This document shows, one piece after another, positions 1 to 24,000 of a DNA stretch of 24,000 bases. Under the pieces are notes generated by a model. It did no database searches. It worked only from the letters and a program-made list of their open reading frames with translations, and had not been told where the DNA came from. The stretch's first letter is position 1, and each line of letters begins with the position of its first letter. A program made the translations under genes and the position numbers. This stretch comes from Methylomagnum ishizawai (GTDB lineage: Bacteria > Pseudomonadota > Gammaproteobacteria > Methylococcales > Methylomonadaceae). Location of the stretch: positions 57,799 through 81,798 of the forward strand of contig CAMAVM010000011.1 of assembly GCA_945861705.1 (NCBI GenBank). The letters are read 5' to 3'.

Positions 1-58
1 ACTTTATAAAGTCTGAATAAGTAAAACTCTCCATATCAACCTCTATACTCTAAAAATA

Positions 59-1318
59 TCAACACTTTTTACAGTGCCGCTCAACTGCTTTTCGTGCCCT
101 GTCTATTGCACCATTGTTATCATCATGAAGTTGAGGATTGTGTCGATCATCCTTACCACCATGCCATTTTTTAGTGTTGGCATCCCTTAATGCTTTACAG
201 TCCAACGCTCTTTGTAGTTTCCATTTAGCTATTTCGCAAGGATCAGTAAGGCCTGGTGGAACTTTTTCATTACATCGATTTTTATACTGCCTATTGTTTG
301 CACGGTATTCAATATCTTTTTGTAAATCATCGTATACACCTGGGTATTCTTCACCCCAAATTTCACTAATTATTACTCCACCACCCACCACAGCCGCACA
401 GATAAGCGGGTTCACCCAACAGTAAGCTATGACGGGTTCAACCCAAGGCAATGTTTGTGCAAACAACCCAGTGGGATCGACCGCATTGACCGGATTCCCA
501 TTGACATATGCATAAAAATTAACCCCCCCCTCCAACCCAATCGGGTCCGCCGTCACATACCTCCCTAACTCCGGGTCATAATAGCGGTGCCAATTATAGT
601 ATAGCCCAGTCTCGGCATCCTCGACTTGCCCGGAGAAGCGCAGGTTGGATTCAATGGTGGGCTTGTCCTCGGTTGCAATGGGCGTGGTGATGTTTACGTT
701 CCCAAAAGCGTTGTACTGCGCCGACCAGACGACAATACCGCTGCGGTCAGTGGCCTGGATAGGCGTGCCGAGGTGGTCGTGGTGGTAATAGGCGATGGTG
801 TTTTGGCCTGCGCTGTTCTTGGTCTTGATGAAAAGGGTGGCGGTGGTGAATTCGCCGTTTGGCCTTGGGCCGTATTGGGTGGTGATGGTTGGCGCTGTGG
901 TGGCTGTTACGTTTTGCCCCTCACCCTGGCCCTCTCCCACGGGGAGAAGGGGATTGATGGCTTGGCTGGCTTCGGCAATCAGGCCTTCGTCGCTGTACAG
1001 GTAATAACTGCGCTTGGGCTGGCTTAGGGGCGCGCCGTCCTTGTTGCGGTAGGCTTCTTTCCAAATCCTTCTGTCAAAGGGGTCGTAGCCGTAGCGGGCG
1101 ATGGGGTTGTTGTCCTTATCACTGACTTGGATGAGTCGGTTTTGGCTGTCGTAGCTGTAGTGGGTGCTGTTACCGCCTTGGGTTTTTTGAGTGAGGTTGC
1201 CTGTGGGGTCGTAGCTGTAGCTGGTTTTGCCCAGCAACAAGCCTTTTTCGGTGAGGCGGTTGTTGGCATCGTACTCCCAGCTTCCTACGTTCTTGCTGTG
1301 TTCTATGCGGTTGCCCAC
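59..1318 (-). CDS. RHS-repeat protein C-terminal fragment: RHS repeats, core-end motif, and a 134-aa C-terminal toxin-like domain. It is 5'-truncated and has no ATG.
   Basis: YD/RHS repeat text is present (YSYDPTGNL, YSYDSQNRL, YGYDPFDRR). The core-end motif reads RYYDPELGRYVTADPIGLEGGVNFYAYVNGNPVNAVDPTGL, with the final L at 464-466. A divergent tail follows at 62-463. The frame is open upstream only to a TAA at 1373-1375, and the only start is a GTG at 1318. Confidence 0.8.
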   Translation of the reverse strand: MGNRIEHSKNVGSWEYDANNRLTEKGLLLGKTSYSYDPTGNLTQKTQGGNSTHYSYDSQNRLIQVSDKDNNPIARYGYDPFDRRIWKEAYRNKDGAPLSQPKRSYYLYSDEGLIAEASQAINPLLPVGEGQGEGQNVTATTAPTITTQYGPRPNGEFTTATLFIKTKNSAGQNTIAYYHHDHLGTPIQATDRSGIVVWSAQYNAFGNVNITTPIATEDKPTIESNLRFSGQVEDAETGLYYNWHRYYDPELGRYVTADPIGLEGGVNFYAYVNGNPVNAVDPTGLFAQTLPWVEPVIAYCWVNPLICAAVVGGGVIISEIWGEEYPGVYDDLQKDIEYRANNRQYKNRCNEKVPPGLTDPCEIAKWKLQRALDCKALRDANTKKWHGGKDDRHNPQLHDDNNGAIDRARKAVERHCKKC

Positions 1319-1450
1319 GCCGTCCAGGGTAAAGGTTTCGGTGTCCTTGCCGAACAGGGCTGGTGTCGTCGGTTATTGACTTGACGAGGTGGGATTCGTC
1401 GTCGTAGCAAGCCTGGATGGAGCTTGCGGAATCCGGGTTTTCGTGGCTTC
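1319..1450 (-). pseudogene. Frameshifted upstream remnant of the same RHS gene.
   Basis: A different frame reads ...ACYDDESHLVKSITDDTSPV, which is RHS-repeat-like. The downstream frame reads PALFGKDTETFTLDGVGNRIEH. The two frames can only be joined by a frameshift near 1355-1370. No start codon or RBS is present. Confidence 0.45.
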
Positions 1451-1501
1451 GATTTCCGGTATTGCGTTACATTTCATACAGGCTGCTTTTGTCTAAGAAT
1501 A

Positions 1502-2179
1502 TCAAACGCTAATTGTATTCCCCGCCAAATCCGCAACCGCCGCATTTGCAACCCCGTAAACCTGGATACTATGTTTGATGACCTTGGCATAATTTTCGTG
1601 TAGATGTCCGTGAAAAATATGTTTTACGCCCATTGCTGAGGCCAGGTCACCAATAACCGAAAACCCGTGCTTATGTGATCCAGGAGCTTCATGGGTGACT
1701 AAAATGTCTGCTTTTAACTGCGCGAGTGCATGAAATTCATCGTGCCAGATAGCGCACTGGTATTTTAATGGCATTTCGCCGCCCCTGATGTGGGGGCGTT
1801 GGGCATCAATATATTGCTGTTTGTTTGCCCATTTGGGTGTTTGCGGCGGATACCATACGCGACCTAGAAAAATACCGCCTAAGCCAGCTATGCGGATACC
1901 TGCAATATCAGCCACTTTCAAGTGCAATCCTTTATGTGCCAGCGTGGAATGGAACAGGTTGTGGTGCTTGTCAGGCGTTTCAAAATCGTGATTGCCAGCA
2001 ATCCACCAGATTTCTGTCAGTTCGACAATCTCTTGCAGGGAGGTTTCTAGGGGTGATTCCAGGTCATAGTCCCCCAACAACACGACCGCTTTGGGTTTGT
2101 GCTGGTGTACTGCGGCTATCAGCGGCTTGAAATTTCCGTGCGGATCGCCAGCGAATAAGATTTTTTTAGATAAGTCCAC
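1502..2179 (-). CDS. Calcineurin-like metallophosphoesterase.
   Basis: The metallophosphoesterase motifs appear in order: GDPHGN, LLGDYD, GNHD, THEAPG, GHLH. Confidence 0.85.
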   Translation of the reverse strand: MDLSKKILFAGDPHGNFKPLIAAVHQHKPKAVVLLGDYDLESPLETSLQEIVELTEIWWIAGNHDFETPDKHHNLFHSTLAHKGLHLKVADIAGIRIAGLGGIFLGRVWYPPQTPKWANKQQYIDAQRPHIRGGEMPLKYQCAIWHDEFHALAQLKADILVTHEAPGSHKHGFSVIGDLASAMGVKHIFHGHLHENYAKVIKHSIQVYGVANAAVADLAGNTISV

Positions 2180-2500
2180 TGGGCTTTTAGCTGGGTGATA
2201 ACTTATTTTGGATGATCTTCATAGTCGTAGTGTAGCCAAATTGTCCGAATTAAATTGCCCAAATTAAGCACAGAATGAGCCTTATTAAGGTTACGAGAAT
2301 GTTACCACAACAAATTCGATAGGATTTCTGTATTATTGTAAGGATTTTAGGTTAAAATACGCGGTTTTCAAAACTTGGCTGGGCAGGATTTAGATTTGCC
2401 GCACTTAGTCGGCGCACTTGGCCAAGTTTAGAACCCTTAAGAGACGCTATCCAGGCGGGGTCTCCAAAAAAGTTTTCATGCCCACATATAGAGTAAAACT

Positions 2501-4585
2501 ATGACAGATTTATCGCTTTACAGAAACATCGGTATATTCGCGCACGTTGATGCCGGCAAAACCACGACCACCGAGCGGATTTTAAAGCTGACCGGAAAGA
2601 TCCACAAAATTGGTGAGGTGCACGACGGTGCGACCACCACCGATTTCATGGACCAAGAACGTGAGCGCGGCATTACCATACAATCCGCAGCGACTACCTG
2701 TTTCTGGAAGGATTATCGGTTTAACATTATTGATACCCCAGGCCACGTTGACTTCACCATCGAAGTGTACCGTTCCTTGAAGGTTCTCGATGGCGGTATC
2801 GGCGTGTTCTGTGGTTCTGGTGGGGTTGAGCCGCAATCAGAAACCAATTGGCGTTATGCGAATGACTCTGAAGTTGCTCGCGTTATCTACATCAATAAGC
2901 TGGATCGTATTGGGGCTGATTTCTATCGCGTGATTAAGCAGGTTGAACAAGTATTGGGTGCAGTGCCTGTCGTTATGACCTTGCCTATTGGCACCGAAGA
3001 CCAGTTTGTCGGCGTTGTGGATGTACTTACCCGCAAAGCCTGGATATGGGACGATTCCGGTGACCCAATGAATTACCATATAGAAGATGTACCTGCCGAT
3101 ATGGTTGCGGACGTTGAAAAATGGCGCGAAAAAATGATCGACCAAGTTGCCGACCAATTTGATGATGTTATGGAACAATATCTGGATGGCGTAGAACCTG
3201 ATATTGAGACCATCAAGCGCTGTATACGTAAGGGTACGATCAACCTCGATTTCTTCCCGACCTTCTGCGGTTCTTCTTTCAAAAACAAAGGTGTACAGTT
3301 AGTGTTGGACGGCGTTATCGATTACCTGCCTTGCCCAACTGAAGTTAAACCTCAGCCTGAAGTTGATCTTGAAGGCAACCCTACTGGTGAGTTTGCAATA
3401 GTCGATGCCAATAAGCCATTACGCGCACTCGCATTCAAGATTATGGATGACCGCTATGGCGCGTTAACTTTCCTGCGCATCTATTGTGGCAAGCTGGAAA
3501 AAGGCACCAACGTACTCAACACCTTCACTGGCAAAACCGAACGTATTGGCCGTATTGTTGAAATGCACGCCGATGATCGTAATGAATTGGATTCCGCACA
3601 AGCTGGCGATATTGTTGCGGTTTTGGGTATGAAGAATATCCAAACCGGACACACGCTATGTGATCCGAGATTCCCTGCAACATTAGAACCGATGGTATTC
3701 CCTGATCCCGTTATCTCGCTGGCGATTAGCCCGAAAGATAAAGCGGCATCTGAAAAAATGGGTATCGCATTGGGCAAAATGATTCAGGAAGATCCCTCTT
3801 TCCACGTAGAAACTGATGAAGACAGCGGCGAAACCATTCTTAAAGGTATGGGCGAGTTGCATCTTGACATCAAAGTTGACATCTTAAGACGTACCCACGG
3901 TGTAGATGTTATCGTCGGTAAACCACAGGTGGCCTACCGCGAAACCATTACCAAACTCGTTGAAGATGAATACACCCACAAAAAGCAATCGGGTGGTTCT
4001 GGTCAATACGGTAAAATCAACTACATCATTGAGCCAGGTGAGCCGGGTAGTGGTTTTGTATTTGTGTCAGCGGTTACCGGTGGTAACGTACCACGCGAGT
4101 ACTGGCCTGCGGTTGAAAAAGGTTTTAAAAACATGTTGGACAAAGGCGTTTTAGCTGGTTTCCCTTGTTTAGATTTTAAAGTTACCTTAACTGACGGTGC
4201 ATTCCATGCGGTTGACTCGTCTGCGTTAGCGTTTGAAATTGCTGCCAAAGCCGCATTCCGTCAAACCATTCCAAAAGCTGGCCCACAATTGATCGAACCG
4301 ATCATGAAAGTGGACACCTTCACGCCGGATGCCCACGTCGGTGATGTCATCGGCGACCTTAACCGCCGTCGTGGCATGATTAAATCGCAAGATCCAGGTA
4401 TTACGGGTGTGCGCGTAAAATCTGATGTGCCATTGAGCGAAATGTTCGGTTACATCGGTGATTTGCGTACCATGACATCTGGTCGCGGTCAGTTCTCCAT
4501 GGAGTTCTCGCATTACATGCCGTGCCCTAAAAACGTGGCAGATGAAGTCATCAAGGAAGTTAACGAGCGCAATAAAAACAAGTAG
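2501..4585 (+). CDS. fusA: Elongation factor G, a stand-alone EF-G2-type paralog that is not in an rpsL-rpsG-fusA-tuf context.
   Basis: The GTPase motifs are present ([24 protein letters not shown]) and EF-G domains II-V are full length. An RBS-like gagt precedes the ATG. Confidence 0.95.
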
Positions 4586-4642
4586 TAATAAGCTGGGTTG
4601 ATTCCCAGATTTCAGCTTACAGGTAGAGTGGATTAAGACATA

Positions 4643-4740
4643 ACGCGGGACGGGGTTTAAACCCCGTCCCAAACGTTTGCTGGTTATTTTCTTGATCTAT
4701 GCTGAAACGCTTCGGACGGGGCAACATGTCCAGTCCGGCT
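4643..4740 (-). repeat. Twin-hairpin dispersed repeat, copy C. It includes the perfect hairpin gggacgggg-tttaa-accccgtccc at 4647-4670, which probably acts as a terminator between convergent fusA and suhB.
   Basis: The reverse complement aligns by eye with 17083-17190: agccggac.gg.catgttgccccgt.cg.ag.gtttca.c ... acgt...gacgggg...ccccgtc.cgcg. Confidence 0.6.
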
Positions 4741-4793
4741 AATAGAAAAGGGAGGGTATATTCTGCAATCCATGCCGGAATGGCGTTCTCAAA

Positions 4794-5588
4794 TCACTTC
4801 AAATTATCCGTCACATGCGGCTCAATCAGCTGATACATCATCTGGTGCATCTTGGGGCTACCAGCAATAACATTGCCTGATGTTAGATAGTTGTCATTAA
4901 AAGAAAAGTCAGTTACTACACCGCCTGCTTCCTTGATTAGCAAAATACCTGCCGCCATATCCCATTCCATTACGCCGATTTCCCAGAAGCCATCTAAACG
5001 ACCTGCGGCAACATAAGCCAAATCCAGCGCGGCTGCTCCCGCACGGCGAATACCGGCGGCTTCTGTGGTAATGGCTTTGAACATACCGATGTAAGCATCT
5101 AAATGCAGGTCGGTCTTAAAGGGAAAGCCCGTGCCGATCAATGCACCTTTCATGCTGGTTTGGTTGGTCACCCGCAACCTGCGGCTATTTAACATAGCAC
5201 CACCGCCACGTTTGGCGGTAAATAGTTCGTCGCGTAAGGGGTCATAAATAACGGCAACTTCCAATCTGCCTCTATATTTTAAGGCGATGGATACCGCATA
5301 TTGCGGAAAGCCATGCAGGAAATTGGTGGTGCCGTCCAACGGGTCGATCACCCAGACAAAATCGTTGCCTTGGTGCAGTCCGCTTTCTTCGGCGAGAATG
5401 GCGTGGTCGGGGTAAGCTGTTCGGATGATATTGATGATTTCCCGTTCTGCTGCGCGGTCAACTTCGCTGGCATAGTCATTCTTGCCTTTTTGGTCGATAT
5501 TGAGCTGGCCGATGTTGTCGGAGGAACGGAGGATGAGGTCGCCAGCACTGCGAGCAGCACGGATGGCGATATTGAGCATGGGTTGCAT
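4794..5588 (-). CDS. suhB: Inositol monophosphatase SuhB. The start is trimmed to MQPMLNIAIRAAR.
   Basis: The N-terminus matches E. coli SuhB (MHPMLNIAVRAARKAG). IMPase motifs are present: EESG, WVIDPLDGTTNF, WDMAAG. The tracked ORF start at 5717 would overlap trmJ. Confidence 0.9.
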   Translation of the reverse strand: MQPMLNIAIRAARSAGDLILRSSDNIGQLNIDQKGKNDYASEVDRAAEREIINIIRTAYPDHAILAEESGLHQGNDFVWVIDPLDGTTNFLHGFPQYAVSIALKYRGRLEVAVIYDPLRDELFTAKRGGGAMLNSRRLRVTNQTSMKGALIGTGFPFKTDLHLDAYIGMFKAITTEAAGIRRAGAAALDLAYVAAGRLDGFWEIGVMEWDMAAGILLIKEAGGVVTDFSFNDNYLTSGNVIAGSPKMHQMMYQLIEPHVTDNLK

Positions 5589-5666
5589 AGGTTGATTGTA
5601 TAATGAGCGGTTAGAAACCTGATTAGGATAACAAATCTTTTGATAAACTGGCTGCTTTTTTAAACA

Positions 5667-6416
5667 ATGGAAGCGTTTCTTTCTAATATCAAGATTGTAT
5701 TGGTCGAAACCTCGCATCCCGGCAATATCGGCGCGGTCGCCAGGGCGATGAAGAATATGGCGATGGGTAATCTTTGCCTGGTCAATCCCAAAATTTTTCC
5801 GAGTGCCGAGGCGACTTCAAGGGCTTCAGGTGCGGATGACATCCTGGCTTCTGTCAAGATTTACGAGACTTTGCCGGAAGCCATTGCCGATTGCCAGTTG
5901 GTGTTAGGGGCGAGTGCGCGTTGCCGGACGATAAGCTGGCCTGAGCTAACACCGCGTGAATGCGCGGAGAAAATCGTCATCCATGAACCGGGCAATCAGG
6001 TCGCTATCCTGTTTGGCCGGGAAAATTCGGGCTTGAAAAATCACGAATTGGACTTATGTCACCACTTGCTGCGGATTCCCTGCAACAGCGAATACAGTTC
6101 CCTGAATATCGCCGCCGCCGTGCAAGTCATTTGTTATGAATTATTTGTAGCTGCAGGCGTTCAGGAAACCAACAAAATCGGTGATAAAGGCGACATTCCG
6201 CTCGCTACGGCTGAACAAATGGAATCTTTTTATGGTCATTTGCATGAGGCTTTGGTGGATATAGGTTTTATGCACCCCGATAAGTCAAATTCTATCATGC
6301 GGCGTTTGCGCCGAATTTATAATCGGAATCAAATGGATAGTAAGGAACTAGATATACTTAGAGGTATTTTAAGAATGTCGCAAGGCAACAAAGCTAAAAC
6401 AAAGCGGAGCCAATAA
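5667..6416 (+). CDS. trmJ: tRNA (cytidine/uridine-2'-O)-methyltransferase TrmJ (SpoU family).
   Basis: [32 protein letters not shown] and [14 protein letters not shown] closely parallel E. coli TrmJ. The gene is divergent from suhB, as in many gammaproteobacteria. Confidence 0.9.
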
Positions 6417-7255
6417 TGTTAGAACGGATAAAAGAAGATATAGCCTGTGTATTTGGACGTGACCCCGCCGCCCAATCGGTACTGGAAGTCGTGACGGCTT
6501 ACCCAGGATTTCATGCCGTGCAAATACACCGTATCAGCCATGCCTGTTGGAATGCAGGGTTTAAATTGCTGGCGCGAATTATTTCGCATATCAGCCGCTG
6601 GTTGACGGGTATTGAAATTCATCCCGGCGCACAAATCGGACGGCGGTTTTTTATCGACCACGGTATGGGTGTGGTGATTGGTGAAACCGCTATTATTGGC
6701 GATGATTGCACTTTATACCACGGCGTTACGCTGGGCGGCACGACCTGGAACAAAGGTAAACGCCATCCTACTTTGCATGATGGTGTCGTCATAGGTGCGG
6801 GTGCTAAAGTGCTGGGGCCGATTGAAATTGGGGCGGGTGCACGTATTGGCTCAAACTCGGTGATTCTTAAAGCCGTACCGGCGGGTGCAACGGTAGTCGG
6901 CATCCCAGGTCATGTCATTGATATGCAAGCTAAGGCAGACAAACCGCAATACGGCTGGCTGGATAGCAACCCTGAGCTGGACAAAGAGCCCGAAGCGCAA
7001 ATGAAAAAAACCGAGCGTGACAAAATTGCCAGCAAAATGGGCTTTGATGCTTACGGCATGACCGCCGACATGCCCGACCCTGTCGCTTATGCCATCAACC
7101 ACATGCTCGACCATATTAATTCGCTTGATGAACAAATAGCCGCCATGCAAAAAGCCATCAATGAAGCAGGGATTAACTGCGCGAATACCCCGATGTGTTC
7201 GTTGGAGGATTGCCAGATTGCAGATGGTTCGGCAAAGCGGGAAAAGATAGGGTAG
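6416..7255 (+). CDS. cysE: Serine O-acetyltransferase CysE with a C-terminal extension of about 100 aa.
   Basis: The hexapeptide-repeat core is [44 protein letters not shown]. The start overlaps the trmJ stop (TAATG). Confidence 0.9.
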
Positions 7256-7279
7256 GCAGCTCGTTCTCAAACTATGCTA

Positions 7280-7386
7280 GTTCCCAAGCTCCAGCTTGGG
7301 AACCCCTAATTTGAAGCTCTAGCTTCAAGCCAAATAAAGCAAGCAAGAGCTTGCAAAACAACATTCCCAAGCCGGAAGCTTGGGAA
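7280..7386. repeat. Cluster of four consecutive short hairpins built on AAGC...GCTT cores. It may be a REP/BIME-like element or a bidirectional terminator.
   Basis: The four hairpins are 7280-7303 gttcccaagc-tcca-gcttgggaac, 7311-7328 ttgaagct-ct-agcttcaa, 7339-7354 gcaagc-aaga-gcttgc, and 7364-7386 ttcccaagc-cggaa-gcttgggaa. The first and fourth have nearly identical stems. Confidence 0.6.
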
Positions 7387-8428
7387 CGAGCAATGTTTTT
7401 CAGTGCCAATGTCGCTATATTTGAAATTAAGGCTATTGCCTATCAGCGTAAACAAGTTGTTGGCAGCAGAAAGTGCTTTGTTGGAGTAATAATTCATTAC
7501 CGTTGCCATCAAGGCATCTTGTATCAGGACGTTATTTTGTGCAACCCCGTCATTGCCGCGCAAGGCATTTATCTCGGCAATAAATTGAGCCAGTTTTCCA
7601 TTGTTTATTCCTTGATTGTATTGCTCATTTAGTAACATCTTTAATAGATCTGGTGCAGATGAGCGTGAATCGTTACCAAACCAATTTGAATCCGTTAAGT
7701 AGGTGCCGAAATTAGGTAATTCGCGTATCAGTGTAGCGAAATCTTCGTTTACCTGCATGGCTGTCATCAAAGCCATCGAATGTCGATTAAGCGCACTTAA
7801 GTTTGAATCTCCCATTGAAATGTTAGTGTCCGAAGCGGATATTGTGGGAAAAGCAAATCTTATAGGCGCTAATATTTCACCTTCCAAATAAATATGGTTA
7901 ACATTACTCTCCCGGAACGGGAATAGTACTCCCAAAGACAGATTATAGGTTGCAAAATCAAGATCAGTATAACCCCCAGCCAATAAGCTTAGTTCTAAAG
8001 CGGACAGAATTATTGAGTTAAGCGCAGTAAGCTGAAAAGGAGCTTCATCAAATACGGTTGCAGGCGTATCAAAAAATACCGCCATCAATGATGCCAGACC
8101 ACCACCCAGAGAAGACCAGTAAAACTGAATGTCGCCCAGGATTGGCGGCTTTAATATCCAGATAAAAGCGCATGGCTTCATAGACTTGCTACGATGGAAG
8201 CTGTCCAGTAGCAGCTGAGTTACCGTATAACCAATCAACGCCGTTGTTAGTTCCTGTGTAAGAAATAACAATTTGGTTGCCATTTTTATAAGCACCCGCC
8301 GAGAAGCCAGAAAAATTATAATCAGGATTGTATGCTATCGCTGTCCAACCATTTGGCTTAGGAAGACTATTAATTTCTGAAGCGTTATATACTTGAGAAG
8401 CAAGTCACATTAATTCAAGTTCGGTCAT
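7306..8428 (-). pseudogene. Class-3-lipase-like gene disrupted by two in-frame stops and a frameshift.
   Basis: From the ATG at 8428 (ATGA overlap with the upstream gene) the frame reads MTELELM*LASQVYNASEINSLPKPNGWTAIAYNPDYNFSGFSAGAYKNGNQIVISYTGTNNGVDWLYGNSAATGQLPS*QVYEAMRFYLDIKAANPG. The stops are TGA at 8405-8407 and TAG at 8189-8191. The sequence then continues in another frame after the ggg run at about 8135 as DIQFYWSSLGGGLASLMAVFFD, a nucleophile-elbow-like motif. The tracked ORF 7306-8295 is the distal frame only. Confidence 0.55.
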
Positions 8429-9159
8429 TTTTTATCTCCATCTGCTGAAATCATTTTGTAAATTTGGCTAGCTTCATCAAAGACGCAACGTTTTTTGTTG
8501 TTTAACGGCGGTACTTGACTTCGGTTTTCTGCTTCAAAGTATTTTGGTGATAACTGATATGAACCTACTTGCCTGTAAACCCATACAACACTTGCACGGC
8601 TTATTTCTTTTTCTGCAAGCTCAACGATGCCACTCAAAGAATTTCTATCAGCTGATAAATATAAATTGCTGCCAAGTACAGGAATACGTTGATCGGTTAA
8701 TGGTTTTTCTACCCATTTATCTTGCTCAAACTGATAAGGCACATAGCGAATGCAACGTTCACCTACCCCACGAAGCGTATAGATAACCCAAGTTTTTGAA
8801 TCAGTTAAATCAAACACTAAAGGAAGTTCGGCATTGCCAGCAGTTGTTAAATCCTTTTTTTGCGATTGCCATTCAATAGACTTGCCTTTATTGAATGGAT
8901 CATTAAATCGGATACTATATTGAATCGGATAACTACTTTGGCTTCCTGATACTCAGTCGCCCCCACCACACATATGCAAGGCTGTTCGTTCAACGGTTAT
9001 CACTTCACCTGTTCGTAACTTGACTTCTTCACGCCAAGAGACATTGCCTTTGCATTTTGGCAGAGCTAAACATGCCAACTCCAAAAAACCAAAGATAAAA
9101 TATCGTTGGGTTGGCGTGAGTTTGTTTATGTAATTTCCTTTATTCATTCCTGACCTCAT
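8425..9159 (-). pseudogene. Hypothetical membrane-anchored protein split by a single in-frame TGA. It could alternatively be two separate small ORFs.
   Basis: ORFs 8953-9159 and 8425-8817 are in the same frame. The 45 codons between them (8818-8952) are open and read VSGSQSSYPIQYSIRFNDPFNKGKSIEWQSQKKDLTTAGNAELPL. Only the TGA at 8953-8955 interrupts the frame. The N-terminus has a hydrophobic segment, YFIFGFLELACLAL. Confidence 0.4.
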
Positions 9160-10217
9160 TTTTCAAAGTTGCAAGACAGTAAGATGTAATAACCATCGGG
9201 TATCGACCGAAGGAATTTGTTTAACCACTAAACTACGCCTTTGTTTCATAAAATAGATCCTGACAAATCATTTTTAGCATTAATTAATCTTGTTTCTAGC
9301 CTTAACCATCCCCTACCGCTCCATAGCGGTCGGCTATCGGCTCAATCCAGTCATACGTTCGCACAAGGCATCCGCCAATCAAATTGTGCGGCAGTGTATT
9401 AAAAAAGCCACCCTGCCTATCCGTATGAACACCTAGACCCTTACATAAGCGGCATAAGGTGGTTTAGGTTTGTGGGTTTCCCCACCTGTCGGTCAATCCG
9501 GTAATCGGTCTTGGGATTTGCTTTAAAAGGTAAGCCCCTGGACGCGCCTTTCCAGTGCCGATTGATGTCTTGCGGCAGGTTTCGTCCAATGAATCTGGGG
9601 GTTTTTGATGGTACTGATACTAGCAGAACCCCACAATTGTGCTATAAGTGCATGATAAATAGGGAGGCAGGTCACACTATTTTTTCTGGTTATCCGAACC
9701 GGTTCACACAATTGTTTAATCCATCGCAGAAACACAGCACCAAACTGGATACATACCCAGTCTTTGACATAGTGTAGGGCTTACACACGATTAACGCAGC
9801 TTTTTATCAAATACCTCATTGCATCCCTAATCATCAGGGAATCTCAGCTAATTCAAAAAACTCATTCCTGCTGTACAAGCAAACTTGCGTCGCTGGCAAT
9901 TGGTATCACTGATTCACACAAAAATAAGACAGCCAGTGTGGTGAATCGTCACATCCACTCGATAGTTTGTGCAACATAGTCATCGCTAAAGCCCGTATTA
10001 CTTCCAAATTTGAGACTCATATCACATTAAAAAGCTACCGATTGATACCTGGTTCACAGAAATTATTCTGAGCAGTACGTATAATTTTTAGCAACTGGAA
10101 AGCAGCATAACAAGAGCTGAATTTCCATCGGAACAGGATTTAGTTGGGCAAGGATTCACGCAACCAGGAATGAAAAGGACAAACTGCGTTATTCACTTTT
10201 TAATAGGGATAAGAATC

Positions 10218-10736
10218 ATGAAAAAAATTATTGCACTAGTAGTATTGGCTTGTTTGTATACCACCGCCAATGCTGCAACCTACTCATTTAATGTTGCTGC
10301 GGGTTCAAACGTTGGTAGCGGCTCTTTAGTGACTGATGCAACTGGTTTTGCGACCAGCGGCTCTCTGGTTATGACCAGTGGAGCGGATATGGGTACTTAT
10401 GTGTTGTTTTCTGGTGGTGTATCGCCAACATATAGTCCCTATAATGCGTTTATATTCGACAATATGACCTATAACGGCTCAGCTATAGACCTCGATTGGT
10501 ATGGCTTGTTATTTGTTGGCAACGGGCTTGAAATCAATATCTGGGGCAATGGTGCAGGTAATCCCTATTCGTTTTGGTCTCATAATGGTAGCGGATACAA
10601 TTTTAGCTCCGATGCGGCAGCGTTCGCGATGACGGCGGCCACACCTATCCCAGCAGCGGTCTGGTTGTTTGGTTCAGCCCTGGTAGGCTTGGCAGGGATT
10701 GGTAAACGCAAACAGGGAAAAGTGTTAATTGCCTGA
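10218..10736 (+). CDS. Secreted protein with a PEP-CTERM/VPLPA-CTERM-type C-terminal sorting signal.
   Basis: The signal peptide is MKKIIALVVLACLYTTANA|A, from the ATG at 10218. The C-terminus reads TPIPAAVWLFGSALVGLAGIGKRKQGK, giving a P-x-P motif, a TM helix and a basic tail. Confidence 0.65.
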   Translation: MKKIIALVVLACLYTTANAATYSFNVAAGSNVGSGSLVTDATGFATSGSLVMTSGADMGTYVLFSGGVSPTYSPYNAFIFDNMTYNGSAIDLDWYGLLFVGNGLEINIWGNGAGNPYSFWSHNGSGYNFSSDAAAFAMTAATPIPAAVWLFGSALVGLAGIGKRKQGKVLIA

Positions 10737-10777
10737 TTTGACAAAATATTCTGGTATTGGCTTCATGATTTAACTTG

Positions 10778-10800
10778 CCGCCCTTCGGGGCGGTTTTTTA
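10778..10800 (+). terminator. Rho-independent terminator.
   Basis: The stem-loop ccgccc-ttcg-gggcgg is followed by ttttttatt, 40 nt after the stop at 10736. Confidence 0.7.
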
Positions 10801-10836
10801 TTTGAAACAATCCTACAGCTACGAATTAGGACAATG

Positions 10837-12657
10837 TCACAGCCCACTGGATTCAATTTCCGCTTCATCCGGTAAGAAACCGCCAGCCTGCATACTCCAC
10901 AAGCGATGATACAAACCTTGCCGAGCCAAGAGTTGGCTGTGTTCGCCATCTTCGACAATACGTCCCTGATCAAACACTAAAATCCGATCCAAATGGGCAA
11001 TCGTAGACATACGGTGTGCAATGGCAATGACCGTTTTACGACCCATGGCGCGATCCAAGTTTTCTTGGATGGTTTTCTCAGTGATTGAATCCAAGCTAGA
11101 AGTGGCTTCATCCAAAATCAGGATGGGTGCATCTTTTAAAATCACCCGCGCAATCGCAATTCGCTGACGTTGCCCACCGGATAATTTCACGCCGCGCTCA
11201 CCTACCAAAGAGCTATAGCCTTCAGGCATGTTGCGAATAAATTCATCGGCATGTGCCAAACATGCCGCAGTTTCGATGGCCTCATCGTCAATCTCCAAGC
11301 GGCCATAGCTGATGTTTTCTTTCAGGCTGCGATGGAACAAGCTGGGGTCTTGCGGGATTAAACTCACCTGTTCATGCAACGAATCTTGCAGAACCTGGGT
11401 AATGTCCATGCCATCGATTAGAATCTGCCCACTTTGCGGCTCATAATTTCGCAGCATTAAACCGACAAAAGTCGATTTACCAGAACCTGAAAATCCGACG
11501 AGCCCTACTCGCTGCCCCGGCTCAATCACAACATTAAAATTGTCGAAAACGAGTTGTTTAGGGTCATAACCGAAACACACATTGCGGAATTCAATACGGC
11601 CTCGCGTGATCTTAAGTGGCAATGCGCCAGGTACATCCACAATCTCGTGCTGTTGTACGATGGTGTCCAAGCCATTCGCAATATTGCCCACATATTCGAA
11701 AAACTCCAAAAACCGCCGCGATAGGTTGCGGGCATCACTAATGATCAATAAAGCCAACCCAATGCACATGGTAAAATCACCAACGCTAATCAAACCGCTG
11801 TCCCACAAGGTTAAGGCATAATACACCGTACCCACTTTCAATAATGCAGCGGAAATAAATTGAAACCAACGTACCCGCTCCATATACCAAAACGTGCGGC
11901 GTGCGGTCTGCACTTCCGTTTCCAAAAAACCGTCTAGATATTCCCGTTCAAACTGTAACCGTGCAAACAACTTGGCATTCAGAATATTGGTGACCGAATC
12001 AACAATCTTGCCATTCACCTGGCTACGAGTCGCTGCGTAACTCTGTGCATAAGGTTGACAGCGCGTTGCCAACCAATAGGAAAGCAATACGTAGACCAAT
12101 ACCCAGCCTGCGACCATTAAGCCTAAACCTTGGTGCACTTTTAACAACAAGGTAGTGGACACGGCAAAGGTAATCAATATAGGCCAAAAGTCGCATAGCA
12201 CCGCCCAGACTGTGTGGTTGACGCTCATTGCCGTTTCACTAATGCGATGGGCTAAAGCCCCCGCAAAATGACTGCCAAAATAACGCGGTGCGTGGTATTG
12301 CAAATAGGCATAAAGAGTTTTGGTCGTGCGCTGGCGTAAGCGTGGCCCCATGATAATCAATACCGCACCACTGGCGCGGCTAAACAGTATTTCTGCAATG
12401 TTTAACCCTGCCAATAGCAGTAAAGGATAATGCAGATTCTGTAATACTGCGCCGCTTGGACTCTGGGCAACACCATCCATAATGGCTTTGATAGCATAGG
12501 GTACCAGGATACTGCCTATCGCTTGCCCAGTCTCAAAAATTAACATCAACAGCAGTAGACCCCGAAAGCGAACTAAACAGTATAAAATGAATTTAACGAT
12601 ACTTGTGGGCAAAGAAGGTGCGTCTGCTGCTCGTTGGAAAGGTGCTTTTTGGGGCAT
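10837..12657 (-). CDS. ABC transporter with fused permease and ATPase (type I exporter, MsbA/MdlB-like).
   Basis: An N-terminal 6-TM region is followed by Walker A GFSGSGKST, the signature LSGGQRQRIAIAR, Walker B ILILDEATSSLD and an H-loop AHR. Confidence 0.9.
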   Translation of the reverse strand: MPQKAPFQRAADAPSLPTSIVKFILYCLVRFRGLLLLMLIFETGQAIGSILVPYAIKAIMDGVAQSPSGAVLQNLHYPLLLLAGLNIAEILFSRASGAVLIIMGPRLRQRTTKTLYAYLQYHAPRYFGSHFAGALAHRISETAMSVNHTVWAVLCDFWPILITFAVSTTLLLKVHQGLGLMVAGWVLVYVLLSYWLATRCQPYAQSYAATRSQVNGKIVDSVTNILNAKLFARLQFEREYLDGFLETEVQTARRTFWYMERVRWFQFISAALLKVGTVYYALTLWDSGLISVGDFTMCIGLALLIISDARNLSRRFLEFFEYVGNIANGLDTIVQQHEIVDVPGALPLKITRGRIEFRNVCFGYDPKQLVFDNFNVVIEPGQRVGLVGFSGSGKSTFVGLMLRNYEPQSGQILIDGMDITQVLQDSLHEQVSLIPQDPSLFHRSLKENISYGRLEIDDEAIETAACLAHADEFIRNMPEGYSSLVGERGVKLSGGQRQRIAIARVILKDAPILILDEATSSLDSITEKTIQENLDRAMGRKTVIAIAHRMSTIAHLDRILVFDQGRIVEDGEHSQLLARQGLYHRLWSMQAGGFLPDEAEIESSGL

Positions 12658-12810
12658 GACTCAAGAAATATCGGAGAAGTGTTTGGAATTATACTGGAAG
12701 GCAATGCAATCCAGAATTAGTAAAGCAGGAACGGCTTCTAGTTCATTGTTTTATAAAAAACTAAAAGATATTATCTTAATGCTTGAATGATTACGTTTAC
12801 GGCGGTTTCC

Positions 12811-14124
12811 TTAAATATCCTTCAACAAACAATTTTGTTTAGAAGTTTCCATTAATTTCCTGAAATCATTGGCAGCATCTATAAACAGTGATTCCTGGTT
12901 AATATCAGGCAACTTATTTTGACCGCATTGTTCTAAGGCATTAATTATAAAAGCAATCGTCAAAATATTGGTGTCAACGGCGGGTTGGTAAACATCATCC
13001 TCTGCTTCGAGAATATTGAATTCGACAAGGATATGGCTTGCCGTTAATTTCAATAATATCGGCTGGACAATGGCGATTGGGATAAGCAGTCTTGCCGCTA
13101 TGTCATCTGCCGTTAATGGTTGATTCAAGTGGCTAAAATTCTTGACCAGCAAATGGGTAATTTGCAGGGCAATGATTTTTTGCAGGGAAAAACTGATGTT
13201 GGAAAATCGGTTATTGTTCCGGTAGTTTTCATAATATTGCAGAAAAAATGCGACCTCACAACCAAACAGAACGATCATCCAACCCACTTGTAGCCAGACG
13301 ACAAATAAGGGTAACGCGGCAAAGCTGCCGTAAATGGCATTATAGTTGGACACGCCGATCTGTAGGCTGAGATAAGCCCATTGCAGCAGATAATACAGAA
13401 TACCTGTCACCACACCGGCAATCAGCCCCGGTCTGAAACTGATTTTATGGTTAGGCATAAAGATCAACGTAAAGGTAAATAAACCGATCATCAGCAGTAA
13501 AGGCAGCAAGCCTAGTGCTTTAATAACCAGCCACGTACCAAATTCCGGTAATTCAATAACGGTTATTAACCAGGTTATCTCAGTGTTCAGGAGTACCGTA
13601 ATGCTGCTGGACGCTATCAATATGATGGGAGCTAACAACATTAGGGATAAGTAATCGCTAAATTTACGGTTTAATGGCCGCCCCCTAGGTATTTTCCAGA
13701 TGTGGTTGAAGGATTCTTCAATATTGCCAATCAGGCTGATAATAGTCCAAAACAGCACGACAATACCAATCCCTGCAACCACCCCGCCTTTCGTGCTGTC
13801 AAGCAAGTTTTGTGCAAAACTGATTAGCTGTAATACCAGCGTATCTCGCTCAGGAGCTTGCTCAATCAACCGTTCCGTCAACGTCTTCTCAAAACCGAAG
13901 CCTTTGGCAACACCAAACAGCATGGCAATGACGGGCACTATCGACAACAGGCTATATAATGTTAATGCCGATGCCCTGAGCGGACACAGGTCGCGGGTAA
14001 ACCCTTGGGCAGACAACAGCGCTATTTTTAGCGACTTGATGATTGCTGCTTTAAATGGCGGCAGTTTTTGTTCGTGTAACAGCCATATTTCGTCTTTAAC
14101 GAAACTGATTATATTGTGTTTCAT
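12811..14124 (-). CDS. YihY/BrkB-family inner-membrane protein with a C-terminal soluble extension.
   Basis: CPLRASALTLYSLLSIVPVIAMLFGVAKGFG, YGSFAALPLFVVWLQVGWMIVLFGCE and multiple TM helices are typical of the YihY/virulence factor BrkB family. Confidence 0.8.
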   Translation of the reverse strand: MKHNIISFVKDEIWLLHEQKLPPFKAAIIKSLKIALLSAQGFTRDLCPLRASALTLYSLLSIVPVIAMLFGVAKGFGFEKTLTERLIEQAPERDTLVLQLISFAQNLLDSTKGGVVAGIGIVVLFWTIISLIGNIEESFNHIWKIPRGRPLNRKFSDYLSLMLLAPIILIASSSITVLLNTEITWLITVIELPEFGTWLVIKALGLLPLLLMIGLFTFTLIFMPNHKISFRPGLIAGVVTGILYYLLQWAYLSLQIGVSNYNAIYGSFAALPLFVVWLQVGWMIVLFGCEVAFFLQYYENYRNNNRFSNISFSLQKIIALQITHLLVKNFSHLNQPLTADDIAARLLIPIAIVQPILLKLTASHILVEFNILEAEDDVYQPAVDTNILTIAFIINALEQCGQNKLPDINQESLFIDAANDFRKLMETSKQNCLLKDI

Positions 14125-14171
14125 CGGCTGCTCTTGTATTTTTGAAGTATGTTGTCGGGTTATACGCTACG

Positions 14172-15338
14172 CTAATCTGGCCTACGATTTTTTTTCGGTA
14201 ACTTCATGGATACCAAAAAAGTCAGGATAAACAGCAACACAGCCAAAGTTTGCATCGCCATAACAGGATCAACCTGGTGCGCGGTGGCAAAGGTATAAGT
14301 GCCGACAGCGGCGAGCATCGCCAAGTTCTGGAAAAAATTTTGTAACGCAACCGCGCTGCCGCTGCCGATGCTTTGTTGGCCTAGTTCTTGTAGTGCGGCA
14401 TTGATCGGCACAATAAATATTCCCCCCATCATCCCGATAACAAACAACACACAACGTGCCGGTAACAGGCTATCGGTAAAGCTCAATACGCAAATAAACA
14501 CCGCCATGATGTAGGCAGGGATTCTGGCGCGGCGCAGGTGTTCCAATGGTATCAGGCGCGGGACGATAGCGGAACCTGCGATGATGCCAACAGCGAGGAA
14601 TAAGGTGAGCTGGGCAATCTCGGTGGCATTTTTCGACATCAAGACCAATGGTGCCCAAGCGACAATAATCACCCTCAGCGTGGCTGCCGATGCCCAAAAT
14701 AAGGATGCACCCAAAATGGCAAAACGCGAACGTGGCGTGGTAAAAAATTGGCCTATTTGTTTGCCGAATTCAATAAGTTGGGATGTCGAAGATTCTGTTT
14801 TGGCAATACGAACAGGTAAAAACAAGGTAATAAAGGCAGAAGCAATAAACAGAGCTATGGTTAATGTAAGCGCCATCGTTACGGAGTAATCCGCCAGTTT
14901 CGCGCCCACCACCATGCCTAATAGGATGGCGAGTATGGTAGAGCCTTCAATCCAGCTATTGGCTTTCACCAAGAATTCGTGCCCTGCAAGTTCAGGCAGG
15001 ATGCCGTATTTGGCGGGGCTGTAAACTGCCGCGCCCATACCGACGATACAATACGCCAGGAGCGGTTCGACCTTACAGAGCAAAAGCACTGCGCCCGCCG
15101 CCTTTATCAAATTGGCGATAATCAATACCCTGGATTTGGCGTGGTTATCCGCAAACCCACCCACCCACGGCGCGAGTACCACAAACGCCACTAAAAATGC
15201 GCTTTGCAAGGCAGGGACGTACCAAGTCGCTAACTCATGTGAGTGCATCACCATCGCAATCACCGTGAACAAAATGGCATTGTCGGCAAACGCAGACAAA
15301 AACTGGGCGATTAACAAGGGGTAAATTTGTTTATTCAT
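14172..15338 (-). CDS. lplT: MFS transporter, lysophospholipid transporter LplT-like.
   Basis: The sequence is collinear with E. coli LplT as recalled: IAQFLSAFADNAILF, GAAVYSPAKYGILPEL, LVKANSWIEGSTILAILLG, FIVPINAALQELG. Confidence 0.75.
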   Translation of the reverse strand: MNKQIYPLLIAQFLSAFADNAILFTVIAMVMHSHELATWYVPALQSAFLVAFVVLAPWVGGFADNHAKSRVLIIANLIKAAGAVLLLCKVEPLLAYCIVGMGAAVYSPAKYGILPELAGHEFLVKANSWIEGSTILAILLGMVVGAKLADYSVTMALTLTIALFIASAFITLFLPVRIAKTESSTSQLIEFGKQIGQFFTTPRSRFAILGASLFWASAATLRVIIVAWAPLVLMSKNATEIAQLTLFLAVGIIAGSAIVPRLIPLEHLRRARIPAYIMAVFICVLSFTDSLLPARCVLFVIGMMGGIFIVPINAALQELGQQSIGSGSAVALQNFFQNLAMLAAVGTYTFATAHQVDPVMAMQTLAVLLFILTFLVSMKLPKKNRRPD

Positions 15339-15524
15339 GATGATAGCGTAGATGAAATCGAAAACATTACCGAAGATTGCTGATGTTAACGACTATAAAC
15401 AAACTGGGGCTAATGTACAATTTTAATCAAAAAAGGTACTGGTTTGTAAACTAAGGAAACCCTTCGACAAGCTCATGGAAAGCTGTAAAATATTGATTTT
15501 AAATATGTATTAGCATATTGCTCA

Positions 15525-15609
15525 GTTCGTAGGATTTCAACGTGGTACCAAAGCCCATCTGTCGGTAAAGCATGAGTGACGGGGTAACATACTCCGTAGC
15601 GCGGAAGAC
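15525..15609 (+). repeat. Twin-hairpin dispersed repeat, copy A. It is degenerate and lacks the first hairpin.
   Basis: gttcgtaggatttcaacgtggtaccaaagcccatctgtcggtaaagcatgagtgacggggtaacatactccgtagcgcggaagac aligns with 17107-17189. The flank actgtaga...agagtta is also shared with copy B. Confidence 0.55.
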
Positions 15610-15645
15610 CCACTGTAGACCGTCGGGTGGAACGAAGAGTTAGAC
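15584..15645 (-). repeat. Possible degenerate terminal attC of the cassette array.
   Basis: GTTAGAC (15639-15645) abuts the stop of ORF 15640-15951, as at the other cassettes. A weak partner, ggtaac, lies at 15584-15589. Stem pairing is poor. Confidence 0.25.
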
Positions 15646-15951
15646 CTCGGGTACACGATCATAGCCTGACACGCCTAGCCACTCAATACGGCAGAAACCA
15701 GCATCGCGAAGGTATGCCACAGCCTCACGAAAGATAGGAAGACTGAACTCCTTAGGTGTGATGCCCCGAAGTAGTGAGCCTTGCTCAATATGCAGGAAGT
15801 ACACAGCATCTGGCTCTGACACGTAAGTACGGGCGATTATGGAGATTGACGCATCTGAGAAGCTGTAGAGATCGTATTCGTATCGCCATTCGTAGAGACC
15901 ATTGGTGTCAGGTTCACAGGTATCGACATAGCGAGACTTCTCGACGTGCAT
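15640..15951 (-). CDS. Hypothetical protein (cassette 10, the most distal).
   Basis: The 103-aa ORF fits exactly between attC 15956-16030 and the GTTAGAC at 15639-15645. I recognise no motif. Confidence 0.55.
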   Translation of the reverse strand: MHVEKSRYVDTCEPDTNGLYEWRYEYDLYSFSDASISIIARTYVSEPDAVYFLHIEQGSLLRGITPKEFSLPIFREAVAYLRDAGFCRIEWLGVSGYDRVPEV

Positions 15952-15955
15952 GGGG

Positions 15956-16030
15956 GACTAACGATAAGCTAAACGATGCAGTGCGACTTTATCACGCAGC
16001 ATCCAGCGACTGAAAGGAGCGAGGTTGAGC
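15956..16030 (-). repeat. attC recombination site (75 bp).
   Basis: gactaac-gataagctaa...gagcgag-gttgagc matches the array consensus. It lies immediately after the stop of ORF 16038-16187. Confidence 0.6.
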
Positions 16031-16037
16031 GGGATGT

Positions 16038-16187
16038 TTACCATTGCCACTTGCCTTGCCCTTTGATGAGTACCTTCGAGCTGCGGTTTACTACCAAAGC
16101 ACCATCGGGTGTAACCCTGTACGCGACGTTGCCATTTTTGAATTCGTAGCCTTCGTGGCTACAAGGGGTAACTAAATCAGGACACAT
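16038..16187 (-). CDS. Small 49-aa protein, the second gene of a two-gene cassette. It is not in the ORF track.
   Basis: The protein reads MCPDLVTPCSHEGYEFKNGNVAYRVTPDGALVVNRSSKVLIKGQGKWQW. Its ATG (16185-16187) lies within the last codons of the upstream ORF (ATGTGTCCTGA). Its stop is 8 nt from the attC. Confidence 0.45.
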   Translation of the reverse strand: MCPDLVTPCSHEGYEFKNGNVAYRVTPDGALVVNRSSKVLIKGQGKWQW

Positions 16188-16533
16188 GTGCATGATTGCT
16201 TTGCCCGTGAGAGTGATTGACTGTCGGTTTTTCCGTAACGCCTAAAATATTTGAAATTTCACCATCCCCGTAAGCTTCCTTCTTTGACAGGATAAGCGAT
16301 AACTTTTCTTTAATTTCGCCGAGGTGACCGCTATGACTTTGAGTGCTTTTGTTTATGACCTTATTTTTGTGTGTCCGCCCATCCTTTTCAAGTCTCGCCT
16401 TAAGTACCGTGTTCTCCTGCTTAAGCGCAGCATTCTCCTTTTCGAGCAACGCTATTTGTTTTTCAGAATCAACAAGCCGTTCTTTATAGATGGCAGACAA
16501 TGGAATTTCTTTAAGCCAGTCAAGGATAGCCAT
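16177..16533 (-). CDS. Coiled-coil hypothetical protein, the first gene of a two-gene cassette. The start is trimmed to MAILDWL.
   Basis: The tracked N-terminus (16534-16623) lies inside attC 16551-16673. A heptad-like stretch reads KQIALLEKENAALKQENTVLKARLEK. Confidence 0.55.
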   Translation of the reverse strand: MAILDWLKEIPLSAIYKERLVDSEKQIALLEKENAALKQENTVLKARLEKDGRTHKNKVINKSTQSHSGHLGEIKEKLSLILSKKEAYGDGEISNILGVTEKPTVNHSHGQSNHAHVS

Positions 16534-16550
16534 ATATGCGTTTCCGAAAT

Positions 16551-16673
16551 GCCTAACGTAAAAGTAAGGGGCGCGCCGGATGACAAAGTTTAATAAAGCC
16601 GACGAACCCAAATAAATGACCAACCTTCAAAAGCGCCTTCGTCCGGCGCGTCCCTTTGACTGGCATGTTAGGC
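16551..16673 (-). repeat. attC recombination site (123 bp).
   Basis: gcctaac-gtaaaagtaaggggcgcgccggatgac...gtccggcgcgtccctttgactggcat-gttaggc has long imperfect inverted arms. It starts 18 nt after the stop of ORF 16691-17122. Confidence 0.8.
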
Positions 16674-16690
16674 CACATAAATACTTTCCC

Positions 16691-17122
16691 TTATAGGAGT
16701 TTTAGTATGACAGATTTGTAAAGCCATATTACAGCGCTTATTAATACCAAAATTAAAGGTAGCAGTAAAATTGCATAAACCCACTTAATTTTAGTTTTTT
16801 TAGACACCCCGTTAAGAATGAACCCAATGATGAAAATGGTGATTCCAGCAGGAATTGTTAATGGTAGGCCAGAAAAGCCAAAAATTAACAATAAACCAAG
16901 TACCAATACAGTCGGTTTCTCGACCTGGACGGGAAGGTAAGTGCAACTATGGGATTGAAGGTTACAATCAAATAATATGCCAAACAGCATTCCCAGAATA
17001 AAAATGATAATTGGAAAAAGTCCAATACTTAAACTAAAGAAAAGAAGCCGGGAAACCCAGTTTGTGCTCTGAGCAGCTAACCCAGCCGGACGGGGCATGT
17101 TGCCCCGTTCGTAGGGTTTCAA
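16691..17122 (-). CDS. Small integral membrane protein (cassette 8). The start is uncertain.
   Basis: Four hydrophobic helices are visible. The first ~13 codons (about 17083-17122) are encoded by repeat copy B, so the real start may be the internal ATG at 17099 or further downstream. Confidence 0.55.
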   Translation of the reverse strand: MKPYERGNMPRPAGLAAQSTNWVSRLLFFSLSIGLFPIIIFILGMLFGILFDCNLQSHSCTYLPVQVEKPTVLVLGLLLIFGFSGLPLTIPAGITIFIIGFILNGVSKKTKIKWVYAILLLPLILVLISAVIWLYKSVILKLL

Positions 17123-17190
17123 CGTGGTTCAAAAACGCCACCGTCGGCAAAACGTAAGTGACGGGGTACATACCCCGTCACGCGGAAGAG
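17083..17190 (+). repeat. Twin-hairpin dispersed repeat, copy B, the most complete copy.
   Basis: Hairpin 1 is cggacggggca-tgt-tgccccgttcg and hairpin 2 is gtgacggggt-acat-accccgtcac. They are separated by tagggtttcaacgtggttcaaaaacgccaccgtcggcaaaacgtaa. Confidence 0.6.
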
Positions 17191-17245
17191 TACCAACACC
17201 AAATATCCAGACTGTAGATTTATAGAGTTGATAACGAATCATGTT

Positions 17246-17371
17246 GCCTAACGCAGAGCTAAGGGGCGGTTTGCCCGATGATAACGACAACGGAGACGAC
17301 AAATGACTGATAAATCACAGGATTTAAAGAACGCACTGGGGCAAAACGTCCCTTTGAGCGACATGTTAGGT
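17246..17371 (-). repeat. attC recombination site (126 bp).
   Basis: gcctaac-gcagagctaaggggcggtttgccc...ggggcaaaacgtccctttgagcgacat-gttaggt. Its first 17 nt are identical to those of attC 19636-19725. Confidence 0.75.
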
Positions 17372-17629
17372 ATGAATAATGGGGATTTGAACACACCATT
17401 AAAAATTAACAACATAAAAAATTACCAAACCAGAATTAGATGTGCCCGCGAAGATTTGATGTTGGCAAAAGAAAGACACGGCGAAAACTCCGATGAATAT
17501 AAAAAGCAACTGGAACGTTCATTTTCATTTATAAGGGGAATATTTGTTGAAATTCTCTGTGTTTCTGAGACCTGTTTCAATAACCTTCTTTTTGATAACA
17601 AGAACCAAACCACTCAAATTGACCAATAG
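17372..17629 (+). CDS. Hypothetical protein on the strand opposite to the array. This is a doubtful call.
   Basis: The ORF is open from inside the attC. The first ATG outside the core is 17372. It lies in an AT-rich segment and overlaps the 3' end of the minus-strand ORF by 53 nt. Confidence 0.3.
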   Translation: MNNGDLNTPLKINNIKNYQTRIRCAREDLMLAKERHGENSDEYKKQLERSFSFIRGIFVEILCVSETCFNNLLFDNKNQTTQIDQ

Positions 17630-17897
17630 TTTTAAGAGCCGCATTAAACAACAACCTTTCCTCTGGGTCGCCAAGTTGAAGGTCAGTGCTGTACTCAAAC
17701 GAACAAAGGCAAGCATTTGAATCATAGAAAACATTTTTTACAAGATGATGCACATTCTCAACAGCAGCAGCCCTAGCAAACAAAATCATTTCGGCGAGTT
17801 CGTGCGCCCTACCATGCCTGGTGCATATCTCTATACCAAAGGCGGACATAGCATCAACGTTTACTTGCTGAACTTTTTCTTCAAAATAATCAATCAT
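17577..17897 (-). CDS. Hypothetical protein (cassette 7). The start is trimmed to MIDYFEEK.
   Basis: The tracked start at 17957 lies inside attC 17915-17983. The ATG at 17897 lies 17 nt beyond the attC edge. Confidence 0.5.
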   Translation of the reverse strand: MIDYFEEKVQQVNVDAMSAFGIEICTRHGRAHELAEMILFARAAAVENVHHLVKNVFYDSNACLCSFEYSTDLQLGDPEERLLFNAALKTIGQFEWFGSCYQKEGY

Positions 17898-17914
17898 GGG
17901 TTTGTTCCTGTAAT

Positions 17915-17983
17915 ACCTAACGTGGAGGTCACCGGCCTTGCGCGGCTTTTCGCGCAAGGTCCGTGTGGACCGCAGGGTTAGAA
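17915..17983 (-). repeat. attC recombination site (69 bp).
   Basis: acctaac-gtggaggtcaccggccttgcgcggcttttcgcgcaaggtccgtgtggaccgcagg-gttagaa. It is very similar to attC 21788-21856. Confidence 0.8.
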
Positions 17984-17987
17984 CGCA

Positions 17988-18722
17988 TTACTTCACCGCC
18001 GGTGGTTGACCACCACGTAGGACCTGAACGGCTGGATCATTTGCAAGCACTTGCACCTCGATTCTCCGCCCAGTATTTGTTCCGAGATATGGCTTCATAG
18101 CGGTAACCATGTATGGAACGACAAGCCGAAGATCACCGCTTGAACCAGTGCTCACAACACTGGTCTTCCATACCTGTGTCATTTTCTTTTCCTTTATATA
18201 GGTCGGCACGTCGTAAGCGTCCAGATATAGAAATCTGGAGTACACCGTATCTGCTCCGACATGCGTTGTTGACCCTGTGACGCCGTAAGTTGGCGTGTAT
18301 GTGGTGGTGCCGGAGTAAGTGGCCATGCCCCCATAGGAAGACACTGTCCCGTAGGTGTTTGACGAGGACACGCCCGTTTGTCCCCAAGTAGGAAGTGAAT
18401 ACGTGTATTGATAGGTTTGGGGATCGCCTATCGCGTAGGCTAGAAAAATCGCTACGTCTGCATCTTGCAACGCCGCGGCCTTGACGAATCCCTTCTCGGA
18501 CAAGACCTTTTCTACGTAAGCCGCGAATTCTTGAAACTGTAGATCGCCAGCCTCGACTCCCTTTCCGCCGGGCAATAGGACGTACCGCTTCTTAGCGACT
18601 GCGTCAGCTTGGGCAAGCGAATCAACGTTCGACAATAACCGGGTTGGCTGCATGCCGGCGCAACCCGACAGAAAGGCGACCCCCATAAGCAGCGATGCCA
18701 AAAAAATGTTTTTGAGACGCAT
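17988..18722 (-). CDS. Lipoprotein (cassette 6), possibly DUF4136-like, with an S/T/G/Y-rich central region.
   Basis: The signal and lipobox read MRLKNIFLASLLMGVAFLSG|C. A low-complexity stretch reads TYQYTYSLPTWGQTGVSSSNTYGTVSSYGGMATYSGTTTYTPTYGVTGSTT. Confidence 0.8.
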   Translation of the reverse strand: MRLKNIFLASLLMGVAFLSGCAGMQPTRLLSNVDSLAQADAVAKKRYVLLPGGKGVEAGDLQFQEFAAYVEKVLSEKGFVKAAALQDADVAIFLAYAIGDPQTYQYTYSLPTWGQTGVSSSNTYGTVSSYGGMATYSGTTTYTPTYGVTGSTTHVGADTVYSRFLYLDAYDVPTYIKEKKMTQVWKTSVVSTGSSGDLRLVVPYMVTAMKPYLGTNTGRRIEVQVLANDPAVQVLRGGQPPAVK

Positions 18723-18750
18723 GAAGCCTTCTTTGTGCGTGGTGTATGCG

Positions 18751-18813
18751 TTCTAACGTAGAATTAACCGGCTCCGCGCTTTTGCGGAGTCCGAGTTGAA
18801 TGTCGGGTTAGGC
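18751..18813 (-). repeat. attC recombination site (63 bp).
   Basis: ttctaac-gtagaattaaccggctccgcgcttttgcggagtccgagttgaatgtcgg-gttaggc. The stop of ORF 18808-19626 lies inside the GTTAGGC core. Confidence 0.75.
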
Positions 18814-19626
18814 CACGATGCATGGTGGAACCCATTGTTCTATGCTGCTGTGACCACGCGGAAGTAAAAGCTCGATACTTCTCTTTCCCCGCTGAATTTG
18901 GCTGATTATGGGATGCTCAGGGTTATTCCGGCTCTCTGTGTCTGGGCCGTAGAAATACCCACAGCCACCATCGCGCGTAGCGCGAAATCTGTTGTTGATG
19001 CTTTCAATGACCTGCGCTGAGTCGGAAAAAACAAAAGTTCCGTAATGGACGTTCGTGCTCCAAAGAACGCCAAGACCATTTACGTCGTTATCAAATATGG
19101 CGCGAACATTCGAGATGCAGCGTTGAATCCAGTACGGCCAGAGGACGCACTCAATACCAAAGTGGCTTTCAGCTTCTGCCTTGCGAATTGACGGATGCTC
19201 AGGGCTTGAGTTGTATTGCGATGGTGCGAAATGACTCGGGCCGTGAAATTCAACGAGTTTTGAAATACCATCAACCGAAACTTTCAGATCGACGCGCCTC
19301 CTGCCCCAAGGCACCTGATGCTCTACGGTGGCGTTTGGATACGCAAGCTCTATCAATTTCACGAGGATCATTTCATCAAGGCTTACGCTAGCATTTCCGA
19401 TTTTGGCAGGTGGGGAATTGGGTATAGCACTTGCGTACCAAAGTTTTTGAAGTTCACGTTCGTCAATGGCCTCGATGCCGTTCCAGTTTTTGAACGGGAC
19501 TGATTGAACGTCACTCTCGGTTACGCCGAGAATTTCGACAACATCGCTTTTGCTCAACATTGAGCCCACGCATGAGTCGCTGCTGTGGAGTTCAAACAAG
19601 CCTTGGGGGCGACCGAGGATTCCCAT
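18808..19626 (-). CDS. Hypothetical protein with a DUF559/Vsr-like (PD-(D/E)xK-type) endonuclease motif (cassette 5).
   Basis: GRRRVDLKVSVDGISKLVEFHGPSHF resembles the D...(V/I)E(F/V)(D/H)G..H core of DUF559/Vsr-fold nucleases. The ORF fills the cassette exactly. Confidence 0.6.
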   Translation of the reverse strand: MGILGRPQGLFELHSSDSCVGSMLSKSDVVEILGVTESDVQSVPFKNWNGIEAIDERELQKLWYASAIPNSPPAKIGNASVSLDEMILVKLIELAYPNATVEHQVPWGRRRVDLKVSVDGISKLVEFHGPSHFAPSQYNSSPEHPSIRKAEAESHFGIECVLWPYWIQRCISNVRAIFDNDVNGLGVLWSTNVHYGTFVFSDSAQVIESINNRFRATRDGGCGYFYGPDTESRNNPEHPIISQIQRGKRSIELLLPRGHSSIEQWVPPCIVA

Positions 19627-19635
19627 ATGTGATTG

Positions 19636-19725
19636 GCCTAACGCAGAGCTAACCGGGCGCGCCCCGCAGGAATGAAGATGGAAACAAAGATTGATGACGC
19701 GCTCCGGTTGAGCGGAGGGTTAGGC
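19636..19725 (-). repeat. attC recombination site (90 bp).
   Basis: gcctaac-gcagagctaaccgggcgcgcc...gcgctccggttgagcggagg-gttaggc. Confidence 0.8.
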
Positions 19726-19746
19726 ATCATTTTACAGGAGATTGGC

Positions 19747-20043
19747 ATGGGTATTTATTATGTAATTGCTTGCGATGAACTAAAAGAAAAAATTGAGCCT
19801 GGGAGCATTAACAATCTGGGTATTAAACAGCGCGCAATCGCTCACCCAGATCACCCGTTTGGTCCGGTATCTGTTTTTGCTCTCGTTACAAGATGGAGAG
19901 ACAAAGCTGCGCGGGTTTTGAACGACGGCGGCGATGATCCTGGATACTTCGAGTACACAGATGTTACACAACAGATTATTGATGAGTACAACTCGGAGTA
20001 TAGGACCGCGTTGAAGTTCACCGGCGACGATGATGACGCATAA
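19747..20043 (+). CDS. Hypothetical 98-aa protein with an acidic C-terminal tail, in the opposite orientation to the array (cassette 4).
   Basis: An AGGAG RBS at 19735-19739 lies 7 nt before the ATG at 19747. The tracked start at 19672 lies inside the attC. The tail reads KFTGDDDDA. The stop overlaps the gcataac core. Confidence 0.55.
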   Translation: MGIYYVIACDELKEKIEPGSINNLGIKQRAIAHPDHPFGPVSVFALVTRWRDKAARVLNDGGDDPGYFEYTDVTQQIIDEYNSEYRTALKFTGDDDDA

Positions 20044-20169
20044 CGTTCGAGCTAAGCTGGCGACAACGGCATGGCGCGCTGGACGGCAAGCGCAAAATGG
20101 GCCGCAGGCCCAGCGCTTGATGGCCAGCGTGACATGCCGTTGGCGCTCAGCTTGAGCGAGGGGTTAGGC
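20038..20169 (-). repeat. attC recombination site (132 bp).
   Basis: gcataac-gttcgagctaagctggcgacaacggcatg...catgccgttggcgctcagcttgagcgagggg-ttaggc has long inverted arms. The tracked ORF 20052-20273 (-) lies almost entirely within it. Confidence 0.75.
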
Positions 20170-20196
20170 CTCGCTGCGCAAGTGCTTGCAAAGCGC

Positions 20197-20225
20197 TTGA
20201 CAAGCACATAGCAAGCGCTTAGAGT
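20197..20225 (+). promoter_or_regulatory. Sigma70-type promoter for the SeqA-like gene.
   Basis: TTGACA (20197-20202) is followed by a 17-nt spacer and TAGAGT (20220-20225), 46 nt upstream of the ATG. It is embedded in four AAG(T/C)GCTT repeats, which are possible operator sites. Confidence 0.5.
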
Positions 20226-20271
20226 GCTTACTACGCGCTGCTTGAGCGTGGGCGATGAGCGAGGGACAACC

Positions 20272-20769
20272 ATGAAGACTATTGATGTTGAAGACGATGT
20301 GTACCACTACATAGCTGCGCAAACCAAGGAGATCGGCGAGCCTGCAACAAGCATTCTTCGGAGGCTGCTAGGCGTGCCTACCAGTGCCCAACCCGCCCAA
20401 CCTAAAGCAGCGATGGTAGCGGCGCAACTGCATGAGTTGGCATTGCTGCTTGCGCAGCCCATGTTCTCTAGTTCGACGACTGCAGTGGCCCGGATGCTCC
20501 GGATCTTCAGGGAGGTTCATGCGCAGAAGAAGCAGGATTTTGCAAAGGTGCTCCAGATCCAGGGTCGCAATAGAGCTTACTTTGCAAAGAGCGAACATGA
20601 AATTTTGAAGTCAGGAAAGAGCACCCAGCCTCGCGAGATTGAAGGTACTGGATTCTGGGTAATGACGAACTCGCCGACGCAGCAAAAGCAGCAGATGGTC
20701 CGCGAAGTGCTCGAAGTGCTTGGGTACAGCCCAGCTGCCACTAAGGCGGCAGTCGCGGTGATTCAATAA
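20272..20769 (+). CDS. seqA: SeqA-like protein (cassette 3), in the opposite orientation to the array.
   Basis: The N-terminus MKTIDVEDDVYHYIAAQTKEIGEPATSILRRLL parallels E. coli SeqA [33 protein letters not shown]. The C-domain GRNRAYFAKSEHEILKSGKSTQPREIEGTGFWVMTNSPTQQK parallels [42 protein letters not shown]. The RBS gaggga lies 5 nt before the ATG at 20272. Confidence 0.8.
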   Translation: MKTIDVEDDVYHYIAAQTKEIGEPATSILRRLLGVPTSAQPAQPKAAMVAAQLHELALLLAQPMFSSSTTAVARMLRIFREVHAQKKQDFAKVLQIQGRNRAYFAKSEHEILKSGKSTQPREIEGTGFWVMTNSPTQQKQQMVREVLEVLGYSPAATKAAVAVIQ

Positions 20770-20800
20770 TCGTGGTGCCGCCAAGGCCTTGTTCTGCGAG

Positions 20801-20911
20801 GCCTAACGTTTAAGCTAATCGGCATTTTGCGGCATGCGGTATTTGGGCGAGAATGAAACGATGCCGAAATACCGCATGCCGCAAAATGTCCGGCTGAGCG
20901 AATGGTTAGCC
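20801..20911 (-). repeat. attC recombination site (111 bp).
   Basis: gcctaac-gtttaagctaatcggcattttgcggcatgcggtat...ataccgcatgccgcaaaatgtccggctgagcgaatg-gttagcc. It abuts the stop of ORF 20913-21770. Confidence 0.8.
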
Positions 20912-20912
20912 A

Positions 20913-21770
20913 TCACTGCGGCAAAATTCCGTCAACAACTTCAACCCCGAGCAAATTGCTCAGGGCCTTCAATTTTGATGGCAGATTGGATTCAAGTACC
21001 AGAATCGCTCGGGCATCGCATGTTCTAGACTGCGACAGCAGTACCGCATCAAGAATGGCTTGATATTTGACGCATTGAAATATTCCTCGAACAATATCAG
21101 GCTCGGCAGACAGTCTTGACTTTACTTCGACGGCAAACCACTGCTTAGCTAGATTGAACGAAACATCTAGTGAATCGCCGGATGGAAGCCTGAACTCTGT
21201 TGTGCCGATTGTTGAAGACGCGGGAAGCCCAACTATTTTCGGGTTCTTGGCGACGTAGTCCTTGAGTCGTTTGTGTTCAGGACTTTCACCACCGCCGAGG
21301 TTGCCTGATGCTTTGACTAGTTCTACTGCGAAATTGACTTCAGCCGGCTCGAGTTCCAAGTCTTCGAGTACACAGGCCCAGTGAGGGTATGCATAAATAT
21401 GTTGCAGCTCAGCCTGCACTATTTCTCGTCTTCTTCGCAATGGAAGCTTGGAGAAATCCTCTTTTGAGATTAGAAACCAGCCAATCCCTTCTCCCGGAAT
21501 GCCTGTCGCTTTGTTGACGACCAAGCACTGGATAGGTGGAATCTTCTCCTTCCACTTCTTTGAGAGTTGCAACATGGCTTGACCAACGCTGCCGAGCACA
21601 TAGTTGAGATTTCTGGGATTTGGCATGCCCAACTCTTCTGCCAGATCAGAGTAGAAAATTGACTTACCGGCAGTAGCTTGTCTAACCAATAGAGGTAGCG
21701 CGGCGCGAGCGCGTTCTTGATACAGCTTATCGCCAGAAATTGAGGAGGCAGTTTTGGCCGTGGTGGGCAT
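20913..21770 (-). CDS. Hypothetical two-domain protein (cassette 2): an N-terminal wHTH-like region and a C-terminal PD-(D/E)xK nuclease-like domain.
   Basis: The C-terminal half reads GGGESPEHKRLKDYVAKNPKIVGL...LPSGDSLDVSF...WFAVEVKS...IFQCVKYQ, which fits a D...(D/E)xK arrangement. The N-terminus reads IPPIQCLVVNKATGIPGEGIGWF. Confidence 0.65.
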   Translation of the reverse strand: MPTTAKTASSISGDKLYQERARAALPLLVRQATAGKSIFYSDLAEELGMPNPRNLNYVLGSVGQAMLQLSKKWKEKIPPIQCLVVNKATGIPGEGIGWFLISKEDFSKLPLRRRREIVQAELQHIYAYPHWACVLEDLELEPAEVNFAVELVKASGNLGGGESPEHKRLKDYVAKNPKIVGLPASSTIGTTEFRLPSGDSLDVSFNLAKQWFAVEVKSRLSAEPDIVRGIFQCVKYQAILDAVLLSQSRTCDARAILVLESNLPSKLKALSNLLGVEVVDGILPQ

Positions 21771-21787
21771 CGGTGACTTTCTGTGAT

Positions 21788-21856
21788 GGCTAACGTGGAG
21801 CTCAGGGGCGCTGCGCGGCTTTATCGCGCAGCGTCCCTTGGAGCGCAGGGTTAGAA
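21788..21856 (-). repeat. attC recombination site (69 bp).
   Basis: ggctaac-gtggagctcaggggcgctgcgcggctttatcgcgcagcgtcccttggagcgcagg-gttagaa. It lies 1 nt from the stop of ORF 21858-22133. Confidence 0.8.
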
Positions 21857-21857
21857 C

Positions 21858-22133
21858 TTAACGCGACCATTCTTGGCATTTGCTTTGCTGCCCAAACATA
21901 TCTGAACTCCGACTATCTTGCCCAGTGAAACCAAGACCCTCGCACACGACTTTTATTCTTCGTCCCAAAGACGAATGAAGCTGGTGAAACGGCGTATCGG
22001 TATCAATCGCGGCCAAGGCATCAACGTAGCGACGTTGGTTTCTATGCGCTAGCTCCCTAATTACTAAGTGGGAATCAAACGGTGCGTTGAGTGATTCAAC
22101 TACTTCGGTTATTGCAACATCCCAATCTTCCAT
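21858..22133 (-). CDS. Hypothetical 91-aa protein (cassette 1, adjacent to attI).
   Basis: The ATG lies 22 nt downstream of the GTTAGAA junction, with aaagg 7 nt upstream. I recognise no motif. Confidence 0.6.
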   Translation of the reverse strand: MEDWDVAITEVVESLNAPFDSHLVIRELAHRNQRRYVDALAAIDTDTPFHQLHSSLGRRIKVVCEGLGFTGQDSRSSDMFGQQSKCQEWSR

Positions 22134-22153
22134 ATCGCTTACCTTTTCTGATG

Positions 22154-22175
22154 AGTTCTAACTACAATTAGACAT
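22154..22175 (-). other. attI-like core at the attI x first-cassette junction.
   Basis: The minus strand reads GTCTAAT-tgta-GTTAGAA, an L/R-box-like inverted pair ending in the GTTRRRY core. It is followed directly by cassette 1. It lies about 110 nt from the intI 5' remnant. Confidence 0.5.
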
Positions 22176-22260
22176 CCCAATAGACGCAAAACATTGCGTC
22201 ATCAGTTTGTCTAAACTTTTATAAAAATGTAAAATAACTTTAATTTCATTCATGTGTGAG

Positions 22261-22288
22261 AATTTAGCACACCCTAAGATAAATGCAA
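22261..22288 (-). promoter_or_regulatory. Candidate cassette promoter (Pc-like) reading into the array.
   Basis: The minus strand reads TTGCAT (22288-22283), a 16-nt spacer, then TGc-TAAATT (-10 at 22266-22261, with an extended-10 TG). The -35 overlaps the ATG of the intI remnant. Confidence 0.3.
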
Positions 22289-22357
22289 TACCTTTCAGAA
22301 AATTTACCCGTACAAGCACCCAAACTGCTCGATAAAGCTAGGGGGAAAATCCATTTA
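22283..22357 (+). pseudogene. Remnant copy of the first 25 codons of intI.
   Basis: It translates as [25 protein letters not shown], against [25 protein letters not shown] at 23068-23142. That is 20/25 identical by hand alignment. After that the sequences diverge. Confidence 0.6.
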
Positions 22358-22459
22358 ACCCGTGGCGTAAAAGGGGCGATAATTGCGTTGCGCCGTATGG
22401 GTTTGAATAAAAACGGTGTGCATTGTGTACTTTTAACGCTTCACTAAGGTAACTGTAAT

Positions 22460-22696
22460 ATGAAAACATCACTGTCTGAGCGTATCACAACCAATCCTGA
22501 AATTTGTCACGGTAAACCCTGTATCCGCGGCTTGCGCTATCCTGTTGAAACCGTTCTAGAATGGTTGGGTTCAGGCATGAGTGCGGAAGAAATTCTTGAC
22601 GATTACCAAGATATTGAACACGAGGATATTCTGGCTGCCCTTAGTTTTGCATCCCGCGTGGTCAAGATTAAACGTATCGAGATGTTAGCGGCATGA
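22460..22696 (+). CDS. DUF433-family antitoxin-like protein.
   Basis: ITTNPEICHGKPCIRGLRYPVETVLEWLGSGMSAEEILDDYQDIEHEDILAAL is the typical DUF433 core. The gene has a 4-nt ATGA overlap with the next gene. Confidence 0.85.
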   Translation: MKTSLSERITTNPEICHGKPCIRGLRYPVETVLEWLGSGMSAEEILDDYQDIEHEDILAALSFASRVVKIKRIEMLAA

Positions 22697-23046
22697 ATTT
22701 TCTTGTCGATGCACATTTGCCACGTCATTTGGCTTTGCTACTGAAAGAGCATGGCTACGATGCTATTCATACTTTGGATTTGGCGGAAGGTAATCGAACG
22801 ACAGATAGCCGAATCAATGAATTATCAGTGAGTGAACAGCGCGTTGTCATCACCAAGGATGCTGATTTCGTCAATTCGTTTTTGATATTGAAACAACCTT
22901 ATAAGCTGTTGCTGGTTTCTACTGGGAATATATCCAACAAGGAGCTTATGGGGATATTTGCGAAGAACTTGCCTCAGATTATTTCGGCACTGACTATTTA
23001 TGATTATCTGGAATTGACTCGCATTTCTTTGATCGAGCATGGATAA
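22693..23046 (+). CDS. DUF5615-family (PIN-like) toxin-like protein.
   Basis: MNFLVDAHLPRHLALLLKEHGYDAIH...VVITKDADF is typical of the DUF5615 partners of DUF433. It is translationally coupled to the upstream gene. Confidence 0.8.
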   Translation: MNFLVDAHLPRHLALLLKEHGYDAIHTLDLAEGNRTTDSRINELSVSEQRVVITKDADFVNSFLILKQPYKLLLVSTGNISNKELMGIFAKNLPQIISALTIYDYLELTRISLIEHG

Positions 23047-23067
23047 CTGATGCAGACACGTGACGCA

Positions 23068-24000
23068 ATGCAATACCCTTCAGAAAATTTACTTGTGCAA
23101 GCGCCCAAGTTGCTCGATCAAGTCAGGGGAAAAATCCGTTTGAAACATTACAGTATCCGTACCGAGCAGGCGTATACGGATTGGATTAAACGTTTTATCC
23201 TGCATTTTGGCAAGCGGCACCCGCGTGATATGGGCGCGGCGGAAGTGGAGCAGTTTTTGACGCATTTGGCGGTGAATGGCAATGTCGCCGCGTCTACGCA
23301 AAATCAGGCCAGGTGCGCTTTGTTGTTCCTTTATAAGGAAGTGTTGGCGATAGAATTGCCTTGGCTGGATAATGTGGCGCAAGCCAAAACGCCTAAGCGT
23401 TTACCTGTGGTGTTGAACCGTGATGAGATTCAGGCGATTTTGTCGCGCTTGAGCGGTACGCAATGGTTGATTGCCAGCTTGCTGTACGGGACGGGAATGC
23501 GGATTATGGAATGTTTGCGCTTGCGGGTGCAGGATATTGATTTTAAACGCCGTGAGATTTTGATCCGTGACGGCAAGGGGTTTAAGGACAGGGTGACGAT
23601 GTTGCCCGTATCTTTGTCGGCAGCATTGCAAGCGCATCTCGCCAAGGTGCGGACGTTGCACGAGGGCGATCTGGCGCAGGGTTTCGGCGCGGTGTACTTG
23701 CCGTATGCCCTTGAACGCAAATATCCCAATGCGGCAAAGGAGTGGATTTGGCAGTATGTGTTTCCTGCGGCTAAAGTTTCAACTGATCCGCGTACTCAGG
23801 CGGTGCGTCGTCATCATGTGCAAGAACAGGCGATACAACGGGCGGTTAAGCAAGCGGTGCGCGATGCGGACTTAACAAAAGCAGCCACGCCGCATACGTT
23901 TCGGCATTCGTTCGCCACCCATTTGCTGGAAGGCGGTTACGATATTCGCACGGTGCAGGAGTTGCTTGGTCATGCGGATGTCAGTACGACGATGATTTAC
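23068..24000 (+). CDS. intI: Integron integrase IntI, truncated at its 3' end by the window edge. An alternative in-frame start is the ATG at 23050.
   Basis: The frame is open to the last base of the window. It is collinear with IntI1: [41 protein letters not shown]. The IntI-specific insertion is present ([21 protein letters not shown]...RRHH), as are [12 protein letters not shown] and [13 protein letters not shown]. Confidence 0.95.

Follow-up and report, generated by a model that had tools for sequence, protein, structure and literature searches.

Evidence for a sedentary chromosomal integron with a toxin-antitoxin pair between attI and intI in an uncultured proteobacterium

The integron integrase IntI is a tyrosine recombinase that recognizes the folded bottom strand of attC. 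Cassettes are excised by IntI through attC × attC recombination and circular cassettes go in at attI, with the core being cut between G and TT; cassettes near attI are expressed and distant ones are stored. Described sedentary chromosomal integrons include the Vibrio cholerae superintegron and those of Xanthomonas, Nitrosomonas and Methylococcus strains found with IntegronFinder (PMC8527097). Integron cassettes have been shown to encode phage defense (bioRxiv 10.1101/2024.07.02.601719; PMC12614218), and toxin-antitoxin cassettes have also been described (Richard et al. 2024, PMC13108822).

We examined a stretch of 24,000 nucleotides (the window) from an uncultured freshwater-type proteobacterium, in which the region from 15.6 to 24.06 kb very likely constitutes a complete, probably active, sedentary chromosomal integron. 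This identification is based on an intact IntI, an attI junction and a one-orientation attC array, each of which passed the tests described below, and these parts and their geometry are established from the DNA. As in other sedentary chromosomal integrons, there is an intI with the IntI-specific domain and a divergent attI, the attC-bounded cassettes are mostly of unknown function and directed away from intI, the locus is fixed in related lineages while the arrays differ, and some attC types are common within the lineage (sites B and C also occur in L093). Differences were the presence of ∼10 cassettes, compared to tens to hundreds in Vibrio, the heterogeneity of the attC sites, which do not form one repeated type, and the location of a toxin-antitoxin pair in the attI-intI platform, with none inside the array.

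The intI gene starts at position 23068 on the plus strand and its frame is stop-free to 24000. The window holds 311 of the 329 codons, with the end located 57 nt beyond it, and the missing last 19 codons were read from the source contig (ENA ERZ27280223 k141_1080117; L001, 110 kb). The initial annotation had read this frame as IntI and had made the reading dependent on a tyrosine recombinase C terminus in its continuation; the whole of that C terminus is present in L001, including the catalytic Tyr motif MIYTHV. Scores of 458 bits for the partial protein and 491 bits for the completed 329-aa protein (model positions 1 to 314 of 315) were obtained with TIGR02249, "integron integrase" (cutoff, 265 bits). 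An end-to-end alignment with VchIntIA (PDB 2A3V) covered 313 residues, including the IntI-specific segment (E = 1e-89), although the identity between the two sequences is modest. The nearest relatives were from freshwater and soil Beta- and Gammaproteobacteria (62 to 90% identity). Overall, these comparisons indicated that intI encodes an intact, family-specific integron integrase. Its description as unannotated holds only in a relative sense, as cluster-mates are named "integron integrase" in IMG. Another possible ATG is present at 23050; the intI start in relatives is the ATG equivalent to 23068.

An attC covariance model built from the window sites detected 143 attC sites across 80 other intI loci. 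Every one of them was upstream of intI (300 kb of upstream and 603 kb of downstream sequence were searched) and 142 were on the strand opposite intI. A further model, R3, was then trained solely on these 143 sites of other genomes. Within the window, R3 recovered eight attC sites over their full length, each of them on the minus strand and located between 16549 and 21858 (51 to 70 bits; E values of 1e-10 to 5e-15), and it had no match with an E value of <1 outside the array on either strand of the 24 kb. These were sites I (21788 to 21856, 69 nt, 69.9 bits, E = 4.6e-15), H (20801 to 20911, 111 nt, 53.1 bits), G (20038 to 20169, 132 nt, 51.2 bits), F (19636 to 19725, 90 nt, 62.1 bits), E (18751 to 18813, 63 nt, 66.4 bits), D (17915 to 17983, 69 nt, 67.1 bits), C (17246 to 17371, 126 nt, 56.1 bits) and B (16551 to 16673, 123 nt, 62.5 bits), the last sharing 86.6% identity with one attC in L093. 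Site F was also recovered by a three-site model, R1, whose training excluded it. Nine sites of 63 to 132 bp with RYYYAAC/GTTRRRY cores had been proposed, and a covariance model had been named as the check; eight were strong and passed, as judged with a model built in this analysis and not that of IntegronFinder, while the ninth (15954 to 16044) was marginal at 15 bits (E = 0.07). This degenerate minus-strand site, A (15956 to 16042, 87 nt), retains the cores and first L pairs and has lost the inner stem. Each site had also been placed within 0 to 18 nt of an ORF stop; for the cassettes that end at I, H, E, D, B and A, the stop abuts or overlaps R″, but the minus-strand ORF at site C ends 205 nt away.

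Among the eight well-formed sites, pairing extended to 98% of cells, compared to 26 to 49% in slid controls, and compensatory changes were detected at 11 of 19 pairs. The R″/L″ arm has unpaired bases at positions 16, 20 and 24, at which G16, A20 and T24 have been reported for attC_oxa2 (PMC5027507). These L″-arm bulges, the R″/R′ cores, a 5- to 6-nt unpaired central spacer and a variable terminal structure are all features of the VchIntIA/attC system (PMC5027507, PMC2727003). The attC bottom strand is here the plus strand of the window.

The attI region, with the ancestral attI-intI intergenic region, is located at 22146 to 22281 (minus strand) and contains a simple site, GTCTAAT TGTA G|TTAGAA (minus strand, 22172 to 22155), in which a G/TT cut would fall at 22162|22161. 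In five contigs (L002, L003, L004, L010 and L093), agreement with the window is seen on the right side of CTAAC and is lost on its left. In L003 and L004, which come from other samples, identity with the window extends as far as CTAAC, beyond which the first cassette is a different one, and L002 stops exactly at the junction. The attI-like GTCTAAT-N4-GTTAGAA core of the initial annotation was confirmed as a junction by this comparison, which fixes the crossover at 22161/22162 as a real junction. Distal cassettes were identical in other samples. As at least three first cassettes occur among contigs with the toxin-antitoxin insert, turnover went on after the insertion. The contigs showing the first-cassette variation are short metagenomic assemblies and might conceivably be chimeric; taken as assembled, they demonstrate that cassettes turn over at attI within the population.

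A 785-bp insert bearing a DUF433/PIN-like toxin-antitoxin pair lies between the two copies of an ∼80-nt stretch duplicated from the intI 5′ end. A remnant copy of intI, comprising its initial ∼80 nt (22282 to 22361, plus strand), is a direct repeat of 23067 to 23146 and opens a 54-aa ORF (22283 to 22447). It aligns colinearly with the attI-intI region in L010 and L093, the two closest relatives sampled, both of which lack the insert. The DUF433 antitoxin-like gene (22460 to 22696, plus strand, 78 aa; PF04255, 91.9 bits) overlaps by 4 nt the PIN-like toxin gene (22693 to 23046, plus strand, 117 aa; precomputed Pfam matches to DUF5615/PIN_10/Mut7-C), whose stop is 4 nt before the ATG at 23050 and 22 nt before the ATG at 23068. 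Because of this insertion, the attI core does not adjoin intI but precedes it by ∼900 bp. Neither the insertion nor the duplication featured in the first reading of the window. The segment has entered the 5′ end of intI in this lineage, with ∼80 nt duplicated. The intact intI, directly behind the toxin gene, is most likely cotranscribed with it from either the old intI promoter or the toxin-antitoxin promoter. The pair may drive intI transcription; being away from its native promoter, intI may be poorly expressed. A search for a Pc facing the array yielded no convincing candidate, and a LexA box was sought and not found, in contrast to sedentary chromosomal integrons. The type II-like pair resembles integron toxin-antitoxin cassettes (PMC13108822) in being tied to the integron, whose locus it would stabilize, but it is not a cassette and lies, without an attC, within the duplicated 5′ end of intI. 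With no attC and a position outside the array, the pair cannot be excised by IntI. This location is one unusual detail of an otherwise normal integron.

The left flank of the integron consists of housekeeping genes (those for EF-G, a SuhB-like protein, TrmJ, CysE and LplT). The same chromosomal locus is occupied in the sister lineage, L093 (89.7% nucleotide identity in intI and 85.6% in the downstream gene), but by an entirely different array, with no toxin-antitoxin insert and no cassette ORF in common with the window. The left flank and the syntenic downstream gene support the chromosomal setting proposed initially.

The observations were weighed against three other explanations. That the repeats are ordinary intergenic palindromes or terminators beside a Xer-like recombinase was suggested by a dispersed hairpin repeat in the genome, two copies of which are superficially attC-like and lie in the region. 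The true sites are, however, confined to the array in one orientation and have RYYYAAC/GTTRRRY cores, conserved bulged bases and compensatory changes; the same model finds arrays solely upstream of intI in 43 other genomes, and the recombinase bears the IntI-specific domain. This explanation was rejected after the R3 search and covariation test and is extremely improbable. A mobile integron on a transposon or plasmid, akin to classes 1 to 5, is very unlikely. While cassette 5 also occurs in a different genus and the attC sites vary as widely in length (63 to 132 nt) and sequence as those of mobile integrons, the 110-kb contig has housekeeping genes on its left flank, intI is followed by the same downstream gene in a lineage ∼86 to 90% identical in nucleotide sequence, no transposase or Tn402-like genes adjoin, and IntI scores 390 bits with the class 1-type equivalog model NF011946, below the cutoff of 435.

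The remaining alternative is a relic, in which the platform and repeats are real but the integrase was cut off from its promoter by the toxin-antitoxin insertion and the array is frozen. The 785 bp between attI/Pint and intI, the failure to find a LexA box or clear promoter directly upstream of intI and the decay of distal attC sites are consistent with this scenario. Nevertheless, the intI frame is intact with every catalytic motif, its start 4 to 22 nt past the toxin stop makes read-through transcription likely, and three or more distinct first cassettes are seen at one junction among insert-bearing contigs. A relic is unlikely, and a probably active integron is the preferred reading.

The array comprises nine attC-bounded cassettes and a tenth with a truncated attC. 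The main ORF is in the array direction in eight cassettes and antisense in two, containing the SeqA-like and 98-aa genes, which must therefore use their own promoters. Cassette 1 (21858 to 22133, minus strand) encodes 91 aa, with a 36%-identical paralogue as the first cassette of L004. Cassette 2 (20913 to 21770, minus strand) encodes a 285-aa protein of a widespread family (>1,800 homologues) with a C-terminal PD-(D/E)xK-like domain and invariant residues D199, D202, E215 and K217; a Pfam search gave no match, the AF2 model had a pLDDT of 87.6, and matches to nuclease folds were weak. The 272-aa Vsr/PD-(D/E)xK-like protein of cassette 5 (18808 to 19626, minus strand) has 201 homologues, some labeled Vsr endonuclease by JGI, an AF2 model with a pLDDT of 90.1 and matches to Hjc, SfsA and Bax1. 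The earlier designation of cassette proteins as nuclease-like was thus upheld by fold and motif only. From the cassette start exactly to R″, cassette 5 is 88.7% identical in nucleotide sequence to a cassette of a Methyloversatilis metagenome-assembled genome whose IntI is just 68% identical to that of the window, which, at the sequence level, demonstrates cassette sharing with another genus.

Cassette 3 (20272 to 20769, plus strand) encodes a 165-aa SeqA homologue, as first proposed, with Pfam SeqA_N and SeqA matches, a full-length alignment with Escherichia coli SeqA (3FMT) and 69 homologues; a promoter-like TTGACA-17-TAGAGT, read by eye, lies upstream at ∼20200 to 20240. The 98-aa ORF of cassette 4 (19747 to 20043, plus strand) has a TAA stop that forms part of the boundary core TAAC, and nearly all of its 59 homologous clusters start at residue 24 of a 121-aa ORF. 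The lipoprotein and membrane protein previously noted are evident in cassette 6 (17988 to 18722, minus strand; 244 aa, lipobox LSGC, weak DUF4136 match) and cassette 8 (16691 to 17122, minus strand; ≤143 aa, hydrophobic, start uncertain), the latter without a match in family searches. The 106-aa ORF of cassette 7 (17577 to 17897, minus strand; phrog_29216, PHROG E = 2.9e-18) is overlapped by a convergent plus-strand ORF (17303 to 17629), and homologues of both occur together in a single L020 cassette. Cassette 9 (16038 to 16533, minus strand) contains a 118-aa coiled-coil ORF (16177 to 16533) and a 51-aa ORF (16038 to 16193), both identical in L007. No resistance or known defense family was matched by the cassette proteins, in agreement with the earlier statement that no antibiotic resistance gene is recognizable, and the earlier summary of content almost wholly of unknown function was broadly right. 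Like phage defense cassettes, these are compact, single-gene and uncharacterized, and two have nuclease-like folds and are widespread across phyla, but none matched PADLOC models; a defensive role is only a guess.

Cassette 10 (15640 to 15951, minus strand), the last of the array, encodes 103 aa and is identical in L007 and L008. The array end (15513 to 15645) consists of a half attC, GTCTAAC TCTTC GTTCCACC (minus strand, 15645 to 15620), followed by host-repeat copy J (15513 to 15608). The integron proposed for 15584 to 24000 was therefore borne out, with its left limit corrected to ∼15620 to 15645. Copy J and copy K (17095 to 17190, inside cassette 8) were rejected as attC sites: R3 finds neither, and a third copy of this dispersed host repeat is located outside the integron at 4644 to 4740.

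The plus-strand frame that starts at position 23068 has no stop codon before the end of the window and had been read in the initial annotation as a textbook integron integrase. The partial IntI scored 458 bits against the NCBIfam model TIGR02249, "integron integrase" (cut-off, 265). The last 19 codons of intI were read from the source contig L001, which is the 110-kb metagenome contig k141_1080117 of ENA ERZ27280223 and on which the coordinate equals the window coordinate minus 12692, and ended in ...MIYTHVLNKGGRGVSSPLDQF followed by a stop codon. The full protein of 329 aa reached 491 bits over model positions 1 to 314 of 315. Alignment with VchIntIA (PDB 2A3V) extended over 313 residues (E = 1e-89) and covered the catalytic R, K, HxxR, H and Y motifs as well as the IntI-specific insertion, a segment common to both proteins. 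The catalytic residues and the whole C-terminus, including MIYTHV, were found in the protein completed from L001, and the reading of this frame was thus borne out. With one genome per species considered, the nearest IntI was 90% identical and was encoded by a Methylococcaceae MAG, which had intI and attI alone in common with the window locus and exhibited no synteny. The next-nearest IntIs, 62 to 83% identical, were from freshwater and soil Beta- and Gammaproteobacteria.

Repeat analysis upstream of intI detected two families of conserved ends, a left family of the form (G)CCTAACG...AGCTAA and a right family of the form CGTCCC..GAGCG...GTTAG, which paired into nine sites of 63 to 132 nt, lettered I to A from the attI-proximal to the distal end. 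The attC definition used comprised RYYYAAC/GTTRRRY cores, an imperfect hairpin, bulged bases, an unpaired spacer and a variable loop (PMC5027507), and membership was limited to lengths of 57 to 141 nt with all sites in one orientation. On the minus strand, the layout was R'' (..CTAAC), a 5-nt spacer, L'', a variable loop, L', a 5- to 6-nt spacer and R' (GTTAG..). The R''/L'' arm had unpaired bases at positions 16, 20 and 24. Position 16 was C in every site (G on the other strand). At position 20, sites D and E had a true bulge, sites I, C, B and H had a mismatch, and the base was paired in sites F and G. The three positions coincide with those of the extrahelical bases G16, A20 and T24 of attC_oxa2 (Nivina et al. 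2016, PMC5027507), indicating that the plus strand is the recombinogenic bottom strand.

For the eight well-formed sites, the arms were aligned after the loops had been trimmed by hand; 98% of cells were standard pairs, with changes on both sides in 11 of 19 pairs. When the partner arm was slid by 1 to 3 columns as a control, pairing fell to 26 to 49%. Covariance model R2, for which the eight window sites served as input, was applied to 80 intI loci of other species (981 kb) and detected 143 sites at E ≤ 1e-3. Every one of these was on the upstream side of intI (300 kb was searched upstream versus 603 kb downstream), and all except one (142/143) were on the strand opposite intI; pairing was 96%, with compensatory changes in 15 of 19 pairs. 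A further model (R3), built from the 143 foreign sites alone, was run on both strands of the whole window with filters off. Eight full-length matches of 51 to 70 bits (E values of 1e-10 to 5e-15) were obtained, all on the minus strand, for sites I (21786-21858), H (20799-20913), G (20036-20171), F (19634-19727), E (18749-18815), D (17913-17985), C (17244-17373) and B (16549-16675). Site A (15954-16044, minus strand) was degenerate, keeping the cores and the first L pairs and having lost the inner stem, and scored 15 bits (E = 0.07). Outside the array, R3 gave nothing below E = 1 on either strand of the window. The count and size range that had been proposed for the attC sites were therefore upheld, and eight of the nine sites passed a covariance model trained on foreign sites, which is not the model used by IntegronFinder; the ninth was marginal. 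Rfam, which has no attC family, returned nothing relevant at gathering thresholds or at E ≤ 1, a match to mir-2_2 being the hairpin of attC H. Two models were set aside for use in the window: R1, from three short sites, was over-fitted and gained one extra site, and R2, from trimmed sites, was unable to bridge the long loops there and worked on the foreign loci.

The attI core had been proposed as GTCTAAT-N4-GTTAGAA, and the minus strand at 22172-22155 reads GTCTAAT TGTA GTTAGAA. Contigs from other metagenome samples that carry an identical toxin gene were used for comparison. These agreed with the window rightward of CTAAC (22162), and left of this junction the window reads AACTCATC..., contig L004 reads GCAGGGGTG... 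and then enters a different 92-aa ORF, and contig L003 reads CAGGCACG..., so that three different sequences lie beyond GTTAG. The 106-kb contig L002 and the related contig L010 stop exactly at the junction. Agreement up to CTAAC followed by divergence placed the crossover at G/TT, between 22162 and 22161, and this cross-contig junction confirmed the attI core. The comparison showed that the population carries no fewer than three distinct cassettes in first position. Cassettes 8 to 10 were identical in other-sample contigs, one of which, L008, was from the same sample as L003. New cassettes at attI combined with stable distal ones would be what an active integron is expected to show. The locus thus pins the attI crossover to the base and makes natural first-cassette variation visible across metagenome samples.

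Cassette boundaries were computed from the crossovers and gave lengths of 368 to 987 nt with a GC content of 0.40 to 0.57. A counterpart of cassette 5, with 88.7% nucleotide identity across 837 nt, was found as a cassette in a Methyloversatilis MAG (L069), and the IntI of that MAG is only 68% identical to the one in the window. The homology (window 18757-19641; L069:1208-2044) began precisely at the cassette start (TTAGGCCAATCAC...) and stopped precisely at R'' (GGCCTAAC), and the inner attC of the L069 cassette, comprising spacer, L boxes and loop, differed and by eye matched the L/loop stretch of attC I. In addition, window attC E was nearly identical to an attC of a Methylobacter MAG (L045:3130-3196), where it accompanies a different gene. 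These swapped attC interiors indicated that ORFs and attC interiors reassort, a finding that bears on cassette making or attC homogenisation. The polymorphism of the first cassette and the sharing of a cassette from its boundary to R'' offer indirect support for the predicted IntI-catalysed recombination of attC sites with attI and with each other.

The integron spans from ∼15.6 kb to the window end, and the left part of the contig contains housekeeping genes (EF-G, inositol monophosphatase, trmJ, cysE, an MsbA-like ABC exporter, yihY and lplT). In L093, a JGI metagenome contig of a sister lineage, intI was 89.7% identical at the nucleotide level and the downstream gene was 85.6% identical over 3.8 kb, which identified the same locus. 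None of the window cassette proteins was encoded in L093, and the only attC types in common were B (86.6%) and C (73%); an apparent similarity of the plus-strand ORF of cassette 7 to L093 was discarded, as the matching part was the shared attC. The comparison of array content across relatives suggested by the initial annotation therefore gave the same locus with a different array and favoured a sedentary integron whose array varies. This is a fixed chromosomal locus, common to related lineages, without a transposon or plasmid backbone. The mobile classes 1 to 5 were not indicated, as the IntI scored 390 bits against the class-1-type equivalog NF011946, below the cut-off of 435, and no transposition genes were found nearby. 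With about ten cassettes and attC sites heterogeneous in length and sequence, the array is neither large nor built of closely similar attC sites; the array-size criterion for sedentary integrons is a convention and not a mechanism. Overall, the tests of IntI, attI and attC indicated that a chromosomal integron with about ten cassettes had been correctly observed and correctly interpreted. A preprint (bioRxiv 10.64898/2026.03.17.712381) puts the share of bacterial genomes with integrons at roughly 17%, and integrons have also been reported in Methylococcus strains (PMC8527097). The present locus extends the record by a single well-resolved chromosomal integron, found in an uncultured lineage whose closest IntI is in a Methylococcaceae MAG, and leaves the understanding of integrons unchanged.

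Several features of the surroundings were also recorded. The left window edge (59-1318, minus strand) carries an ORF whose product has an RHS repeat-associated core domain, corresponding to a polymorphic-toxin C-terminal region. Beyond the window, a 1,240-aa RP005_N-domain protein is encoded downstream of intI (L001:11576-15298) and is conserved there in L093, and a protein of >1,800 aa with SdrD_B repeats is located at L001:16157-20354. Cumulative GC skew climbed along the whole window, which at 24 kb is too short to decide the leading strand. If the plus strand is leading, the attC bottom strands would be on the lagging-strand template; large chromosomal integrons are reported to have the opposite orientation.

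A distinct difference from the two closest relatives was detected between attI and intI. In L010 and L093, 125 nt separate attI from the intI ATG downstream. In the window, the attI-proximal sequence leads directly into an ∼80-nt copy of the intI 5' end (22282-22361) that breaks off into a 54-aa ORF, and a second 80-nt copy (23067-23146), 88% identical to the first, starts the intact intI. Between the two copies are an antitoxin-type DUF433 gene (22460-22696, plus strand; PF04255, 91.9 bits) and a PIN-like DUF5615 gene of 117 aa (22693-23046, plus strand; matches to PF18480, PF18478 and PF01927), which overlap by 4 nt. On the basis of gene size, adjacency, overlap and domains, these genes are predicted to form a type II toxin-antitoxin pair. 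As the insert is absent from the relatives and its flanks are copies of the intI 5' end, we concluded that it is derived, 785 bp in length and duplication flanked. At ∼80 nt, this direct duplication is a long one. The toxin-antitoxin pair was directly upstream of intI in 6/6 contigs returned for the toxin, and the 54-aa remnant ORF was present in all five of those reaching far enough upstream. The insert-bearing contigs differed in the first cassette, indicating that recombination went on after insertion. We know of no description of a toxin-antitoxin pair within an integron platform between attI and intI.

The intI start is 4 to 22 nt past the toxin stop. A consensus scan detected no promoter-like site directly upstream of intI, and the same scan, read for a cassette promoter Pc directed into the array, found minus-strand promoter-like sites only inside the toxin-antitoxin genes and none between attI and the intI remnant. 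A search from attI to intI for a LexA box (CTGT-N8-ACAG, ≤2 mismatches) gave one chance site, inside the antitoxin gene. The simplest reading of this arrangement is that intI would be cotranscribed with the toxin-antitoxin pair. Insertion of the pair between attI/Pint and intI would then have generated a toxin-antitoxin-intI operon in which toxin-antitoxin autoregulation, in place of the customary SOS/LexA control, could set integrase expression and hence cassette shuffling, and the module might also make the platform itself addictive. As far as we are aware, such an architecture for integron regulation is undescribed. We consider it unlikely that either this regulatory proposal or a role of cassettes 2 and 5 as new anti-phage nucleases is correct. 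The locus provides a natural case for asking how integrase expression is wired without a LexA box.

The nuclease-like cassette proteins noted in the initial annotation were examined for cassettes 2 and 5. Cassette 2 encodes a 285-aa protein (20913-21770, minus strand) with >1,800 homologues and no Pfam model. The best 120 of these homologues are 64 to 100% identical and include non-proteobacterial members, with Chitinivibrio and Desulfuromonadaceae represented, a level of conservation that is unusually high for a mobile gene of unknown function. Residues D199, D202, E215 and K217 are invariant, and the AF2 model had a pLDDT of 87.6. Matches to PDB structures were weak (best E = 3e-3) and were almost all to PD-(D/E)xK nucleases, including XisH, Card1/Can2, the R2 endonuclease, and nicking and restriction enzymes. 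The 272-aa protein of cassette 5 (pLDDT, 90.1) has 201 homologues, some labelled Vsr endonuclease by JGI, and matched Hjc, SfsA, Bax1 and the R2 endonuclease with probabilities of up to 0.99 and E ≥ 5e-3. No PADLOC or NCBIfam functional model was matched, and hence "nuclease-like" holds for these two proteins as a description of fold and motifs. With a PD-(D/E)xK-like fold, they might belong to new families of anti-phage nucleases encoded by single genes.

Cassette 3 encodes a 165-aa SeqA-like protein (20272-20769, plus strand, antisense to the array) with matches to both the N-terminal oligomerisation domain (PF17206, 59 bits) and the C-terminal DNA-binding domain (PF03925, 102 bits). It aligned over its full length with Escherichia coli SeqA 3FMT, in agreement with the SeqA homologue claimed among the cassettes. 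A score of 158.5 bits against the equivalog NF008389, below the cut-off of 185, did not establish orthology to the replication regulator. The stretch TNTNTGRK of E. coli SeqA, in the SeqA structure the loop contacting hemimethylated GATC, is TNSPTQQK in cassette 3. A promoter-like TTGACA-17-TAGAGT sequence is present upstream of the gene. Only 69 homologues were detected, mostly on short environmental contigs, and this clade of ∼165-aa proteins was found outside the usual SeqA-bearing orders. In Sulfuriferula sp. GW1, a SeqA-like gene (L090:8001-8498) adjoins a PIN7 gene ∼1.6 kb from an attC array; it was rejected as a cassette, being beside the array and not demonstrably inside it.

Searches of the cassette proteins against PADLOC, PHROGs, Pfam, NCBIfam and PDB sequences assigned no function; the exceptions were SeqA, phrog_29216 and a weak match to DUF4136. 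Neither PADLOC nor the NCBIfam models for resistance or other functions gave a match, consistent with the initial statement that no antibiotic-resistance gene is recognisable. Cassette 1 encodes a 91-aa protein of unknown function, a 36%-identical paralogue of which is encoded by the first cassette of L004. The antisense 98-aa protein of cassette 4 belongs to a family of 59 clusters; a start inside the attC loop was ruled out, since nearly all homologues start at residue 24, outside the attC. Cassette 6 encodes a 244-aa lipoprotein (the DUF4136 match), and cassette 7 (17303-17897) contains two convergent overlapping ORFs, one of 106 aa (minus strand), which matched phrog_29216, a phage family of unknown function, and one of up to 108 aa (plus strand). 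Both of these ORFs have homologues in a single cassette of a Rhodocyclaceae MAG (L020). The remaining products are a hydrophobic protein of up to 143 aa (cassette 8), a 118-aa coiled-coil protein accompanied by a 51-aa ORF (cassette 9) and a 103-aa protein (cassette 10). In practical terms, the array supplies cassettes for screening, above all that of the 285-aa family and also that of the Vsr-like 272-aa family.

Two attC-like repeats, J (15513-15608) and K (17095-17190), which are 80% identical and have AAC/GTT-like ends, were considered as attC numbers 10 and 11. Neither was matched by R3, and a third copy was found outside the integron at 4644-4740, between the convergent EF-G and phosphatase genes; these sequences are therefore copies of a dispersed host repeat. 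The repeat is ∼100 nt in length and contains two hairpins, GGGGCA...TGCCCC and GACGGGGT...ACCCCGTC. A half attC on the minus strand at 15645-15620 (GTCTAAC TCTTC GTTCCACC) is followed by copy J, which stands in place of the distal half of the last attC. This indicated that the site of cassette 10 is without its L'/R' half and that the array ends there, ∼280 nt from lplT. Copy K is inside cassette 8 and on the minus strand resembles an intrinsic terminator, with a 10-bp stem and then TTACGTTTTG.

Follow-up and report, generated by a model that had tools for sequence, protein, structure and literature searches.

A mobile SeqA-family gene in an inverted integron cassette with phased AAGYRCTT boxes at its own promoter

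The window analysed here, a stretch of 24,000 nucleotides taken as a whole, contains an integron cassette whose only gene encodes a SeqA-family protein. With moderate confidence, we read this protein as a member of a mobile subfamily and not as the core SeqA of the host, namely as an autoregulated, oligomer-forming DNA binder whose C-terminal domain would read a series of phased boxes at the gene's own promoter.

A SeqA-family protein in an inverted integron cassette

The open reading frame at positions 20272–20766 of the + strand (stop codon 20767–20769) encodes a genuine two-domain SeqA-family protein of 165 aa. Both Pfam families, for which an earlier note on this DNA had proposed a profile search, are matched well above their cutoffs: SeqA_N (PF17206) at residues 1–35 (2.4e-16; 59.2 bits, cutoff 23) and the SeqA C-terminal domain (PF03925) at residues 56–156 (1.7e-29; 102.5 bits, cutoff 25.5). 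These regions correspond to the N-terminal oligomerisation domain and the C-terminal DNA-binding domain, which are joined by a short disordered linker at residues ~38–51. The product can be aligned with E. coli SeqA across its full length at 33% identity, and a phmmer search of the PDB matches E. coli SeqA 3fmt (2.9e-25 over residues 1–152); 1xrx is also retrieved (4e-10), in agreement with the presence of a SeqA_N domain. The two segments described in the earlier note as collinear with E. coli SeqA are both seen in the 3fmt alignment, as are the loop differences which it had named (TNSPT instead of TNTNT and GRNR instead of GRTR). The score against the NCBIfam equivalog model NF008389, whose cutoff marks functional equivalence to E. 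coli SeqA, lies below the threshold (159.1 bits, cutoff 185).

In an AF2 model of the product (pLDDT 84.9), the C-terminal domain superposes on the SeqA–DNA complex 1LRR, a comparison likewise proposed beforehand, with an rmsd of 1.5 Å over 106 columns (Foldseek; TMt 0.83). Equivalents of R116, R118 and N150 are present; T117 is replaced by N and, within the loop T132-N-S-P-T136 (E. coli SeqA 149–153), N152 is replaced by P, leaving the set of E. coli GATC contacts incomplete. Both exchanges had been put forward as signs of a possible change in sequence specificity; of the two, the proline at N152 is the one that discriminates, whereas RNR versus RTR carries little meaning because position 117 is variable throughout the family.

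The seqA unit is a complete single-gene integron cassette which is inverted relative to its array. This array extends from 16551 to 21856 on the − strand and comprises eight attC sites in one orientation (16551–16673, 17246–17371, 17915–17983, 18751–18813, 19636–19725, 20038–20169, 20801–20911, and 21788–21856). All eight score on the + strand only in strand-specific covariance modelling, where model R1 is narrow and trained on this array only, while model R2 is broader, yet misses some evident attCs such as one beside the related gene L020, whose orientation was assigned manually on the basis of its extrahelical G. The extrahelical G of the attCs in the window lies in the 3′ arm on the + strand, which is therefore the bottom strand; the array thus reads on the − strand and the seqA gene is inverted. 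The integrase gene intI begins at 23050 on the + strand and runs past the end of the window at 24000 (first 317 codons; TIGR02249, 458 bits, cutoff 265); on the source contig it is complete with 335 aa and contains Phage_integrase and SAM_4 domains. The seqA cassette is the third from intI.

The cassette covers ~20043–20805 (763 bp, − strand). Followed along the array, it runs from TTAGGCCTCGC (20806/20805) to the G of GTTATGC (~20043), the exact crossover points being placed by the established G/TT rule. Its own attC (20038–20169, − strand; 132 nt, −82 kcal/mol, 39.3 bits on the + strand only) sits upstream of the promoter in the orientation of the gene, and the gene-proximal arm of this site is conserved together with the gene in other hosts. 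The attI-proximal border is formed by the attC of the preceding cassette (20801–20911, − strand, 44.5 bits; ORF 20913–21770). The flanking hairpins show RYYYAAC/GTTRRRY cores and the extrahelical G, and the cassette ends form a 26-nt inverted repeat (20163–20188 and 20782–20807) which lengthens the attC stem in the circular form. Cassette ORFs are typically, not obligatorily, promoterless and co-oriented with Pc; this gene lies on the opposite strand and has its own promoter. The flanking attCs, the uniform array, and intI thus bear out the earlier description of a mobile integron cassette on the strand opposite to Pc, and the gene is found in a cassette and not as a single-copy core gene of a Dam-positive gammaproteobacterium. 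Local GC at the cassette is 55%, as opposed to 43–49% in most of the flanking chromosome. The host itself appears to be close to Methyloglobulus.

The TNSP-loop subfamily and its promoter boxes

The distribution of related sequences places the protein in a previously undescribed, horizontally mobile SeqA branch which travels with its own promoter. The TNSP loop occurs in ~80 of 217 collected sequences, and this count, together with the score below the equivalog cutoff, speaks for a large, separately evolving mobile subfamily and not for a stray core-gene copy. A total of 69 close proteins were found, mostly from short metagenome contigs, with genome matches in Thiobacillus, Piscinibacter, Sulfuriferula, Hydrogenophilales, Rhodanobacteraceae, Halieaceae, Zetaproteobacteria, Aidingimonas, Marinobacter, and Methylophilus; the core SeqAs of Alteromonadales are merely 36–45% identical. 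Among beta-, gamma-, and zetaproteobacteria, subfamily genes reside on satellite-like phage elements, on genomic islands, one of which contains UvrD, patatin, and WYL genes, and in integron cassettes, where most of them are inverted. Other hosts carry the unit in their arrays as well: two complete attCs of the same orientation flank the gene in Piscinibacter (L011), the Sulfuriferula copy (L001) belongs to an array whose polarity is the same, and a further copy (L089) is likewise part of an array. A scan of IMG/VR with the subfamily alignment returned no loci, and the open-access literature searched contained no relevant paper on SeqA in integrons, phages, satellites, or defence.

Within the subfamily, N133 and P135 are invariant, and among 42 members A25 and R30 are invariant, with a conservation of 90% or more at T18 and I21. 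The linker is ~16 residues shorter than that of E. coli SeqA. With dN/dS values of 0.06–0.10 at dS 0.7–1.8, the gene is under purifying selection. Judged by the sequences compared, the exchange of N152 for proline is the real discriminator of the subfamily; the eight core SeqAs listed in PMC6225831 all retain N152.

The sigma-70-type promoter TTGACA-17-TAGAGT reported in the earlier note is present at 20197–20225 on the + strand, agrees with the consensus at 10 of 12 positions, and is kept in relatives from other hosts; a Shine-Dalgarno-like GAGGGA, read from the sequence, follows at 20261–20266, 5 nt upstream of the ATG. A series of five AAGYRCTT-like boxes on the + strand (20180–20230) forms the proposed operator. 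Boxes 1 (AAGTGCTT, 20180), 2 (AAGCGCTT, 20191), and 4 (AAGCGCTT, 20213) match AAG(T/C)GCTT exactly, whereas box 3 (AAGCACAT, 20202) and box 5 (GAGTGCTT, 20223) are degenerate. The four AAG(T/C)GCTT repeats previously described around the promoter are accordingly three exact copies and a fourth which exists only as a 7/8 copy. The boxes are spaced by 11, 11, 11, and 10 bp and overlap the −35 element, the spacer, the −10 element, and the transcription start. A further exact AAG(T/C)GCTT copy lies within the ORF at 20714; across the window the motif has eight matches as opposed to 2.1 expected, a number reached in 1 of 100 shuffles. The promoter of the cassette gene contains no GATC, and other subfamily promoters hold 0 to 2.

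Of 22 subfamily genes, 21 have AAGYRCTT boxes in their upstream region, as opposed to none of 87 core seqA genes; for the shorter AAGCGCT, the counts are 20/22 and 1/87, respectively. Sorted by loop class, they occur at 24 of 27 TNSP loci and at none of more than 110 TNxNT loci; the three TNSP loci where the exact motif is absent count against the operator reading. These counts reveal that, as far as the collected loci reach, the boxes are exclusively associated with the TNSP-loop subfamily. Short SeqA groups with other loops are accompanied by other phased promoter repeats (ACTCGT, twice and 10 bp apart, for TNNDT; AACAGT half-sites for TTTPT; AACCTTTAAAAGGTT for TNADT), although these comparison groups are small, comprising three independent loci, two lineages, and one lineage. 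The N-terminal strand is near-identical in all loop groups and therefore cannot account for the differing boxes. Since the conserved boxes are AAGYRCTT, and since GATC is found at most twice per promoter, the pattern points to an altered or added sequence specificity of the mobile proteins. Part of the promoter conservation is a consequence of the common descent of gene and promoter as one unit. The boxes cluster solely at the gene's own promoter, and no other cluster which could indicate a target lies within 10–20 kb at any locus.

Two further candidates were set aside. A 5′UTR hairpin at 20226–20275 is not significant (z = −1.2), and when IMG/VR was screened for runs of three phased boxes, which might mark a phage target, the single match was a coding KALKALKALKA repeat of no relevance. 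Rfam families have zero matches in the window.

Proposed mechanism and competing explanations

In the proposed mechanism, the N-terminal domain would assemble dimers or filaments as in SeqA, and the C-terminal domains of a short-linker dimer would bind adjacent AAGYRCTT boxes, which are spaced by one helical turn and thus share a face of the DNA. The five boxes of the window would then be covered together with the −35 element, the spacer, the −10 element, and the start site, and their occupancy would switch off the gene's own promoter. As a consequence of this negative autoregulation, expression would be low and independent of Pc and of the position of the cassette. Both the recognition of the boxes by the C-terminal domain of this very protein and the repression are inferred. 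The SeqA C-terminal domain is known solely as a reader of hemimethylated GATC, and recognition of an 8-mer without methylation would be a novelty; the near-palindromic 8-mer would be equally suited to a symmetric dimer of another regulator. The spacing of 10–11 bp agrees with the one-turn limit of an E. coli SeqA which lacks residues 41–59 (162 aa) and binds only pairs of sites that are at most one helical turn apart on one face (PMC2691817), a match which we count in favour of the main reading. The lack of matches in defence databases and phage families, and of a second box cluster nearby, counts against it. From its contexts in inverted cassettes, satellites, and the patatin/WYL island, the protein may take part in conflicts among mobile elements or phages by occupying or sequestering DNA.

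A broader version of this proposal, which we regard as possible but doubtful, treats mobile SeqA scaffolds in general as autoregulated, filament-forming binders with diversified loops, which would coat or sequester DNA carrying the cognate phased boxes in defence or in competition between elements. The loop–box pairs would then be TNSPT/AAGYRCTT, TNNDT/ACTCGT, and TTTPT/AACAGT. If true, this would constitute a new sequestration mechanism, independent of methylation or dependent on it in a different manner, which is delivered by integron cassettes and phage satellites.

An orthodox SeqA, by comparison, would bind hemimethylated GATC and either sequester Dam-methylated foreign DNA in defence against phages and plasmids or modulate host replication, with the AAGYRCTT boxes read by something else or representing mere promoter architecture. 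In favour of this, the cassette protein has both domains, the residues for oligomerisation, and the equivalents of R116, R118, and N150; the predicted fold of its C-terminal domain fits the SeqA–DNA complex, its genomic contexts are typical for defence genes, and phage-defence integron cassettes are known (bioRxiv 10.1101/2024.07.02.601719; PMC12614218). We nevertheless consider this explanation unlikely given the score below the NF008389 cutoff, the promoters without GATC enrichment, and the lack of matches in PADLOC-DB 2.0 (0 families at E ≤ 0.01) and PHROGs (0). The hosts moreover lie mostly outside the Dam/SeqA/MutH group, the membership of which is partly established knowledge. As a proxy for Dam methylation or restriction, the GATC count gives a depletion that is not significant (49 observed, 60.8 ± 7.2 expected). 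The loop itself also speaks against an orthodox SeqA: N152, together with N150 one of its two key residues, is proline throughout the subfamily, and the N150A/N152A double mutant of SeqA does not bind DNA (PMC2691817).

A small, orphan-antitoxin-like transcription factor on a repurposed SeqA scaffold, which is autoregulated and represses a few host or element promoters in a sequence-specific manner, without any role in sequestration, filament formation, or defence, would likewise explain the conserved operator-like boxes. Inverted, promoter-bearing cassettes are typically autoregulated toxin–antitoxin modules, and a HicB-like antitoxin ORF lies 10 nt downstream of one distant SeqA-like gene. 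This simpler account appears quite unlikely, as a toxin partner cannot fit in the 763-bp cassette, the loci contain no box clusters beyond the promoter itself within 10–20 kb, and the strictly conserved residues T18, I21, and A25 (roles in PMC6225831) would be needless for a simple repressor, since they serve filament formation. Very little probability is assigned to the notion that the boxes are bound by the N-terminal domain while the C-terminal domain keeps another role such as reading methylated DNA. The strand-helix-helix topology of the N-terminal domain resembles that of ribbon-helix-helix repressors, which bind phased or palindromic repeats, and a weak sequence match leads to the AvtR regulator 4hv0 (E = 0.81), a ribbon-helix-helix protein. 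However, the strand exposes an acidic face (T3, D/E5, E7), it is near-identical in core SeqA and in subfamilies with different boxes, and D7 and E9 of E. coli SeqA are engaged in the dimer hydrogen-bond network with R30 (PMC2691817); the N-terminal domain was therefore dropped as a reader of the operator. That the gene is the core seqA of the host itself, or else a functionless passenger in decay, is scarcely conceivable. It is the sole SeqA-family gene on the 110-kb contig region examined, but its position between attCs close to intI, the same cassette in unrelated hosts, and the deviating local GC contradict a core gene, and decay is excluded by the dN/dS values. The autoregulated, box-binding mobile SeqA thus remains our preferred reading.

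Significance and comparison with known systems

In the usual teaching, SeqA is a core protein for the control of replication which is restricted to enterobacteria and vibrios and linked to Dam. The present analysis indicates that the SeqA fold also circulates outside the Dam/SeqA group as a module of promoter and gene in integron cassettes, satellite-like elements, and islands, with one key residue of the GATC loop swapped and private phased boxes attached. If the protein binds these boxes, it would represent a natural re-targeting of a hemimethylation reader to a new sequence and a new kind of integron cargo. Its 165 aa and a 60-bp operator would furthermore provide a simple model for DNA choice by SeqA-type filaments, and the role of inverted, promoter-bearing cassettes other than toxin–antitoxin modules would become directly testable.

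With phage-defence integron cassettes (bioRxiv 10.1101/2024.07.02.601719), the seqA cassette shares its compact form and the lack of an assigned function, and its relatives likewise reside in defence-rich contexts such as satellites and the patatin/WYL island. It differs in showing no homology to any PADLOC model, and a SeqA domain is absent from the defence systems described in the open-access literature searched.

The inverted toxin–antitoxin cassettes of sedentary chromosomal integrons are similar in their inversion relative to Pc, their own promoter, operator-like repeats, an expression that is independent of array position, and an N-terminal strand-helix-helix module. In contrast to these, the seqA cassette contains one gene, and its DNA-binding module is the SeqA C-terminal domain; Pfam and PADLOC searches found no toxin, toxin–antitoxin, or defence family in the single ORF of the 763-bp cassette.

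The nearest known counterparts are the SeqA proteins of E. coli and V. cholerae (1XRX, 1LRR, 3FMT, 3SK7), which have the same PF17206 and PF03925 architecture and fold, the same network of T18, I21, A25, and R30, with its roles in the dimer and filament (PMC6225831; PMC2691817), and the equivalents of R116, R118, and N150. By analogy, the paired binding of sites on one face would be expected of the cassette protein too. The two differ in sequence (33% identity), in the exchange of N152 for proline, and in the linker, which is ~16 residues shorter in the cassette protein, and the subfamily is carried by mobile elements of bacteria that do not belong to the Dam/SeqA group, with phased AAGYRCTT boxes at its promoters that are seen at 0/87 core seqA genes. 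The engineered SeqA Δ41–59 (3FMT; Chung et al., 2009, PMC2691817) offers a parallel. It differs in being a deletion variant of core SeqA made in the laboratory, which still reads hemimethylated GATC; its length (162 as opposed to 165 aa) and its linker length are nearly equal to those of the cassette protein, and its one-turn limit for site pairs agrees with the 10–11-bp box spacing of the cassette gene.

SeqA family membership and the altered contact loop

The ORF at 20272-20769 (+), with an ATG start and 165 aa, had been described in the earlier note as collinear with E. coli SeqA in two regions, and the profile searches proposed there bear this out: residues 1-35 match SeqA_N (2.4e-16) and residues 56-156 the SeqA C-terminal domain (1.7e-29), both far over the Pfam gathering scores. 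In a phmmer search against the PDB, E. coli SeqA (3fmt) aligned to residues 1-152 (2.9e-25), and V. cholerae SeqA and isolated SeqA domains were also matched. An AlphaFold2 model built from 42 relatives has a mean pLDDT of 84.9 with a disordered linker (38-51). Superposing the model's C-domain on 1LRR, the complex of SeqA with hemimethylated DNA, gives 1.5 Å across 106 columns and a TMt of 0.83. Since the NCBIfam SeqA equivalog score (159 bits) lies under the cutoff of 185, the protein is, judged by sequence, a SeqA family member and not an orthodox orthologue. A core seqA or a decaying gene is excluded. Against six relatives dN/dS is 0.06-0.10, with dS of 0.7-1.8.

SeqA contacts GATC through R116, T117, R118, N150 and N152, an N150A/N152A double mutant does not bind DNA, and oligomerisation is driven by T18, I21 and A25 (PMC6225831, PMC2691817). 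The two loop differences given in the earlier note are present in the 3fmt alignment, GRNR standing for GRTR (116-118) and TNSPT for TNTNT (149-153). Position 117 varies over the entire SeqA family. Core SeqAs have N at 152, where the subfamily of mobile relatives with a TNSP loop invariantly has P; T18, I21, A25 and R30 are conserved in this subfamily. A word-indexed search returned 69 relatives (44-95% identity, mostly on 1-5 kb contigs) and an exhaustive search 598 SeqA-family clusters at 50% identity. The loop TNSP(T/N) occurs in 80 of 217 aligned collected sequences, a set comprising all those more than ~47% identical to the query bar a single fragment without the loop region and five sequences with near variants of it (TNSTT, TNSST, TNASN); the others carry TNxNT, TNxDT, TNxST and similar loops. 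Surveyed at one genome per species, subfamily hosts include Thiobacillus, Piscinibacter, Sulfuriferula, Hydrogenophilales, a betaproteobacterial MAG, Rhodanobacteraceae, Halieaceae, Zetaproteobacteria, Aidingimonas, Marinobacter vulgaris, Methylophilus and Steroidobacteraceae. After these in rank come, at 36-45% identity, the core SeqAs from Idiomarina, Rheinheimera, Arsukibacterium and Pseudoalteromonas.

The inverted cassette and its array

From 16551 to 21856 there are eight hairpin sites whose ends read RYYYAAC and GTTRRRY. The covariance model derived from these sites detects every one of them on the + strand and gives no hit on the - strand. Each attC has an extra G in the L box of its 3' arm as read on + (in 20038-20169, GCT-AAGCTG pairs with CAGCTT-G-AGC), which structural work on VCR and IntI established as the mark of the bottom strand. 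The integrase gene intI starts at 23050 (+) and runs off the window (Phage_integrase and SAM_4; TIGR02249 458 bits, cutoff 265); on the source contig it is complete at 335 aa. Because the attC bottom strand and intI are both on +, the cassettes read on the - strand, attI lies between them and intI (+), and the SeqA gene (+) is inverted relative to the array, in agreement with its earlier description as cassette-borne and opposed to it. The cassette runs from ~20805 down to ~20043 (-) and holds this gene alone, with its promoter and own attC (20038-20169). Its ends form a 26-nt inverted repeat; on circularisation this would lengthen the stem of the attC, which is the arrangement predicted for an intact cassette. 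GC around it is 55%, against 43-49% over most of the flanking chromosome. Exact sequence matching places the window within an ENA metagenome contig of 110 kb. The host is, by sequence clustering, a Methyloglobulus-like methanotroph (Methylococcales), since the contig's serine acetyltransferase clusters with proteins of Methyloglobulus at 90% identity. GATC frequency (49 sites, 60.8 ± 7.2 expected) shows no significant depletion and is uninformative on the host's Dam or restriction status.

The neighbouring cassette (19672-20043) holds another inverted ORF (+) of 121-123 aa with an acidic DDDDA C-terminus, starting within attC 19636-19725 and ending at a TAA that falls inside the R box of the attC at 20038-20169; the same ORF was called in three further samples, and Pfam, PHROG and PADLOC gave no match for it. 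A toxin-antitoxin-like pair (DUF433, 22460-22696; DUF5615/PIN-like, 22693-23046) separates the first cassette/attI region from intI. It is flanked by direct repeats of 75 nt (22282-22356 and 23067-23141), 84% identical to each other, which duplicate intI's 5' end; the region 22282-23141 looks like an insertion beside or into the integrase start. At the distal array end a 74-96-nt segment recurs at ~80% identity (15513-15608 and 17095-17189). One copy overlaps the start of a 143-aa ORF (16691-17122); the other lacks an ORF, which suggests a shortened duplicate cassette adjoining the last weak attC-like site (~15619-15648). The interval 59-1318 (-), at the window's far end, encodes the C-terminal region of an RHS-repeat protein (RHS_repeat and RHS core), unrelated to the integron.

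Genomic contexts of the relatives

With the broader attC model R2, the Piscinibacter copy has a complete attC on either side and the Sulfuriferula copy adjoins four attCs, all on the gene's strand; loci L089, L095, L020 and, weakly, L010 share this inverted arrangement. Two distant members (L097, L039; ~41-44%) have attCs of opposite polarity and are forward cassettes. Thiobacillus and Hydrogenophilales copies (L009 200-444, L010 2260-2504, L016 120-365) keep the gene-proximal attC arm alone, with the GTTAGGC core mutated or deleted and the downstream GCCTAAC replaced, and from their sequence appear to be fossil cassettes that have become immobile where no functional array surrounds them. One copy from Rhodanobacteraceae has uvrD on one side and a patatin/WYL pair on the other.

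Members of 61% identity are located between the large terminase and capsid genes of small elements (L006 590-8988; L007 1012-13447; L174; L175), ordered AlpA, DUF5906 primase, resolvase, a 145-156-aa protein, large terminase, SeqA-like, a 263-aa protein and HK97-type capsid. As integrase, AlpA, DUF5906 primase and resolvase are all encoded, these elements look like capsid-encoding phage satellites; an IMG/VR scan did not find them, and the query and its subfamily had no PHROG, PADLOC or IMG/VR match. In L180 (1020-1745), an ORF of 68 aa with a HicB-like antitoxin fold lies 10 nt downstream of a SeqA-like gene whose loop is TNAST; the pair may form a two-gene module. Searches of open-access papers turned up none that deals with SeqA homologues in integron cassettes, in phages or satellites, or in defence.

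Promoter boxes and DNA specificity

The near-consensus promoter attributed to the gene, TTGACA-17-TAGAGT, is present at 20197-20225 (+). Of the four AAG(T/C)GCTT repeats reported around it, three are exact (20180, 20191, 20213); another exact copy lies inside the ORF (20714), and the whole window contains 8, against 2.1 expected. Further boxes read from the sequence, AAGCACAT at 20202 and GAGTGCTT at 20223, complete a series of five, spaced 11, 11, 11 and 10 bp, that overlies the -35 and -10 elements, the spacer between them and the start site. In the 5'UTR, the segment 20234-20252 (CGCGCTGCTTGAGCGTGGG) is similar to the right arm of attCs in the array (20144-20162, 19700-19718) and may be an attC relic; it is kept in most close relatives and deleted in Piscinibacter, and the z-score of its hairpin (-1.2) is not significant.

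The promoter accompanies the gene throughout the contexts described above, and retains its boxes in the satellite-like elements. The 150 nt upstream of the start contain AAGYRCTT in 21/22 subfamily genes and 0/87 core seqA genes, and AAGCGCT in 20 and 1, respectively; in each locus box clusters lie solely at the SeqA gene's own promoter. Among ~140 loci, boxes are found in 24 of 27 with TNSP and none of more than 110 with TNxNT. Other loop groups carry differing promoter repeats: TTGACAAACTCGTTAGACTCGTGTAAC, with ACTCGT twice at 10-bp spacing, in three diverged TNNDT loci (L109 1243-, L134 2475-, L144 492-); half-sites AACTGTT and AACAGTG in two TTTPT lineages (L054/L110/L112/L114/L119, L126); and the palindrome AACCTTTAAAAGGTT in one TNADT lineage (L176-L179). 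This suggests family-wide diversification of DNA specificity among short SeqA groups. The N-terminal strand MKTIEVEDDVY is near-identical in all loop groups and presents an acidic face outward, so the simplest reader of the differing boxes would be the C-domain.

The evidence is computational throughout and internally consistent. Its most likely reading, with modest confidence, is an autoregulated, oligomerising DNA binder whose C-domain is re-targeted, or additionally targeted, to AAGYRCTT; the protein would repress its own promoter through occlusion. Sequestration of hemimethylated GATC, proposed in the earlier note, is unlikely: N152P, the host range and the non-GATC boxes count against it, and GATC shows no enrichment upstream of the subfamily genes. 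That the protein is a plain repressor is less probable still, given the strict retention of the filament residues.

Expression of the gene from its own promoter would explain why inverted orientation is tolerated, and usual. The genomic company of the SeqA-family copies suggests a possible role beyond that promoter, in conflict between mobile elements or phage. E. coli SeqA without residues 41-59 (162 aa) binds site pairs up to one helical turn apart on one DNA face, and no others (PMC2691817); the 10-11-bp spacing of the boxes matches this limit, and the query's linker is likewise short.

Follow-up and report, generated by a model that had tools for sequence, protein, structure and literature searches.

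The window, that is, the whole 24,000-nucleotide stretch of Methylomagnum ishizawai DNA analyzed here, carries an integron in which a two-gene toxin-antitoxin (TA) module lies between the recombination site attI and the integrase gene intI. A cassette array leads up to attI on one side; on the other side follow a remnant of the intI start, the TA genes, and intI itself (Table 1). On sequence grounds, the host integron is of the small, sedentary chromosomal kind and belongs to a Methylococcaceae-type bacterium; the nearest relatives of its IntI come from Methylococcaceae, Methyloglobulus, Crenothrix, and Methylobacter.

Table 1. Features of the integron, with positions in the window.
Feature	Position	Strand	Basis
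Cassette array, about 9 cassettes	15535–22161	-	Covariance model and pattern match
attC sites	21788–21857, 20801–20912, 20038–20170, 19636–19726, 18751–18814, 17915–17984, 17246–17372, 16551–16674	-	Covariance model, E 2e-18 to 2e-3
Terminal attC-like site	15535–15646	-	Pattern match alone
attI region	22162–22235		Homology to contigs with other first cassettes ends exactly at the crossover
Promoter-like site TTGTCT-17-TAAAAT, candidate ancestral intI promoter	22207–22235	+	Promoter scan
Remnant (left repeat copy), first 25 intI codons	22283–22357	+	Colinear with intact intI of relatives
30-nt junction segment	22358–22387	+	No resemblance to intI or to the conserved TA module
TA leader, promoter-like site TTGAAT-17-TGTACT	22388–22459	+	Alignment with 7 homologous TA loci; hexamers read by eye, not by promoter scan
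DUF433 (COG2442) antitoxin gene, 78 aa	22460–22696	+	Pfam, E 2e-26
DUF5615/COG4634-type PIN-like toxin gene, 117 aa	22693–23046	+	Pfam DUF5615, E 2e-21
20-nt junction segment	23047–23066	+	Contains new in-frame ATG 23050
intI, integron integrase	23068–24000, continues past window end	+	TIGR02249, Pfam domains

The attC consensus fold of the array has 20 pairs, eight of which show compensatory changes. A covariance model trained on the array's own attC sites, which could therefore miss a foreign attC, recovered eight array attCs at E ≤ 0.002 but had no match around the TA pair (21860–24000, either strand, E ≤ 10, filters off). This supports the view of the initial annotation that the TA pair is not a cassette. 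An attC-like reading of 22352–22407 (ATTTAAC...GTTTGAA), made by eye, was rejected as the model gave no match there. The attI region contains a conserved inverted repeat, GACGCAA-N4-TTGCGTC, at 22183–22200, and is itself conserved in five close relatives (L001, L002, L172, L173, and L174). Its crossover G/TT (the slash marks the point of crossover) lies at 22162/22161 (minus strand ...TGTAG/TTAGAAC), or at 22160–22162 as judged from cassette-junction breakpoints in other contigs. Five different first cassettes join at ...TGTAG/TTAG, four of them on TA-bearing platforms that are 100% identical. Cassette turnover could alternatively stem from another integrase in the genome acting in trans. For Pc, the promoter scan returned no minus-strand consensus promoter in 22160–22360; weak candidates were seen by eye. 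The candidate ancestral intI promoter recurs in four relatives that lack the TA genes, with an invariant first hexamer and a second hexamer that differs in L173 only, in its first base. This predicted but conserved site supports the earlier proposal that the ancestral promoter region of intI has stayed beside attI.

Bracketing the TA genes is a 75-nt direct repeat (22282–22356 and 23067–23141, spaced 785 nt apart), the two copies of which are 84% identical and, once translated, share 20 of 25 amino acids. The duplication starts exactly at the intI start codon, and the right copy makes up codons 1–25 of the full-length, 329-aa IntI. The left copy and the attI region upstream of it are colinear with the uninterrupted attI-intI of the five relatives, which rules out a repeat by chance. 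A 54-aa ORF (22283–22447) begins with the remnant and has its stop 12 nt before the antitoxin ATG. We looked for the origin of both junction segments in all fetched loci (≤7 mismatches for 22358–22387), and found no match outside the TA-bearing arrangement; the 30-nt segment probably derives from flanking DNA of the TA donor locus that has since diverged. Gene callers choose the ATG at 23050, which adds MQTRDA to IntI, giving 335 aa. The toxin stop codon (TAA, 23044–23046) lies 3 nt before this ATG and 21 nt before the ancestral ATG at 23068. Overall, 906 nt separate the attI crossover from the intI ATG, while in L172 and L173 the first-cassette ORF begins 134 nt from the intI ATG. The diverged repeat of the intI 5' end and both stop-ATG spacings, all noted in the initial annotation, were thus confirmed, as was its DUF433/DUF5615 assignment of the TA pair by the Pfam matches.

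The antitoxin gene precedes the toxin gene, and the two overlap by 4 nt (ATGA). The toxin also has weaker Pfam matches to PIN_10 (6e-6) and Mut7-C (2e-6). In a PDB sequence search, the antitoxin matched 2ga1, a DUF433 protein of unknown function, at E 4e-4, and no solved structure matched the toxin. The same antitoxin-toxin pair is conserved in 80 metagenome loci, and dN/dS against homologues is 0.12–0.17 for the antitoxin and 0.13–0.16 for the toxin. By domain content and gene order, the pair is a type II TA module of the DUF433/PIN-like (COG2442-COG4634) class. The promoter-like site in its leader is conserved across homologues, where it reads TTGCAT-17-TGTATT. An inverted repeat (CACAATA...TATTGTG) surrounds the -35 hexamer in the homologues, and the window keeps the right arm only; normal autoregulation may therefore not operate here.

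In each of the five relatives, a single intI is joined directly to attI. Two of them (L172 and L173) occupy the same chromosomal locus as the window, with a 93% identical IntI and the same downstream 1240-aa gene. The TA segment is therefore a derived insertion, as had been proposed, and loci with and without it exist at one chromosomal position. The TA-bearing layout itself was found in at least nine different contigs (ENA, Logan, JGI), and in a 94% identical variant that represents a second lineage (L088). Beyond these, we found no TA pair near intI at any of 80 genome loci (tblastn), and no TA domains among 10 co-directional ORFs upstream of intI in relatives. The junction-encoded extension of IntI occurs in one of the 120 closest IntI clusters. 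Among the loci compared, the arrangement is thus confined to one narrow lineage.

Next, we considered whether the integron has remained functional. IntI scores 491 bits against TIGR02249 "integron integrase" (cutoff 265), covering model positions 1–314 of 315 in the full-length copy of locus L081. The dN/dS of intI is 0.07–0.13, and 0.07 between the two TA-bearing lineages, indicating that the gene is under strong purifying selection. Taken with the varied first cassettes on identical TA-bearing platforms, the latter value suggests that the integron remained active after the TA insertion. Upon a closer look at the two lineages, however, the attI-to-TA segment is 97–100% identical while the chromosomal flank is ~85% identical. 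This mosaic implies that the platform has moved by recombination, which complicates both the dating of the insertion and the argument that activity came after it.

Collectively, we consider it reasonably probable that a TA module was inserted, that the start of intI was duplicated, that the integron is active, and that intI is most likely co-transcribed with the TA genes. The structural and evolutionary part of this reading is held with high confidence. The DNA similarity between the TA module and its closest loci spans exactly 22388–23046, and none of the 80 homologous TA loci lies beside an integrase. A free-standing DUF433/DUF5615 module of ~710 bp, together with its own promoter leader, was captured in one sub-lineage at intI codon 25/26, most probably by illegitimate recombination rather than by the integrase. 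The first 75 nt of intI were duplicated in the process; as a result, the integrase ORF that follows the toxin gene is whole again, and a dead 25-codon stub was left beside attI and the old promoter region. Lacking an attC, the module cannot be excised by the integrase.

How intI is now expressed is less certain. The integrase evidently works and so must be expressed somehow. Between the TA leader and intI there are no terminator-like sites (2.0 expected), and the promoter scan found no plus-strand promoter-like site from 22383 to 23344. Given also the short distances between the toxin stop and the two ATGs, the TA transcript most likely includes intI as its third gene, a conclusion in which we have fair but far from full confidence. 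Its promoter might be that of the TA genes, the old intI promoter 785 nt further upstream acting through read-through, or both together. intI could plausibly be coupled to the TA operon in translation too, perhaps with re-initiation at ATG 23050; no significant RNA structure was predicted at either junction. Integrase supply would then follow the control of the TA operon, namely antitoxin binding and the proteolysis of antitoxin under stress.

The most serious rival is that the TA module is a mere passenger: intI would be transcribed from a promoter of its own, either newly formed or already there, in the 3' end of the toxin gene or the 20-nt junction, and TA regulation would be irrelevant. 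The promoter scan used a crude sigma-70 consensus that is insensitive to weak promoters, and it could overlook a promoter inside the toxin 3' end that is weak or not of the sigma-70 type. In L088, the toxin gene is frameshifted by an 11-nt deletion with the antitoxin kept, and its integrase shows no sign of decay; the narrow distribution of the insertion also suggests a near-neutral accident. On the other hand, both the promoter-like sites and the terminator that this rival would lead one to expect are missing from the intervals given above. The 3-nt stop-ATG spacing is kept in both lineages, and the one substitution at the junction is a silent change when read in the extended intI frame. We therefore regard an independent intI promoter as rather unlikely, though well worth weighing.

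Three statements of the initial annotation about regulation fared less well. Its SOS baseline for intI is not evident, as no LexA box (CTGT-N8-ACAG) occurs at ≤1 mismatch in 22100–23400. Its description of the TA operon as autoregulated was by analogy only, and in the one characterized PIN-COG2442 relative autoregulation is positive rather than negative (PMC3834315). Lastly, its notion of an addictive integrase end is weakened by L088, in which the same layout persists with a frameshifted toxin; the toxin itself is thus dispensable. A bolder possibility is that the integrase has been rewired into the TA operon, with the DUF433 antitoxin taking LexA's place and controlling, at the level of transcription, whether cassettes are captured and shuffled. 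Such a role would explain why the antitoxin shows no nonsynonymous but seven synonymous changes between the window and L088, where the toxin is already destroyed. We offer this idea tentatively and consider it doubtful.

The remaining rivals concern the origin of the arrangement. In the first, the remnant is a relic of two tandem intI copies with the TA genes between them, a deletion having left 25 codons of the attI-proximal copy. The left copy matches L173 intI at 65 of 75 positions by hand count, and its own right copy at 62 of 75; as it is about equally close to both, the pair may be something other than strict in-situ duplicates. Frequent recombination at the locus also shows in its mosaic profile of identity. 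However, each of the five relatives has one intI only, right beside attI, and this includes L172 and L173 at the shared chromosomal position. More steps (duplication, insertion, and precise deletion) would also be needed, and we judge this history improbable. Slightly less probable still is that the TA pair is a degenerate inverted cassette, brought by the integrase into a secondary site of intI. Chromosomal integrons commonly contain TA cassettes that bring their own promoters, often in inverted orientation (PMC13108822). At the remnant junction, the minus strand reads GTTAAAT (22358–22352), which by eye fits the core GTTRRRY. Nevertheless, the local covariance model was silent across this region, none of the 80 homologous TA loci is close to an integrase, and the flanks of the ~10 closest loci have no obvious attC-like sequence by eye. 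Moreover, integrase-mediated insertion is not known to create a 75-nt target duplication. Finally, an assembly chimera or collapsed repeat is a negligible prospect: the window matches metagenome contigs and such a repeat can mislead assemblers, but the identical structure was assembled independently in each of the contigs counted above, and the variant repeats the layout while differing in substitutions of its own and in an 11-nt deletion peculiar to it.

Captured by illegitimate recombination, as we favor, the module makes for a natural rearrangement of some consequence. In the usual view, the short promoter region that attI and intI share controls how active an integron is, typically via the SOS response. 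Here, a TA operon of a stress-responsive type splits the integrase from its attI-side promoter region, and the integron is apparently still active. If the proposed coupling is true, a second route would tie cassette shuffling to stress, and the one array end that has to be retained would hold a TA module immune to excision by the integrase. A convenient comparative test is offered by relatives that carry or lack the insertion at one chromosomal position. As the arrangement was seen in one narrow lineage only, its reach is limited; what we describe is a real assembly of known parts in a new, narrowly distributed arrangement. We found no published description of a gene or a TA pair between intI and attI, although our coverage of the literature was incomplete and such an absence is weak evidence.

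Several known systems bear comparison with this locus. Some phages and islands integrate into a tRNA gene or a protein-coding gene and bring along a substitute for the gene end that they displace. The insertion resembles such elements in that diverged direct repeats of a gene end bracket the inserted DNA and the target gene is intact. It differs in that the insert is only ~710 bp, has no recombinase gene, and has no identified att-type core.

Integrons are well known to hold TA cassettes, such as parDE, higBA, relBE, phd-doc, and ccdAB of the Vibrio superintegron (PMC13108822; references cited in PMC8876359). Like the TA cassettes of sedentary chromosomal integrons, the module described here is a type II TA system with its own promoter inside an integron, opposed to the array direction, and it could penalize loss of the surrounding DNA. 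Unlike them, it has no attC, lies outside the array in the stable attI-intI platform, is co-oriented with and abuts intI, and is immovable by the integrase.

The TA genes themselves recall the VapBC-type PIN-COG2442 (DUF433) systems, including vapBC10 of Synechocystis (PMC3834315), VapBC45 of M. tuberculosis, and the COG4634/PIN_10 families (PMC5499597, PMC2701414). Among relatives of the present pair, vapBC10 is the one for which growth arrest by the toxin and its neutralization by the antitoxin have been shown experimentally. Its antitoxin binds the promoter at an inverted repeat and is degraded by ClpXP, on which activation of the system depends (PMC3834315). Both there and here, a DUF433 antitoxin gene is followed by a gene for a Mut7-C-like PIN toxin in a two-gene operon with overlapping genes. 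What sets the present pair apart is a putative toxin of the DUF5615/COG4634 type, a leader that lacks one of the inverted-repeat arms of its closest homologues, and intI as a third gene after the toxin.

A further comparison is with the control of PintI by LexA and the SOS response in class 1 and Vibrio integrons (PMC8876359, PMC3948777). If the coupling holds, integrase supply would in both cases be tied to a stress-responsive regulator just upstream of intI. In contrast to those integrons, the region searched here has no LexA box, and the proposed regulator would be a TA antitoxin on a promoter 600–800 nt upstream.

The first codons of intI occur twice around the toxin-antitoxin (TA) pair. 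A repeat search and alignment defined a direct repeat with two 75-nt copies (22282–22356 and 23067–23141) spaced 785 nt apart, and the alignment of the copies proposed in the initial annotation gave 84% identity. The left copy, next to attI, has its ATG at 22283, and 20 of its 25 translated residues match the integrase start. The antitoxin and toxin genes, with matched domains, overlap as ATGA between the copies (Table), and the description of a repeated intI 5′ end bracketing a TA pair is upheld. The gene downstream of the toxin encodes a genuine integron integrase: its copy on contig L081, which is full-length, scored 491 bits against TIGR02249 (cutoff 265).

Table. Positions of the TA genes, and of segments compared with the second TA-bearing lineage, L088.
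Feature	Position	Strand	Match or identity
Antitoxin gene	22460–22696	+	DUF433, Pfam E = 2e-26
Toxin gene	22693–23046	+	DUF5615, E = 2e-21; PIN_10 and Mut7-C weaker
attI to TA	22184–23083		97–100% vs L088; lower over L088 toxin lesion 22684–22883
intI 5′ half	23084–23683		about 88% vs L088
intI 3′ half	23684–24283		97–100% vs L088
Chromosomal flank	beyond 24283		about 85% vs L088

Relatives with and without the insertion, a survey that had also been suggested, revealed five empty sites. Of the 80 loci returned by an IntI scan of species-representative genomes, none has TA-pair homologues close to intI. The nearest relative among them is L001, from a Methylococcaceae MAG (90% amino acid identity); it begins exactly at the attI crossover and stays colinear across attI into intI, which is uninterrupted. 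A protein search added L172 (ENA) and L173 (JGI), whose IntI is 93% identical and whose downstream gene encodes a 1240-aa RP005_N/Pyr_redox_2 protein as in the window lineage; in each, a mere 134 nt separates the intI ATG from the start of a divergent first-cassette ORF. In L174 and L002, intI is likewise uninterrupted. All five align with the attI region and left copy and then proceed into intI, whereas the window enters the TA segment. This colinearity shows the TA segment to be a derived insertion in a chromosomal integron that is itself conserved. The junction-encoded N-terminal extension MQTRDA was confined to the TA-bearing cluster when the 120 nearest IntI clusters (≥83% identity) were compared. 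We also noted a perfect 7-bp inverted repeat within attI (GACGCAA-N4-TTGCGTC, 22183–22200), conserved in L001, L172, L174 and, with a substitution, L173, and also, with a different spacer, in L002. The repeat may be a binding site for the integrase or a regulator.

The integron itself is small and chromosomal, and its array is read on the minus strand. A covariance model trained on seven local attC sites, with a consensus fold of 20 pairs and compensatory changes in eight, matched eight sites within 16551–21857, all on the minus strand and four of them outside the training set. The opening bases of each cassette are complementary to the inverse core of that cassette's attC; in cassette 1 they are TTAGAAC, and the attC starts with GTTCTAAC. 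Between 21860 and 24000 the model had zero matches (E ≤ 10, filters off), in line with the initial annotation, in which the TA pair had no flanking attC; attI, too, had been placed correctly. Left of ~15535 lie chromosomal genes for an MFS transporter, BrkB, an ABC transporter and EF-G. One cassette, between the attC sites at 20038–20170 and 20801–20912, encodes a full SeqA homologue (20224–20769, plus strand; SeqA_N E = 3e-16, C-terminal domain E = 2e-29). This replication-sequestration protein is unusual cargo for a cassette; its gene runs opposite to the array and so is presumably transcribed from a promoter of its own. A sequence of ~100 nt occurs in three copies with 73–80% identity, two within the array or at its end (15513–15608 and 17095–17189) and one outside, inverted, close to where the EF-G gene ends (4644–4740); the attC model matched weakly at 4638–4690 (E about 1). 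The first cassettes of the window (21858–22133, minus strand, 91 aa) and of contig L084 (137–415, minus strand, 92 aa) encode proteins that look homologous by eye, with no Pfam match for either; given that homology, one small protein family would have been recruited twice at attI.

As a TA unit the module is ordinary: free-standing and mobile. Searching metagenomes with the toxin gave 80 loci; the same antitoxin-toxin pair is present at nearly all of them, and an integrase adjoins none. DNA similarity to the closest homologues (80–83%) spans exactly 22388–23046, that is, a 72-nt leader and both genes up to the toxin stop. The leader has a promoter-like site (TTGAAT-17-TGTACT) conserved in the homologues (TTGCAT-17-TGTATT); in the latter it lies between the arms of an inverted repeat, CACAATA...TATTGTG, of which the window retains the right arm only. 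The homologues adjoin other antitoxin-like genes, and on metagenome contig L102 (about 3535–3660) a close homologue lies directly downstream of three CRISPR-like direct repeats with the core CACTGCCGCACAGGCAGCTTAGAAA, which we take to be a type I-F CRISPR repeat. The junction segments 22358–22387 (30 nt) and 23047–23066 (20 nt) had no match elsewhere among the fetched loci.

The insertion consists of this foreign segment and a 75-nt target duplication starting at most 1 nt from the start codon. An illegitimate capture involving a staggered break might account for it, as might replication template switching out to and back from a TA locus; of such events, selection would keep only those in which the whole of intI was rebuilt. 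Integrase-mediated insertion is unlikely because attC is absent and because that reaction is not known to produce a 75-nt target duplication. The first 50 nt of the left copy are equally close to L173 intI, the L088 right copy and its own right copy; the last 25 nt have decayed and now encode LDKARGKIHL.

Assemblies from ENA, Logan and JGI supply at least nine different contigs on which the toxin and antitoxin genes have the same neighbours. L088 (JGI), a 94% identical variant, keeps the remnant-TA-intI layout. The layout is thus shared by two lineages with flanks about as divergent as between species. The sliding identity profile between window and L088 is a mosaic (Table): the integron platform has been exchanged in patches between lineages by recombination. 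In L083, L084, L088 and L090, homology to the window stops exactly at the attI crossover; together with the window, these loci have five different first cassettes joined at ...TGTAG/TTAG, four of them on platforms 99.9–100% identical through the TA pair. With 16% divergence between the repeat copies and essentially none between these platforms, the simplest dating places the cassette changes later than the insertion. Instead, the TA-bearing platform may have spread by recombination, or another integrase may have catalysed the changes in trans. As a measure of selection on the integrase, intI dN/dS was 0.07 when the two TA-bearing lineages were compared and 0.08–0.13 against empty-site relatives.

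For expression of intI, a promoter-like TTGTCT-17-TAAAAT (22207–22235), largely conserved in the aligned empty-site relatives, still lies beside attI. A promoter scan found another site at the remnant/insert junction (22355–22383) and none on the plus strand in 22383–23344. No terminator-like site was detected in 21700–23400 (2.0 expected), folding of both junctions gave structure not above shuffled controls, and no clear Shine-Dalgarno sequence precedes either intI start, old or new. The toxin stop (23044–23046) is followed 3 nt later by an in-frame ATG (23050), a spacing compatible with termination-reinitiation, and then by the ancestral intI ATG (23068). The most economical reading of these predicted signals is that intI would be the third gene of the TA transcript, with the old promoter possibly contributing. 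The initial annotation had proposed TA control in place of, or on top of, the SOS response; the region has no LexA box (CTGT-N8-ACAG, ≤1 mismatch), and there is no sign of original SOS control.

In L088, an 11-nt deletion (L088 1161–1171 region, window 22863–22873) frameshifts the toxin and removes the D-A-D-F motif. Outside the deletion, the toxin differs from that of the window by eight nonsynonymous and six synonymous changes, whereas the antitoxin differs by zero and seven (hypergeometric probability about 0.015, computed by hand). This pattern is orphan-antitoxin retention, and the toxin is dispensable, which weakens the proposal that the integrase end of the array is addictive. Antitoxin conservation fits a retained regulatory role and also very recent loss of the toxin.

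Pairs of a COG2442/DUF433 antitoxin and a PIN-like toxin have been predicted as TA systems (PMC2701414, PMC5499597). In the validated vapBC10 of Synechocystis, the toxin arrests growth, and the antitoxin, which is degraded by ClpXP, binds a promoter inverted repeat and, unusually, activates its own operon (PMC3834315). An autoregulated operon, as first suggested, is thus a fair analogy, and the regulation may be positive or negative. The structural variant, seen in one narrow lineage, is real and well supported; a regulatory consequence for intI is plausible. The searchable, incomplete literature yielded no description of a non-cassette TA module between attI and intI. Chromosomal integrons are well known to carry TA cassettes (PMC13108822); unlike these, the module described here is not a cassette, but is fixed in the platform, co-oriented with intI and abutting it.
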